From positions 640,001-704,000 of the forward strand of contig CAWAOD010000009.1 in the NCBI GenBank assembly GCA_963783575.1: a stretch of 64,000 bases of DNA. Direction: 5' to 3'. The stretch comes from an uncultured Spirochaetota bacterium (GTDB lineage: Bacteria > Spirochaetota > Brevinematia > Brevinematales > JAOACQ01). The notes beneath the pieces are model-generated. The model searched no databases. It was not told the DNA's origin and saw nothing but the letters and a program-made list of their open reading frames with translations. Shown in pieces: positions 1 to 64,000 of this stretch. The translations under genes and the position numbers were made by a program. Every line of letters starts with the position of its first letter. The first letter of the stretch is position 1.

Positions 1-1254
1 CTATTTCCGATTTTGTAGAAAGATATTTCAATCTCTGGAAAGAAACAGGGACGAATTTCACCGATATGAATACAAAATATTCAATACCAGTTAAAAAGAA
101 AAAGGAAATTGAAACAATAAATTTTATCGATCAATTTAGTGAAAAGCTTAATTTACTGAATGGACTTGGAACCAGTGATGAAGAAGACCGGAAAGGTTTA
201 TTGGATAAAGTCAGAAATTTTGGAAAGAAAACCCTGGATTTCAGCGAAGATCATTTGAATTTGCTTTTTTCCAAAGGTTATATTTCTTCAACAGAGGATT
301 TTATCAGGGAAGCCAAAAATTTCGATAAGGATATCAAGGTCCGGGACATTTACCAGGCTATCAGGAACGTCTGGATTGCCAACAGTATCCAGATTTTTGC
401 TGGTAAAAAGATAGAGCTTACTCCACCGATTTTTGCATACAGCATGCTTTATCCCTATACAGATAATTATTCTCGACAATCCGTATGTCCCAATGAAAGA
501 TAAGAATATTTTTAATATGAGACTCCGAAATATTCTGAATGGAATTAAAACAGAGCCTTTAAATTTATATGAAAATAAAGTGTTTGATCTAATTTATAAA
601 ATTGAAGCATGCTTCGACAGAATAAAATATCCCGGTGTATATGAAGGTCTTCTGGCTATTCATGACGCCCAGGAGAAAAGCCTGCAGCTTCATCATAAAA
701 CCGGTATTCCATCTGATCCCGAAGAAATACTGAAAATAAGCATTGAAAAGGGTGGAACTTCGGTACTTGCGGACGGTTACCTGGTTCTTGGAGAAATGGA
801 TTATTCAAAGGCTGATTTTGCTTTCGGATACGGCGTTTTACTTCAATTTGCCGATGACCTTCAGGATATGACCGAAGATTTGGAAAATCAACATCAAACC
901 ATATTTACAAATATACACAAGGATAAAAGACCGGATGAACTTGTAAATAAGCTAAACCGGTTTATTACAAAAGTTCTGGCAAATGTCTGTACAAAATCTC
1001 CTTCGTCTTTCAATATCCTGAACCTTATAGAATCATGCTGCGGGTTTTTGATAATGGATGCTGTTTCAAGAAATAGGGTTTTTTTTTCAGATAAATTTGT
1101 TAATAGGATGGAAAAATATTCTCTCACTCGTTTCAAATTCAGGGAAAAAGTCATTGATTTATATTCAAGGAAATTTTCAGAAATAGATTTTGATAAAATA
1201 ATCGGCAGCATGATGGCCTGCCCTGAGCTAACAGACTGTGTGAAAACTCAGTAA
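1..1254 (+). pseudogene. Isoprenoid/terpenoid synthase-fold hypothetical protein; 5' end off-window, frameshift at ~471, 3' end replaced by IS1182
   Basis: The frame of ORF 66..503 is open from position 3. Removing one T at ~471 joins YPYTDNY to LDNPYVPMKDK of ORF 433..1254. Asp-rich motifs TDNYLD and QFADDLQD, plus EKGGTS. Confidence 0.6.
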
Positions 1255-2922
1255 AATTTTATAGTAAAATCGATTAATTATACAAAAACTCCATTTTTTG
1301 ATATATTTTTCAAGCTAAAAAAATCTTAGTTTAAAAAATCTATCCGAAAACGATAAACGATGGTTTATTAGCATCAAACCAGAGTCATAAGTCTCTTTAT
1401 TCCCAATATATTCAATACTTTTATTAAATTATGAATGAATCCTGCCAAACTGGATTCCGTCAGAACGCCATCCTTTCCCTTCATTAAAAAATAACTGTAA
1501 CCCATATTCCTTTTTATCGATCCAAATGGATGTTCACATATCTCTTTCCTTTTCTCTATGATCTTTTTCCCGGCTTCAGAACGAATTTTCCTCTTGAAGT
1601 TCTCAATTTCTTCTTTTCTAACTGGTACTTTGATACTTCGTCCTTCCACGCTTTCAGTACACTTATTTCTTACTTCACATTGGCTGCATAAGCCGCACTT
1701 GTACCTGACTATCTCTTTTCCTCCATTGACCTTCTCTACTTTTTTCCCATTTCTCACTAATGGGTTTCCCTCCGGACAATAATAAACATTTTGTCCCGGA
1801 TCATATTTGAATTTATCAACCTGGTATTCTTCAGCAGGTACTCCTTTATTATCTTCTTTGCCTCGAATCCTTGCCTTATGTCCGTCATCCGGATTCGGCA
1901 TATATACGTTATGTCCCTTATCTATACATTCCAGTATCTGCGGTTCGCTGTAATAACCGGCATCCGATACTTTGACCGTTTCAGTCTCTACCTTAAGCTC
2001 GTCCTTTATTTCTTCTACTCGGTCACACATTCCTGCCATCTGTTTGATATCATTGTTTTCATTCGTCACATCAATCACCACAATCAGTTTATTCGCATCA
2101 TCTACTGCCATCTGCAGATTATATGCAATGTCGGATTTCCCTTTATCATTCATAAACCGGCTTTCCGGGTCATTTGAATAATATTTCTCCATTTCAGGAT
2201 TTCCCTCAAAAATCTTTTTAATAGCCTCAACTTTATCCTTTTTTGTTTTCATTTTCTTTAAACGTTCCGCTATCTTTCCGGAAAGAAATTCAAATTCATT
2301 CTTTTCTTCCTTATCGTTCTTATCCATCTCATTCAAATATTCTTCGATCTTTTGATCTATTCTATGTATGATTTCTTCTATGTTTTTCCTATGATAAACA
2401 TTGTTATTGTGGTTTTGCGCACTGATCTTGGTTCCATCTATTCCAACAACGTCAAATGATAAAAGCCCGGCTTTATGACATATCTTCAAAAATTCTCTGA
2501 ATATCGACTGTATTCCCTTCTTATTATCTTTCCTGAAGTCGGCAATCGTCTTGAAATCCGGCGCTAGTCGTCCAGTCAGCCACATCAACTCTGTGTTTCT
2601 TCGGCACTCTCTCTCTAATTTCCTGCTTGTCCTGATTTTATTCAAATATCCGTAAATATAGATTTTTAAAAGTATTTCGGATTTATATGAACTTCTGCCG
2701 GTTGATGCTTCTTTTACTTTAAAACCAACTCCTTTCATATTTAGCTTATCAACAAAAATATCTATAAACCTTACCGGATCTTCTTCTCCTAACAGATCTT
2801 CCAGTGTTTCATTGAACAGAACTATCTGATCCCTTGATTCTCCCTCAATATGCTTCATCTTTTACTCCGATTATTTTTGTTCTAATAATTATAGCATATT
2901 TACTGTGTTTTCACACAGTCTG
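1232..2922 (-). mobile_element. IS1182-family insertion sequence
   Basis: Terminal inverted repeats CAGACTGTGTGAAAACTCAGTAAA (from 1232) and TTTACTGTGTTTTCACACAGTCTG (ending 2922) flank a transposase. No unambiguous target duplication. Confidence 0.85.
1374..2858 (-). CDS. IS1182-family DDE transposase
   Basis: 494 aa; SRKLERECRRN..WL..PDFKTIADFR, IDGTKI, DAGYYS, YYCPEG, EHPFGSIK. Confidence 0.92.
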   Translation of the reverse strand: MKHIEGESRDQIVLFNETLEDLLGEEDPVRFIDIFVDKLNMKGVGFKVKEASTGRSSYKSEILLKIYIYGYLNKIRTSRKLERECRRNTELMWLTGRLAPDFKTIADFRKDNKKGIQSIFREFLKICHKAGLLSFDVVGIDGTKISAQNHNNNVYHRKNIEEIIHRIDQKIEEYLNEMDKNDKEEKNEFEFLSGKIAERLKKMKTKKDKVEAIKKIFEGNPEMEKYYSNDPESRFMNDKGKSDIAYNLQMAVDDANKLIVVIDVTNENNDIKQMAGMCDRVEEIKDELKVETETVKVSDAGYYSEPQILECIDKGHNVYMPNPDDGHKARIRGKEDNKGVPAEEYQVDKFKYDPGQNVYYCPEGNPLVRNGKKVEKVNGGKEIVRYKCGLCSQCEVRNKCTESVEGRSIKVPVRKEEIENFKRKIRSEAGKKIIEKRKEICEHPFGSIKRNMGYSYFLMKGKDGVLTESSLAGFIHNLIKVLNILGIKRLMTLV

Positions 2923-2970
2923 TAGACGAAGGGTTGCATCCAAATGTTTAAATAAATCTTATTTTATATC

Positions 2971-2992
2971 CCGGTCAAGCGGAACGCTTGTT
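2971..2992. repeat. Short palindromic repeat, copy 1
   Basis: CCGGTCAAGCGGAACGCTTGTT, abutting the stop codon of the regulator gene. Confidence 0.75.
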
Positions 2993-4484
2993 AATCCTGC
3001 ATAAGCATACTGAGGATTGAAAAGAAAAGCCTGTCCTTTCCCAGGTATTTAACCTGAAATTCCTTTATAATATCAACAATCTCATCCCTGGACGCCGCCC
3101 CCATTTTGTCATAAATATTCGACATATGGGATTTCAGGGTATTTTCAGAGAATTTTAATTTTTTCGCGATCTCTTTATACTTATATCCCTGAGCAAGAAG
3201 GTTCATTATCTCCTTTTCCCTCGATGTAAAAGAGTATTGTTTAAAAAATGAATCGTCAGGAAGTATTGTAGATAAAAAGAATGGTTTTATATCGATGGCC
3301 AAAGCTCTTAAGCCGCAGACCAGCCCGTTTTTAAAAATAGGTGTTGCACTCAATAGTGTATTAATATAGTTTCCGCCCTTTTTTTTGATCCTGTATTGTC
3401 TGAGTATTAGGCTTTTTCCGTTTAAGACTGCCAGATAATCATTTTTTATCCTTTCACGATCGGCGGGATGGAAAATATCCGGATTCACTTCTTCTTTATC
3501 GTAACCGTAAGTATTTAAAAAATTCTTATTAATATAATGGACTTTCATCTTATTATCTGTTTCGACAATTGAAGCCGGAAGAAAATCCGCCATCTCCCGG
3601 AATACTTCCCCATCATGCCTTAAAGCGGTTTCCATCTGCTTTAATTCTGTAATATCAACAGCGGTTATTGCAAGCAGCCTGGATTTTCCATCTCGTATTA
3701 GCGTTCCATTTAATAACATCGGAATTTCCAACCCGGAAATATTTCTGTGCAAGATTTCCTTACTGCAGAATTCATTTTCTATTCTTAAAAGTTCAGCCAA
3801 TTTTCCCTTTTCATCATCAGAAAAATAATTTTGCAGATTATTCCCTGTCAAATCCTCCGGTTTGTATCCGAGTATTTTTGAATATGCGCTGTTAATGTAT
3901 ATAATATAAGCCATTGAATCGAGAAAAACAACACCATAATTGGCATTATCCATTACACGCTTAAAAATCTTTATTTCATTTTCCGCTTTTTTCCGCCTTT
4001 CCACCTCATCCAATAGTTCACCTGTCCTTTCTATAACTTTTATTTCAAGATTTTTATTTAAATCTTCCAGTTGAGCCTGTTTGATCCTCAGAGCGTTATC
4101 TGCCTTATGTCTGTAAAGAGCGAATTCAATTATAATTGACAATTCCCTGTTTTTATATGGTTTCATAATATATCCATACGGCTCGGATATTTTAGCCCGA
4201 TGTACCGTTGTCTCATCGGAATATGCCGTAATGTAGACGACAGGAATATCGAATTTCCGCCGGATTTCTTCTGCTACGCCAATGCCATCCCCGTCCATCT
4301 TTAAAACTATATCCATTAAAACCAGATCTGGTTTATTAATTTCTATTATACCCATAGCTTCATCCCTGGAATCAACCAGACCAATAATATCGTAGCCCAT
4401 GTTTTCAAGATTCATCTGTAGGCCCATTCCGATTATTATTTCATCTTCCACGATAAGTATTCTGGTTTTCTTAACCTGATCCAT
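2991..4484 (-). CDS. Response regulator with receiver, two PAS and LuxR-type HTH domains
   Basis: ILIVEDE..PDLVLMDI..YIMKP receiver; PAS segments; FTSREKEIMNLLAQGYKYKEIAKKL..SENTLKSH. Start placed at ATG 4484. Confidence 0.88.
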   Translation of the reverse strand: MDQVKKTRILIVEDEIIIGMGLQMNLENMGYDIIGLVDSRDEAMGIIEINKPDLVLMDIVLKMDGDGIGVAEEIRRKFDIPVVYITAYSDETTVHRAKISEPYGYIMKPYKNRELSIIIEFALYRHKADNALRIKQAQLEDLNKNLEIKVIERTGELLDEVERRKKAENEIKIFKRVMDNANYGVVFLDSMAYIIYINSAYSKILGYKPEDLTGNNLQNYFSDDEKGKLAELLRIENEFCSKEILHRNISGLEIPMLLNGTLIRDGKSRLLAITAVDITELKQMETALRHDGEVFREMADFLPASIVETDNKMKVHYINKNFLNTYGYDKEEVNPDIFHPADRERIKNDYLAVLNGKSLILRQYRIKKKGGNYINTLLSATPIFKNGLVCGLRALAIDIKPFFLSTILPDDSFFKQYSFTSREKEIMNLLAQGYKYKEIAKKLKFSENTLKSHMSNIYDKMGAASRDEIVDIIKEFQVKYLGKDRLFFSILSMLMQD

Positions 4485-4529
4485 AAGGATTTCCTTAATT
4501 TCTGGCAAACGGCGGCTAATCTTTTATTG

Positions 4530-5891
4530 TTAAAATATTTCCGGATCATATTCAATATTTAGTTCCTTGATTTTTTTATGAAGATAAGTCCTTTCAATAG
4601 CCAGCGATTCGGCTGTTTTTGTAATATTATTGTTGTATTTAATAAGCCGGTTAATTATCAGATTCTTTTCAAAATCCTTTTTTGCATTTTTTAGATTTTT
4701 ATTCTCATACTTCGAATCTATATTGGCTTCTTCCGGATAGCATTGTTTTAATACATCCTCCGAATCGATAACGGATTTATTGGTTAAAATAGTAAGCCTT
4801 TCTACAAAATTACGAAGCTCACGAACGTTACCCGCCCATTTCCTGCTCATAAGAACATGTATGGCATTTTTAGTTATTGATATTGATTTGCCGCTTTTCT
4901 CAGAAATTTCACCGATAAAAAAATTAACCAATAGTTCAACGTCATCTCTTCTTTCCCTGAGCGGTGGAATCTGGATCGGAATAACATTCAGCCTGTAAAA
5001 TAGATCCTGCCTGAAGTTTCCGGCTTTAATTTCACCGGCAAGATCCTTATTTGTCGCGGCAAGTATTCGTACATCAATCTTAATTATCTCACTTCCGCCA
5101 ACCCTTTCAATCTCTCTTTCCTGGATCACCCTTAAAACCTTGGCCTGTGCGGACTGGCTTAAATCCGCAACCTCATCCAGAAAGATCGTTCCCCTGTGAG
5201 CCAGTTCAAATTTACCTTTTTTTTGTTTGACAGCCCCGGTAAAAGCCCCCTTCTCAAATCCAAAAAGTTCTGATTCTATAAGGTTTTCAGGTATAGCAGC
5301 GCAGTTTACTCCAATAAACGGGTAGTGTTTTCTTCCACTGTAATTGTGAATCATCCTGGCAATCAATTCTTTCCCTGTTCCATTTTCACCTGTAATTAAA
5401 ACCGATGCCTCGCTCTGTGAAATCTGGGGAAGGCTGTCAAGTATAACCCTAATAATCCGGCTTTCACCGATAAAGCTGGCCGGTTTTTCAAGCCTGGATC
5501 TTAAATTCAGGTTTTCCATCTGAAGTTCTTTAAGCTTCACCGCATTTCGCACCGAACTCAAAATTCTTTCTATCGACAAAGGTTTTTCAATAAAATCAAA
5601 GGCACCCCTCTTCATAGCTTCAACCGCCATTTTGATATCCCCATGTCCCGAGATGATTACAACAGGTATCAGTGGAAATTCATTATGAATATAATTGAGC
5701 ACTTCCATACCACCTTTTTTCGGCAGCATTACGTCAAGAATTACGGTGTCAATATCTTCCAGCATTACTTTTTTTTGGGCATCTTCGCCATCAGGTGAAG
5801 TAATAACCGAATAATTCTCATCATGAAGAATATCTGTTATCGTTTCCCGAATGCTTTCCTCATCGTCCACCACCAAAATGGTGCTTTTCAT
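4530..5891 (-). CDS. Sigma-54-dependent response regulator (NtrX/NtrC-like)
   Basis: Receiver domain, GENGTGKE, ESELFGFEKGAFTGA, FLDEV, RFRQDLFYRLNV-like segment, GNVREL, Fis-type HTH. Confidence 0.93.
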   Translation of the reverse strand: MKSTILVVDDEESIRETITDILHDENYSVITSPDGEDAQKKVMLEDIDTVILDVMLPKKGGMEVLNYIHNEFPLIPVVIISGHGDIKMAVEAMKRGAFDFIEKPLSIERILSSVRNAVKLKELQMENLNLRSRLEKPASFIGESRIIRVILDSLPQISQSEASVLITGENGTGKELIARMIHNYSGRKHYPFIGVNCAAIPENLIESELFGFEKGAFTGAVKQKKGKFELAHRGTIFLDEVADLSQSAQAKVLRVIQEREIERVGGSEIIKIDVRILAATNKDLAGEIKAGNFRQDLFYRLNVIPIQIPPLRERRDDVELLVNFFIGEISEKSGKSISITKNAIHVLMSRKWAGNVRELRNFVERLTILTNKSVIDSEDVLKQCYPEEANIDSKYENKNLKNAKKDFEKNLIINRLIKYNNNITKTAESLAIERTYLHKKIKELNIEYDPEIF

Positions 5892-5908
5892 TAAAAACTC
5901 CTTTATGT

Positions 5909-7558
5909 TTAACCCGGTAGCTGTATATAAAAAACTGTTCCCTTTTCTCCTGTTTCAAACCATAAGTTTCCATTATGTTCAAGGACAATCCTTTCGGCAA
6001 TAGCCAGCCCGATTCCACTGCCGTTTTGTTTGGTCGTTAAATAAGGCTCAAACATTTTTTCCTGAATATCTTTCGGTATCCCTTTACCTTTATCTGCAAT
6101 CGATATGATGAAATTATTTTCCAAAGGGCGAGCTGCAACAGTGACCACTTTCTCCATATTATCACTTGCTTCTATAGCATTATTGACGAGGTTAATAATA
6201 ACCTGGCGTATCTGATTTTCATCGATAGTTAGAAAAGACTCCTCCGGTTCCATTTTTCTAATAATCTTAAAATCAGGATAAGCCCCCTGAAAGAAATCCA
6301 TTGTATCATTTAAAATAGAAATGATATCCTTTTTTTCCATCTTTGGATTCGGAAGCCTGGCAAATTGTGAATATTCATTAACAAGATTTTCAAGCCTTTT
6401 GGTTTCATTTATAATTGTTGAAGTTGTTTTATTAAGAATTTCCTTGAATTCGCCAGGCTTTGTATCATAAGCATAGAGAAGCCTTTCGGCGGATAATTTT
6501 ATCGGGGTCAAAGGGTTCTTTACTTCATGCGCAAGTTTCCTGGCCATTTCCTGCCAGGCTTCGAGCCTTTCCATTCTTTTAATTTGCTTATAAGCGGTTT
6601 TCAGCTTGGTCGCCATAGAATTAAAATGATATGCCAGATCGCCGATCTCATCATGGGTATGAACCTGAACTTTATAATCCAGGTTGCCCCCCGCGATGAT
6701 CTTAGTCCCATTAGCTATTGCCTCAATAGGAACTGTAATATTCTTCGCAACATATAAACTCACAAAAAAAACGCCGATCAGGATCGGCACTGTAAGCATA
6801 GATATTGACAATACGGAAACAGGCAGAATATACTGCTTTAAAAACCTTAGCTGGTATAATGTATCTGAAATATTTTTAAGGTTGATAAAAGCCTCGGTTA
6901 ACTCCCTGGGCATAAGTTCGGCATAATATTCTCCGCCTTTCTTTACTATTATAATCTTCGGAATTTCACCAAGATAAAAGTATTTTTCTTTTAAATCCGA
7001 GAAATAATTTATTATATTTTCCCCGGATTCCTGTATATTTTTCCGGATATCATCAATATCACTTTTTTTAAAAATTATTGTGTTTTTATGAATTATAAAA
7101 ACTACCGGAAATTTACCGGATTCATTATTAAGGAGGTAGTTCATATTCAGTTCGTATTCTTTCTTATTCATATTTATCATATTCTGGTAGCTGTTCAGAA
7201 GGTTATCCGCGACCTTTCGTTCCCTGTCAATAAATATATTTTCGATCAGTAATATCAATGTAAACATCATTGTTCCGAAAACTAGAATAAAACCCAGTGT
7301 GGTCAATAAAAAATATGCTGTTATCCTGCCCCTTAATTTATATCCCCTTATGCCTTTTTTTTGAAAAAAGAAAAGCTTAATAAAATTGAATAAAAGCCAT
7401 AAGCCAAGAAAAGTCACAATAAAAAAAATCGCTGGAACCGCTGTTTTCAAAGTTGTATTGGCTTGAATCGAATATAACCAATAGTAGATACCAAATGCGG
7501 CCGAAAAAGACAGGAAAAAAATAAGAAGTAAGATTAAAAACGTAAACCTTTTACTCAT
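5909..7558 (-). CDS. Membrane HAMP sensor histidine kinase (NtrY-like)
   Basis: TM helices, HAMP, AWQEMARKLAHEVKNPLTPIKLSAERL, NLVNNA, DKGKG, GSGIGL. Confidence 0.92.
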   Translation of the reverse strand: MSKRFTFLILLLIFFLSFSAAFGIYYWLYSIQANTTLKTAVPAIFFIVTFLGLWLLFNFIKLFFFQKKGIRGYKLRGRITAYFLLTTLGFILVFGTMMFTLILLIENIFIDRERKVADNLLNSYQNMINMNKKEYELNMNYLLNNESGKFPVVFIIHKNTIIFKKSDIDDIRKNIQESGENIINYFSDLKEKYFYLGEIPKIIIVKKGGEYYAELMPRELTEAFINLKNISDTLYQLRFLKQYILPVSVLSISMLTVPILIGVFFVSLYVAKNITVPIEAIANGTKIIAGGNLDYKVQVHTHDEIGDLAYHFNSMATKLKTAYKQIKRMERLEAWQEMARKLAHEVKNPLTPIKLSAERLLYAYDTKPGEFKEILNKTTSTIINETKRLENLVNEYSQFARLPNPKMEKKDIISILNDTMDFFQGAYPDFKIIRKMEPEESFLTIDENQIRQVIINLVNNAIEASDNMEKVVTVAARPLENNFIISIADKGKGIPKDIQEKMFEPYLTTKQNGSGIGLAIAERIVLEHNGNLWFETGEKGTVFYIQLPG

Positions 7559-7680
7559 TTAATTATCCATTTATATATAATAAAGCAATATTTTCAAGAC
7601 AAAACGAGGATTAAGCAATTGAATTGAACGTAAGATTATTTTTATTTTTAATAATAAAAAAAGGATAAGATACTATGAAT

Positions 7681-7950
7681 TTAATCTTCATCGAATTTTC
7701 TAATTTCCACTAAATCTCTGATAGCATTAATAGCCTCAATTTCATCTTCTCCATTAGCTATGATTCTTAATATAGTGCCTTTCCCGGCCGCAAGAAGGAG
7801 CAGGTTCATTATACTTTTACAGTTAACTTCGCTATCATCTTTAATTACTTTTATTTCACTGTTATATTGACTTGCGGTATTTGCCATCAAAGAAGAAGGT
7901 CTGGCATGAAGACCATACTCATTTTTCACTGTTACTTTAATTTCTTTCAT
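7681..7950 (-). CDS. ptsH: Phosphocarrier protein HPr
   Basis: GLHARPS and NCKSIMNLL motifs; start placed at ATG 7950. Confidence 0.93.
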   Translation of the reverse strand: MKEIKVTVKNEYGLHARPSSLMANTASQYNSEIKVIKDDSEVNCKSIMNLLLLAAGKGTILRIIANGEDEIEAINAIRDLVEIRKFDED

Positions 7951-8003
7951 CGAATTGTTAAACCTCAAAGAAATAATAATCTATTCTACATTATTTTACC
8001 AAT

Positions 8004-8984
8004 TTATACAACTTCTTTTTCCTTTTTCATGAAATTCAGGATTTTACTATCCAGTTCCTCAGCGGAATTATAGCCCAATCTTCTCATAATCTCCCTGTAT
8101 GCCGCAACTTCTATCAAAAGAGGAACATTTCTTCCCGGACTGACCGGTATTTCTTTTTTTGGAACATCAATACCCAGAATATTGTCATATTTTTCTTCCA
8201 TTCCAAGCCTATCATAACTGTAAGAACTGTCCCATTCATGCAGGTTAATTATCAAACCAAGTTTCTCAGTTTTCAGTATCCTGCCTTCTCCGTAATACTG
8301 AGAAACATTTATTATACCGATGCCGCGTATTTCGAGGAAAGGCCCGTAATTCAAAAAAGGTTCGCCTTTCAATTCAAATCCATGCGCGGTTCTAATCTTT
8401 TTGATTTTTACAATATCATCGCTGATAAATTTATGTCCCCTTTCGATAAGACCGAGTATACTTTCACTTTTCCCGATCCCGCTTTTCCCTGTTATCAATA
8501 CTCCTATATTATAAATTGAAATAAAATTTCCATGCACTGTTAGGGTCGGCGCAAATACATCCAGCAATATTGTGGAAATAAGTGCAATAAACCTTTTACT
8601 GCTGAGTTTTGTTCTAATGAATGGTATTCCGAAGCGGTTACTCTGTTGCAGAATATAATCCGGCACGGAAAAGTTATGCGTGATAATACAAACTGGTATA
8701 TTATAAGAAAAAAACCGGTCAATATTCTCTGTTTTTCCTTCCTGGACAAGCTGTTCAATGTAAGCCACTTCGCCCCTTCCGAAAATCTGTATTCTATCGC
8801 TGGCAAAGCAATCGAAAAAACCCGCTAACGGAAGACCGGGCCGGTTAATTTCCTCGCTTATAATCTGTTTATCAAGGCCTTCGAAACCTGCCAAAACTTC
8901 AAGCTCAAGGGAAAACCCCTGCTCCTCGTCAAACTTTAATAGTTCAGATACCGGAATACTTGACGGACTGGATACCTCATCCAT
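8004..8984 (-). CDS. hprK: HPr(Ser) kinase/phosphorylase
   Basis: INRPGLPLAGFF, GKSGIGKSE, DD, LEIRGIGII, IPVSPGRN. Confidence 0.96.
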   Translation of the reverse strand: MDEVSSPSSIPVSELLKFDEEQGFSLELEVLAGFEGLDKQIISEEINRPGLPLAGFFDCFASDRIQIFGRGEVAYIEQLVQEGKTENIDRFFSYNIPVCIITHNFSVPDYILQQSNRFGIPFIRTKLSSKRFIALISTILLDVFAPTLTVHGNFISIYNIGVLITGKSGIGKSESILGLIERGHKFISDDIVKIKKIRTAHGFELKGEPFLNYGPFLEIRGIGIINVSQYYGEGRILKTEKLGLIINLHEWDSSYSYDRLGMEEKYDNILGIDVPKKEIPVSPGRNVPLLIEVAAYREIMRRLGYNSAEELDSKILNFMKKEKEVV

Positions 8985-8995
8985 ATAAATACCGC

Positions 8996-9289
8996 TTATT
9001 TATGATGATTTTTTACTTTTTCTTTTTTCTTTAATATTTCTTTTTCAATTTTATCGGTAACTTTATCAAAAACTTCCTGCCAGGTCGATTCTGCCTCTTT
9101 GGCAAAATATGTATCGCGGTTAGCACTGACCTTTAATTCCGTGAGATATTTCCCTCTTTGAAGATCCAGTATTACATTGATGTTTATAATTTGTTCATAA
9201 TAAAATTTAAACTTCTGTAGCTTTTTTTCCAGATAGTCTTTCATTTCATCATTAATTTCACAATGCTTTGACGTGTAAGACACAACCAT
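8996..9289 (-). CDS. hpf: Ribosome hibernation promoting factor (HPF/RaiA)
   Basis: 97 aa; DEMKDYLEKKLQK..FDKVTDKIEKEI..KEK pattern; located upstream of hprK. Confidence 0.8.
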   Translation of the reverse strand: MVVSYTSKHCEINDEMKDYLEKKLQKFKFYYEQIININVILDLQRGKYLTELKVSANRDTYFAKEAESTWQEVFDKVTDKIEKEILKKKEKVKNHHK

Positions 9290-9326
9290 ATATATCCTCC
9301 GATTTTATTCATTAAAAGATTCTGCG

Positions 9327-10127
9327 TTATTTCAGGAAGCCGTCTTTTATTTTTGCCAGTTTGCCCCTGAGAATCATTATGGCTTTGGTGTGAAGCTGAG
9401 AAACCCTTGATTCGGTAACATTTAGAATGGATCCGATTTCTTTTAAGGTAAGGCCTTCATAATAGTATAAGATAAGAACCTGTTTTTCCCTTTCAGGTAA
9501 ATCCATAAGCGTACGGGCGATCATTTTTTTTATTTCTTCTTTTTCGGCTGCGACATCGGGATTATAAGTATCTGAACTTTCCAGGGTATCTTCGATTGAC
9601 ATAGGGGCATTATCGCTTCCGTCATTCATAAACCAATTCTCATCCATTGATACAAGAGAATTACCGCTCACTCTTAACAACAGGTTATGAAATTCCTGAA
9701 CGCTGATCCCCAATTCCTCTGAGATCTCTTCATCGGTAGCCGATCTTCCTAATTTTGCCTCAAGGTCGGCAATCGCCCTCTCAATTTCCTTTGCCTTCTG
9801 CCTTACCGAACGAGGGAGCCAATCAATAGCACGAAGCTGATCAAATATCGATCCTCGGATTCTTGTAACGGCATAGGTTTTAAATTTAATTTCCCTCTTT
9901 GGGTCAAATTTATCAATTGCATCAATTAAACCGAGAATCCCATAACTGACAAGATCAAAAAATTCCACGGAACTGGGTACATTCATCGCAACTCGCCCGG
10001 CTACGTATTTTACAAGAGGAGCGTATTTTTCTATAAAATAATTTCGTAACTTCTGGTCGTGGTTTTTGACGTAATCATCCCAGAGTTCTTCTTCTGAGCG
10101 CTGGTCAAATTCCTCATAACCTCTCAT
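9327..10127 (-). CDS. fliA: RNA polymerase sigma factor FliA/WhiG (sigma-28)
   Basis: DLVSYGILGLIDAIDKFD..FKTYAVTRIRGSIFDQLR..DWLPRSVR; LTLKEIG..VTESRVSQLH. Confidence 0.95.
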   Translation of the reverse strand: MRGYEEFDQRSEEELWDDYVKNHDQKLRNYFIEKYAPLVKYVAGRVAMNVPSSVEFFDLVSYGILGLIDAIDKFDPKREIKFKTYAVTRIRGSIFDQLRAIDWLPRSVRQKAKEIERAIADLEAKLGRSATDEEISEELGISVQEFHNLLLRVSGNSLVSMDENWFMNDGSDNAPMSIEDTLESSDTYNPDVAAEKEEIKKMIARTLMDLPEREKQVLILYYYEGLTLKEIGSILNVTESRVSQLHTKAIMILRGKLAKIKDGFLK

Positions 10128-10305
10128 ATAATACTCCCAAGGTTTATCATTAAATGTAAGAACAATGTTTTATACTGCAATCCTAAATTCAAACAGTATA
10201 TTAAAATATTATAAAATTATAAAGCAATATATTTTTTTTTACAATATATGTAAATATTTATATTTGCCGCCCTAACATAATCCATAATTAAATACATCAG
10301 TTGCT

Positions 10306-11460
10306 TCAGCTAAACAGCCATAATATAAGCAATAAAATACCCATAAAAACAGCAGAAGCAATAACAAATAGTGTTAATATCTTTATTTTAACAGGGCCGA
10401 TTTTTATTACCGGCTCAATTTCATCATTTATTTCATCAAAATTATCATCTTTGTCTGATTTTTCATCATCCTTATTATCTTTATCGCTCTGCCGTACAAC
10501 TGTCTCGTAATGAGCAGGATTTGTATTGACAACATTACCGCCAGGTGTTTCCTTCATCTGCTCTTTTTTTTTCTCTTTAGCCTGCACACGGATCCTCCCG
10601 CCGATAACAAACTTGCCCAATATACCGGTCCCGAATTCAAGGAACACTATTATGTTATTAGTCCCCTGCGATTTTTGTATAAAAACCACCCTTCCATAAA
10701 GGCTGTCCTCATACTCATGATTTGCAAAGCTTAAGACAAATTGTACTATTTCCCTGGTATCGATTATTTTTGCCAAAATTTCATCGTTAACCCTTATATT
10801 TTCAATATCAATTCCGCCCAGCGGCGCCAAAACCGGCTCTATTTTCAAATTTAACAGTATAATTTCATTGTCATCAATGCTGGAAGGATGTTTATACCCA
10901 TATTTAATATTTCCGCTATATAGTTTAAACTTAAATATTTCGGTTTCTTCCTGAACTAGCTTCAGGATAATTGCGGTATCCATAAAAATATTACTGATTT
11001 CGTTCAGCATAGTTCTTTTAATATTTGCTAAATCAATTTTGGATTTATCGGTAAAACAATTTGATAGGTTTGATGTTATTTCATCGCTCATAATCTGCGA
11101 TTCTAACTTTGAAAAGTATTGAGGAAGTGAATTCTCATTATCGATATAGTTAATAAGTTCCTCAAGAAGATCCTTCCAGCCGCTTTCTATTTTTATTCTG
11201 GAAAGGTTAATATCGGAGGAAACCACTGCGAATATATATTCCGGTAAATTAGTCTGGGTATTATAGAAATATACAAAGGCTCCATAATTCATTTTTTTGC
11301 TGGATATAAATTTACTTTTTAAAACAATAATGTCCTTATCAGCCGATTCTATAATTTTAATGGCCGCTTCAATATCGTTCTTTGTAAATATTAATAAATT
11401 CTGCGCAAAATCTATCGGAATGCCATAATTAGTAACTAATATTTCAGCTTCTAAAGCCAT
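10306..11460 (-). CDS. Hypothetical protein with C-terminal membrane anchor
   Basis: Long ORF with a hydrophobic C-terminal helix; start uncertain (ATG 11460 or 11499). Confidence 0.7.
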   Translation of the reverse strand: MALEAEILVTNYGIPIDFAQNLLIFTKNDIEAAIKIIESADKDIIVLKSKFISSKKMNYGAFVYFYNTQTNLPEYIFAVVSSDINLSRIKIESGWKDLLEELINYIDNENSLPQYFSKLESQIMSDEITSNLSNCFTDKSKIDLANIKRTMLNEISNIFMDTAIILKLVQEETEIFKFKLYSGNIKYGYKHPSSIDDNEIILLNLKIEPVLAPLGGIDIENIRVNDEILAKIIDTREIVQFVLSFANHEYEDSLYGRVVFIQKSQGTNNIIVFLEFGTGILGKFVIGGRIRVQAKEKKKEQMKETPGGNVVNTNPAHYETVVRQSDKDNKDDEKSDKDDNFDEINDEIEPVIKIGPVKIKILTLFVIASAVFMGILLLILWLFS

Positions 11461-11530
11461 TTTAACCCCGGAATATATAGAAATACCCTTAAAATTCAAT
11501 CTCTTTAAAAGCAGTTACGATTTCATTCTT

Positions 11531-12325
11531 TTATTCGTCACGGCTTAAAACTGTTCTAATGGCCTGGGCAATTACTTTTGGATCGGCTGTGATATTTTTA
11601 TTACCGGATCTAAATTTAACACTACCGACCATGGCTGGTGTCGAAGCGCTTTTTTTAAGTTTTTCTTCCTGTTTGGCTTCCTTCAACCGGCCAAGATCAT
11701 CCTTAATAGCATAGTTTTCATCTTCTTTTACAATATTTTCCTCATAAGTAATCGGAGAAAATTCTTCGGAAGGGCCGGTTTCTGATTTATCGGATGAAAC
11801 TTTTTTTGAATTAATTTCGATTTTATTAGTTTTTAGAGATGATTTTACATCATTCTGCTGAGAATTTTCTGAAGTTGTAAAATTCTTTGTATTGATTTCA
11901 TTGACAACATTATCAGCCGTTTTATTTTCCGTTCGATTGAGTTCTGATTTATCATTAACTGGCGCCGTAATTTCATTCCCTTCACTCTCTAGACTGCCCG
12001 TATATATATGATCGTAGCTTTTCCCGGGCAATGTATCACTGTCTTCTATTACATCAATATTTTTGCTGCCCTGTCGTGAAGGATTTGTACCGGATAAAGA
12101 AGTTGAATTTGAAGAGAATAAATTATTATAATCATTTTCAGGTAATGTCTGTTTTAAGAAAAAATCAAGACCGAATCCTAGAATCCCCATAAGGATCGCG
12201 CCAAGTAATGTACGGGTAAAAATTAAAAAAAAAGATGATCCCGAAAAAACGCTTAGCAGCAATGCAAAACCGGCTCCGAAAATACCAAAATAGATTATTA
12301 ACTTCCTTTTTAACAAATCCTGCAT
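11531..12325 (-). CDS. Hypothetical membrane protein (two N-terminal TM helices, polar linker)
   Basis: 264 aa; ends DPKVIAQAIRTVLSRDE. Confidence 0.75.
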   Translation of the reverse strand: MQDLLKRKLIIYFGIFGAGFALLLSVFSGSSFFLIFTRTLLGAILMGILGFGLDFFLKQTLPENDYNNLFSSNSTSLSGTNPSRQGSKNIDVIEDSDTLPGKSYDHIYTGSLESEGNEITAPVNDKSELNRTENKTADNVVNEINTKNFTTSENSQQNDVKSSLKTNKIEINSKKVSSDKSETGPSEEFSPITYEENIVKEDENYAIKDDLGRLKEAKQEEKLKKSASTPAMVGSVKFRSGNKNITADPKVIAQAIRTVLSRDE

Positions 12326-12383
12326 TTAATTATCCTACTTTTTACCTTATATAATTATATGAAAGATTGATAAAAAGTCAAAT

Positions 12384-12412
12384 AAAAAAAGGAGCCGATA
12401 AAGGCTCCTTTT
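12384..12412 (-). terminator. Intrinsic terminator after flgM (likely bidirectional)
   Basis: AAAAGGAGCC-GATAAA-GGCTCCTTTT stem flanked by A/T tracts. Confidence 0.8.
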
Positions 12413-12433
12413 ATTTATCATCTTTTATATAAA

Positions 12434-12724
12434 TTATAAACCCAACACCTTCATCAGTTTTTCCGCAACCACATTCATGACTTCATCATTATTATAAGCG
12501 CCGTTTTGAAGTTTGGCTTTTACTTCATCAATTTTATCCTGCCTGACATCAGGTGTTTTGTCTAAAATACTTCTAAGTTTAGCCTCTTCCGCCAATTGTT
12601 TGGCTTCACTGGAAATCTCCGCGCTGTCAGCGCTCGTGGCGGTTGATCCACTTTTTTTAACCGGATTGTTTATCTTACTGTTATTATCAATTCCCCTTAA
12701 TCCATCAATACCACGAATCTCCAT
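12434..12724 (-). CDS. flgM: Anti-sigma-28 factor FlgM
   Basis: DSAEISSEAK..PDVRQDKIDEVKAKLQNGAY. Confidence 0.9.
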   Translation of the reverse strand: MEIRGIDGLRGIDNNSKINNPVKKSGSTATSADSAEISSEAKQLAEEAKLRSILDKTPDVRQDKIDEVKAKLQNGAYNNDEVMNVVAEKLMKVLGL

Positions 12725-12750
12725 ATAAGTCCTCCTAAACTCTCAGCATT

Positions 12751-12779
12751 ATTTTCGGAATCAACCGAAACAATCTTTA
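12751..12779 (-). promoter_or_regulatory. Putative sigma-28 promoter of flgM
   Basis: Minus strand TAAA-N16-TCCGAAAA, just upstream of the GGAGGA RBS. Confidence 0.65.
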
Positions 12780-12925
12780 GCAAATTTTTGTTAACGCCCA
12801 ATCATTAAGTTTCATTTATTAAAAAGGTATTTTCCCGTTTTCAATACATACAGTATAATGACTTTTATTTGCTATTTCCAATTTTTAGCATGAAAATTTT
12901 ATCTTTCAGAATAATTTTTCTGTTA

Positions 12926-13600
12926 TTAAACCCTGTTCATAATAGCCAGAGTAAATTCGCCCCTTTCGGTAATATCATTTTTAATTATATTTTCTATTTT
13001 ACCCCGGATAAATTCTTCATTCAATTTTGTCATTTCCCTTGCAATTATAATTTCGACATTTCCGAACAGTTTATTAATCAGAATTAAAATTTTTTTTAGC
13101 TGATATTGTGAAACAAACAAAACAATAACCGAATTGATATTTTTAAACAGTCCAAGCTCTCTGGACTGTTTCCCCGGGGATTTCGACAGAAAACCAAGAA
13201 AAACGACTCTATCGGTAGAAAAACCGCTCACAGATAATAATGAGGTTAAAGCGGAAGGTCCAGGTATTGGTATAACTGTTATATTATTTCGGACGGCTTC
13301 GTCTACCAAAATTTTCCCGGGATCGGAAAGCGCGGGAACCCCGGCATCGGATACAAGAGCAACATTTTTCCCCTGCTTTAACAGTTGAATAATTCCCTTT
13401 GTACTGTTTTTTTCATTCGCTGGAGAATATTCAATAAGATGTTTTTTTATTTCGTAGTGATTTAACAATTTGATATGCCTGTCTTTATTCTCACAGGCAA
13501 TAATATCAACACTTTTCAATGTATCGATTGCCCTGAATGTTATATCGGAAAGATTGCCTATCGGGGTTGCCACAACATAAAGCTTACCGTCAGGACTCAT
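12926..13600 (-). CDS. rsmI: 16S rRNA C1402 2'-O-methyltransferase
   Basis: GKLYVVATPIGNLSDITFRA, LVSDAGVPALSDPG, PIPGPSA, AREMTKLNEE. Confidence 0.95.
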   Translation of the reverse strand: MSPDGKLYVVATPIGNLSDITFRAIDTLKSVDIIACENKDRHIKLLNHYEIKKHLIEYSPANEKNSTKGIIQLLKQGKNVALVSDAGVPALSDPGKILVDEAVRNNITVIPIPGPSALTSLLSVSGFSTDRVVFLGFLSKSPGKQSRELGLFKNINSVIVLFVSQYQLKKILILINKLFGNVEIIIAREMTKLNEEFIRGKIENIIKNDITERGEFTLAIMNRV

Positions 13601-14026
13601 TTACACCTGCTCCCGATTATTTTTTCCGTCATTACCGGAAGGTTTGTTTATGGAATTGCCTGTATTATCCCCTTTTAGATTGGCTATTTCCTCTATGCTG
13701 AGTACAACCGGTTTCCATTCTTTAACTTCCACGCCTGTTTCCTGATTTCCCGCCTCCGGTATCCATTTATCTTCAGAGAGATACATCCTTATTATTGCAG
13801 CCGCTTTTTCGACAAAATCATCAAGTACTTTTTTATGACCGGCTTTTTTATATAACTTAACTGCTCCGATTTTATCATGCCTGTCAAAATATAAATAATC
13901 AGCAACTCTTATAATGCCGTCCTTATAATCAGTCGCAAGAAAAATCTTCAGAGAGTTTTTATAATCACCCTGGTTGAATAATTCGTTCCCTTTTCTGATA
14001 AATGCTACCCTTTCACTGTTATCCAT
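13601..14026 (-). CDS. Conserved hypothetical helical-repeat protein
   Basis: RKGNELFNQG..IFLATDYKDGIIRVADY; abuts rsmI. Confidence 0.75.
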   Translation of the reverse strand: MDNSERVAFIRKGNELFNQGDYKNSLKIFLATDYKDGIIRVADYLYFDRHDKIGAVKLYKKAGHKKVLDDFVEKAAAIIRMYLSEDKWIPEAGNQETGVEVKEWKPVVLSIEEIANLKGDNTGNSINKPSGNDGKNNREQV

Positions 14027-14045
14027 CGAATTCTCCCGATATATA

Positions 14046-14074
14046 ATTTTCGACTATTAACGAGAAAATCTTCA
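14046..14074 (-). promoter_or_regulatory. Second putative sigma-28 promoter
   Basis: Minus strand TGAA-N16-GTCGAAAA, colinear with the flgM site. Confidence 0.45.
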
Positions 14075-14181
14075 AACTTTGATTTAATTTCAAAAATAAA
14101 AGCTATAATCCGCTTGAATTATTATAGATCAATTCATGAGTATCATCAAAATATTTGAATCTAATTTTATGAAGGCTTTTA

Positions 14182-15890
14182 CCCAAACTGAGCGATTTTT
14201 TAATAAATACCAAAAACAGGTTTATAAAAGCCAAAATTTATAAAAATTTGGATATATTTTTTTGTCACCGGTTAATTTGCCGAATTTATGCGTTTGAAAG
14301 CACTAAAATCATCAATCTCTGAGATATTTTCAATTTTTGGCGCAATACCCCCTTATTAATCCATGAAAACAGAGCGCATCTTTAAATCGGGGTAACCGTT
14401 CCGCATTTCTCCCACAAATCTAACAATTTAAACCTGTCAACTACTTCTTCCCTGAATTTTAAAATAGCCCGCCCGCCTGTTTTAACAATCTTTCCCGCAA
14501 TATCAATAAATATTCGCCTGACCGTATCCGGATAACTTTCCACTGGTATTTCCGGTATATCCATATCCGCCTGATAAGCCGACAGCAGATTATACGCTAT
14601 TATCGATAAAAAATAATATACACCGTTTGATACAAAACTCTTAAACGGCAGTGTTTCATCCACGAATTCTTTTATTCCACGGTTCACCAGTTCATCTTTT
14701 GCCCTCAGATGATAGAGCCTCACTATTTCCTCTGCCGTCATATATTTCACAAGCCCCTTTTCTTTCAATACTTCCGCTTCTTCAAGATTTGTATAAATAA
14801 TATTTTCAGGCCTGTCGAACGCTAATCTGAAAACCCCGTCTTCACATTCATATTTGGTATAAATGGCACGGTATCCCTTTTCCCAGCTATCCCGTCTGTC
14901 CCGAAAGTCCAGGTATTCAATTACATCTCCTTTTTTCTCAAACCTTCTCCATTCTTCCGGCAATCGCTTCATCAAATCGAGTTTGATTGAATCCAGTATT
15001 CTCCCGCCGCATATAAAGAACAGTTTCAGGTCTTCCAGCTTCTTAAAATACTTTTGGTCAAAAAACCCGCTATCAGACACAACGATAATCGGCACCTCTT
15101 TGTCATAGCATTTCCGGATTTCCTTCACTGTTTCTTCCAGCATTGTAAACAGATCGTCACCGTGATTCGGGGATTCGCTTCCTTCGTGGAACGCCAGGTT
15201 CACGATAAAACCATTCCAATACATATGCAGCGGATGATACCCGTTAACCTTTTTGTAGGTATAAGTCACGCCGTTTCGCTTTTTAGCGTCATCATTATTC
15301 AGTACCATCGTATCAAGTCCGAGAATAATAACTTTCGGGTTCTTTATCTTGAGACGCCAGACAAAAAGCTTAATTAGAATCTTTTGAAGCTCTTTAAACA
15401 TTGTCTTTTTTACCACTGAAAAAAATCTCTTTATCACATGGGATGAGCACATATTGTCTTTGCTGCATTCAATGGCCTTTCTGTGCCCGATATCATTTGC
15501 CAATTCATCAAACCGGGTCATGGTAAATTTGCTTCCATCTATGAAAAACAGCATCAATTGAGAAATAATTTTTTCTATATCTTTACCTTTGCGGCTCTTG
15601 CGAATTCCCTGAAATACTTCGCTGATCAGGGGAATAACTTTAATATTCTTGAGATATCTCAGGACAAACGTAAGCCCGCCGCGGCTGGTAAGACAATCTT
15701 TCGTTATGCCGATTTTTTGAATCTCATTTCCCTGAATTTTGCGATTTTTATTTTTTTCAGTCATAATTTACCTGCTTTTGCACCCAATGGGTGTTATTCC
15801 GGGGTAAGGATGGCTGTAACCATTTCCTTACCCCATTTTATTTTGGCATGGTTTTATTTTTATGGATAGTTAAGAATCGCTCAGTTTAGG
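14182..15890 (-). mobile_element. IS1380-family element, copy A (1709 bp)
   Basis: Inverted repeats CCCAAACTGAGCGATT and AATCGCTCAGTTTAGG; 5-bp target duplication TTTTA at 14177-14181 and 15891-15895. Confidence 0.9.
14382..15764 (-). CDS. IS1380-family transposase
   Basis: 460 aa; TSRGGL, LGLDTMV, TYKKVNGYHPL, DSGFFD, YHLRAKDE; protein identical to 62164..63546. Confidence 0.88.
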   Translation of the reverse strand: MTEKNKNRKIQGNEIQKIGITKDCLTSRGGLTFVLRYLKNIKVIPLISEVFQGIRKSRKGKDIEKIISQLMLFFIDGSKFTMTRFDELANDIGHRKAIECSKDNMCSSHVIKRFFSVVKKTMFKELQKILIKLFVWRLKIKNPKVIILGLDTMVLNNDDAKKRNGVTYTYKKVNGYHPLHMYWNGFIVNLAFHEGSESPNHGDDLFTMLEETVKEIRKCYDKEVPIIVVSDSGFFDQKYFKKLEDLKLFFICGGRILDSIKLDLMKRLPEEWRRFEKKGDVIEYLDFRDRRDSWEKGYRAIYTKYECEDGVFRLAFDRPENIIYTNLEEAEVLKEKGLVKYMTAEEIVRLYHLRAKDELVNRGIKEFVDETLPFKSFVSNGVYYFLSIIAYNLLSAYQADMDIPEIPVESYPDTVRRIFIDIAGKIVKTGGRAILKFREEVVDRFKLLDLWEKCGTVTPI

Positions 15891-16006
15891 TTTTACAGAA
15901 TAGCGAATGCTTAAAATAGGAAATGGTTAATAAATGTCTCATACAACCACGGAGTGTGATTGTTTTTTACAAAAAAGGGGGTTTGCTTTACAATATACTT
16001 GAAATA

Positions 16007-16114
16007 AACTATCCTCGCAGTAAATTGTGGGGAATAATACCCGGGTCAAGCGCCTGCCTGGCCTGCCTATGCCGGGATCTCCGGCAGGTAGACGGCAGAC
16101 AGGTCACGCTTGTT
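16007..16114. repeat. Cluster of nested palindromes, including repeat copy 2 split by a 51-bp palindromic insert
   Basis: TATCCTCGCAGTAAATTGTGGGGAATA, then GGTCAAGCG [CCTGCCTG...TGCCGG-GATCT-CCGGCA...GGCAGACAGG, 16053-16103] TCACGCTTGTT. Confidence 0.75.
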
Positions 16115-16164
16115 GAAATTATTGTGCTCCGGAAGGATATTATGGTTTGCTGAGGGAGGAAACT

Positions 16165-18459
16165 ATGGAACTGAATGAAGATTTTATTAATGGTCTTGAA
16201 ATAAATCCTGTTGATATAATAAAAAATATTTCACAGGAGCTTAATATACCGGTCAGGCAGGTGAATGCAACGGTAAATCTCTTTAAGGAAGGAAACACAA
16301 TTCCTTTTATATCGCGTTATAGAAAGGAAGTTACAGGATCGCTTGATGAGATCCAAGTAAGGGATATATCGCATAAATTATCATATCTTGAAAATCTGGA
16401 AACAAGAAGAATAGAAATAATAAAAGGCATTTTTGCACAGGGAAAACTTACCGATGAGCTTTACCTGAATATTTTAAAATGCTCCACGCTCACGGAACTC
16501 GAAGACCTTTACGCGCCTTATAAGAAAAAGAAAAAAACCCGGGCAATGATAGCTATTGAAAAAGGGCTGGAAGAGCTTGCGGGCCTTATGATGACAATAA
16601 AGGATATTGAAAAGGAAGCCGCCAGGTTTATCAATCCAGATAAGGGCGTTAACAGCGCTGAAGAGGCATTGCAGGGGGCTATGGACATTATTGCCGAAAA
16701 AACCGCGCAGGATGTCGATAACCGTAAACTGGTCAGGGAATACATAAACGGAAGCGGCGAGGTTGTTATAAAAGGATTAAAAGACGAATCAACAAGCGTT
16801 TACAAAATGTATTACGATTACAGAGAACCCGTTAAGCTTTTGAAAGCGCACAGGGTTCTTGCTATTAACCGCGGCGAGAAAGAGGAAGAGCTCTCCGTAA
16901 AAATAGAATTTGACAATGAAAAAGCATCCGAACTTCTTTTATCCAGGTATAATATTATGAACAGCTTCCAGAAATCCGCCATAGAAGACGGATTAAAGCG
17001 GCTCCTTCTTCCTTCAATTCTTCGTGAAATCCGCGGAACCCAGTCTGACGATGCTGATCAGCATGGAATCGGCGTGTTTGCGGAAAACCTCAAGGGTCTT
17101 TTGATGCAGCCGCCTATCAGGCGTACAAGGGTTCTGGGAGTTGATCCCGGAATACGCACAGGTACTAAATCCGCCGCGCTGGATGAAAACGGGAAATACC
17201 TGGGATATTTTCTCTTTTTCCAGGATAAAAAGGAGGTGTCAAAAAACGCCATAGCTGAAGCGGTTAAGAAATATAAGGTTGAACTGATTGCGGTCGGAAA
17301 TGGAACAGGCTCTCATGAAGTACAGGAGGTTGTCGCGGAGTCGATAAGCGATTATAATCTGCCAGTTCAATATACCGTTGTCGATGAAGACGGGGCTTCC
17401 GTTTACTCCGCATCCGAACTCGCGGGAGAAGAATTTCCCAAACTGGATCTGACAATTCGGGGAGCGATATCAATCGGGCGGCGAATCCAGGACCCTCTTG
17501 CCGAGTTTGTTAAAATCGACCCCAGGTCAATCGGTGTAGGATTGTACCAGCATGACGTCAACCAGAAATCCCTTTCGGAAAAGCTGGACGAGGTTGTTGA
17601 ATCCGTTGTCAACAATGTCGGCGTTAATGTTAATACGGCGTCTTACGCGCTTCTCCGCTATGTTTCCGGAATAACATTCTCTCTAGCGAAAAACATCGTC
17701 GAATTCAGGGACAAATACGGCATCATCCGCTCGAGGGACGATTTCAGAAAAATAGCCGGATTCGGTGATAAGACCTTTGAGCAGGCGGCCGGTTTTTTAA
17801 AGGTGCCTGAAAGTAAAGATATGCTTGACAACACCTGGGTTCATCCCGAGAATTACCAGGCGGCAAGGGACATTCTTACCATAATAAAAAAAGGCGATGA
17901 AATCACAAAAAAAGTCAAAGAGGAAATAATTGCAAAATACGGCATCGGTTCCACAACAGTTAACGATATCATAGAGGAATTGAAAAGACCCAACCGTGAC
18001 CCCAGGGAAGATTTTCCGGCACCGATATTACAGAAAGGTGTTGTGAATTTTGAAGATTTAAAAACCGGTATGAGAGTCAAAGGAAAGGTTAAAAATGTGG
18101 TTGACTTTGGGGCTTTTGTCGATATCGGAATAAAGGAAACCGCTTTAATTCACGTGTCGCAGATAAGCGACAATTATATCAAAAATCCATCGGAAATTCT
18201 TAAGCTCGGGGATGTGAAAGAGTTTAAAATTATCGAAATTGACACCGTACGCAAGCGGATTTCGTTATCTTTGAAGAGCAACCCGGAAAAACCGACGGTA
18301 TCGAAGGAAAACTCTAAAAAAATGGAAAGCGGTAATGATAAAAAGGGATCAAAAGCTGAGGAAAAAAGACATGATTATTCACCTCAGCCGGTTAAAAAAC
18401 AACCCGCGGCAGGCTCTTTGGGAAGTTTTTTAAAGCGGCCTTTGAATTTCGACAAGTAA
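16165..18459 (+). CDS. tex: Tex (YhgF) RNA-binding transcriptional accessory protein
   Basis: GNTIPFISRYRKEVTG, LGVDPGIRTG, GASVYSAS, SIGVGLYQHDV, C-terminal S1 domain; GGAGG RBS before ATG 16165. Confidence 0.95.
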   Translation: MELNEDFINGLEINPVDIIKNISQELNIPVRQVNATVNLFKEGNTIPFISRYRKEVTGSLDEIQVRDISHKLSYLENLETRRIEIIKGIFAQGKLTDELYLNILKCSTLTELEDLYAPYKKKKKTRAMIAIEKGLEELAGLMMTIKDIEKEAARFINPDKGVNSAEEALQGAMDIIAEKTAQDVDNRKLVREYINGSGEVVIKGLKDESTSVYKMYYDYREPVKLLKAHRVLAINRGEKEEELSVKIEFDNEKASELLLSRYNIMNSFQKSAIEDGLKRLLLPSILREIRGTQSDDADQHGIGVFAENLKGLLMQPPIRRTRVLGVDPGIRTGTKSAALDENGKYLGYFLFFQDKKEVSKNAIAEAVKKYKVELIAVGNGTGSHEVQEVVAESISDYNLPVQYTVVDEDGASVYSASELAGEEFPKLDLTIRGAISIGRRIQDPLAEFVKIDPRSIGVGLYQHDVNQKSLSEKLDEVVESVVNNVGVNVNTASYALLRYVSGITFSLAKNIVEFRDKYGIIRSRDDFRKIAGFGDKTFEQAAGFLKVPESKDMLDNTWVHPENYQAARDILTIIKKGDEITKKVKEEIIAKYGIGSTTVNDIIEELKRPNRDPREDFPAPILQKGVVNFEDLKTGMRVKGKVKNVVDFGAFVDIGIKETALIHVSQISDNYIKNPSEILKLGDVKEFKIIEIDTVRKRISLSLKSNPEKPTVSKENSKKMESGNDKKGSKAEEKRHDYSPQPVKKQPAAGSLGSFLKRPLNFDK

Positions 18460-18463
18460 TCGG

Positions 18464-18871
18464 TTAATAAGTAAAACCATTATCCTTGATTGTATCGAGA
18501 TGCCGTTTATACCTTTTTGGAATATCAATATTAACATTGTAATTTATTAATTTTAATGCTTCGGATATGGCCTCAAATCCATCGTTATAGAATGTTTCTA
18601 TTCTCCTGACTTTATCCTTAATGTTTTTATAATTTTCAGGACATACGAATGTCCAGTCCGCGCCGTCTTTATTAACAACTACTCTGAAAAACTTGTCAAT
18701 ATCCAATTCGCTGTAATTCAATTTTTTTAACAGAATATTATGCTCCACTGCAGCATCTATGTTTGATATAAGCATCTCTATTTTGTCGAAAGACACAAGC
18801 ATTAACAATGGATCGTCATCAATAAAAGATTTTTTAACGCTTGCTTCTTCAGGATAATATTTTATTTCCAT
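18464..18871 (-). CDS. Hypothetical protein
   Basis: 135-aa ORF convergent with tex. Confidence 0.7.
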   Translation of the reverse strand: MEIKYYPEEASVKKSFIDDDPLLMLVSFDKIEMLISNIDAAVEHNILLKKLNYSELDIDKFFRVVVNKDGADWTFVCPENYKNIKDKVRRIETFYNDGFEAISEALKLINYNVNIDIPKRYKRHLDTIKDNGFTY

Positions 18872-18929
18872 AAAACTTTCTCAATCATATAGAATTTTAA
18901 CCCTTTTACGAAATATTATCAATTTATTT

Positions 18930-18964
18930 TTGACTTTTAGAACTGTATTAATTATAATTACAGT
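18930..18964 (+). promoter_or_regulatory. Sigma-70 promoter overlapped by a palindromic Rrf2 operator
   Basis: TTGACT-N17-TATAAT (18930-18958); inverted repeat ACTGTA-N11-TACAGT (18942-18964). Confidence 0.75.
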
Positions 18965-18991
18965 ATTAAAAATCAGGAGATTTGAAAATAA

Positions 18992-19450
18992 GTGAATAGC
19001 GACTTTTATCTATCGATGCATTGCCTGCTGCTTCTTGCATGCGAGCCCTCTTCAGTTTTAACCAGCAGTCGTATAGCAAGCCAGCTTACAGTACATCCTG
19101 TGCGGGTAAGGAAGGCTCTCGGCTTATTAAAAAAATCAGGTTTTATCTCCTCAAGGGAGGGTTCAAACGGAGGTTTCTCACTGGCAAAGGAACCGGAAAA
19201 AATAACACTGGAACAGATATATTCACTTACCGAACCTAACATTATAAAAATACCGTCAAAGAACTTATATAGTTCCTTATGTCCGGTTGACAGCAGTATC
19301 GGCGAGGTTTTGACATCGGTATTTACAAAGGCGGAAAACAGCCTTTTGATGCAGTTGAAGAATTATACCCTTAAATCGATAATGAAAGAAATCCACGCAT
19401 TAAACCCGAAGCAATGCTCATGCGGAAGGAAAGCGCAAAAGGCTTCATAA
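18992..19450 (+). CDS. Rrf2-family transcriptional regulator
   Basis: SSRIA..HPVRVRK..SREGSNGGFSLAKEPEKITLEQIY. Confidence 0.9.
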   Translation: MNSDFYLSMHCLLLLACEPSSVLTSSRIASQLTVHPVRVRKALGLLKKSGFISSREGSNGGFSLAKEPEKITLEQIYSLTEPNIIKIPSKNLYSSLCPVDSSIGEVLTSVFTKAENSLLMQLKNYTLKSIMKEIHALNPKQCSCGRKAQKAS

Positions 19451-19457
19451 AGATTAA

Positions 19458-20642
<1,185 letters not shown>

Positions 20643-20665
20643 CAATAATAAAGGATGGAAGATAT

Positions 20666-21634
20666 ATGGCTAAAAACGATCTTATAGGCGGTGCTCTCTG
20701 GGAGCAATATTCCCAGAAAGTCAGCGATAGAATGGATAACCCTGTAAACCGGGGTGAAATAACCGAGGAAGAAGCATCCGCCATGGGAGCCAAGCTTGTT
20801 GTGGCGGATTGGGGCGCCGAAGCCTGCGGGGACGCTGTAAGGCTTTACTGGGCTGTTGATAAAGCCTCAAACAGGATTTTAAAAGCCAGGTTTAAAAGCT
20901 TCGGCTGCGGCACTGCAATTGCTTCCAGTGATGTTATGGCCGAGATGTGCACTGGAAAAACCGTTGACGAAGCGGTAAAAATCACAAACATAGACGTTGA
21001 AAAGGCATTGCGGGACACAAAAGATATGCCGTCAATACCGCCGCAGAAAATGCACTGCAGCGTTATGGCTTACGATGTAATAAAAAAAGCCGCGTCAATT
21101 TATAAGGGTGTAGACATGTCGCATTTTGAAAACGAGGAAATCGTCTGTGAATGCGCAAGGGTCTCGCTTGGTACAATAAAAGATGTTATAAGGATAAATA
21201 ATTTAAAAACAGTAGAAGAGATCACCCAATACACAAAAGCGGGCGCTTTCTGTAAATCCTGCATCAGGCCGGGCGGTCATGAACAGAGAAAATATCATTT
21301 AGTAGATATATTAAGAGAGGTAAGAGCTGAAATGGAAAAAGAAACGGTTCAGAAAAGCATGGAAACAAAGGATTTTAAATCCATGAGTCTTGTACAGAAG
21401 CTGAAGGCTATCGAAAAAGTCCTTGAACAGGAAATAAAGCCTATGCTTGCCAATGACGGCGGCAGCCTTGAAGTTGTCGATATAAAGGATAGTGAAGGAT
21501 ACGCCGATGTTTATATCAACTATATCGGCGCATGCCGGGGTTGTCCCGCCTCAAAAAATGGAACGCTTTTCGCGATTCAGAATTATTTGAACGAAAAGGT
21601 CGATGATACAATCCGCGTATTGCCTGTTGACTAA
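20666..21634 (+). CDS. nifU: Three-domain Fe-S scaffold NifU
   Basis: ACGDAV, FGCGTAIASS, KMHCSV; CECARV...FCKSC; C-terminal GACRGC. Confidence 0.93.
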   Translation: MAKNDLIGGALWEQYSQKVSDRMDNPVNRGEITEEEASAMGAKLVVADWGAEACGDAVRLYWAVDKASNRILKARFKSFGCGTAIASSDVMAEMCTGKTVDEAVKITNIDVEKALRDTKDMPSIPPQKMHCSVMAYDVIKKAASIYKGVDMSHFENEEIVCECARVSLGTIKDVIRINNLKTVEEITQYTKAGAFCKSCIRPGGHEQRKYHLVDILREVRAEMEKETVQKSMETKDFKSMSLVQKLKAIEKVLEQEIKPMLANDGGSLEVVDIKDSEGYADVYINYIGACRGCPASKNGTLFAIQNYLNEKVDDTIRVLPVD

Positions 21635-23553
21635 GCGCTTCTGAAATCTATTAAGGTCTGCCGGTACGCGTCCGGTAAACCGATGTCAAACCGGCGGCCT
21701 TTTACTATATAACCTGTAAATCCTTCTTCCAGCCTCAGTTTATCAAGGCATGACGTAAGCTGAAATTCCCCGTTCTCACGGATATTATGGGTAATGTGCT
21801 CTTTAATATATTCAAAAATCTTCGGGGATAAAACATATTGACCGAATACCGTAAGATAAGTATTATCCTCCATACCTTCAACATGCAGGTGCTTTTTTGC
21901 ATATTCTACATCAGGCTTTTCGGAGAATTCAGTTATTGTAATTTCCGAATTTTCGTTGTTCCATATACCCGTTACACAGCCATAATGAAGTATCTCATCC
22001 TCCGGTGTGGCCCTTAAACCCAGTACGCTATGGCCGACTCTCTCATAAACGTCCATAATCTGGCGGGCGCAGGAATCATCAGTATCCGTAGAGTAAATAT
22101 GATCCCCGAGCATCAGGAGAAAAGGTTCGTTATCCGCCCAATCTTTAGTACAATAAACGGCATGCCCGAAACCGTCCTGGGATGTTTGCTCGATTAATGT
22201 GATATGATTACCTATTTCAAGAATGTAATCGCTGAATTTCTGATTTTCTTTTGAAAGCTTGTTGAAATTTTCTATCGTTGGTGGTGAGAAAAAGAACTCC
22301 TCAAAAATTCTTTTATCATCGGGCTGTATGATAATCCCGATTTCTTCTATACCTGCGCTTAGAGCTTCTTCAATAATTGTTAATATCGCGGGTTTTATCA
22401 TACCGTCACGGCCTATGACTGGAAACAGCTCCTTTTTCACTGCCTTTGAGGCCGGAAAGAGCCTTGTGCCGTATCCGGCAGCTGGAATAACGGCTTTCCT
22501 TACCCTTTTTCCTGTCTGCAGAACAAGTTTGAGACATGGTAATTTCAGGTCTTTTTCAATGATTTCTATCACTTTCTCCTGGCTTGCGGTATCTTTTGCA
22601 ATAAATTGAGCCGAACCGTCTCCCTGGGAACCAACACCCTTGCCGCCGAGAATAAAAGACTGCAGAGGGGCATAATTCAATACCCTGTGTAAAACAGGAG
22701 CCGCCAACTGCGAAGGGCATGCAGGCCCACAGTAATTGTCAAACCCTTCCTGGGCTTTTCTCATAAGAAGCCCTATCAAAGAGGCGTCGCCTGCCTCAAG
22801 AGCTTCTGCAGCGCTTTTTGTTATACCGGCGCTGATCGGCCCAAGATAGTTCTGCACGCCTTCCTGAATGCTGTTTTCTGCAAACGGGTAGCAGTGATTG
22901 AGCTTGCTTAATATTTCTTTTGTATCCTTGCTTGCACAAAGATCAACTATTACAAAATACAAATTATTTGGAACTTTTAATTCTTTAACATCAATCCTTT
23001 CTCCATCAAAAGTCATCAATATTGGGCGATTTCCGTAAGCGCATCCCTGATCCATCCTTCCGCATCTTGAAGGAGTGGTGATTTCTCCAAGATAAGCAAA
23101 TTCCATTTCACCCCTGGTTGTCATTTTCAAATCATAGATCCTGTTAAAGGCCCTAGCAACAAGGACAGAGATTGCGGCACTTGATGAAAGGCCTTTTTTT
23201 ATCGGCAGATCGGTAAATGTATTTTCAATTTCAAGCCCATGCACCCGATAATGGGTTAATACCTGATAGGCAACCCCGGCCGCATAGCTGAAATACCCGC
23301 CTTTCTCCGCTTCCTCAAGCAGTGTTTCAAGATTCATAGGAATCTCATAAGGACTTATACCTGAGCCTTCATTCAGGGTTGATTTTATGATTAATCTGGA
23401 CGGATGCGGCTTAACTTCGGCATGAATTCCCTGATTTGTACCGGATATTATGGTATAACCTTTTTCAAGCCCGGCATTGATACGCCGGTATCCTCCAGCC
23501 CAATCGGTATGCTCCCCGAATAAACATATGCGCCCGGGTACAAATAGTTTCAT
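21631..23553 (-). CDS. GHMP sugar kinase fused to a GalU-like nucleotidyltransferase
   Basis: PGRICLFGEHTDW, LPIKKGLSSSAA, GRMDQ, GGKGVGSQGDG; then KAVIPAAGYGTRLFPASKAVKKE, EKP, GEFQLT. Confidence 0.88.
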   Translation of the reverse strand: MKLFVPGRICLFGEHTDWAGGYRRINAGLEKGYTIISGTNQGIHAEVKPHPSRLIIKSTLNEGSGISPYEIPMNLETLLEEAEKGGYFSYAAGVAYQVLTHYRVHGLEIENTFTDLPIKKGLSSSAAISVLVARAFNRIYDLKMTTRGEMEFAYLGEITTPSRCGRMDQGCAYGNRPILMTFDGERIDVKELKVPNNLYFVIVDLCASKDTKEILSKLNHCYPFAENSIQEGVQNYLGPISAGITKSAAEALEAGDASLIGLLMRKAQEGFDNYCGPACPSQLAAPVLHRVLNYAPLQSFILGGKGVGSQGDGSAQFIAKDTASQEKVIEIIEKDLKLPCLKLVLQTGKRVRKAVIPAAGYGTRLFPASKAVKKELFPVIGRDGMIKPAILTIIEEALSAGIEEIGIIIQPDDKRIFEEFFFSPPTIENFNKLSKENQKFSDYILEIGNHITLIEQTSQDGFGHAVYCTKDWADNEPFLLMLGDHIYSTDTDDSCARQIMDVYERVGHSVLGLRATPEDEILHYGCVTGIWNNENSEITITEFSEKPDVEYAKKHLHVEGMEDNTYLTVFGQYVLSPKIFEYIKEHITHNIRENGEFQLTSCLDKLRLEEGFTGYIVKGRRFDIGLPDAYRQTLIDFRSA

Positions 23554-23711
23554 CGTTCGGCCTCCAGTTTATTTACTGGAATATTATATTATTTTGAATT
23601 GATTATGGCAAAATAAATTCATAACATCTCACGAATAAATCATTACGATAACGCTAGTGCGATAATTACAGAAAATAATACTTATAACAAATTGTCACAT
23701 AAATGGCCGGG

Positions 23712-24563
23712 TTAAAAGATTGTTATGTTGCTTATTTCATCCAGATAAAAATTACCGATCGGACTGTTCATTTTAATTACAAGCCGCCTGTCGGAGTCTT
23801 CCATCCAAAGCATTGTTTCTTTAATATAACTCTGCATGAGCTGGCTCAGAAAACTGTCGGCAATTACAATACTGAGCTTTAAAGTATTAAAAGTGCCTGA
23901 TTTTAAAGTGATTTTTTCCCTTCCCTCAACCCGGAAATAAATCGGCAGGGGTTCTTTTACTATCTCCGGTATTATAAAAGTGGCTAATCCCGGATTGGTA
24001 ATATCAAGGAACCGGACCCCGATGACCATCCCGGAACCAAGGTCTAGAATCGGATAATACTTCTTTATGGTAATTCTGCTTTTACTTGTCTGTACTTTAA
24101 ATCCATCCCATGTTTTTGATTCAATATTTACAATTGAGTGTTCATAGTCGGCAATCTTATCCTTAAATATTATTTTATTCTTATCCTTGTTGACTTCAAA
24201 AGTAATATTATTTTTATTTCCAATCCTGCTTTCATAGAGCGAGCCGTTGTCCAGTGAAATCAAAAATCTTGCTTTGTAATCGGAATATTGTTCGGGATAT
24301 CTTTCATTTTTTGAATAGTTTATGCCGTCATGGTAAATATATGCAAACTGGACATTATTTTCATTGGTTATTTTAATAATAAATTTAAATTCGGATATAT
24401 CTTCCCCTCCGGAAGCGATTTTATACCTGAGGACTTCACCATTCCGGATATCAAGTTTTGCATATGGTTTCATCGGGATATTTACTGGTTTTCCGGTCAT
24501 TGGATAGCAAAACGTGGAATTAATAATAAGTAATCCTGCTAAAAATAACTTTCTTAAAAACAT
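23712..24563 (-). CDS. Exported hypothetical protein (DUF3108-like C-terminus)
   Basis: Signal peptide; VEGREKITLKSGTFNTLKL..LWMEDSDRRLVIK; paralogue of 57330..58142. Confidence 0.75.
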   Translation of the reverse strand: MFLRKLFLAGLLIINSTFCYPMTGKPVNIPMKPYAKLDIRNGEVLRYKIASGGEDISEFKFIIKITNENNVQFAYIYHDGINYSKNERYPEQYSDYKARFLISLDNGSLYESRIGNKNNITFEVNKDKNKIIFKDKIADYEHSIVNIESKTWDGFKVQTSKSRITIKKYYPILDLGSGMVIGVRFLDITNPGLATFIIPEIVKEPLPIYFRVEGREKITLKSGTFNTLKLSIVIADSFLSQLMQSYIKETMLWMEDSDRRLVIKMNSPIGNFYLDEISNITIF

Positions 24564-24666
24564 ATTCTGCTCCTTTCAAAAATCAAAATCAATAATAATT
24601 TAGCATAAATCTTAAAAATGCAGAATAGGCCTTTGGTCCTTTTCGGACTGGGAATACAGTCCTTTT

Positions 24667-25578
24667 TTATTTTTTCCTGATTTGAAAGGAAAGCTCCATA
24701 CGGTTTTTTACATTGATTTTTTGATAAATATTGTAGATATGGTTCTTTACGGTTTTTATTGATATGAAAAGGGTTTCTCCGATTTCCCGGTTGGATTTTC
24801 CGGTCAATATCATACGGATTATTTCACATTCTTTTTCAGTGAGGTTATATTCTTTTATAAAACTTTCTTTTAAATCCAGGGAAGGGGAAGAGTCGGAATA
24901 ATTCTCCTGTAAATTTCTCCCATGAAGAAGTATAAGGACGCACCAGATAAAATAATAAAATGCATTAAGCCAGTAATGGAAGGAATCGGCTGCGCTGTAA
25001 CGGTAAAACCACAGGAAAAATTCCGTGTCTAATATGATAAAACAGCTGAAAACCAGTGACAATAAGGCAATATTCTTATTTTCCCTGATATTAATTTTCC
25101 TGTATGCCAGGAAAGTTATTATAATGCAATATAAAAGAATTAATATCGTTAAAATGTGCTGTATGATTACTGAATAATAAAGAATGTTATCTTTATTATT
25201 GATATTTAAAAAATACGGGATAATTTTTATAATTATTCCTATACCTGCGAAAACCGCTGACAACAGATTTGCTTTTTTCTTACCCGGTATGCCCAAAACC
25301 GAATGGAAAAGAAAAGGTAAAATAAAAATAATAATATAAGAGGCGTTCATGCTGAAATTATAAAGTACAGCCTCAAAGGAAGTTTGCTGAGTAATATTCA
25401 ATTTAACATAAAACAGGAGGCTGTTTAAAAATACCTTTATTCCAATGAAGGCAAAGAAAAAAATATAATACAGCCATAATCTGAAGCGGCTCTTATAATA
25501 AAAATAAACAGCAAAAAGGCAAGAACATATACAAATGACTAAAGTAAAATAAAAGAAGTACAAAACCAAATGTTTCAT
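24667..25578 (-). CDS. Multi-TM membrane protein with C-terminal LuxR HTH
   Basis: About seven TM helices; [39 protein letters not shown]. Confidence 0.88.
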
Positions 25579-25612
25579 AAACAAAACCCTGTTAATTATT
25601 ACTTAAATGAAT

Positions 25613-25630
25613 TCAAGCGGCACGCTTGTC
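25613..25630. repeat. Short palindromic repeat, copy 3
   Basis: TCAAGCGGCACGCTTGTC, abutting the reconstructed glcG-like stop codon. Confidence 0.75.
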
Positions 25631-26046
25631 AGAAAGTTGATTCGATCATTGTAACGGCCTTCCCGGCAAGTTCCATATCCTCGTTTTCCGGAAGCCCGCT
25701 AATGCCAAGAGCCCCCGATCACTTCCCCGTTATAACGGACAGGAACACCGCCGCCCCATGCAGTATAGCGGAGATTGCCGAAATTTGTCATTGGAAAGCC
25801 GTCGTTTTTTGAGGCTTCGCCGACCTCTTTCGAATCCTTGCGTTCGCGGGCTGCAGTAAATGCCTTATTCATCGCGACATAAATTGATGAAAAGGGACAG
25901 CCGTCTATTCTTAAAAAAGCAAGTAACTCTCCATGTGAGTCGGTCACAGCTATCGCGGCTTTCCTGTTTGACTTTTCCAGCTCACCCCTGATAAGGGCAA
26001 TGATTTTCATGGCATCATCATGAGAAAGGTTATTCGATTTAAACAT
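25629..26046 (-). pseudogene. GlcG/HbpS-family heme-binding protein, frameshifted in a G run
   Basis: AIAVTDSHGELLAFLRIDG..NKAFTAA..WGGGVPV. Removing one G at 25712-25716 restores VIGALGISGLPENEDMELA..TF*. Confidence 0.82.
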
Positions 26047-26238
26047 AAAAACCTCGATTTTTTGTAATTATAAAAAATAATTATATACCTATCAAGTTCA
26101 TTCATGTAATATGAAGGCTAACTCTCTGTTTTTTGTCCTTTTGCACTAATTACTTTTGAAAACGGTAAAATTATTCCTCTTTTTTTGGATGGTTTCTATT
26201 ATGACACGGAAAAAATGAAGCCTGTCTCTTGCAATTAA

Positions 26239-26529
26239 TTATCTGGATATTTTTGTACTTGTAAATTGAGGGCCTTTTTCGCTTTCTAATACATACCAAA
26301 AATAAACGGTATCGGTTCTTAAATCAATCATATTTTCTATTGTTTTTGGAATTTCATCCCATGTCATTATTGCTTCATTATAAGTAATTTCATAAACTGA
26401 TTCTGTTCTTTCTATTGCTTTAAGAGTTTCTCTTAAAAAGTCCCGAACAGTTTTTTGTTTATCTGAATCACTTATATCATAAGCTACTATTATATTGGAA
26501 AATCCAATATCTACAGTACTTATTGGCAT
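26239..26529 (-). CDS. Orphan Cas2-like (ferredoxin-fold) protein
   Basis: IIVAYDISD..TVRDFL..ESVYE..IENMIDLRTDTVYFW follows the Cas2 pattern hhhYDIsd..SVFE..iD..D.v.hy; GGAGG RBS. Confidence 0.65.
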   Translation of the reverse strand: MPISTVDIGFSNIIVAYDISDSDKQKTVRDFLRETLKAIERTESVYEITYNEAIMTWDEIPKTIENMIDLRTDTVYFWYVLESEKGPQFTSTKISR

Positions 26530-26718
26530 ATATTAAACCTCCTGAAAATTAGTAGTTAAATGTTTGTTTTATTAAATAAATTTTGTCTTTAAAAATTTTA
26601 AATGTTTTTTTTACGTGTTTCAAAATCTTCATATTTAAATTCATGATCTTCTTTAGTTATAATTAAATCATTTGTGAAAACATAAATAATTCTTCTTTTT
26701 TATTGTAGATTTAATAAT

Positions 26719-26901
26719 TTAATCAACTGGTTTTTGAATGGTATCTTCAGAAAAGTCACCTGAACATAATGCCCATGTTCCATCTGTTTTATTATAATTA
26801 AACCAGATACAAGTTGCTATACCGTTTACTAAAGAATCAATTGTCATTTTAGGGCCATAACTTTTCAATTGAATAACATCTCCGACTTTTAATGTTTCCA
26901 T
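26719..26901 (-). CDS. YodC/DUF2158-family small protein
   Basis: LKVGDVIQLKSYGPKMTI..CIWF; AAGGAG RBS. Confidence 0.8.
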   Translation of the reverse strand: METLKVGDVIQLKSYGPKMTIDSLVNGIATCIWFNYNKTDGTWALCSGDFSEDTIQKPVD

Positions 26902-27060
26902 TTTTTAAACTCCTTATTTATAATTCTATAAAAGTTTATCCTGTTTATATTTAATTGTCAATATTAACTCTTAAAAATATTATAAGTTCTTTCAGGTAAA
27001 ACATGACATAATTCATTTATTGTTATATAATTATGTATTATTGAATAATAGGAGAAATAT

Positions 27061-27750
27061 ATGCAGAAAAAAGAATTATCGTTACTTACACTTCAAAGTA
27101 AATTTGATTCAGTAATTAAATGTGAAAAGTATCTTTTTAAACAAAGATGGCCTGAAGGTTTTATTTGTCCTGCTTGTGGTAATAAAGATTATTATTTCAT
27201 AAAAACAAGAAAACAATATGAATGTTCTAAATGTCATCATCAAACTTCATTAATAGCAGGAACTATTATGCATGGTAGTAGAATATCATTGAAAAAATGG
27301 TTTTGGGCAATATATTTATCTTCCACTGATAAAGGCGGAATATCTGCAATGACATTAAAAAAGAGCATTTTAGTTTCTTATCCGACAGCTTGGTTAATGT
27401 TACATAAAATCAGAGAAGCTATGAAAGCAAGAGATGCTGAATATCAATTGGCTGGATTAATTGAAATTGATGATTCTTATTTTGACGGCAAAGATGAAGA
27501 TAATAAAAGAGAAAGAGGGTCAAAGAAAGCTAAAGTATTAGTGCAGGTTTCAACAACTAAATATTGTAATTTCTAATGCAAATACTTTTATAAAAGGAAC
27601 TTATCATGGAGCTTGTAATGAACACATTCAAAAATATTTTAATGAGCTTTGTTATAGATCTAATAAAAGATTTTGGGAAAGACAATTATTCAATAGACTT
27701 TTAACAGCTTGCACTGATTGTAATATAATTACTTATAAAGGTTTGATTAA
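27061..27750 (+). pseudogene. IS1595-family transposase remnant with internal deletion
   Basis: RWPEGFICPACG zinc ribbon, YPTAWLMLHKIR, IEIDDSY. The C-terminal piece ISNANTFIKGTYHG..YFNELCYRSNKRF follows in another frame from ~27560. Confidence 0.85.
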
Positions 27751-27763
27751 ATAAGGTATTTAT

Positions 27764-28027
27764 TTAAGAACAAGAAATAGAATTGAAATCTATATTATGA
27801 AATTTTTTAGGTAACATGTTTTTTAACAATAATTTATCGGCTTTTGAATAACCCATTATTTCAATTCCAACAATTCTATTAGTTTTCATTTCTTTCATAA
27901 TATAAATATCTAGTCCATTAAAATCTTTTTCAACAGAATAACAATCATTACATTTATCGATTAATATACCCAGAATATCGTATTCCGGGTTATAATTGCA
28001 TATATATTTGAAATTACTTCTTTTCAT
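27764..28027 (-). CDS. DUF2283-like small protein (putative antitoxin)
   Basis: YNPEYDILGI..T.RIVGIEIMGYSK pattern. Confidence 0.65.
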   Translation of the reverse strand: MKRSNFKYICNYNPEYDILGILIDKCNDCYSVEKDFNGLDIYIMKEMKTNRIVGIEIMGYSKADKLLLKNMLPKKFHNIDFNSISCS

Positions 28028-28343
28028 ATATTATTCCTTGGTTAATTTTTATTGCTTTTTTATCAATTATATGACTAGTAACAATATAACTTGGTTCACT
28101 TGTATAACTCATTTCAACTATTACTTTTATTCTATATTTACCATAATTATATAACATACCAAAATAATTTAATCTTGTATCATAATGTTCGTTAGGTAAT
28201 ACCAAGATTGGGTCTTCAATTGCTTGCTTTATCACATGAACTTTTGTTTCTAAATCTGGATGTCCAGGTAAAATATGCTCTTCCCACGTGCTTTTTTTAA
28301 GTCCAACTTGTTTATTAAATATATCGGTAGTTAAAAATATCAT
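28014..28343 (-). CDS. Hypothetical protein, putative DUF4258/BECR-like RNase toxin
   Basis: TWEEHILPGHPDL..IKQAIEDPILV..IKVIVE..YIVTSH; overlaps the DUF2283-like gene by 14 bp. Confidence 0.55.
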   Translation of the reverse strand: MIFLTTDIFNKQVGLKKSTWEEHILPGHPDLETKVHVIKQAIEDPILVLPNEHYDTRLNYFGMLYNYGKYRIKVIVEMSYTSEPSYIVTSHIIDKKAIKINQGIIYEKK

Positions 28344-28353
28344 AATAGTAATT

Positions 28354-28605
28354 TCACTTTATTTCTTTATCTATAACTTCTGGTTTTGGAGGTATTTTAA
28401 TTTCACCAAACTGCTTCTCATATGTAATTAAAGTTTCATTTAATACTTGATTTAATAATTTTGCATGTTGAGGACTCATAAAAATAATAGCTTCTGAAGT
28501 AACACTATTATCAATATTAATACCAATCTTCATTATTATATCTGTAAAACTTAATCCAACACTAACCGAATTAGTGTAATATATTTGTTTCTCGATAGCA
28601 TCCAT
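28354..28605 (-). CDS. DUF3467-like small protein
   Basis: YTNSVSV..DIIMKIG..IFMSPQHAKLL..L..YEKQFGEI; AGGAGG RBS. Confidence 0.7.
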   Translation of the reverse strand: MDAIEKQIYYTNSVSVGLSFTDIIMKIGINIDNSVTSEAIIFMSPQHAKLLNQVLNETLITYEKQFGEIKIPPKPEVIDKEIK

Positions 28606-28779
28606 AAATACCTCCTACGAGGTATACAGGATAACACGAAATAAAAATACTTTCAATACTTTTTCATTTTAAATTTAAACTAAATTTGTTTAATAATCAA
28701 ATTATATTTATAATACTCCTCTATTTATATATTCATAAAAATTCTACCTAAATGAACTTGATAGTCATAAATAATTCTT

Positions 28780-31611
28780 TTACATTTTACCACCCAGTTC
28801 AGTCAGATATTTCCTTAAAAACTCTCCGGTATAGGATTCGGTGTTTTTATATATTTCTTCCGGCGTACCCTCGAAGATAATCCTGCCACCCTTTTCACCG
28901 CCTTCGGGCCCCAGGTCAATGACCCAGTCAGCGACCTTGATTACGTCCATGTTGTGCTCGATTACAATTATTGTATTGCCTTTATCGACAAGTGTCTGAA
29001 GGACATGGATAAGCTTTTTCACATCGTCAAAATGGAGGCCGACTGTCGGCTCATCAAGGATATACAATGTTTTTCCGGTGCCGATTTTCGACAGCTCCTT
29101 GGCAAGTTTAATCCTCTGCGCCTCACCGCCGCTGAGTGTCGTCGCGGCCTGTCCGAGGTGGATATATCCGAGTCCGACATTTTTAAGAACCTCAACCTTT
29201 CTTTTGATATTCGGGATATGCTCAAAGAATATTAGAGCCTCGTCTACAGTCTGCTCAAGAACATCCGCGATGGATTTGCCTTTATATTTTATCTGGAGGG
29301 TTTCCTTATTATAACGTTTCCCTCCGCAGACATCACAGGTCAGGTAAACATCGGGAAGGAAGTGCATTTCCACTTTGATGAATCCATCGCCTTCGCAGGC
29401 CTCGCAGCGGCCGCCCTTGACGTTAAAGCTGAACCTTCCGGCTTTATATCCGCGCGCTCTCGCTTCGGGAAGCCCTGTAAACAGGTCCCTGATCTCTGTA
29501 AAAACCCCGGTGTATGTTGCGGGGTTCGATCTTGGAGTCCTTCCGATAGGGCTTTGATCGATATCTATGATCTTATCGATCAAAGATATGCCTTTGATTT
29601 CCTTATGTTTTCCTACGGGATATTTTGATCTGTAAAGCACCTTACTGACTGCATTGAATAATATATCATTGACAAGCGTTGATTTACCGGATCCGCTGAC
29701 GCCTGTAACGACAATAAACTCGCCCATCGGGAACTTAACATTTATATTCTTTAAATTATGCTCTTCCGCACCGGTCACCTCGATAAATTTCCCGTTTCCC
29801 GGACGCCTTGTTTCGGGGATTTCAACCCTCAGCTTACCTGAAAGATATTTTCCGGTCAATGAATTTTTGTTATTTTTGATGTCTTCAAAAGTGCCTTCCG
29901 CGACAAGTTTACCTCCGTAAATCCCGGCTCCAGGCCCGATGTCGATGATCCAGTCCGCGCGGCTGATAGTCTCTTCGTCATGCTCGACAACAAGCACGGT
30001 ATTGCCTGCATCCCTCAGTCTTTCAAGGGTATGGATCAGTTTATCCGTGTCCCTTGAATGAAGCCCGATTGTAGGTTCGTCAAGGACATAAAGTACTCCC
30101 ATCAATCCCGAACCGATCTGGGTCGCGAGCCTTATCCTCTGGAATTCACCGCCGGAAATGGTGCTAACCTTGCGGTCGAGCGTCAAATAATCGAGCCCGA
30201 CATCGATGATAAACTTAAGACGTTTATCTATTTCCTTTAAGATCCTTTCCGTTATCTTAATCTGGCTTGGATTAAGCCTGTCGCATAAATCCAGGAAAAA
30301 TTTAAATGATTCCCGGACATTCATCTTTGTAACTTCCATTATATTCCGGTTATCCACTTTTACGGCAAGGCTCGCTTTATTAAGCCTTTCTCCATGACAG
30401 ACCGGGCAGTCCACGGATTTCATATAGACTTCCAGCCATTCCCTCATTTCAGGAGACTGCGTCTCAAAATACCGGCGTTTGAGGTTTGGTATGACGCCTT
30501 CATACTGAGCCGTAGTATTAAAATTAAACTTTTCGCTTTCATAATGAATATCGATTTTTTCATCATCTCCATACATTATGATTTTCCTTATTCCCTGAGG
30601 CAATTCCTGATAAGGGGTATCAAGCGAGAATTTGTACTTTTTCGAAATCGCTTTTAAAAAAGACATCCAGTGAACCTGAGAGGGCGGATGGGAACGTAAG
30701 GCACCGTCATTTATGCTTTTATCGAAATGGACAAGAAGCTCCTCGTCGAATTCAAGCTTTTCTCCAAGTCCGCTGCATTCGGGGCATGCCCCGTAAGGAG
30801 CGTTGAAAGAAAACATTCTTGGTTCGATATCCTCAAAGCTGATATTGTCATCGGGACAAAAATACTTTTCGGAATATATCTTCTCCTCTTTCGAATCAAC
30901 ATTAAATATGCTTAAAAGACCGTCTCCGTAATGCAGCGCCGTTTCAACGGAATCAGCGATCCTTGCACGGTCTTTTTCTTCAAGCACAAGCCTGTCGACC
31001 ACAATATCGATTGTATGCTTTTTGTTCTTTTCAAGGTTTATTTCCGAATCAAGATCAAGCAGCTCACCGTCAACACGCACGCGCGCAAAACCCTCCTTCT
31101 TCAATTCCTCCAGAACATCAGCGTGCGTCCCCTTCCTTCCCCTTACTTTCGGCGAGATTATCAGGAACTTTGTTCCTTTTGGAATAGCCATGATCGAATC
31201 CATTATCTCATCAACTGTAGCCGAAGTGAGAACTTTTCCGCATACGGGACAGGTCGGCGTACCAACAGTTCCCCAAAGGAGCCTGAAATAATCGTAAATC
31301 TCCGTAACGGTTCCGACTATTGACCTTGGGTTTCCATGCACCCCCTGCTGCTGGATAGATATCGCGGGAGAAAGCCCTTCGATAAAATCCACATTTGGTT
31401 TGCGCATATCGCCCAAAAATTGTCTGGCATAAGTAGACAGGGACTCGAGGTACCTTCTTTCACCCTCGGCGTATATAGTATCGAAAGCAAGGGATGATTT
31501 ACCGCTTCCCGATACCCCTGTTATAACAACCAGTTTATTCCTTGGTATTTCAAGGCTGATGTTTTTTAAATTATGCTCTTTTGCGCCCTTTATAATGATT
31601 TTGTCATGCAT
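28780..31611 (-). CDS. uvrA: Excinuclease ABC subunit A
   Basis: GAKEHNLKN, two GVSGSGKS Walker A motifs, zinc fingers, LSGGEAQR. Confidence 0.97.
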   Translation of the reverse strand: MHDKIIIKGAKEHNLKNISLEIPRNKLVVITGVSGSGKSSLAFDTIYAEGERRYLESLSTYARQFLGDMRKPNVDFIEGLSPAISIQQQGVHGNPRSIVGTVTEIYDYFRLLWGTVGTPTCPVCGKVLTSATVDEIMDSIMAIPKGTKFLIISPKVRGRKGTHADVLEELKKEGFARVRVDGELLDLDSEINLEKNKKHTIDIVVDRLVLEEKDRARIADSVETALHYGDGLLSIFNVDSKEEKIYSEKYFCPDDNISFEDIEPRMFSFNAPYGACPECSGLGEKLEFDEELLVHFDKSINDGALRSHPPSQVHWMSFLKAISKKYKFSLDTPYQELPQGIRKIIMYGDDEKIDIHYESEKFNFNTTAQYEGVIPNLKRRYFETQSPEMREWLEVYMKSVDCPVCHGERLNKASLAVKVDNRNIMEVTKMNVRESFKFFLDLCDRLNPSQIKITERILKEIDKRLKFIIDVGLDYLTLDRKVSTISGGEFQRIRLATQIGSGLMGVLYVLDEPTIGLHSRDTDKLIHTLERLRDAGNTVLVVEHDEETISRADWIIDIGPGAGIYGGKLVAEGTFEDIKNNKNSLTGKYLSGKLRVEIPETRRPGNGKFIEVTGAEEHNLKNINVKFPMGEFIVVTGVSGSGKSTLVNDILFNAVSKVLYRSKYPVGKHKEIKGISLIDKIIDIDQSPIGRTPRSNPATYTGVFTEIRDLFTGLPEARARGYKAGRFSFNVKGGRCEACEGDGFIKVEMHFLPDVYLTCDVCGGKRYNKETLQIKYKGKSIADVLEQTVDEALIFFEHIPNIKRKVEVLKNVGLGYIHLGQAATTLSGGEAQRIKLAKELSKIGTGKTLYILDEPTVGLHFDDVKKLIHVLQTLVDKGNTIIVIEHNMDVIKVADWVIDLGPEGGEKGGRIIFEGTPEEIYKNTESYTGEFLRKYLTELGGKM

Positions 31612-31637
31612 CGTTAACTCCAGTGTCAAAATAATTT

Positions 31638-32009
31638 TTATTCATTTATCTTATTTTCTACAAATACAAGAATTTTTTTGGCGTTTACTATTGCCTGTTT
31701 GACGTCTTCCAAATCAGGATCCAGAATATCATCAGGATATCGAAATACAGGAGAAATATTTTTAGCATATTCAAAAATAATAGAAAATGATAGGTCTATT
31801 TTTTCATAAATTTCTGTCAATTCAACAACATCTTGAGTTTTAATCAGTGGTTTTTTTTTATAAGACAAAAAAGCTTTTAAAGCTTTTTCTCCGCTTTGCT
31901 GGGCATGATAAATGGCAGTATCAAGTAATGGCTTTTTGTTTCCAATTAGAACTATTGATACTTCAAGATCATTTCTGGCTTTATATAACCATTTTTCGTA
32001 CATTTTCAT
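31638..32009 (-). CDS. HEPN-domain protein (possibly degenerate)
   Basis: WLYKARNDL..AIYHAQQSGEKALKA..RYP; the usual KTHDL reads KTQDV. Confidence 0.8.
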   Translation of the reverse strand: MKMYEKWLYKARNDLEVSIVLIGNKKPLLDTAIYHAQQSGEKALKAFLSYKKKPLIKTQDVVELTEIYEKIDLSFSIIFEYAKNISPVFRYPDDILDPDLEDVKQAIVNAKKILVFVENKINE

Positions 32010-32322
32010 AAATTTTTTTGCCTTCAGATTTAATTTTATAGCAAAGTGAAGAAACATCTTCTGCCATTTCTTCAAATTCATGCCTGGTATAAACTAAAAT
32101 ATCTTTTCTAAGTAAAAGCCCTCTGAGTGAGTCAATTCCTATAATTAGTCTTTAATAATTTTTCTCATCGGATTTGTCCACAATAATCAATAAATCCAGA
32201 TCACTGTCTTTGGTTGGCTGACCCCAGGCATATGAACCAAAAAGATAAATTACAGCAGGATGATAAACATTGATTAAGCGGTTTTTTATAATCTCCAGCA
32301 TATTATTATCTACTATTTTCAT
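31981..32322 (-). pseudogene. Minimal nucleotidyltransferase (MNT) with in-frame stop; absent from the ORF track
   Basis: Manual translation: MKIVDNN..IYLFGSYAWGQPTKDSDLDLLIIV..NY*RLIIG..DILVYT..EF..EGKKIYE; TAA at 32152-32154. Confidence 0.82.
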
Positions 32323-32405
32323 GTATATACTCGAAAAATCAATAAATATTTTATAAATTATATAAATATAATATTAATAAGTCAAATCAGGGTTTCTGAT
32401 AAAAT

Positions 32406-32662
32406 TTAAATAGCCATCTTTATAATTTTTTCGGCTTTGAGTTTAAAATACAATAAATCATATTGTTCCCTATCGGACAATACATACTGACCGTAAAACT
32501 TATATAATTATGCTCCGCGCTGAATTTATGATACCAATTTGAATTTGTTATTCCAATACCGTTAAGGATATCACCGAGAATTTTCTTATTGTCGGCAATA
32601 TCCGGCATTGTTTCCATTATTACCTTAAGATCGAATGAAACGGGGAATCCAGGGCTGTTCAT
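32406..32662 (-). pseudogene. DUF493/YbeD-like protein, frameshift at ~32485
   Basis: FPVSFDLKVIM..S..NYISFTVS; the shifted frame gives LSDREQYDLLYFKLKAEKIIKMAI*. Confidence 0.6.
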
Positions 32663-32672
32663 ATAAAATAAC

Positions 32673-33543
32673 CTAAGCTTTGATCTCTGTCCCGATACCC
32701 GCATCGGTTAGAAGTTCAAGCAATACTGAATGCTCAACCCTTCCGTCAATAATATGCACTTTTTCAACGCCGCTTTTGATGGCTTTTATCGCGGAATCGA
32801 TTTTTGGAAGCATTCCTTTTGTAATAATACCGGCTTCCTTCAGCTTAATAACCTCTTCTTCGCTGATGCTTGTATAAAATGATGCCTCATCATTTACATC
32901 CCGGTAGATGCCTTTTATATCAGTCATATAAATTAGCTTTGCCGCTTTTACGCTTAATGCGATTTCACCAGCGGCAGTATCGGCGTTAATATTATATGTC
33001 TCTCCGTCTTCACCGATCGCGACCGGTGAAACAACGGGAATATAGCCGTCTCCGGCCAGGGACAGAAGGAGTCCAGGATTTATACGAACTATAGTTCCGA
33101 CCTGTCCCAGGTCTAGGCCTTTACCGCTTTTATCCTCTTTTTTTTTCGCAACAATCAGATTGCTGTCCTTGCCGGAAAGCCCGACGGCACTGCCGCCATT
33201 GACATTTATCAAAGCGACTAGCTCCTTATTTAGAAGCCCGCTTAAAACCATCTCGGTTATTTCCATAGTTTCCCTGTCAGTTACCCTGTGGCCTTCCAGA
33301 AAGATTGCCTCTTTTCCCAGCCTTTCCATGCAGATTTGTTATATGAGGCCCTCCTCCGTGAACAACGATTATTTTTATACCGATAAGTTTCAGCAGTACA
33401 AAATCCTGGATCGCCTTCTTTTTCAATTCCGGTTCATCCATTGCGTTACCGCCGTATTTAATGACAACTATTTTATTGTTAAATTCCTTGATATATGGTA
33501 GAGCTTCCATTATGATCCGAGCTTTTTCGATATATTTCTGCAT
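32673..33543 (-). pseudogene. argB: Acetylglutamate kinase, frameshift at ~33330
   Basis: VIKYGGNAM..VVHGGGP in one ORF; GHRVTD, NINADTAA, GMLPKI in the next; one extra base joins them. Confidence 0.9.
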
Positions 33544-33941
33544 ATATAAACCTCATCTATTAATATATTAATATGTTGAATAATATTAAAATAATAAATC
33601 TATTCCCAATTAAAAACAAGGATATTAATTATAAAAGAGTATTCGTGGCTATGCAAATGAATTGATGAAATGTGTTCCGCATTAACAAATTGAGCAATTT
33701 AAAAGTTGAAAGTTACAAAGTATTAAAGCTATGAAATGAGCCCACCTTGATATAAAAATAATTAAATATTCAAAAATAATAATATATATTTCATTATATT
33801 GAAATGATAAGTATTTCATTATAAAATATTGCATTGAAAATATTTATTATTTGAAAATCCCGCTTTCAATATCTTATAAATAAAAAAGGTCCGGTATATC
33901 GGTCTGGAAAAATAGCATGTTTAAGAACAGGAGTATGGGAT

Positions 33942-36203
33942 ATGAGCATTCCAGGCTTTTTTAAAAAGAAAAAAAAGAAAAAACCCGCTATAAGGCCGGT
34001 TCGTTTCAGTTTAAAACTGAAAATGACAATACTTGTTTTTATTCTAATACTTTTTACCGTAGGAAGCATTTCCAATTTTATAATAAATTATGAAAATACT
34101 ATACTTAAAAATCAGCTTTTGGACACATTGCAGGTTTATCTGGAAACTTTTAGAAGAAATGTTGAATTATTTTTATTCAAAAACGGAGATAAAGAGGGTT
34201 TGAAAAGGTTCATACAGTCTTACCAGAATATCCGGAATTTCAAAATGGCAATGTATGTAAATAATAACGGCGTCATTATGATCGGAACTGAAAATAAAAA
34301 TATCGGAAATAATGTTGAAAAGGAAAATCAACAGGCATTTCAAAATATTTATGAAGATAAAATATATATTGTTGAGGGTTCGGGTAAAAAAATCGGTAGC
34401 TATGAAGGTTTTATGCCCGTTTATCTTCCCTATATGTCGATTCAGACAAACGATAATATGAAGATCGAAAATTTTATCGATCTATACAAAAGTGGCAGGT
34501 TATTTAAAAATGATCAATTAAATGATGAATTAATGAATAATCTTAAATTTATCAGTGATTTCGACATTTTATTTTCCGAGTATTTTGCGGTTAAACCCGG
34601 GGAATCAGTTCTGCATAATGTAAGCTTACCGGATTCAAGCGAAGTGTCATTTTTAAAAAAGATGAACAATGATTTTGAAAATTATAAAGACGGCAATGAG
34701 ATTGCATTGACAAATGAATCTATTATACAAACAGTAGAATTAATGAAAAAAATGGGCTTAAGCAAGGAAAAAGCGGCTGGTTATCTGACTTACCGGGATA
34801 AAGGAATCCTTTTTAATCATATTGAATTGATGAATGCCAATGTCAGGTCGAATCTTCAATTTATATATTTCCTTGAGCGATATGTTTTGAAATATGTAGA
34901 TAATTTTGGGAATCCATCACCGGAATTCGATAGGTTGATCGAAATTTTAAACGGCTCAGATACTTCATTATCTAAGCCCGGTAATTCTTCAAATAATATT
35001 AAGCCGGAACTGACCTTCAGCAGGGACGAATACCTTGAAATTTTCAACGGATTATTGAAATTGTACCAGAAATTTCTTGATTACAGATATGAGGGTTTAT
35101 CTATGGACAGGGCGGATATTGAAAAAACATTTATTTTATTGAGAAAGATTTACCGTATCGGAACTGTAAGAATCGATCTGGATATGGAGAAAATCCTGGT
35201 CGATCAGAAAATTGTCGTAAACAGCACAATCGATATAGCTTTGATGGTAATTATGAGGATATTGGTTATAACATTCTTAATTGTTGCGGGTATTATTTCA
35301 CCGATAAATATTCTTTCGGAAGGTACGGATGAAATTACTAAGGGGAATCTGGATAAGTTCCTGGATATCAAGACGAAAGACGAAATAGGCCAGTTTGCCG
35401 ATAAATTCAATATTATGTCGAGGAGTTTGAAAAAAGCCTTTGAGGAAGTCCGGGATAAATCAAGGATGGAAGAGGAGCTCAAAACAGCGAAAGAAATCCA
35501 GGAATCAATACTTCCGAAGGAATTACCAAAGATCGAAAATTATGTCTTTTCTGCCTATTATAAGCCGCAGACAGAATCCGGCGGTGATTATTACGATTTC
35601 ATCCCCGTTGATGACAGCCATTTCGGAATTGTTGTCGCAGATGTTACAGGTCATGGAGTAGGTGCGGGTATTGTTATGGCAATGCTGAGATCGGCCCTTA
35701 GGACTTATGCTGTAAAACGGATAGATGCCTCAAGGGTAATAAAGGACATAAATCCCATTCTATTCAGGGATACACTTCCAACAATGTTTGCAACCGTGTT
35801 TTACGGAGTGGTCGATTTTATAAAGCATGACATGTATTATTCGATAGCCGGGCATAATCAGGGTTTGATCTACAATTCGCAGGAAGGTTTGATAAAGATT
35901 ATGAAAGCAGGAGGCATGCCTGTAGGTATGGTCGAAAGCGAAGTCTTTGATCCCGCTGTCGAACTATTCAAAGTGCATTTAAACCGGGGAGATATTTTCA
36001 TACAATACACAGATGGTATTACTGAGGCTAAATCCGTATCGAAAGAAGAGTACGGCGAAGAAAGGCTTTACGCGGCGATTAAAAAATATGCAGCCGCAAA
36101 GCTTGATGATATGCGGGACTGCATTATATCTGATGTTAAAAAATTTACCGGGGAAGAACCTCAAAGCGATGATATTACACTTTTAATTATGAAGCTTCAG
36201 TAA
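33942..36203 (+). CDS. Membrane HAMP / PP2C (SpoIIE/RsbU-type) phosphatase
   Basis: AKEIQESILP, GGDYYDF, ADVTGHG, AGHN, YTDGITEA, DDIT. Confidence 0.92.
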   Translation: MSIPGFFKKKKKKKPAIRPVRFSLKLKMTILVFILILFTVGSISNFIINYENTILKNQLLDTLQVYLETFRRNVELFLFKNGDKEGLKRFIQSYQNIRNFKMAMYVNNNGVIMIGTENKNIGNNVEKENQQAFQNIYEDKIYIVEGSGKKIGSYEGFMPVYLPYMSIQTNDNMKIENFIDLYKSGRLFKNDQLNDELMNNLKFISDFDILFSEYFAVKPGESVLHNVSLPDSSEVSFLKKMNNDFENYKDGNEIALTNESIIQTVELMKKMGLSKEKAAGYLTYRDKGILFNHIELMNANVRSNLQFIYFLERYVLKYVDNFGNPSPEFDRLIEILNGSDTSLSKPGNSSNNIKPELTFSRDEYLEIFNGLLKLYQKFLDYRYEGLSMDRADIEKTFILLRKIYRIGTVRIDLDMEKILVDQKIVVNSTIDIALMVIMRILVITFLIVAGIISPINILSEGTDEITKGNLDKFLDIKTKDEIGQFADKFNIMSRSLKKAFEEVRDKSRMEEELKTAKEIQESILPKELPKIENYVFSAYYKPQTESGGDYYDFIPVDDSHFGIVVADVTGHGVGAGIVMAMLRSALRTYAVKRIDASRVIKDINPILFRDTLPTMFATVFYGVVDFIKHDMYYSIAGHNQGLIYNSQEGLIKIMKAGGMPVGMVESEVFDPAVELFKVHLNRGDIFIQYTDGITEAKSVSKEEYGEERLYAAIKKYAAAKLDDMRDCIISDVKKFTGEEPQSDDITLLIMKLQ

Positions 36204-36371
36204 TATCATACCGCTTGAAGAACTAGCATTGTGAGGTGTTGTGTTCTCACAGTAAAGCTCATATTAGGTATCCAGAAGCTATTGTTGAGGCTGCCTAGTG
36301 GCAAATATGTCGGCAGAAATCGGATAAGAAATCATGGATTTCATAAGCACCAGTAAAGGAGTTTTTATAAT

Positions 36372-37904
36372 ATGGAAAGGGGAATTTTAATTCTTGATTT
36401 CGGTTCGCAGTATACTCAATTGATAGCAAGGAGAATTCGTGAATTCGGTGTTTATTCCGAGATTTATCCATACAATCTTGATATCAAAAAAGTGAAAGAA
36501 ATGGATCCATTCGGAATAATTCTTTCAGGCGGCCCATCCAGCGTCACCGATACTAACGCTCCAATGATCTCAGGTGAAATTTTCAAGATCGGTAAGCCGA
36601 TTCTGGGGATTTGCTATGGACTTCATCTGATAACAAAGCTTCTCGGAGGCGTTGTTGAACGCTCAACCAATAGGGAATACGGCAGAGCTGTGCTTGATAT
36701 TATAAATGACAGCGTTCTTTTTAAAGATGTAATCAACAATAAAACCGCCTGGATGAGCCATGGTGATTCAGTGGTTAAATTACCAGCAGGGTTTGATATT
36801 ACTGCCCGTTCAAATGATAACAATTATGCCGCGATTGAAAATAAAAGTGAAAATATTTACGCGGTCCAGTTTCATCCCGAAGTGGCTCATACCGAGGAAG
36901 GAAAAAAGATCCTCTCAAATTTCGTGTTCCTGATTGCCGGCTCTGAAAAAAACTGGAGCATGAAAGACTTTGTGGCGAATGAAATCGAAAAGCTCCGGGG
37001 TCAGTGCAGCGGGAAGAAGGTTGTGCTGGGGGTAAGCGGCGGAGTTGATTCAACAACCCTGGCTGTGCTTGTACAGAAAGCCCTCGGAGATTCGGTAACA
37101 TCGATTTTCGTAAATAACGGCCTTCTCAGGCAGAATGAAGAAGCTGAAGTTCTGCGCAACCTCAGGGAAAGGCTGGGTTTGAGGATCGATTACATTGACG
37201 CAAGCGAAGAATTCCTGAAAAATCTTGAAAATGTTGAATCTCCTGAGGAAAAAAGGAAGATCATCGGCAGGGCTTTTATAGATGTGTTTTACGGAAGGCT
37301 CAGGGATTTCGATTACCTGATCCAAGGAACATTATATCCAGATGTAATTGAGAGCAATCCTGTAAAAGGGCCGTCGCAAACCATAAAAACCCACCATAAC
37401 CGTGTTAAGGAAGTTCAGAAACTAGAGAGGGAAGGAAAAGTGATCGAGCCTTTCAAGTTTTTATTCAAGGACGAAGTAAGGGAAGTTGCTTCAATATTGA
37501 GTATTCCAGAGGATATACTGAACCGGCATCCTTTTCCGGGTCCCGGGATCGCGGTAAGGATCCTCGGCGCAGTAACAAAGGAAAAGCTTGATATTCTCCG
37601 CGCAGCAGATCAAATATTTATAGATGAGCTGCGGAAAAGCGGCTGGTACGAGAAAACCTGGCAGGCTTTTGCCGTATTTCTGCCTGTAAAAAGCGTAGGA
37701 GTTATGGGGGATGAGAGGGCTTATGGAAATGTTATAGCTCTCAGGGCTATTACAAGCATTGACGGCATGACGGCGAACTGGGCGCACATACCATACGAAG
37801 TGCTTGATGAGGCTGCAAATAAAATCGTCAGGCAGATCAGGGAAATCAACCGGGTCGTTTATGACATAACATCGAAACCGCCCGCAACGATCGAGTGGGA
37901 ATGA
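36372..37904 (+). CDS. guaA: GMP synthase (glutamine-hydrolysing)
   Basis: DFGSQYTQLIARR, GICYG, QFHPEV, SGGVDS, RHPFPGPG, SKPPATIEWE. Confidence 0.97.
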   Translation: MERGILILDFGSQYTQLIARRIREFGVYSEIYPYNLDIKKVKEMDPFGIILSGGPSSVTDTNAPMISGEIFKIGKPILGICYGLHLITKLLGGVVERSTNREYGRAVLDIINDSVLFKDVINNKTAWMSHGDSVVKLPAGFDITARSNDNNYAAIENKSENIYAVQFHPEVAHTEEGKKILSNFVFLIAGSEKNWSMKDFVANEIEKLRGQCSGKKVVLGVSGGVDSTTLAVLVQKALGDSVTSIFVNNGLLRQNEEAEVLRNLRERLGLRIDYIDASEEFLKNLENVESPEEKRKIIGRAFIDVFYGRLRDFDYLIQGTLYPDVIESNPVKGPSQTIKTHHNRVKEVQKLEREGKVIEPFKFLFKDEVREVASILSIPEDILNRHPFPGPGIAVRILGAVTKEKLDILRAADQIFIDELRKSGWYEKTWQAFAVFLPVKSVGVMGDERAYGNVIALRAITSIDGMTANWAHIPYEVLDEAANKIVRQIREINRVVYDITSKPPATIEWE

Positions 37905-37920
37905 TAATTAGGGATTAAAT

Positions 37921-38871
37921 ATGCGAAATAAGTTACCAGTTATTATTTTCATCATCCTAGCTATTATGGCATTCATTTCCCTTGGGCCCAGGGTAAAAAT
38001 ATCTGAAGATATTCGAGCGGTGAATCTTCCGGGTGACCTAGACAATTATTTAAACGCAAGTGAGCAAAAATATCCAAATTAAATTCCGGGGACTGAAAAA
38101 AAAATAATCTGGGCAAATTCAGATAAAAGAAAGACGAAATATTCCATCATTTACATCCATGGATTTACAGCTTCCCGTCAGGAAACGGCCCCTGTCAGCG
38201 ATAAAGTGGCGCAAAAACTGCATGCGAACCTCTTCTATACTAGGCTAACCGCGCATGGCCTTGGAGCCGAGGCTTTTTCGAATGTAAGTGTAAACGACTG
38301 GTTTAATGATGTGAATGAGGCCCTGGAAATCGGTAAAAAAATGGGGAATAGGCTGATTTTAATAGGAATGTCGACTGGCGCCCCGCTTGTAATTTGGGCT
38401 GTACAGATGGAAACAAACATCGCGGCAGTTGTATTGATGTCGCCAAATTTTGGAGTCGCAAATAAAGAAGCCGGTATTATATTATGGCCCTGGGGAAATC
38501 TAATATCTCATATCATGGTTGGTGATTACTACGGCTATAAATCCGTAAATCCTCTGCATGAAAAATACTGGACATCAAAATACCGTATTGAAGGGCTTCA
38601 GCCTATGATGGCGCTGGTTGAATATGGGCGAAATGCCGATTATTCAAAAATTACATTACCTGCCTTGTTTCTATATTCTGAAAATGATGAAGTCATTGAT
38701 TTATCACAGATGAAAATGTCCTTTCAAAAACTTTCATCAAAGCAAAAAAAGCTTGTAAATGTTCCAGGCGCCCGGCAGCATGTAATTGCGGGCGATATTT
38801 TGTCTCCTTGGACAACAGATTTTGTTGTCCGGACAATAAACGATTTTTTAAAAGAAAACCTACTTTATTAA
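37921..38871 (+). pseudogene. Alpha/beta hydrolase with N-terminal anchor and one in-frame TAA
   Basis: Frame runs from ATG 37921 through TAA 38080-38082 into IHGFTASRQE and ORF 38206; GMSTG nucleophile, D..ID, H. Confidence 0.8.
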
Positions 38872-39603
38872 TTTATTTTCAAGGCTATTCTGAGGTATCA
38901 CCTGCGAAAAAAGTCCCGAAAGATATCCCATCCAACCGAAGAATAATGTTGTACCAATTAAAATTAGGAATATCCCGCTTATTATTTTAACGGTATTAAA
39001 GTGTCTTTTGATGAAGTCAAAAAGTGACAGGAGCCTTCCGGTTAAAAGCCCGGTCAGTACAAAGGGAATTCCGAGCCCGAGTGAGAAAGTCAGTAAAAGC
39101 GTAATTGAAATAAAAGGTGTTTCGGCGGCTGTCGATGTAAATAATATACCGCTTAAAACCGGACCGATACAGGGAGTCCAGCTGGCCCCAAAAGCAGCTC
39201 CCATGATAAAAGAGGAAAAAAATGAAGTTTTTCGAAAATCTGTTTTAATTTTCGCCTCATAATTCAAAAATCTCAGGGTAAAAATTCCCATTGTGTGCAG
39301 GCCGAAAACTATAATAATAAGGCCTGCAACCCTGTCGAACCATATTTTATATTTCCCGAGAGACTGGACAAAAAAATAAAACAATGCCGCAAACAGAGAG
39401 AAAATCACCGCGAAGCCAATTACAAAAAAAAGCGAATAAACAAAAATTTTAAAATAAGGTTTATAATGAGAGTCCGGCATTTCGTTTTTCAATTCGCTCA
39501 CGGATAACCCCGATGCGTAAGCTATATACATTGGTATCATAGGCAGTACGCAGGGTGAGATGAATGTAATGATCCCACCTAGAAATGCTATCAGATAATT
39601 CAT
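38860..39603 (-). CDS. ccdA: CcdA/DsbD-type transmembrane electron transporter
   Basis: FISPCVLPMIP and WTPCIGPVL. Confidence 0.9.
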   Translation of the reverse strand: MNYLIAFLGGIITFISPCVLPMIPMYIAYASGLSVSELKNEMPDSHYKPYFKIFVYSLFFVIGFAVIFSLFAALFYFFVQSLGKYKIWFDRVAGLIIIVFGLHTMGIFTLRFLNYEAKIKTDFRKTSFFSSFIMGAAFGASWTPCIGPVLSGILFTSTAAETPFISITLLLTFSLGLGIPFVLTGLLTGRLLSLFDFIKRHFNTVKIISGIFLILIGTTLFFGWMGYLSGLFSQVIPQNSLENKLIK

Positions 39604-39606
39604 TGG

Positions 39607-39993
39607 CTACTTCTTATACATAAGTTCATAACTTTTCTTGATTCCCTGATATTTGGAAATAATTGCATGAAGGTTTTTAATCCTTCGTGTAAGCATACTG
39701 ATCATTCCGTAAGCAAACTGAGGATTTTGCTTAATCTGTTCAAGAATGGTCTGCTTATTGAAAACCTGGACTTCGGTATCTTCAATTGCCTCAATTGTTG
39801 CAGTTCTTGGTTCATTTAGAAACATACTCATTTCGCCGATAAAATCCCCTTTTTCAAAAGTCGCCAGTTCAACCGATTCGGAGTTGATAGTTTTATAAAC
39901 CCTGACTTTACCTGAAATGATGAAAAAGATATCGGTTCCTTCTGATCCCTCGGCAAACAATATCTCATTTTTTAAAACTTTTTTTGTAACCAT
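39607..39993 (-). CDS. Cyclic-nucleotide-binding domain protein
   Basis: LFAEG..FFIISGKVRV..GDFIGEMS..PRTATI. Confidence 0.88.
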   Translation of the reverse strand: MVTKKVLKNEILFAEGSEGTDIFFIISGKVRVYKTINSESVELATFEKGDFIGEMSMFLNEPRTATIEAIEDTEVQVFNKQTILEQIKQNPQFAYGMISMLTRRIKNLHAIISKYQGIKKSYELMYKK

Positions 39994-40003
39994 TAAGGAC
40001 TCC

Positions 40004-40675
40004 TTAATATATTTGTTTATTATTTATTTCTATTTTCCCTTCAATAATCGCAATTGATCTGGATGTCCCTATCCTTGTTGCTCCGGCTTCTATCATTTTT
40101 ATTGCAGTCTCATAATCGCCAATGCCGCCGCTTGCCTTTATACCAATCTGCCCTCCGGCAATCGACTTAAACAGCCTGATATCCTCAACTGCGGCGCCTG
40201 CTGAGCTGAAACCTGTTGATGTTTTAATAAAATCGGCCCCGCTATCCATTACGATCCTGCATACAGTTTCTTTTTCCTCATCACTGAGCAGGCATGTTTC
40301 AACAATGACCTTTAGTATGTGTTCCCCACATGATTTTTTTAACCGGCTAATCTCACCGGAGACATAGTTTGTGTCCCCGTCTTTAATCTTCCCTATTGAA
40401 ATTACCATATCCACTTCATCTGCCCCATCGTTAAGTGCTTTTTCAGCCTCAAAGACTTTTATTTCCATGGTATTGGCGCCGAGAGGAAAGCCTGCCACAG
40501 CCACAATACTTACACTTGTATTTTTTAGAAAAGCTGCGGCGTTTTTAATCCGGCATGGATTGATGCAAACGGCAAAAAACTTATATTTAACCGCTTCGGT
40601 GCAGATCCTCTCAATATCTTTAATACCTGCATCCGGTTTTAATATCGTATGATCAATATAACTTTCTATATTCAT
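40004..40675 (-). CDS. deoC: Deoxyribose-phosphate aldolase
   Basis: YIDHTILKP, GFPLG, DEVDMV, LKVIVET, FIKTSTGF, KASGGI, RIGTS. Confidence 0.96.
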   Translation of the reverse strand: MNIESYIDHTILKPDAGIKDIERICTEAVKYKFFAVCINPCRIKNAAAFLKNTSVSIVAVAGFPLGANTMEIKVFEAEKALNDGADEVDMVISIGKIKDGDTNYVSGEISRLKKSCGEHILKVIVETCLLSDEEKETVCRIVMDSGADFIKTSTGFSSAGAAVEDIRLFKSIAGGQIGIKASGGIGDYETAIKMIEAGATRIGTSRSIAIIEGKIEINNKQIY

Positions 40676-40690
40676 TTAATTCTCCTTTTT

Positions 40691-40710
40691 AACAAGCGTG
40701 CCGCTTGATC
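40691..40710. repeat. Short palindromic repeat, copy 4
   Basis: AACAAGCGTGCCGCTTGATC directly upstream of the deoC RBS. Confidence 0.75.
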
Positions 40711-41040
40711 CAATTTTACTTGATTCATTTTCTATTTCCCTGTATTTTCATTCAAAAATATAACAGATTTGAAAACAACTTTTAGATATTATAACTCCGG
40801 TACAATTGATTTGCTTTTTTAATTTACTTTTATTAATATGTTTTCTGTTTAAATAATTACAAACAAAAATAGCTCAATTTATACAAGATATTGAAAGGAT
40901 AAAAAACTAATTGTATTATTATATATGTTTCTCCTGATATAGACAAGATTAATAAGATTTTACATATAATGTCAAAGTATTCACAAATTGTTGAGTATTG
41001 ACAATTATTCCATTAATCAAAATTTTATATCGAGGTAAAA

Positions 41041-41775
41041 ATGAGCTTAACATTATTTGAAGTATACCTGACTTTGAAAAATGAATTCGGTTTACAAAAT
41101 TGGTGGCCTGTAATAAGAAACGGCCGCTGTGTATATCTTGAAGAATTTACACAGAGAGAAAGGTCCCCGGAAGAGAAGCTCGAGATAATAATAGGGGCAA
41201 TACTCACCCAGAATACATCATGGAACAATGCAGTAAAGGCTATCTGTAATATAAAAAAGAAAAATTACTTAAGTATAGAATTTTTAAATAAAATTGATTG
41301 TGAAAAACTTGCCGGATTAATAAAAACTTCGGGATATTATAATCAAAAGGCAAAAAAAATAAAGGCTTTTATGAAATTTATAAATTTTTATGGAGATGAC
41401 ATAAATGTGCTTGATAAATATCCGGTTGAAGCGGCAAGAAGGTTATTATTGGATATATGGGGCATCGGGTTTGAAACCGCAGATTCCATATTACTCTATG
41501 CTTACAGAAAATTAGTCTTTGTTGCCGACGCATACGCAGGAAGAATTTTCTCAAGACTGGGTTTTTTTGATAATAATTCGGGTTATGAAATAATAAGGAA
41601 ATTTTTTCAGAAGTCATTACCCGAAGAAACCCTTGTTTACCAGGAATTTCATGCTTTGATTGTTGAAATGGGAAAATCAATTTGCAGAAAAAAACCTTTA
41701 TGTGAAATTTGCCGGTTTATAAATAGTTGCAGATTTGCAAAAGAAAACACTAATTACGCACAGGTTTGCACTTAG
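41041..41775 (+). CDS. HhH-GPD / endonuclease III-related protein with 4Fe-4S motif
   Basis: GAILTQNTSW, GIGFETADSILLYA, CRKKPLCEIC..C. Confidence 0.88.
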   Translation: MSLTLFEVYLTLKNEFGLQNWWPVIRNGRCVYLEEFTQRERSPEEKLEIIIGAILTQNTSWNNAVKAICNIKKKNYLSIEFLNKIDCEKLAGLIKTSGYYNQKAKKIKAFMKFINFYGDDINVLDKYPVEAARRLLLDIWGIGFETADSILLYAYRKLVFVADAYAGRIFSRLGFFDNNSGYEIIRKFFQKSLPEETLVYQEFHALIVEMGKSICRKKPLCEICRFINSCRFAKENTNYAQVCT

Positions 41776-41871
41776 TTTTGCACAGATTCTACACAAAAGA
41801 AATGCTGGTTATTCTGCACTAAATAATAAAGTTCAAAAATAGTTTTATTTGAGAAGTTTAAATTACAGTAT

Positions 41872-41887
41872 TGGTATAAATATTGCA
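41872..41887 (+). promoter_or_regulatory. Putative sigma-54 (-24/-12) promoter
   Basis: TGGTAT-AAATA-TTGCA with exact GG-N10-GC spacing, about 45 bp before ATG 41932. Confidence 0.6.
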
Positions 41888-41931
41888 CTTAAAATATTTG
41901 ATCTTTATTTTAAGAAGGGAAAATAGAGAAT

Positions 41932-43134
41932 ATGAGAAAAATTGTTATTTGTCTTATTATATCTTTCCTTATCAATTTGCCGGCATTCGATATCTTTTCA
42001 ATAAGTTTTGATACCAGGGAAATAATTGATTCTTATGCGTTTCCACCTGCCGATAAACACAATCCTGAAGTAATGAGAAACATCAGCCTGACATTAAGCG
42101 CCTATTCGGGCTATTGTAATAGTTTTAATATTAGAACAGTTGATAATTTTGAGAAACAGATAAAAGATGGAAAGACAAAAATATATTTGAACGGCGAAAA
42201 ACTCACTTATAAAGAAACTCAAGCGATCGCTTTCGCTTTAAAAATAAATAGAACTGTAACATACATTGCGATGAATGATAATTTTCTCGGAGATGCGGGT
42301 GCCCTAAGCCTTGCAAATATGATCCTGGAAAACAATACCTTGAAAACAATAGAGCTGAACAATTGCTGCATCGGGGAAGCAGGAATAAAATCATTATTAT
42401 CCATTCAAATGACAAAAAAAATATCGGATATAAAAATCATCAATCTAAGTCCGGTCGATGATGACAAACTAAATTTATATTTATATCTAAACACCTGCTA
42501 TAAGTATCAAGTTTATCCTCAGGAAAGATATATTATATATTTCGAAACTGATAAAAACGCAATTGTAATACCGTACATCATCGATCAAAATATTAAATTG
42601 ACGGAAGGACCGGTAAAAATTAATGCCGATTTACTTACAAATTATGATTTGACAGAGGAATTAAAAGTTTTATCGGGTGTATTGAATTATTCTAAATCTA
42701 TCAAATACTGTTTTTTATCGGGTTTGAATTTAACAAATACTGTCACAGGGGATTTACTTAACATTATTTTAAATAATGAAAATATAATTAATATAACTAT
42801 CAAAAAATGCTGTTTTGATGACGCCAATGCCGGCATATTTTTCGCTGCATTGGGAAAGGATGATCATGTTGAATCATTGGCAATGCAAAACTGTGTTTTT
42901 TCTGATTTTATTATGAACAAATTGGTAAATATGCTGAAGATTAATCAATCTATAAAAAATTTCAGTTTTACTGATAATACAAATTCTACTGAATCTTCTC
43001 TGGATTTGATTAAAGCTCTTTGTTTTAAAAATGAAACAATTAATTATCTTGTATTGAAAGGGATGGTCGTTTCTGATGATATATATCTTCCTATATTAAA
43101 AAATAAATTCCCGGGCAGAAAATTAACACAATAA
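41932..43134 (+). CDS. Exported leucine-rich-repeat protein (ribonuclease-inhibitor type)
   Basis: Signal peptide; ~28-aa repeats such as NFLGDAGALSLANMILENNTLKTIELNNCCIGEAG, in two blocks. Confidence 0.75.
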   Translation: MRKIVICLIISFLINLPAFDIFSISFDTREIIDSYAFPPADKHNPEVMRNISLTLSAYSGYCNSFNIRTVDNFEKQIKDGKTKIYLNGEKLTYKETQAIAFALKINRTVTYIAMNDNFLGDAGALSLANMILENNTLKTIELNNCCIGEAGIKSLLSIQMTKKISDIKIINLSPVDDDKLNLYLYLNTCYKYQVYPQERYIIYFETDKNAIVIPYIIDQNIKLTEGPVKINADLLTNYDLTEELKVLSGVLNYSKSIKYCFLSGLNLTNTVTGDLLNIILNNENIINITIKKCCFDDANAGIFFAALGKDDHVESLAMQNCVFSDFIMNKLVNMLKINQSIKNFSFTDNTNSTESSLDLIKALCFKNETINYLVLKGMVVSDDIYLPILKNKFPGRKLTQ

Positions 43135-43266
43135 AAATATTGCATCCTTTTATGTTATCCCGGCTTATTATATTAAGGTATATCTTCTTTATTTCATGAA
43201 GGGTTTATTGATTAATAATCAGTTTGATGATAAAATTTTCTAAGATGTTTTATCCGGGGATCGAGT

Positions 43267-44142
43267 ATGCAGTGCAAGCTATGTCTGAGCGATAATTTGA
43301 GAAAAAAGTTTACAATAAAGAATTTTGATGTTAATTTTGATATTATGGAATGCATGGAATGCGGCTTTCAATTCCGGGATATTTCAGAAAATGAAGCCTA
43401 TGATTTTTATAACGAAGGTTATTACAATGGAAGCGCTTCTTTTTCATATATTGATGAGAGAAAAATCGAAGAAGCGTCCAGGAATATCTGGAAAAAAAGA
43501 ATTGCAATATTAAAATCTAAGGATAAAAGCCGTGATAAAGTAAAAAATTTTCTGGATATCGGCTGTTCATTCGGAGGATTGCTGCAGACGGCTGGCGAAG
43601 CCGGATATGTGCCATATGGTATGGAAATTTCGAAATATTCGGGAAAATACGCTCAGGAACGTTTCGGAAGCGGCAGTGTCTGGATCGGCAACATCGAAAA
43701 CCTGGAACTGCCCGGAAGCTTTTTTTCAATAGTGACAATGATTGAAGTAATAGAACACCTTTATTCGCCGGTAAAAGCGCTGAATAATATTTATAAAACC
43801 ATGAAAAAAGGCGGGGTACTTTTAATACAAACTGCAGATATGGCAGGTCTTCAGGCTGTTCTGCAGGGAAATACTTACCATTACTATCTTCCCGGGCATC
43901 TTTCATATTTTACAAGGAAAAATCTTCGGAATACTTTGATTAAAACAGGTTTTAAGAAGATTAAAATTTACGGCGGGGTGGAGTTTGGAATATTCCCGAA
44001 ACTTTTAAAATCCAGTTCCAGCTTCAGGAAAACACTCGATTATTTAAAATGGGCAAGGATCATTTTTTATCATTATTTAAGTAAAATTATTATTTTTGAT
44101 ATTCATTTGACAAGTTCTATGGTGGTCCTTGCCTGGAAATGA
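43267..44142 (+). CDS. Class I SAM-dependent methyltransferase with N-terminal Zn motif
   Basis: CKLC..CMECG; FLDIGCSFG; EVIEHL. Confidence 0.88.
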   Translation: MQCKLCLSDNLRKKFTIKNFDVNFDIMECMECGFQFRDISENEAYDFYNEGYYNGSASFSYIDERKIEEASRNIWKKRIAILKSKDKSRDKVKNFLDIGCSFGGLLQTAGEAGYVPYGMEISKYSGKYAQERFGSGSVWIGNIENLELPGSFFSIVTMIEVIEHLYSPVKALNNIYKTMKKGGVLLIQTADMAGLQAVLQGNTYHYYLPGHLSYFTRKNLRNTLIKTGFKKIKIYGGVEFGIFPKLLKSSSSFRKTLDYLKWARIIFYHYLSKIIIFDIHLTSSMVVLAWK

Positions 44143-44167
44143 TTTTTCAAAGGATTAAGGCGAATTT

Positions 44168-45034
44168 ATGGAAACAGTAAAAAAAATAACTATGTTCTTT
44201 TTTATTTCTCTCATCTTTCATTTTTATCTGATACTTGCTTTGCTTTATACCGTTGATAAAAGAGCTCTCGATCAATTTTTCAATTTTTTTAAAAACCATA
44301 AGACACAAACGGCGGAACAAAAAGCTGATAAAAATATTGAACCCGTTCTTGAAGATGTTATCGTTGAAACGATGACATCCTCGGAAAAAACCCCTGAGAA
44401 AGGGAAAATATCTGATAAACCCAATCTAAACAGCGGTGTGAAAGGAAACAGCGATAACTATAATTATATTAATTTCAGTCCTGGAAATAAACAGATTCAA
44501 ATTAATCCCGTTAATATTCCTGAAAATAAAACAGCGGTACCGGATACAAAACAGGGGCAGCCTGTACAGGAAGATAAAAACCCTGTAGCAGGAGTCCAGC
44601 CGGAAAAAAATACATTAAATTCAAACCGCGGTGGTGATGATTATCATACTTCATTTTTTGATGTGTATAAACCGGTTGATATAACTATGAATAATCAGGG
44701 TGACTTGTCGCTTGCCACAATACCTACAAAGTATGCCGATTATTTTCTAGCCGTACAAAAAAAAATAGCTGATAAGTGGGGGACATTCTTTCCGGTATTT
44801 CAATATTATCAGGGCATAATAAAAAGCGGAAACGTAATAATCCATTTCAATATCGAAACTAACGGAGATATAAGCGGGGCGGCCGTGATAAAATCTTACG
44901 GTTACAGCATAATTGACGAATCCTGCCTCAATGCAGTTATTTACTCAAAGAATTTCGGCCCTCTCCCGGATGAATTAAAAGCTAAAAGTCCGGTATCAAT
45001 AGATTTTAATTTTCAATATTTATCCAGACAGTAA
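44168..45034 (+). CDS. TonB-family protein
   Basis: N-terminal TM with SLIFH, polar linker, C-terminal F.IETNG.I..KSYGYSIIDE..FGPLP. Confidence 0.72.
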   Translation: METVKKITMFFFISLIFHFYLILALLYTVDKRALDQFFNFFKNHKTQTAEQKADKNIEPVLEDVIVETMTSSEKTPEKGKISDKPNLNSGVKGNSDNYNYINFSPGNKQIQINPVNIPENKTAVPDTKQGQPVQEDKNPVAGVQPEKNTLNSNRGGDDYHTSFFDVYKPVDITMNNQGDLSLATIPTKYADYFLAVQKKIADKWGTFFPVFQYYQGIIKSGNVIIHFNIETNGDISGAAVIKSYGYSIIDESCLNAVIYSKNFGPLPDELKAKSPVSIDFNFQYLSRQ

Positions 45035-45078
45035 TATCAATATAGTGATATCTATAGAAAATAATTTATTTTTAGCGG

Positions 45079-45112
45079 AAAAAAGAGCGGGACATAAAAT
45101 CCCGCTCTTTTT
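45079..45112. terminator. Bidirectional intrinsic terminator
   Basis: AAAAAGAGCGGGA-loop-TCCCGCTCTTTTT between convergent genes. Confidence 0.88.
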
Positions 45113-45146
45113 ATTGAATAAAATTTATTAATCGGCAGGCAGTCGA

Positions 45147-46559
45147 CTAGTAGCGGTAATGGTCGGCTTTGAACGGCCCTTCCTCTTTCACGCCGATATA
45201 ATCAGCCTGATTTTTTGAGAGTTTCGTCAGTTTGACACCGATTTTTTCAAGATGAAGTCTTGCGACTTCCTCATCGAGGTACTTCGGTAGGCGGTATACA
45301 CCGATTTTATAACTGTCCCTGTTCTTCCAGAGGTCGATTTGAGCAAGAGTCTGGTTCGTAAATGAATTCGACATTACAAACGAGGGATGCCCGGTAGCAC
45401 AGCCCAGATTGACAAGCCTTCCCTCGGCAAGGATATAGATTGTGTGTCCGTCGGGGAAGATATATTTATCATATTGCGGTTTGATATTTATCTTTTTAAT
45501 TCCTTTATAATTTTCCAGCTTATCCATCTGGATTTCATTATCAAAATGACCGATGTTACATACAATCGCTTCATCCTTCATCTTTTCCATATGACCGATT
45601 GTTATAATATCGCAGTTGCCCGTTGCCGTTACATAAATATCGCCGGTGCCAAGGGTATCTTCAACCGTTTTGATTTCATAACCTTCCATAGCGGCCTGAA
45701 GCGCGCAAATTGGGTCGATCTCTGTAATAATTACGCGGGCTCCCATGCCTTTCAGGGCTTTTGCGGAACCCTTTCCCACATCGCCATAACCGCAGACCAC
45801 GGCGACTTTTCCCGCAATCATAACGTCGGTCGCTCTTTTTATTCCATCAACCAATGATTCTCGGCAGCCATAAAGATTGTCGAATTTTGATTTTGTTACA
45901 GAATCGTTGACATTGATTGCAGGAACCAATAATTCTCCTTTTTCCATCATCTGGTAGAGCCTGTGAACTCCTGTTGTTGTTTCCTCCGAAACACCCTTCC
46001 AATCCTTAATAATTTTATGCCATCTCTGAGGATCTTCTTTCAGGATTGATTTCAATATTTTCTTAAGCTCATCCTCATCCTTTCCGCTGCTTTTTGAGTC
46101 AAGCACCAAGGCATTATTTTCGGCCTGGAAGCCCAGATGAATCATCAAAGTTGCGTCACCGCCGTCATCAACAATAAGCTGAGGACCTTTTCCTCCAGGA
46201 TAATTTAAAGCCTGTTTCGTACACCACCAATATTCTTCCAGTGTTTCACCCTTCCAGGCAAAAACCGGAACCCCTGATTTTGCAATAGCAGAGGCGGCAT
46301 GATCCTGTGTCGAGAAAATATTACAGCTGCACCAGCGAACTTCTGCTCCAAGCTTAACAAGGGTTTCTATCAATACGGCGGTTTGAATTGTCATATGCAG
46401 TGAGCCGCTGATTCTGACCCCGGAAAGCGGTTTTTCCTTTGAATATTTTTCGCGAATCGCCATTAATCCCGGCATTTCTTTTTCGGCAATCTCAATCTCC
46501 TTCCTGCCCCATTCGGCAAGAGAGATGTCCTTCACTTTGTAATCCATATATACCTCCAT
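45147..46559 (-). CDS. ahcY: Adenosylhomocysteinase
   Basis: [53 protein letters not shown]. Confidence 0.97.
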
Positions 46560-46574
46560 AAGCGTTCTGGATCA

Positions 46575-47500
46575 TTATTTAATTTTTGGCTGTGTTTTAT
46601 CCTTAACTGCAAGGTAAAGAACAGCTTTTAACCCCTTTTTTAATTCATAAAATTCCGTTTTCTTAACCACAAAACCCACAGCATTAAGCCATCCTTTCAA
46701 TTCAACTTCTTCAAAACCAAGCCATCGGTCATTGTATTTTTTTCTTAATGTTTCATTATTATGCTTATCAAATTCGACTATAACGGCCTTTTTACCTTTT
46801 TTCAATATCCTGTAAGCCTCTGTAATTCCTTCAAAAGGAGAAGCCAGGTGATGGAGTGCCATATTGATCAATGCGAAATCCGCTTCTTCATCCTTCAGCG
46901 GAAGATGTTCAAGTTCGCCGATTCTCAAATCAAAACCGTCATTTTTAGCAAACCTTTCTTTAGCCGATTTTAGCATATTGGGGGAATTATCCACTCCGAT
47001 TACTATATCTGCCTTTTTCTTCAATACCGGCAATAAATCACCGGTTCCGCAACCTAAATCAGATGCAATCCTGCACTTGTCCATAATTTCCAGGATCAAT
47101 CTATTTAGGTCAAAATCTCCGAGAATATCTTTTTTCAGGAGTTCCCAGTCCTGTGCGACACTGTCAAAAAAGCGGCTCGTTTCTTCAAGGGTTTGTTTCC
47201 TCACTTCCTTTATTTTAGATAAATCCCTGGCAGTAATTTCATCATTTTTAATAAAAGGCCTGATAGCCTGAATAAAATCGAATCCTTCTCCTGTTTCAAC
47301 TGTTTTATAAAAAACCCAAGCCCGTCCCTTCTGAATTTCAACAGATTGCAGTCTGTAAGAATTTTGAGATGCCTTGAAATACGGGATTGGCCCATGCTTA
47401 ATACTGACATAATCTCATTAACATTGAGCTCATTATCAATCAGTAAATTTAAAACCCTTAATCTTGTTTCATCTGCAAGAGCTTTGAAAAAATTAATCAT
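46575..47500 (-). pseudogene. sahR: ArsR-HTH plus methyltransferase regulator (SahR-like), frameshift at ~47318
   Basis: FKALADETRLR..QSRISRHLKIL. Adding one T restores RRDGLWVFYK and joins the DLGCGTG domain; directly upstream of ahcY. Confidence 0.82.
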
Positions 47501-47510
47501 TTAATACATC

Positions 47511-47562
47511 ACTATATCAAGATATCTTGATATAGTTTAAATTACAAATTTATTTTTGTCAA
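47511..47562 (-). promoter_or_regulatory. sahR-ahcY promoter with perfect 26-bp palindromic operator
   Basis: ACTATATCAAGATATCTTGATATAGT (47511-47536); minus strand TTGACA-N17-TAAACT. Confidence 0.85.
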
Positions 47563-47613
47563 TATATGAAATAAAATAAATAATAATTTATGAATAATTT
47601 TTCCAATTACAGC

Positions 47614-48808
47614 CTATTTCAGCAATTTATAAACGGAGATATAAACTGTTCCTGAGTTATCAATAAATTTATTCCTTGTGTCAGCCGCTATAAAAATTAT
47701 TCTATCGCCTTTTGTTAAATTAAGATCAAGAGAATTATATAATTTTACGTTTTTTATCATTTCTTCCGCTTCCTTAATCGAATCCTGGAATGAAGGGCTG
47801 CCGATATTGTAATTATATATTATAAGTCTTCCTTTGCTATCCCAGGTTATATCTCTGTTTACATAAATCATCAACGAGGTGGTATACCCTGAATAAGACA
47901 GACCAGCGCTTTTAGTTATACTGTAGGCTCCTCCTGTTATAACGAACCGGTATGTCCCGTCGGAATCCACCGTGAACCTGCTGCCTTCCTCATTAATTCC
48001 CATTACATTAATATTACTGACATAATATTGATTTATGACCATATTTGCAGTCTCGCCCGGGCCTAACTTCACCATATCGCTGAATGAATATTTCCCGCCG
48101 CTTATATTTCTGATATTAACATTGTATTCCGTATCCGCCAGTATTTTCAGGCTGATTGAGAAATTGTCATTGGTTACTTTCGCGACCTGTTTGCCATTGA
48201 TCGAAAGGTCTGCTTCCTGCCCCCCGAGTTTTGTATTGTTGAAATTAAGATAAGCAAGCTTCATTTCTTCATCCAGAACTGTTTTAACAATCCGAGAGTC
48301 TCAAATTATCGATCGAATCAAAAATATCAACATCCGTCGGAATATTTGACTCATTTGTCAAAATTTCACCTGTAATTCTGCTCCAGATTTTCATACTTAC
48401 TGCTGCATTCGGATTTTCTTTCATTCCATTAAGTTCATAATCTCCGAATATTATAAAATCACAATTGTAACGTTCCGAAATCTCTGCAATACTTTCTTCT
48501 CTTACCGAAATATCATTCAGAACCGTTTTGTCCGGTATATCTATTTTTGGGATGAGTGAAAAGAAGCTGTAGAATGAATTAAAAACTATTGTTCTAAATA
48601 TTAATGGGTTTGGATATATCGAGCTGCTTTTTTTGTAATCGAAAGGAGCAATAATGATCCTGTGTGTTCCAACAGTTTTTTTTTCACCTGATATTTCAAT
48701 ATAACCTGTATTTGTTACAATATTATCTTCTTTCACTGATTCTCTGGAACAGCGGGATGAGAGAATGAAAATAATAGCCAATACCGGTATTATAAAAATA
48801 GACTTCAT
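47614..48808 (-). pseudogene. Putative lipoprotein split by a frameshift at ~48300
   Basis: Signal peptide with Cys; one extra base after SIDNL puts SRIVKTVLDEE-MKLAYL in frame with ORF 47614..48264. Confidence 0.6.
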
Positions 48809-49334
48809 AATGACCTCCAGGTCAGATTATAATAAACATTATAATTAACAGGTACAGACTTGTCAACGGGTCAACTTTCAGATGAAACTTCCGGATAAAA
48901 AATATTTTTAATAACATAAAATTTATAAAATATTTATTTTCTTCTTATAATTACAGATATATCAATACAATAGGCTTGAAGAAAAATATATTTATTATCT
49001 TTTTATTTGTATATATTATAAAGAAATACAAACCTAAATTGAAATAATAGTATTTTGATAATTTTGGATTTTTAAGAGGAAATAAAATATAATAAGTATA
49101 TTGGTAATTTATTTAATAAATTCTAAAGGTGTTTTTATGATCTGTTTTTTTAGCATGGTTCGATCATCAATCCTGCAATTCAATATTAAAAAATTAATCA
49201 TAGAAATCTATTATTTAATGGCTCAATTCGAAAAATTCATCATATTATCAATTTTGAAAAAAATTAAATCACATATTTACATTTTGCTGCCCGGTTAAAC
49301 AAATGTTTTTATAGGCGGATTGGGAGGGGAATCT

Positions 49335-51443
49335 ATGGAGCAATTGGTAAAGGAATTGGTCCAATCAAAAAAAACTTTAAATCAAGCCGCTTTTGTCACT
49401 AAAAGAGACGGAAGGGTTGCTGATTTTGACGCATCAAAGATCGCTTCAGCAGTAAGTAAGGCTTTTGATGCGACAGGCGAAGGCAATTACAATCAGGCCT
49501 GGGAAATCACCGCGATGGTTGTGAGTAAACTGGATACGAAAGTTGTTGAAATCGAGCATATTCAGGACATGGTTGAAGACACGCTGATGAACATGGGCCA
49601 TAGAAAAGCCGCAAAGGCCTATATCCTTTATCGCGCCAAAAGGAATGAAATCCGTAATATCAACAAAACCCTTAATGAGAGCCTGAATATAATCGAAGAT
49701 TATGTTCATTTAAGAGACTGGCGGGTCAACGAAAACAGCAATATGAGCTATTCTCTTCAGGGGCTCAATGCCCATGTTTCTTCAACAATCACTGCCAATT
49801 ACTGGCTTTCAAAGATCTATACTCCCGAAATAGGCGAAGCTCACAGGAGTGGCGCTCTGCATGTTCATGATCTCGGTTCTTTATCGGCTTACTGTGTAGG
49901 CTGGGATCTGGAACAGCTTCTTATAATGGGTTTCGGCGGCGTCAGCGGCAAGGTTGAAAGCAAGCCCGCAAAACACTTCCGGTCGCTTCTGGGACAGATT
50001 GTAAATTTTTTTTATACTCTTCAGGGAGAAGCCGCGGGTGCACAGGCTTTTGCCAACTTTGACACGCTTCTCGCACCTTTTATCAGGTACGACAAACTTT
50101 CGTATGAAGAAGTCCGGCAGGCTCTTCAGGAGTTTGTATTCAACCTTAATGTGCCGACCAGGACCGGTTTTCAGACACCTTTTACAAATATTACATTCGA
50201 CCTTGTCTGCCCTAGCTATCTTAAGGATAAAGGAGTCATAATCGGCGGTGAAATCCGCGATGAGAGCTATTCGGAATTTAAAACCGAGATGGAATACATC
50301 AACAGGGCATTTGCAGAAGTTATGCTGTCCGGCGACGCAAAAAACAGGCCTTTCACGTTCCCGATTCCGACTTACAATATAACAAGAGACTTTGACTGGG
50401 GAAACCCTGCTTACGAAGCCATCTGGGAAATGACGGCAAAATATGGCACTCCATATTTCAGCAATTTTATAAATTCCGACATGAATGTGGAAGACGCCAG
50501 AAGTATGTGCTGTCGGCTGAAGCTTGACAACCGGGAAGTTCGCGCTCAGCTTGATAAAATGACTATCGCAGGGAATTATGCTGAAGAAACCGATCATTTT
50601 AAAAGAGGAGGGCTTTTCGCGGCAAATCCCATGACCGGTTCAATCGGGGTAGTTACGATCAATCTTCCGCGTATCGCATACATATCTCAAAATGATGCTG
50701 AGTTTTTCGCCAACTTAAAGCAGATGATGGAAATATCCAGGACATCCCTTGAAATGAAAAGAAAAATAATCGAAGAATTGACAGATATCGGATTATATCC
50801 ATATACCCGGATTTATCTTGAGGACATTAAAAAAAGAAGCGGCAGATACTGGACAAACCATTTTTCAACAATTGCATTGATCGGTATGAATGAAGCCGTT
50901 ATGAATTTTCTGAAAATGCCTTATCATTCAGATAAAGGAAAGGCGTTTGCCATAAAAGTCCTGGATTTTATGCTTGAAACAATGGAATTGTTCAAGTCCG
51001 AAACCGGAAATCTTTATAACCTCGAAGCATCGCCTGCCGAAGGAGCCAGCTACCGCCTAGCGAAGGCAGATAAAAAGAGGTTTCCCGACATATTGTCCTC
51101 GGGAACGGAAGAGGCGCCTTATTACACAAATTCCGTACATCTGCCGGTAAATATTACCGATGATATTTTCGAAGTACTGGATCACCAGGATGAACTGCAA
51201 GCTAAGTTTACAGGAGGCACGGTAATCCATATTTTCCTGGGAGAGAAAATCAACAATTATCGGGCAATCGCAGAAATTGTCAAGACTATATCAAGCCAAT
51301 ACCGTCTTCCGTATTTTTCAATAACACCGACTTTTTCCGTATGCCCAATACATGGCTATATTTCAGGAGAGCATTGGACCTGCCCATATCCGCATACGGA
51401 AGAAGAGCTGAAAAAATACGGGAAGTACATAGAAAGTATTTAA
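49335..51443 (+). CDS. nrdD: Class III ribonucleotide reductase, large part (ATP cone and catalytic barrel, no glycyl-radical loop)
   Basis: VTKRDG ATP cone, HVHDL, SMCCRL, TGSIGVVTINLPR, TGGT, CPIHGY; ends with TAA before the RVVGY motif. Confidence 0.93.
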   Translation: MEQLVKELVQSKKTLNQAAFVTKRDGRVADFDASKIASAVSKAFDATGEGNYNQAWEITAMVVSKLDTKVVEIEHIQDMVEDTLMNMGHRKAAKAYILYRAKRNEIRNINKTLNESLNIIEDYVHLRDWRVNENSNMSYSLQGLNAHVSSTITANYWLSKIYTPEIGEAHRSGALHVHDLGSLSAYCVGWDLEQLLIMGFGGVSGKVESKPAKHFRSLLGQIVNFFYTLQGEAAGAQAFANFDTLLAPFIRYDKLSYEEVRQALQEFVFNLNVPTRTGFQTPFTNITFDLVCPSYLKDKGVIIGGEIRDESYSEFKTEMEYINRAFAEVMLSGDAKNRPFTFPIPTYNITRDFDWGNPAYEAIWEMTAKYGTPYFSNFINSDMNVEDARSMCCRLKLDNREVRAQLDKMTIAGNYAEETDHFKRGGLFAANPMTGSIGVVTINLPRIAYISQNDAEFFANLKQMMEISRTSLEMKRKIIEELTDIGLYPYTRIYLEDIKKRSGRYWTNHFSTIALIGMNEAVMNFLKMPYHSDKGKAFAIKVLDFMLETMELFKSETGNLYNLEASPAEGASYRLAKADKKRFPDILSSGTEEAPYYTNSVHLPVNITDDIFEVLDHQDELQAKFTGGTVIHIFLGEKINNYRAIAEIVKTISSQYRLPYFSITPTFSVCPIHGYISGEHWTCPYPHTEEELKKYGKYIESI

Positions 51444-51446
51444 CTA

Positions 51447-52579
51447 GTGCTTAATTGCAATAATAAGCGTTATTAATTATAATCTTAGACATAAAAAAGG
51501 AGGTTGTATGTCTAAGAAAACGCAAGTTATAACATGCACCAAAGCGGATGAAATTATTCTTGATAGTTGGGTGAGAAGCCGAACTATGGAAGCGCGACTT
51601 GTAGAGAGGGCGAAAATAATTGTCAATAGCCTGAAAGGACAAAATGTATCTGAGATTGCGGCTGACCTTCACATAAGACCAAATACGGTTATTGATTGGA
51701 AAAAAAGATTTCAGCAAAAAGGAATTGATGGATTGTATGATCTGCCCAGGTCAGGAAAGCCAAAAATATATGGGCAGAATTTCAGGGACAAAGTTTTAGA
51801 AACTCTGGAAAAAACACCGCCTATCGGGCAGGCAATTTGGGATGGTCCGGCTTTAGCAAAACATTTAAACACATCAACGCATGCGGTATGGAGGGTTTTA
51901 AGAAAAGAAGGAATTTGCTTATCCCGACAGCGAAGTTGGTGTGTCAGCACTGATCCTGAATTTTCGACAAAAGCCACAAATATTATTGGGTTGTATTTAA
52001 ATCCGCCGATGAATGCATTGGTTATATCTGTAGACGAAAAACCTGGTATTCAAGCGTTGGAAAGGACAACCGGCTATGTAGAGACGGATAATGGAAAAAT
52101 TGTAAGAGGATACAAAAGTACATATAAAAGAAATGGAACGCTGAACCTATTTGCTGCGCTGGAAGTAGCTACAGGGTTAATACACACCCAAACTACTGAA
52201 TACAAAAGACGTATTGAATTTCTTGAGTTTATGGATAGAGTGGTGGTAGATGTTTCAAAAGATAAAGAAATTCATGTAATTTTAGACAATTATTGTATTC
52301 ACAAAAAGAACGATGAATGGTTATCCCGGAATAAGAATGTTTTTTTTCATTACACGCCTACTTCGGCAAGTTGGTTAAATCAGGTGGAAATATGGTTTGG
52401 TATTATGAGCCGAAAAGCTCTTAGAGGCGCCAGTTTTAAAAACACGGAAGAATTGAGAGAAGCAATAGATGCATTTGTTAAAGCATACACTGAAACCGCA
52501 AAACCTTTTGTGTGGAGAAAACGGGAAGTGAAAGGTTCTCAATTAAGAAATACTATCGTTAACTTACGCAATTAAGCAC
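51447..52579 (+). mobile_element. IS630-family element (1133 bp)
   Basis: Inverted repeats GTGCTTAATTGC and GCAATTAAGCAC; TA duplication at 51445-51446 and 52580-52581 within a CTAG target. Confidence 0.92.
51508..52575 (+). CDS. IS630-family transposase
   Basis: DLPRSGKP, SVDEKPGIQAL, YKRNGT, ILDNY, SWLNQVEIWF. Confidence 0.93.
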   Translation: MSKKTQVITCTKADEIILDSWVRSRTMEARLVERAKIIVNSLKGQNVSEIAADLHIRPNTVIDWKKRFQQKGIDGLYDLPRSGKPKIYGQNFRDKVLETLEKTPPIGQAIWDGPALAKHLNTSTHAVWRVLRKEGICLSRQRSWCVSTDPEFSTKATNIIGLYLNPPMNALVISVDEKPGIQALERTTGYVETDNGKIVRGYKSTYKRNGTLNLFAALEVATGLIHTQTTEYKRRIEFLEFMDRVVVDVSKDKEIHVILDNYCIHKKNDEWLSRNKNVFFHYTPTSASWLNQVEIWFGIMSRKALRGASFKNTEELREAIDAFVKAYTETAKPFVWRKREVKGSQLRNTIVNLRN

Positions 52580-52630
52580 TAGTTGTTAGTCATTAGCTGC
52601 TGGTCGCTAGCAGCTAATGACTGGCGGCTA
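52580..52630 (+). repeat. 24-bp hairpin built of degenerate heptamer repeats
   Basis: TAGTTGT TAGTCAT TAGCTGC TGG-TCG-C TAGCAGC TAATGAC TGGCGGC TA; fully paired if G-U is allowed. Confidence 0.8.
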
Positions 52631-52648
52631 ATATATCGGAGGGGAATT

Positions 52649-52807
52649 ATGCTGGAAAAAAATGAAAACAAGAAGCTCGTTATTCCAACTGAGGTTTATT
52701 CAAGGGTTGTCGGCTATTACAGGCCGGTACAGCACTGGAATACCGGCAAACAGCAGGAATTCAGCGAGAGAAATACCTATGAGAAAAAACTGGCATTGCA
52801 AGATTAG
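52649..52807 (+). CDS. Stand-alone NrdD glycyl-radical domain
   Basis: 52 aa; TEVYSRVVGYYRPVQHWNTGKQQEFSER; own GGAGG RBS. Confidence 0.88.
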   Translation: MLEKNENKKLVIPTEVYSRVVGYYRPVQHWNTGKQQEFSERNTYEKKLALQD

Positions 52808-52815
52808 CGGAGCTT

Positions 52816-53418
52816 ATGTTCAAAGGTATACAGAAAGTTTCTTTGATCGATTATCCCGGAATAATATGCACAACTTTATTCACTGGGGGGTGCAATTTCC
52901 GCTGCTCCTGGTGCCACAACCTGCAATTGGTTGATGCTTCCATATTAAAAGGCCTGCCCGATATACAGGAAGATCAAATAAAAACCTATCTGGCAAAAAG
53001 GAAGGGAAAAATCCAGGGAATATGCGTCAGCGGCGGTGAACCAACATTGTGGGGCGGGAAGCTTGCAGGTTTTATGCATTGGGCGAAAGGCAATGGGTTC
53101 CTGGTAAAACTGGATACAAATGGATATAATCCCGGCGTTCTTCAAAATTATATCGGGCAAAACCTCCTGGATTTTATAGCGATGGATATAAAGAACACTT
53201 TTGATAAATACAGGATTACAACGGATATAGAATCCCTTGATATATCGCTGATAAAAAAATCCATAGATATCATTAAAAAAAGCGATGTCAGGCATCAATT
53301 CAGGACAACCCTGGTTCCCGGAATGGTTTTAAAAAATGAAATGATCAAATTCTCAAGATTATTAGGCGAAGAAATTGTCTTCCAGGATTACAGAAAAAAT
53401 GATAATAATTTCCAATAG
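52816..53418 (+). CDS. nrdG: Anaerobic RNR activating radical SAM enzyme
   Basis: SLIDYPG, CNFRCSWCHN, SGGEPT, KLDTNG. Confidence 0.92.
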   Translation: MFKGIQKVSLIDYPGIICTTLFTGGCNFRCSWCHNLQLVDASILKGLPDIQEDQIKTYLAKRKGKIQGICVSGGEPTLWGGKLAGFMHWAKGNGFLVKLDTNGYNPGVLQNYIGQNLLDFIAMDIKNTFDKYRITTDIESLDISLIKKSIDIIKKSDVRHQFRTTLVPGMVLKNEMIKFSRLLGEEIVFQDYRKNDNNFQ

Positions 53419-53453
53419 AAATTTTTATTATTAAAAATAACAGGAGAAAATAT

Positions 53454-54242
53454 ATGATATGGCAGGATATTCAGCTTATCCGTTCGGAAGCGCCGCTTGT
53501 GCATAATATAACCAATTATGTTGTAATGAACACGACAGCAAACGCGCTTCTGTCCATCGGCGCGTCTCCCGTTATGTCCCATGCAATAGAGGAAGTGGAA
53601 GAGATGGCCGGTTTATCCCGTGCGCTGGTTATAAACATAGGAACTTTAAGCGTACCATGGATTGATTCAATGATAAGGGCGGGTAAGAAGGCCCAAATGT
53701 TAAAGATTCCGGTAATACTGGATCCGGTCGGCAGCGGCGCCACAAAGTTTCGTACTGAAACAGCGCTAAAACTTATTAAAGAGATCCATCCTGAGATTAT
53801 ACGCGGAAACGCTTCTGAAATCAGTTCTCTTCTCCAGTCCGGGCGGGGAACCAAAGGAGTGGACAGCCGGAACACACCCGATGAGGTTCTGAATGAAGCC
53901 CGTGAGCTCTCCAGGTCCGCTGGATGTGTAGTTTCGGTAAGCGGCGCGGTTGATTTGATTGTCAAAGATGATAAAGTTGCCCGGATCGAGAATGGGCACC
54001 CGATGATGGCCAGAGTAACTGGCATGGGCTGTACGGCCAGCGCGATAACCGGCGCATTTGCAGCGGTAAATCCTTCACCTTTCGATGCCGCCGCTTTTGC
54101 CATGGCTGTTATGGGGATCGCCGGTGAGATAGCTGCCGTATGTTCGGCCGGGCCGGGAAGTTTTCAGGTAAATTTCCTGGATATCCTTTATAATATTAAG
54201 GAATCCGATATTACTCGGCGTTTGAAAATGCGGGGCTTATAA
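53454..54242 (+). CDS. thiM: Hydroxyethylthiazole kinase
   Basis: PLVHNITNYV, INIGTL, LDPVG, RGNASEI, TGMGC. Confidence 0.95.
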   Translation: MIWQDIQLIRSEAPLVHNITNYVVMNTTANALLSIGASPVMSHAIEEVEEMAGLSRALVINIGTLSVPWIDSMIRAGKKAQMLKIPVILDPVGSGATKFRTETALKLIKEIHPEIIRGNASEISSLLQSGRGTKGVDSRNTPDEVLNEARELSRSAGCVVSVSGAVDLIVKDDKVARIENGHPMMARVTGMGCTASAITGAFAAVNPSPFDAAAFAMAVMGIAGEIAAVCSAGPGSFQVNFLDILYNIKESDITRRLKMRGL

Positions 54243-54384
54243 TAAAAATAAAATGGGAAATATATCAGCCGGTTGATAAATCAATCGAAAGCCGGCCGGT
54301 ATAATCATAGCTGAATATTGACTCATTATATGATTTGTTCTAATATATTATTCTGGACTGAATTTCATTTTCCGGAGAAAACCA

Positions 54385-54963
54385 ATGAAAATAAAGAATA
54401 TAATTATATTTATCTTTATTGCGCAGATATCAGCACCGATTTTTTCAGCACAGACACAGACAAATATGAATACGAATACAATTGCTAACGGAGCTTTCCT
54501 TCAGGAGTTTTACGATCAGGAAAAATCAAACCAGGAAACCGTTAAGAAAATCCAGCCGCCCAGCCCGTTCTGGACAACCGTTAAAATTATACTATATACA
54601 GCCGTTTTCGGCGTAGCGGCATATTTTGTCGTAAGATTCATTGTTTCTAAAAGTTCACTTCCTTTTACCGGTGATGCGAATATCATAGAAACCCTGATGA
54701 CAAAACCGATGGGAATGGGCAGTTATCTGCAGATTGTTAAAGTCGGGGCAAGCTACTATATTCTGGGACTTTCAAATGAAGGATTACGGATGATCGATAA
54801 AATTCAGGACCAGGAAACAATCGATTACATAGAACTGAATAAAGAAAAAATCAAACCGAAAGAAACCAAGTTTTTAGATATCCTGTCATATTTACCTCTG
54901 TCGAAAAAAACTGATAAAATGGAATTCCTTAAAAATCAGAAAAACAGGCTTAAAAAATTATAA
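54385..54963 (+). CDS. fliO: Flagellar biosynthesis protein FliO/FliZ
   Basis: Signal peptide, one TM helix, LQIVKVG..YYILGLS...IDKI. Confidence 0.7.
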   Translation: MKIKNIIIFIFIAQISAPIFSAQTQTNMNTNTIANGAFLQEFYDQEKSNQETVKKIQPPSPFWTTVKIILYTAVFGVAAYFVVRFIVSKSSLPFTGDANIIETLMTKPMGMGSYLQIVKVGASYYILGLSNEGLRMIDKIQDQETIDYIELNKEKIKPKETKFLDILSYLPLSKKTDKMEFLKNQKNRLKKL

Positions 54964-54964
54964 T

Positions 54965-56011
54965 ATGCCGGCGGTTTATGTTGGAATGAGCGGCGGTATT
55001 GACAGTTCCGCCGCGGCATACATCCTGAAGAGAAATGGTTTTAACGTTACCGGCGTTACTTTTACGGCTTTAAACAAAGAAGGGCTCAAAAAATGCTGCA
55101 GCATTGAAGAAATTGCCGCGGCAAAGGATGTGTGCCGATTTTTAGGGATAAAACATAAAATTATCGATATAAGGGACATTTTTGAAGCGAAAATAATAAA
55201 ATACTTCATTGACAGTTACCGTTCAGGACTTACCCCCAATCCTTGCGTTTACTGTAACAGATTTGTTAAGTTCGGCGCAATGCTTGAATACGCGCTTTCC
55301 GAAGGCGCGGACTATTTTGCGACAGGCCATTACGCCGGAATAGAAGAGATCAACGGGAATTCATTCATTAAGAAAGGTACGGATAAAGAAAAAGACCAGT
55401 CATATTTCCTTTCATACATAGAAAAAGAAAAACTTCCTTATATCAAACTCCCGCTTGGCGCTTACAAAAAACAGGATGTTCGTGAAATAATAAAAGAGTC
55501 CGGACTCCCGGTTAATCCCCATAAACCGGAAAGCCAGGATGTATGTTTTATCAACGGCGATTACAGGGATTTCTTAATAAAAAGAGGCGTTGAAGAAAAT
55601 CCCGGTGATTTCATATATTTAAATAAGACCGCAGGTTTCCATAAGGGAATACCTTTTTACAGCCTGGGACAGCGCAGGGGTTTGAACATATCTGTGGGGA
55701 ACAGGGCTTTTATCCGCGAGTTCGATCTTGAAAATAACCGCATTATGCTTGGTGATAAGCCGTTATCCAGGGAATTTACAGTCCGCGGATTGAATATATT
55801 TACCGGAGATTTTACAAATGGAAGATTTTCGGTGCAGATTCGCTACAGAAGCAATATCATTGAAGGGTCTGTAAAAATTGAAGGAGATGGGGCCGAAGTT
55901 TTCCTGATAGAGCCGCAGGAGATCATCTCCCCCGGGCAGTTTGCCGTTTTTTACAGGGACGATTTAGTCTATGCCAGCGGAGTGATCAGGGATGTGAGGC
56001 TTATTTCCTGA
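54965..56011 (+). CDS. mnmA: tRNA 2-thiouridylase
   Basis: MSGGIDSS, TPNPCVYCN, ATGHYA, KDQSYFL, ESQDVCF, PGQFAVFY. Confidence 0.95.
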   Translation: MPAVYVGMSGGIDSSAAAYILKRNGFNVTGVTFTALNKEGLKKCCSIEEIAAAKDVCRFLGIKHKIIDIRDIFEAKIIKYFIDSYRSGLTPNPCVYCNRFVKFGAMLEYALSEGADYFATGHYAGIEEINGNSFIKKGTDKEKDQSYFLSYIEKEKLPYIKLPLGAYKKQDVREIIKESGLPVNPHKPESQDVCFINGDYRDFLIKRGVEENPGDFIYLNKTAGFHKGIPFYSLGQRRGLNISVGNRAFIREFDLENNRIMLGDKPLSREFTVRGLNIFTGDFTNGRFSVQIRYRSNIIEGSVKIEGDGAEVFLIEPQEIISPGQFAVFYRDDLVYASGVIRDVRLIS

Positions 56012-56014
56012 AAG

Positions 56015-57328
56015 TTAATCTTCCGTTAATTCAACAGCGCCTTTCCTTACCCTGGCATTGCCGGCCTTTACTTCAAAAAATTCGTTTTCCCTGCATTCTT
56101 TTTTTGTATAAATTTTCAGATAATTCGGAGTATAGCCTGTCCAGAAGCCTTCCTCTCTGGTTTCAATTAAAACCCTGTATTTTTTACAAAGTATAATTCT
56201 TTTAACAAATTCCATTCCAGATTCAACGGCCGCTTCTTCCAGGCGTCTGTACCGCTCTTTTTTGATATTTCCGTCAATATCTTTCATCAATGCCGCTTTT
56301 GTATGCGAACGTTGAGAGTAAGAGAAAATGTGCACCCGGGTGAAAAAAGCTTTTTTTACCAGATCAATGGTTTCAAGGAATTCTTCTTCGGTCTCCTCAG
56401 GAAACCCGGTAATTATATCGGTCGTGATCCCGCAATCAGGAATTCTTTCCCTGATTATTTTGGTCAATTCTAGGAAATATTTTGAAGAATAATTTCGGTT
56501 CATTCTTTTTAATACACTGTCGCTTCCGCTCTGTACCGATAAATGAAAATGCGGTGTTAGTTTTGCGGCGGCAGAACCTTTTCCTGCCAAATCGATAAGC
56601 TTTATGTCGAATTCATCCGGCTGCAATGAAGACAAACGTATCCGGAAATCCCCTGGAATAAGGATAGCATCTTTTAATAAATCGTAAAGCATAACACCGC
56701 TATAATTATAATCGCTTATATTTACCCCGGTGAGAACAATTTCTTTGTAGCCTGATTTAACAAGGTTCCTTATAAATTCAAGAGCCGCTTGCGGTTCAAC
56801 ACTTCTGCTTCGGCCTCTCGCGGCAGGTATTTTGCAGTATGAGCAGAACTTATCGCAGCCGTCCTGAATTTTCACGAAGGCGCGTGTCCTCTCGAATTCC
56901 TTCACAACCGGGAACGAGCGTTCCGCTCGATCATTATTACTATTAATATTATGATCGCAAATAATATTTTCAGGATGATTTTTATCAAACTCGGGTCTCA
57001 ATTCAATCAAATCAGCTATATTGAATTTTGAGTCGTTTTTTACAACTATATCCGCGTATTCGGCTGTGTTTAATTCATCAAAACCGGTCGTGGCATAGCA
57101 TCCGGTCGCGATGACTTTTTTGCCTTTTATTTTTGCCTTCCGCATGACCTGCCTTGATTTAACATCGGCATTGTTGGTTACCGAGCAGGTGTTGACGATT
57201 ACATAATCCGAATTGTCGATATTGTTTGAAATTTCATACCCTTTTAAAAGCAGGTTCTCCGCAATAGCTCTTGATTCGAACTGGTTTAGCTTGCAGCCGA
57301 TGGTTTCTATATAAATTTTTAAAGGCAT
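56015..57328 (-). CDS. mtaB: tRNA methylthiotransferase (MtaB-like)
   Basis: TIGCKLNQFES, NTCSVT, RTRAFVKIQDGCDKFCSYC; start placed at ATG 57328. Confidence 0.88.
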   Translation of the reverse strand: MPLKIYIETIGCKLNQFESRAIAENLLLKGYEISNNIDNSDYVIVNTCSVTNNADVKSRQVMRKAKIKGKKVIATGCYATTGFDELNTAEYADIVVKNDSKFNIADLIELRPEFDKNHPENIICDHNINSNNDRAERSFPVVKEFERTRAFVKIQDGCDKFCSYCKIPAARGRSRSVEPQAALEFIRNLVKSGYKEIVLTGVNISDYNYSGVMLYDLLKDAILIPGDFRIRLSSLQPDEFDIKLIDLAGKGSAAAKLTPHFHLSVQSGSDSVLKRMNRNYSSKYFLELTKIIRERIPDCGITTDIITGFPEETEEEFLETIDLVKKAFFTRVHIFSYSQRSHTKAALMKDIDGNIKKERYRRLEEAAVESGMEFVKRIILCKKYRVLIETREEGFWTGYTPNYLKIYTKKECRENEFFEVKAGNARVRKGAVELTED

Positions 57329-57329
57329 T

Positions 57330-58142
57330 TTACCAGACACCTTTTTCTTTAAGAACGGCAGTGGTTTCAAATCCAACCTCTTTAACAAGAATGCCGCTGT
57401 CTTCATCCACCCAGAAATAAAAATCCCTGACATATTGATCCGTCAGTCTCCCCAGGAATGGATCTCCGAGGGCAAAACCAAGCTTGATTGTATTGAACTG
57501 CCCGGCTTTCGTATTAAGTATCTCTTTTCCCTTTACAATAAAACTGCCGAAAAAGCTGGTCTTTATATATTGAGGCACAACCAGGTAAATAATTCCCGGG
57601 CTGCCGGCTTTCAGAAACCGGATACCCATGAACATTATAAAATTCCAGTTCCAGACCGGATAATCCGGGTCTACTTTGATATGGCTCGTCCTTGTGTTGA
57701 ATTTAAATCCATTCCAGATTTGTTCGGTACAGATTGCCATTCCGTTTTTATAGTCAACTGAAATTTCGGTCATCGCCGGTTCATCCGAATTCTCAAGGAC
57801 GGCATTGGTACGGTTGTCATCGAAGTAATGTAAAAGCGAGCCGTTCTTAAGAGAAACGAACATAATGGTCTGGTAGTTTTTGTAATCGTCTGGAAATTTC
57901 AATCCAGATCCGTCTTTTAGATAATGCGCATAAACTTCGGCAATATCATCGCTTATTTTTGTGACGATTGTAAATGAATATTTTTGCCCGCGGTCGTTCA
58001 GAACCTCGTACTTAAGCTTTTCACCGTCTGGAATGGTTTTATCGGTTGCCTGTAAAGGCACATGCGCTATTTTTTTTGTTGTACACCCTGCTGTAATGAA
58101 AACAATCAGGATGATCATCATAATGCTTAATTTATTATACAC
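57330..58142 (-). CDS. Putative lipoprotein (DUF3108-like), paralogue of 23712..24563
   Basis: Lipobox TAGC; GKEILNTKAGQFNTIKL..FWVDEDSGILVK. Confidence 0.75.
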   Translation of the reverse strand: MYNKLSIMMIILIVFITAGCTTKKIAHVPLQATDKTIPDGEKLKYEVLNDRGQKYSFTIVTKISDDIAEVYAHYLKDGSGLKFPDDYKNYQTIMFVSLKNGSLLHYFDDNRTNAVLENSDEPAMTEISVDYKNGMAICTEQIWNGFKFNTRTSHIKVDPDYPVWNWNFIMFMGIRFLKAGSPGIIYLVVPQYIKTSFFGSFIVKGKEILNTKAGQFNTIKLGFALGDPFLGRLTDQYVRDFYFWVDEDSGILVKEVGFETTAVLKEKGVW

Positions 58143-58273
58143 ATAATCCGTCCATATTAATTATAACAATTTTTCACTATAAAATGAAATATTATATACT
58201 TTTGATTATTCCCGCCGGAACTGCTAAAATAATTACCGTTTATTTTACAATAAATAATTTAGGAGCTTACCCT

Positions 58274-60937
58274 ATGAATTCAAATGATATAAGAAAAGGT
58301 TTTCTGGATTTTTTTGCGGGAAAAGGGCATACCATTGTTAAAAGCGCTTCTTTAGTACCGGATAATGACCCGACACTGCTTTTTACCAACGCGGGGATGA
58401 ACCAGTTTAAAGATATTTTCCTGGGAACCGGAAAGCGGGATTATTCCCGGGCCGCGGATACCCAGAAGTGTATGAGGGTTTCCGGCAAACACAACGACCT
58501 TGAAGATGTCGGTAAAGATACGTATCATCACACATTTTTTGAAATGCTGGGAAACTGGTCGTTCGGGGATTATTACAAGAAAGAAGCCATTGAGTGGGCC
58601 TGGGAACTTTTAACACAGATATGGAAGCTTCCGAAAGAAAGACTTTACGCGACGGTGCATCATACCGATGACGAGGCTTTTAAAATATGGGAAAATAACA
58701 CAAATATCGATAAAAATCATATTATTCGTTTCGGTGATAAGGATAATTTCTGGGAAATGGGGACGACCGGGCCCTGCGGCCCCTGTTCGGAAATCCATAT
58801 CGACCAGGGAGAAGGTACATGCAACAGAAAACATATAAAGGATCATGTGTGTTCTGTGAACGCCGGATGCTCCCGGTATATCGAACTCTGGAACCTTGTT
58901 TTCATTCAGTACAACCGGCTTGAAGATGGAACACTGGTCCGCCTTCCAAGCTGTCATGTCGATACCGGTATGGGTTTTGAGAGGATCGTGTCGGTTATTC
59001 AGGGCAGGCATTCAAATTATGATACCGATTTATTCATGCCGCTTATACATAAAATCGAGGATATGAGCGGAAGTAAGTATAACGGACAAACTGCAGGAAC
59101 AAAAAATTCTGATATGCCGGTACGGGTTATCGCCGATCATATCCGCTCCCTGACTTTCGCAATGGCCGACGGTGTTATGCCTTCAAATGAAGGAAGGGGT
59201 TATGTCATACGCAAAATATTAAGGCGGGCTATCCGCTATGGAAAATATCTTGGCTTTAATTCTCCTTTTCTCTTTAAAATTGTAGATACAGTTATTGATA
59301 TAATGGGAAACGCGTTTCCCGAAATTTCCGAGAAAGCCGGTATGGTTAAATCATTGATTTTATCCGAAGAAGAATCCTTCTTCAAAACGCTTAACAGGGG
59401 GTTGGAAAAACTGGATGAAATTGTTTCTGAAATCAAAGGGAATAATTTAAATAAAATAAGCGGTGAGCATATCTTCATGCTATATGATTCCCTCGGTTTC
59501 CCGGTTGATTTTACACAGAATGTTGCGGAAGATGAGGGACTTAAAGTTGATATGGAAAGGTTTCGTGAATTAATGGAAGAGCAGAAGGAAAGGGCGAGGG
59601 CAAACTGGAAGGGTGAAGCCTTTGAATTCGTGGCATTGAAAGGCATAGTCAAGCCGACTGAATACATCGGAGAGGACTGTTTTGAATCGGAAGAAGAAAT
59701 TCAAATTATTGTTAAGGATAATAAAATTGTAGATGCAGCATCGGAAAATGATAACGCGGTGATAATTGCCAGAAGAACGCCTTTTTACGCAGAGAAGGGC
59801 GGACAGGTCGGCGATACGGGAATTATCAAAAAGGATCAAAGCAGATTTATTGTTAACGATACAAGGACATTCAATGACGTTACGCTCCATTTCGGCACTG
59901 TTCAGAACGGCTCATTTAAAACAAATGAAAGAATAACAATGAAGGTCGATAAAGATAAAAAGAATGCCACAGCCCGCAACCACACCGCCACTCATTTGAT
60001 TCACAAAGCTTTAAGGCACATCGCGGGCGAGCATGCGGCCCAGGCCGGGTCGCTTGTTGGGCCGGAAAGGCTGAGGTTTGATTTTACCCATCCAAAGGCT
60101 TTAACAAAAGAGGAAATTGAAAAAATTGAAAATGAAGTCAATGAAGTTGTCCTGCGTAATATTCCGGTCAAAATTACAAAAATGTCAAAGGGTGAAGCCG
60201 TTAAAAGCGGCGCTGTGGCGATTTTTGAGGAAAAGTATGGGGAAGTAGTCAGGGTTGTCGAGGTAGAAGGTTATTCGAAAGAACTTTGCGGAGGAACACA
60301 TGTGAAGCAAAGCGGCGATATCGGCCTTATAAAAATTACCGCGGATTTTTCGATCTCGGCCGGGACCAGAAGGCTTGAAGCCTTTACAGGTTTGAATTCA
60401 CTGGAAGAGTACAGGAGAGAATTTTACAAAATAAAAGAGCTTTCGGGTTTATTAAACATAGATGATGAAAAGCTTTTGCCGAGATTCAGGCAGATTCTCG
60501 ATACTATTAAAATTAAGGACAAAGAAATTGAGGAATTGAAAAATAATCTCGCGAAATCGAATATGGATGAATTATTAAAAAAACCTGTTATGGTAGGGAA
60601 TTCACAGGTTGTAATCACAAGGGTGGATATGGATTCTCAAATGATGCTGTCAATTGTTGATGAATTCAAGAAAAACACCGAAACCGGGGTAATTTACCTG
60701 ATTGGTTCTCCATCTGCCGATAAAGTGGCAATTACTGCGGGTGTTACAAAGACGCTTATAAATAAAATCAAAGCCGGCGATCTTGCGCGCGAGACAGCTA
60801 AAATAGTCGGGGGAGGTGGAGGAGGAAGGCCGGATATGGCCCAGGCGGGAGGAAAAGACCCTTCAAGGATCGATGATGCCGTCGCAAAAGCTCGTGAAAT
60901 GATTGAACAAGCGTGCCGTTCGGTCACGACCGCTTGA
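58274..60937 (+). CDS. alaS: Alanine--tRNA ligase
   Basis: DPTLLFTNAGMNQFK, HHTFFEMLGNWSFG, HTATH, ELCGGTH, GGGGRPDMAQAGG; AGGAG RBS before ATG 58274. Confidence 0.97.
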   Translation: MNSNDIRKGFLDFFAGKGHTIVKSASLVPDNDPTLLFTNAGMNQFKDIFLGTGKRDYSRAADTQKCMRVSGKHNDLEDVGKDTYHHTFFEMLGNWSFGDYYKKEAIEWAWELLTQIWKLPKERLYATVHHTDDEAFKIWENNTNIDKNHIIRFGDKDNFWEMGTTGPCGPCSEIHIDQGEGTCNRKHIKDHVCSVNAGCSRYIELWNLVFIQYNRLEDGTLVRLPSCHVDTGMGFERIVSVIQGRHSNYDTDLFMPLIHKIEDMSGSKYNGQTAGTKNSDMPVRVIADHIRSLTFAMADGVMPSNEGRGYVIRKILRRAIRYGKYLGFNSPFLFKIVDTVIDIMGNAFPEISEKAGMVKSLILSEEESFFKTLNRGLEKLDEIVSEIKGNNLNKISGEHIFMLYDSLGFPVDFTQNVAEDEGLKVDMERFRELMEEQKERARANWKGEAFEFVALKGIVKPTEYIGEDCFESEEEIQIIVKDNKIVDAASENDNAVIIARRTPFYAEKGGQVGDTGIIKKDQSRFIVNDTRTFNDVTLHFGTVQNGSFKTNERITMKVDKDKKNATARNHTATHLIHKALRHIAGEHAAQAGSLVGPERLRFDFTHPKALTKEEIEKIENEVNEVVLRNIPVKITKMSKGEAVKSGAVAIFEEKYGEVVRVVEVEGYSKELCGGTHVKQSGDIGLIKITADFSISAGTRRLEAFTGLNSLEEYRREFYKIKELSGLLNIDDEKLLPRFRQILDTIKIKDKEIEELKNNLAKSNMDELLKKPVMVGNSQVVITRVDMDSQMMLSIVDEFKKNTETGVIYLIGSPSADKVAITAGVTKTLINKIKAGDLARETAKIVGGGGGGRPDMAQAGGKDPSRIDDAVAKAREMIEQACRSVTTA

Positions 60938-60942
60938 CCGGT
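60906..60942. repeat. Short palindromic repeat, copy 5, with internal insert; overlaps the alaS 3' end
   Basis: AACAAGCGTGCCG-TTCGGTCACGA-CCGCTTGACCGG. Confidence 0.72.
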
Positions 60943-61152
60943 ATAAAATAATCCGGCAGGTTCGCTATAATTCACGTTAATTATTGTAACTTGTGGTGAG
61001 CCAGCTGAATCCATTATTGGCAAAAAGAAACAAAAATGTTGTTTCTAAATATTACAAATTTGTGCGGCTGAGTATTTACTTTATTAGAAAATATTTCTTA
61101 TGCTTTGGGTGCAACATCACGCTGCAATGCCGATAATATATTAGAGATTCTT

Positions 61153-61920
61153 ATGAAAAATGTTTTTGTGATTGCCCTCCATGGTATTGGAGGAAACCTT
61201 CATCATCTATCGGGGTTGGTAAATTACTATCTGTCAAAAGAAATTGATGTTAAAGCAATCGATCTACTCGGTTTCGGCCACACAACTCCAACAAGCAGGG
61301 GAGACATTGAAAGCTTTGATGAATATATCCTCGAAGTGGAAAACTATGTTAAAGAATTGAAGAAGAATCATTCGGACTATAAAATAATTCTGCTCGGGGA
61401 AAACATCGGCGGGCTTATCGCTATGCAGTTTTCAATCAGCCATCAAAAAGAAATTGACGGTTTGATATTAATAAATCCTGTCACAGAAACAAAACACCCT
61501 TTCCCATTATTGGCAAGATTTTTTCTAACAATATGCAGTTTCATTCTTCCAGGCAAATATTTTACAATTCCTATAAAACCGGAAGATATCAGCGACGATG
61601 AAAAAATGCTCCATTTTTTAAGAGATGATATTCAAAAAGTAAAAGCGATTACTGCCCGGTTCTGGTGGGCAATGATCAGGGCAACGGTTGAACTGAAAGC
61701 TGAAGCCGGGAAAATCAGGATACCGGTTTTGATGCAGTTATCCAAAGTTTCAAAAACAATAGGCATTCATTCTGCAAAATCAATCTTTTCCAGGATAAAT
61801 ACCGTTCATAAACACCTTCAAGAATTCGATATTCCCGATTCAATGACAATATGCAAAGACAGGGAAAAGGTTTTCGAAAAACAGATTAAATTCATTCATA
61901 ATATAATCCTTTCACAATAG
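61153..61920 (+). CDS. Lysophospholipase-like alpha/beta-fold protein lacking the catalytic Ser
   Basis: LHGIGG, DLLGFG..RGDI; the nucleophile elbow reads GENIGG. Confidence 0.78.
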   Translation: MKNVFVIALHGIGGNLHHLSGLVNYYLSKEIDVKAIDLLGFGHTTPTSRGDIESFDEYILEVENYVKELKKNHSDYKIILLGENIGGLIAMQFSISHQKEIDGLILINPVTETKHPFPLLARFFLTICSFILPGKYFTIPIKPEDISDDEKMLHFLRDDIQKVKAITARFWWAMIRATVELKAEAGKIRIPVLMQLSKVSKTIGIHSAKSIFSRINTVHKHLQEFDIPDSMTICKDREKVFEKQIKFIHNIILSQ

Positions 61921-62037
61921 GTGCGATTAATAATCTAACATTATTTCTCATAGTCAAATTTCACTATTTTAAAATTTATTTATTAAGATAACAAGCATTA
62001 AAATATTACATAAATTATTTTAACAATTATTATTATA

Positions 62038-63746
62038 CCTAAACTGAGCGATTCTTAACTATCCATAAAAATAAAACCATGCTAAAATAAAATGGGGTAA
62101 GGAAATGGTTACAGCCATCCTTACCCCGGAATAACACCCATTGGGTGCAAAAGCAGGTAAATTATGACTGAAAAAAATAAAAATCGCAAAATTCAGGGAA
62201 ATGAGATTCAAAAAATCGGCATAACGAAAGATTGTCTTACCAGCCGCGGCGGGCTTACGTTTGTCCTGAGATATCTCAAGAATATTAAAGTTATTCCCCT
62301 GATCAGCGAAGTATTTCAGGGAATTCGCAAGAGCCGCAAAGGTAAAGATATAGAAAAAATTATTTCTCAATTGATGCTGTTTTTCATAGATGGAAGCAAA
62401 TTTACCATGACCCGGTTTGATGAATTGGCAAATGATATCGGGCACAGAAAGGCCATTGAATGCAGCAAAGACAATATGTGCTCATCCCATGTGATAAAGA
62501 GATTTTTTTCAGTGGTAAAAAAGACAATGTTTAAAGAGCTTCAAAAGATTCTAATTAAGCTTTTTGTCTGGCGTCTCAAGATAAAGAACCCGAAAGTTAT
62601 TATTCTCGGACTTGATACGATGGTACTGAATAATGATGACGCTAAAAAGCGAAACGGCGTGACTTATACCTACAAAAAGGTTAACGGGTATCATCCGCTG
62701 CATATGTATTGGAATGGTTTTATCGTGAACCTGGCGTTCCACGAAGGAAGCGAATCCCCGAATCACGGTGACGATCTGTTTACAATGCTGGAAGAAACAG
62801 TGAAGGAAATCCGGAAATGCTATGACAAAGAGGTGCCGATTATCGTTGTGTCTGATAGCGGGTTTTTTGACCAAAAGTATTTTAAGAAGCTGGAAGACCT
62901 GAAACTGTTCTTTATATGCGGCGGGAGAATACTGGATTCAATCAAACTCGATTTGATGAAGCGATTGCCGGAAGAATGGAGAAGGTTTGAGAAAAAAGGA
63001 GATGTAATTGAATACCTGGACTTTCGGGACAGACGGGATAGCTGGGAAAAGGGATACCGTGCCATTTATACCAAATATGAATGTGAAGACGGGGTTTTCA
63101 GATTAGCGTTCGACAGGCCTGAAAATATTATTTATACAAATCTTGAAGAAGCGGAAGTATTGAAAGAAAAGGGGCTTGTGAAATATATGACGGCAGAGGA
63201 AATAGTGAGGCTCTATCATCTGAGGGCAAAAGATGAACTGGTGAACCGTGGAATAAAAGAATTCGTGGATGAAACACTGCCGTTTAAGAGTTTTGTATCA
63301 AACGGTGTATATTATTTTTTATCGATAATAGCGTATAATCTGCTGTCGGCTTATCAGGCGGATATGGATATACCGGAAATACCAGTGGAAAGTTATCCGG
63401 ATACGGTCAGGCGAATATTTATTGATATTGCGGGAAAGATTGTTAAAACAGGCGGGCGGGCTATTTTAAAATTCAGGGAAGAAGTAGTTGACAGGTTTAA
63501 ATTGTTAGATTTGTGGGAGAAATGCGGAACGGTTACCCCGATTTAAAGATGCGCTCTGTTTTCATGGATTAATAAGGGGGTATTGCGCCAAAAATTGAAA
63601 ATATCTCAGAGATTGATGATTTTAGTGCTTTCAAACGCATAAATTCGGCAAATTAACCGGTGACAAAAAAATATATCCAAATTTTTATAAATTTTGGCTT
63701 TTATAAACCTGTTTTTGGTATTTATTAAAAAATCGCTCAGTTTGGG
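62038..63746 (+). mobile_element. IS1380-family element, copy B (1709 bp)
   Basis: Same inverted repeats as copy A; target duplication ATTATA at 62032-62037 and 63747-63752. Confidence 0.9.
62164..63546 (+). CDS. IS1380-family transposase
   Basis: Protein identical to 14382..15764. Confidence 0.88.
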   Translation: MTEKNKNRKIQGNEIQKIGITKDCLTSRGGLTFVLRYLKNIKVIPLISEVFQGIRKSRKGKDIEKIISQLMLFFIDGSKFTMTRFDELANDIGHRKAIECSKDNMCSSHVIKRFFSVVKKTMFKELQKILIKLFVWRLKIKNPKVIILGLDTMVLNNDDAKKRNGVTYTYKKVNGYHPLHMYWNGFIVNLAFHEGSESPNHGDDLFTMLEETVKEIRKCYDKEVPIIVVSDSGFFDQKYFKKLEDLKLFFICGGRILDSIKLDLMKRLPEEWRRFEKKGDVIEYLDFRDRRDSWEKGYRAIYTKYECEDGVFRLAFDRPENIIYTNLEEAEVLKEKGLVKYMTAEEIVRLYHLRAKDELVNRGIKEFVDETLPFKSFVSNGVYYFLSIIAYNLLSAYQADMDIPEIPVESYPDTVRRIFIDIAGKIVKTGGRAILKFREEVVDRFKLLDLWEKCGTVTPI

Positions 63747-63779
63747 ATTATAAATTTCTATGGTTTTATTAAAAGTATT

Positions 63780-63808
63780 TTGATTTTATTTTTATTGATT
63801 GTTATAAT
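63780..63808 (+). promoter_or_regulatory. Putative sigma-70 promoter of metK
   Basis: TTGATT-N17-TATAAT with TGn extension. Confidence 0.65.
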
Positions 63809-63837
63809 CTATGATGATTTATTATAAGGAGAAGTAA

Positions 63838-64000
63838 ATGAGAAAGAAAGACTATTTGTTTACATCGGAATCAGTCAGTGAAGGGCATCCCGATAAACTG
63901 GCCGATCAGATTTCCGATGCGGTTTTAGACGCTTGTTTTATGATTGATCCATATTCGCGTGTAGCCTGTGAAACATTCACAACAACCGGGATGGTTCTCA
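63838..64000 (+). CDS. metK: S-adenosylmethionine synthetase (5' part, runs off the window; absent from the ORF track)
   Basis: [46 protein letters not shown]. Confidence 0.95.

What the first reader, a model, noticed from the sequence alone, without database searches (positions are those of the whole stretch)
26239..26529. Orphan Cas2-like gene with no cas1 and no CRISPR array
Seen: a 96-aa ORF with its own RBS follows the Cas2 pattern along its length (IIVAYDISD, ESVYE, IDLRTDTVYFW) and keeps the N-terminal Asp. No cas1, other cas gene or repeat-spacer array is visible in the 64 kb. Known: Cas2 normally sits beside cas1 and shares its fold with VapD toxins. Inference: this may be a stand-alone nuclease, toxin or defence protein in an accessory island, possibly working with the upstream YodC-like gene.
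Basis: partly seen in the sequence, partly recalled or inferred. Interest (0 to 1): 0.7.

Follow-up and report, generated by a model that had tools for sequence, protein, structure and literature searches.

The report
Tail-less Cas2-like gene on a transposon
This small gene encodes a relative of the CRISPR protein Cas2 that lacks the tail Cas2 uses to grip its partner Cas1 and rides as cargo in a decayed jumping gene, so it probably works on its own, most likely as a nucleic-acid-cutting enzyme, though nobody has tested it.

Summary
The ORF is real (minus strand, 96 aa) and Cas2-like: Pfam 27.6 bits against a 23.8 cut-off, and the 13 best structural matches are Cas2 proteins. The window has no cas1 or array. 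The genome does hold a complete type I-C system, with its own cas2, on another contig; the two Cas2s are not sisters. The gene belongs to a small, patchy family (18 sequences). The family keeps the acidic active-site residue (18 of 18) but ends about 8 residues early, without the Cas1-binding tail, and is mostly acidic. All 4 neighbourhoods seen are solo. Here the gene is cargo in a decayed 2.7-kb IS1595-family transposon. The upstream YodC gene has the SH3 fold of VapX/VapY antitoxins but is absent from the 3 other loci. Best reading: a stand-alone Cas2/VapD-type dimeric nuclease (about 45%, untested). The scan has noted other orphan Cas2-like genes elsewhere, but a sequence look-up found none like this one. 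New variant of a known kind; moderate interest.

The parts
26239..26529 (-). Cas2-fold gene (P0001, 96 aa) of a tail-less stand-alone family; Asp18 and Ser44 kept
26538..26543 (-). Shine-Dalgarno sequence (AGGAGG), 8 nt before the ATG
   Evidence: sequence
26719..26901 (-). YodC/DUF2158 gene, 60 aa, SH3/KOW-type barrel; co-passenger, antitoxin role not shown
   Evidence: absent from 3 of 3 other family loci
26084..26108 (+). left terminal inverted repeat (arm A) of the transposon
   Evidence: outer 10 bp match 9/10 the ends of an intact related element in G006
28745..28769 (-). right terminal inverted repeat (arm C)
   Evidence: core 18/20 with arm A; outer 10 bp 9/10 with the G006 ends
26973..26998 (+). 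degenerate inner copy of the repeat (arm B), where the related element has its transposase-side end
   Evidence: score 32; 0 of 382 low-GC background 60-mers reach 28
26076..26083 (+). left 8-mer of a probable target-site duplication
   Evidence: 7 of 8 identical to 28770-28777; 0.3% of island intergenic 8-mer pairs do as well
28770..28777 (+). right 8-mer of the probable target-site duplication
27061..27754 (+). IS1595-family transposase gene, broken by an internal deletion of about 180 bp
   Evidence: Pfam Zn_ribbon_IS1595; 73% identical to an intact transposase in G006; gap in the DNA match; two pieces
27764..28027 (-). 87-aa passenger, weak DUF2283 match; possible antitoxin (role recalled, not tested)
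   Evidence: E 0.042, under cut-off; phrog_36767 E 1.9e-6
28014..28343 (-). 109-aa passenger overlapping the DUF2283-like gene by 14 bp; possible toxin of that pair (by eye only)
   Evidence: no Pfam, NCBIfam or PADLOC family; one weak PHROG hit, E 0.028
28354..28605 (-). DUF3467 passenger gene, 83 aa
   Evidence: 36.2 bits against 25

Best explanation
P0001 is a CRISPR-independent member of the Cas2/VapD fold family, delivered to this chromosome as cargo of an IS1595-family transposon that has since lost its transposase. Shown by sequence and models (about 0.85-0.9): the Cas2 fold, a separate tail-less lineage, a solo context, and cargo status. Inferred (about 0.45 overall): like Cas2 and VapD it forms a homodimer whose two Asp18 residues, with Ser44 in the beta2-beta3 turn, line a central cleft. 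With no tail it cannot be built into a Cas1-Cas2 integrase, so it acts alone as a low-toxicity nuclease, more likely on RNA than DNA given its acidic make-up. It would be an accessory stress or defence gene comparable to the antitoxin-less VapD proteins and BPSL1038. No dimer, activity, substrate or expression was tested.
For: Fold: VIA ranks 1-13 of 48,161 chains are Cas2 or Cas2 domains (Z 7.9-10.0; best 1zpw Z 10.0, rmsd 3.6, 73 aligned); the next row is Z 6.6. All Foldseek rows listed are Cas2-containing entries. Tail: model residue 96 aligns to residue 75 of the 93-residue E. coli Cas2 chain (4qdl_E). Residues after the invariant Asp73 number 21-26 in 18 of 18 family members, against 28-36 in 37 of 38 canonical Cas2s (alignment). 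The C-terminal strand matters for Cas1-Cas2 formation (PMC10491678, section 8). Active site: position 18 is acidic in 18 of 18 (14 D, 4 E) and position 44 is S/T in 14 of 18; the Asp/Ser pair is the metal site in Cas2 and the proposed catalytic site in VapD. Lineage: the family is one side of a 100/99 branch against 38 canonical Cas2s; P0001 with the host Cas2 is rejected (p-AU 6e-6; 22% identity). Context: 0 of 3 other loci hold Cas1, an array or YodC; G405 has a member and no Cas1 match. A candidate defence pair (PADLOC PDC-M24A/B) lies 1.8 kb from the L036 member. About half of VapD-like genes have no antitoxin (PMC11980593, section 13), and a CRISPR-free Cas2-like DNase is known (PMC10491678).
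Against: No activity data. The family is acidic: median pI 5.1, with 14 of 18 under pH 6, against median 8.7 and 8 of 38 for canonical Cas2s; P0001 has net charge -6. That is awkward for a nucleic-acid enzyme, though the DNase BPSL1038 is also acidic. Position 18 is Glu in 4 of 18 and position 44 is neither S nor T in 4 of 18; the invariant columns are Asp73 and Trp78, not the catalytic pair. The conserved Gln before the Ser is kept in 0 of 18, and the family's Arg sits one residue off the canonical Arg that LinCas2C needs for DNase activity (PMC9510766 abstract passage). Two of four loci (L037, L041) lie among ordinary genes, with gene GC equal to the flanks (0.51 vs 0.53 and 0.53 vs 0.54) and no defence or mobility signal. 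Only 4 of 18 members have a known neighbourhood.
Confidence: 0.45

Rival explanations
1. It is a non-catalytic ferredoxin-fold dimer derived from Cas2: an acidic protein-binding, metal-binding or nucleic-acid-mimicking module with a regulatory or scaffolding job unrelated to cutting.
For: Acidic composition. The invariant residues are Asp73 and Trp78 and the conserved C-terminal L-x-R-T-K motif, which look structural. Ser44 is lost in 4 of 18. Members in G401 and G405 look settled among ordinary genes.
Against: Position 18 stays acidic in 18 of 18 despite 23-39% identity to P0001, which a purely structural role would not require. The acidic BPSL1038 is an active DNase.
Confidence: 0.25
2. It is a decoy Cas2: a tail-less subunit that pairs with the host's Cas2, or competes for its DNA, and so damps spacer acquisition against the mobile element, in the way VapW neutralises VapD.
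For: It keeps the Cas2 core but lacks the Cas1-binding tail. It rides a mobile element in a genome with an intact type I-C system. G401 also holds a canonical cas2 elsewhere. A dominant-negative role was proposed, untested, for a viral Cas2 homologue (bioRxiv 10.1101/2023.08.24.554615, passages). VapW is a precedent.
Against: It is only 22% identical to the host Cas2. G405 has a member but no Cas1 match (completeness not given), and G401 has only a 112-aa Cas1 fragment. No relative was found in phages, plasmids or viral contigs, where an anti-CRISPR would be expected.
Confidence: 0.1
3. It is the toxin of a two-gene toxin-antitoxin pair, with the upstream YodC/DUF2158 SH3 barrel acting as a VapX/VapY-like antitoxin.
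For: The YodC model is an SH3/KOW barrel (pLDDT 93; best Z 8.3, rmsd 1.4, 52 aligned), the fold class of VapX and VapY (PMC11980593). Antitoxin-first order, same strand, and the two genes lie alone between arms A and B.
Against: YodC is absent from 3 of 3 other family loci, and none of the 8 other YodC loci fetched holds a family member. The genes are 189 bp apart, not coupled. SH3 barrels are very common (156 chains at Z >= 5), and no VapX entry is among the 50 rows shown.
Confidence: 0.1
4. It is a stranded, decaying cas2 left from a lost or rearranged CRISPR locus.
For: It passes the Pfam Cas2 cut-off, its closest structures are CRISPR Cas2s, and a transposon could have picked it up from a cas operon.
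Against: The frame is intact with a strong RBS. All 18 members share the same early C-terminus and family-specific residues. None of 4 loci has cas genes or repeats. It is not derived from the host cas2.
Confidence: 0.05

Closest known systems
CRISPR-associated Cas2 (PF09827, TIGR01573; e.g. PDB 1zpw, 3exc, 2i0x, 4qdl)
   Same: Ferredoxin fold, beta1 Asp, S-V-[YF]-E motif, Asp before beta4; best sequence-profile and structure matches.
   Different: Not beside cas1 or an array; lacks the C-terminal Cas1-binding tail; conserved Gln replaced; N-terminal extension of about 7-20 residues; invariant Trp78; mostly acidic.
VapD toxins, with VapX, VapY, VapW or no antitoxin (PMC11980593; abstract and sections 3, 13, 18 read)
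   Same: Stand-alone Cas2-fold proteins with an Asp/Ser site; about half have no antitoxin; SH3-fold antitoxins occur.
   Different: Structurally further away (VapD-VapW complex 9kan Z 5.3, against Z up to 10.0 for Cas2); no VapD-named family among the NCBIfam matches of 18 members; no conserved antitoxin neighbour.
BPSL1038 Cas2/VapD nuclease subfamily (PMC10491678; abstract and sections 8, 9 read)
   Same: CRISPR-independent, acidic Cas2-fold protein that keeps the Asp and lacks the Cas1-binding strand.
   Different: No D-(X20)-SST motif (25 residues lie between Asp18 and Ser44) and no C-terminal helix; Z 6.2 only.
IS1595-family transporter insertion sequences (MTnSag1, tISCpe8; PMC5704250, passages read)
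   Same: IS1595 transposase, 25-bp terminal inverted repeats, 8-bp flanking direct repeat, passenger genes.
   Different: Transposase broken by a deletion; three end copies (A, B, C) suggest a nested or composite unit; the cargo is small uncharacterised genes.

Membership tests
CRISPR Cas2 | Cas2-type ferredoxin fold | tested here: met
CRISPR Cas2 | Pfam PF09827 above its cut-off | tested here: met
   27.6 against 23.8; 7 of 18 family members pass
CRISPR Cas2 | TIGR01573 equivalog above its cut-off | tested here: not met
   14.6 against 24.5; 5 of 18 members match at all at E <= 0.1
CRISPR Cas2 | Conserved beta1 aspartate | tested here: met
   Asp18; acidic in 18 of 18
CRISPR Cas2 | Encoded beside cas1 and a CRISPR array | tested here: not met
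   0 of 4 loci; the host cas locus is on another contig
CRISPR Cas2 | C-terminal strand that binds Cas1 | tested here: not met
CRISPR Cas2 | Works in a Cas1-Cas2 integrase | not testable with these tools
   needs an experiment
VapD toxin | Catalytic Asp and Ser in the dimer cleft | tested here: inconclusive
   Asp18 and Ser44 are present by alignment to Cas2; not aligned residue by residue to a VapD
VapD toxin | Sequence or structure closer to VapD than to Cas2 | tested here: inconclusive
   VapD-VapW entry Z 5.3 at rank 48 against Cas2 Z up to 10.0; no VapD chain among 19 profile hits
VapD toxin-antitoxin pair | Adjacent VapX, VapY or VapW antitoxin | tested here: inconclusive
   SH3-fold YodC upstream in 1 of 4 loci; binding not modelled
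VapD toxin | Toxicity or nuclease activity | not testable with these tools
   needs an experiment
BPSL1038 subfamily | D-(X20)-SST motif and C-terminal alpha3 helix | tested here: not met
   definition
IS1595 transporter element | IS1595-family DDE transposase | tested here: met
   broken copy
IS1595 transporter element | About 25-bp terminal inverted repeats enclosing the cargo | tested here: met
   arms A and C; the 18/20 match alone is modest (12 of 339 real low-GC windows), and support comes from the 9/10 match to the G006 element's ends
IS1595 transporter element | 8-bp target-site duplication | tested here: inconclusive
   7 of 8 here; 8 of 8 in the G006 element
Short PaaX-like regulators (earlier notes of this scan) | Winged helix fused to the Cas2-like domain; gene bracketed by long palindromes | tested here: not met
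   single 96-aa domain; no bracketing palindromes among the repeats listed for 4 loci

The most novel reading that the evidence does not exclude
A Cas2 offshoot that has shed its Cas1-binding tail travels on transposons and acts as a decoy subunit: it pairs with the host's Cas2 and blocks new spacer acquisition. It would be an anti-adaptation gene made from Cas2 itself. A second bold reading not excluded is that the family is a surviving free-living relative of the nuclease from which CRISPR Cas2 was recruited, nearer to Cas2 than VapD is.
Probability: 0.1. Interest if true: 0.75.

Novelty: new variant of a known kind. Interest (0 to 1): 0.4.

Why it matters
Whether Cas2's nuclease activity has a job outside spacer capture, and what kind of free-living protein Cas2 came from, are open questions (PMC3506569, passages). 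This family is nearer to Cas2 than VapD or BPSL1038 are, yet it consistently lacks the Cas1-binding tail and lives outside CRISPR loci, so it is a clean small test case. It also warns annotators: 7 of 18 members pass the Pfam Cas2 cut-off, and one is labelled CRISPR-associated Cas2 by its source. The surprise is limited because stand-alone Cas2-fold nucleases and IS1595 elements with cargo are both known, and the family is small.

Tried and rejected
Word-index protein search with P0001 found only itself. The full scan gave 15 other hits, of which 2 were dropped as repeat-protein artefacts (P0007, P0016). P0008 was left out of the 18-row alignment as near-identical to P0017. No longer or fused forms were found among 8000 candidates (weak evidence). 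No relatives in plasmids, phages, viral contigs or viral models (0 at E <= 0.001). Relatives of this genome: 0 of 40 with P0001. In 400 genomes of the phylum, 38 had profile hits, all at most 37.8 bits; the 29 loci fetched were canonical Cas2s, 27 of 29 with Cas1 within the locus. (0 of 400) covers largely the same genomes and is not independent. Broad alignments could not be used for locus scans; one genome scan found nothing. A full-length motif scan of the large collections was not run, so only 4 neighbourhoods are known. ESM Atlas hits were under 0.9 and are leads only. No RNA holder listed; the one DNA run has no cover over the gene. Complex prediction of P0001 with YodC was not available, so binding is unmodelled. 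The promoter scan was not above chance (14 found against 8.8 +/- 3.5). Host spacers show no full-length match elsewhere in the genome (three 16-bp hits). I considered and dropped an integron, Xer or LexA reading of the repeat once the related IS1595 element showed the same end motif. Paper searches for solo or orphan Cas2 listed no description of this family; the library lacks most subscription papers, and no supplements were read (the VapD paper's supplementary lists could include members). The DUF2283 toxin-antitoxin link is recalled and was not confirmed (one listing, not read).

Full report
OBSERVATION. The ORF at 26239-26529 is on the minus strand and encodes 96 aa (P0001), with AGGAGG 8 nt upstream. 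It passes Pfam CRISPR_Cas2 (27.6 bits, cut-off 23.8) and hits many PADLOC Cas2 models, but not the TIGR01573 cut-off (14.6 against 24.5). An AlphaFold2 model on a 17-row alignment (pLDDT 94.8) gives Cas2 entries throughout the Foldseek list and at ranks 1-13 of 48,161 chains with VIA (Z 7.9-10.0, next row 6.6; BPSL1038 6.2; VapD-VapW 5.3). The window has no array and no Cas1.

THE GENOME HAS CRISPR ELSEWHERE. The window is C9:640001-704000 of a 4.9-Mb assembly, 89.85% complete. Contig C3 has cas1, a canonical cas2 (91.9 bits) and a 21-repeat array, preceded by ORFs I read as cas3, cas5, cas8c, cas7 and cas4. P0001 is 22% identical to that Cas2 over 69 residues. A tree forcing the two together is rejected (p-AU 6e-6; 35 rows, thinned from 56). 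So P0001 is a second, foreign gene and not a moved copy.

A SMALL FAMILY. A full scan of 1.84 billion representatives gave 15 other hits. Two are repeat-protein artefacts; 13 are 93-107 aa proteins at 26-41% identity. Later calls added P0017-P0019, P0020 and P0022. The final alignment has 18 rows. I compared them with 38 canonical Cas2s: the host's, plus 37 from 29 loci of the same phylum that had been picked as weak hits of the family profile, 27 of 29 with Cas1 beside them. The family is one side of a long 100/99 branch (103 columns, few for 56 rows). It keeps an acidic residue at position 18 (18 of 18) and S/T at 44 (14 of 18), has invariant Asp73 and Trp78, and never keeps the Gln two residues before the Ser (0 of 18; present in 8 of 8 canonical rows). 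It ends 21-26 residues after Asp73, against 28-36 in 37 of 38 canonical proteins; the exception has 23. Structurally, the last residue of P0001 aligns with residue 75 of the 93-residue E. coli Cas2 chain. The missing piece is the C-terminal strand described as important for Cas1-Cas2 assembly (PMC10491678, section 8). Because all members end there, this is not a sequencing error in our copy. The family is mostly acidic (median pI 5.1 against 8.7; canonical rows were trimmed at the N-terminus, family rows were not).

NEIGHBOURHOODS. Four independent loci were seen. (i) This window. (ii) L035/L036, one locus in two metagenome assemblies with 1.7 kb upstream: after a beta-propeller gene, with an HTH gene and a DUF6978/DUF1828-1829 pair (PADLOC candidate PDC-M24A/B) downstream. 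(iii) L037, a Deltaproteobacteria MAG: between a divergent 395-aa gene and an MFS transporter. (iv) L041, genome G405: between a redoxin and DUF1826. None of (ii)-(iv) holds Cas1, an array, YodC or an IS1595 transposase. G405 has no Cas1 match; G401 has a 112-aa Cas1 fragment beside a canonical cas2 on another contig. The family was found in 2 of the 6 genomes of G401's phylum and not in the 400 genomes of this genome's phylum that were searched, which fits horizontal arrival here.

THE ISLAND IS A DECAYED TRANSPOSON. GC drops to 25.4% over 26084-28769, against 34.5% on the left and 44.8% in uvrA. An imperfect inverted repeat marks both ends (18 of 20 in the core). By itself this is modest: 4 of 374 shuffles and 12 of 339 real low-GC windows do as well. 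Independent support comes from genome G006 of the same family. Its intact IS1595 transposase, 73% identical to the broken one at 27061-27754, sits in a 4779-bp element with inverted ends, an exact 8-bp duplication and two passengers, one an N6 methyltransferase. The outer 10 bp of both of our arms match those ends at 9 of 10. Cut at the same register, the flanking 8-mers here match at 7 of 8 (0.3% by chance among island intergenic 8-mers). A degenerate third arm lies at 26973-26998, where G006 has its transposase-side end. IS1595 elements with 25-bp ends, 8-bp duplications and passengers are described (PMC5704250, passages). That this end motif fits the ISSod11 group is recalled, not from a call. 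I infer an inner element B-C (transposase, DUF2283-like gene, 109-aa gene, DUF3467) extended by arm A to carry YodC and the Cas2-like gene.

YODC. The 60-aa upstream protein folds as an SH3/KOW barrel, the class of VapX and VapY (PMC11980593, abstract and section 18), so an antitoxin role is conceivable. Against it: a 189-bp gap, absence from 3 of 3 other family loci, and no family member in the 8 other YodC loci fetched from 201 genomes. The complex could not be modelled.

MECHANISM. Shown: fold, lineage, missing tail, solo context and cargo status. From established knowledge: Cas2 and VapD are dimers whose paired Asp residues, with a Ser, form the metal or catalytic cleft; isolated Cas2s can be RNases or DNases (PMC9510766, passages); antitoxin-less VapD-like genes are common. 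Inferred: P0001 is a homodimeric stand-alone nuclease of low toxicity, an accessory stress or defence gene (0.45). Rivals are a non-catalytic acidic dimer (0.25), a decoy that blocks host spacer acquisition (0.10; idea also voiced, untested, for a viral Cas2 homologue), a toxin paired with YodC (0.10) and a CRISPR remnant (0.05).

MEMBERSHIP AND NOVELTY. It is not a CRISPR Cas2 (context, tail and equivalog score fail) and not a BPSL1038-type protein; VapD membership is inconclusive. It most likely works like the stand-alone members of this fold. Four paper searches listed no description of this family. For the six papers opened I read only the abstracts, sections or passages named above, and no supplements. 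The scan's earlier notes list other orphan Cas2-like genes (unchecked), but a sequence look-up found no look-alike of P0001. Verdict: a real, undescribed tail-less Cas2 subfamily carried here by an IS1595 transposon; a new variant of a known kind; interest 0.4.

Noticed in passing
G000 C14:392300-394300 (outside the window): A second low-GC islet with two ORFs (about 225 and 148 aa). One is followed by a copy of this transposon's end motif and the other by a G006-type end, and each then by a roughly 260-340-bp repeat (87% identical) with partial copies on three other contigs. It may be a hot spot for IS1595 mini-cassettes.
   Followed up: partly
L073:7922-12700 (G006): Intact 4779-bp IS1595 transposon with an exact 8-bp duplication, carrying an 874-aa N6 methyltransferase-type protein and a 281-aa protein without a Pfam or PADLOC match: a mobile candidate defence unit.
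   Followed up: partly
window 27764-28343: Overlapping 109-aa and DUF2283-like genes look like a toxin-antitoxin pair; the 109-aa protein has no family match.
   Followed up: partly
window 31638-32322: HEPN and nucleotidyltransferase (MNT) pair upstream of uvrA; the MNT frame has an in-frame stop after 56 codons and continues behind it.
   Followed up: partly
window 25640-26046 and 32673-33543: The HbpS/GlcG-like gene and the acetylglutamate kinase-like gene each switch frame once; assembly indel errors are possible in this genome.
   Followed up: partly
L002:78-464 (G000 C3): A 128-aa ORF that looks like a GIY-YIG nuclease (by eye) lies between cas4 and cas1 of the type I-C locus.
   Followed up: no
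window 26067-26095: Arm A, read outward, contains an 11/12 sigma-70-like promoter facing the HbpS-like gene, so the transposon end may drive that gene.
   Followed up: no
L070:872-1260 (G006): Two convergent YodC-like genes just upstream of another IS1595-type transposase, so YodC may travel with IS1595 elements independently of the Cas2-like gene.
   Followed up: no
L038:1513-2126 (G401): A cas1 reduced to 112 codons sits directly before an intact cas2 and repeat-like sequence.
   Followed up: no
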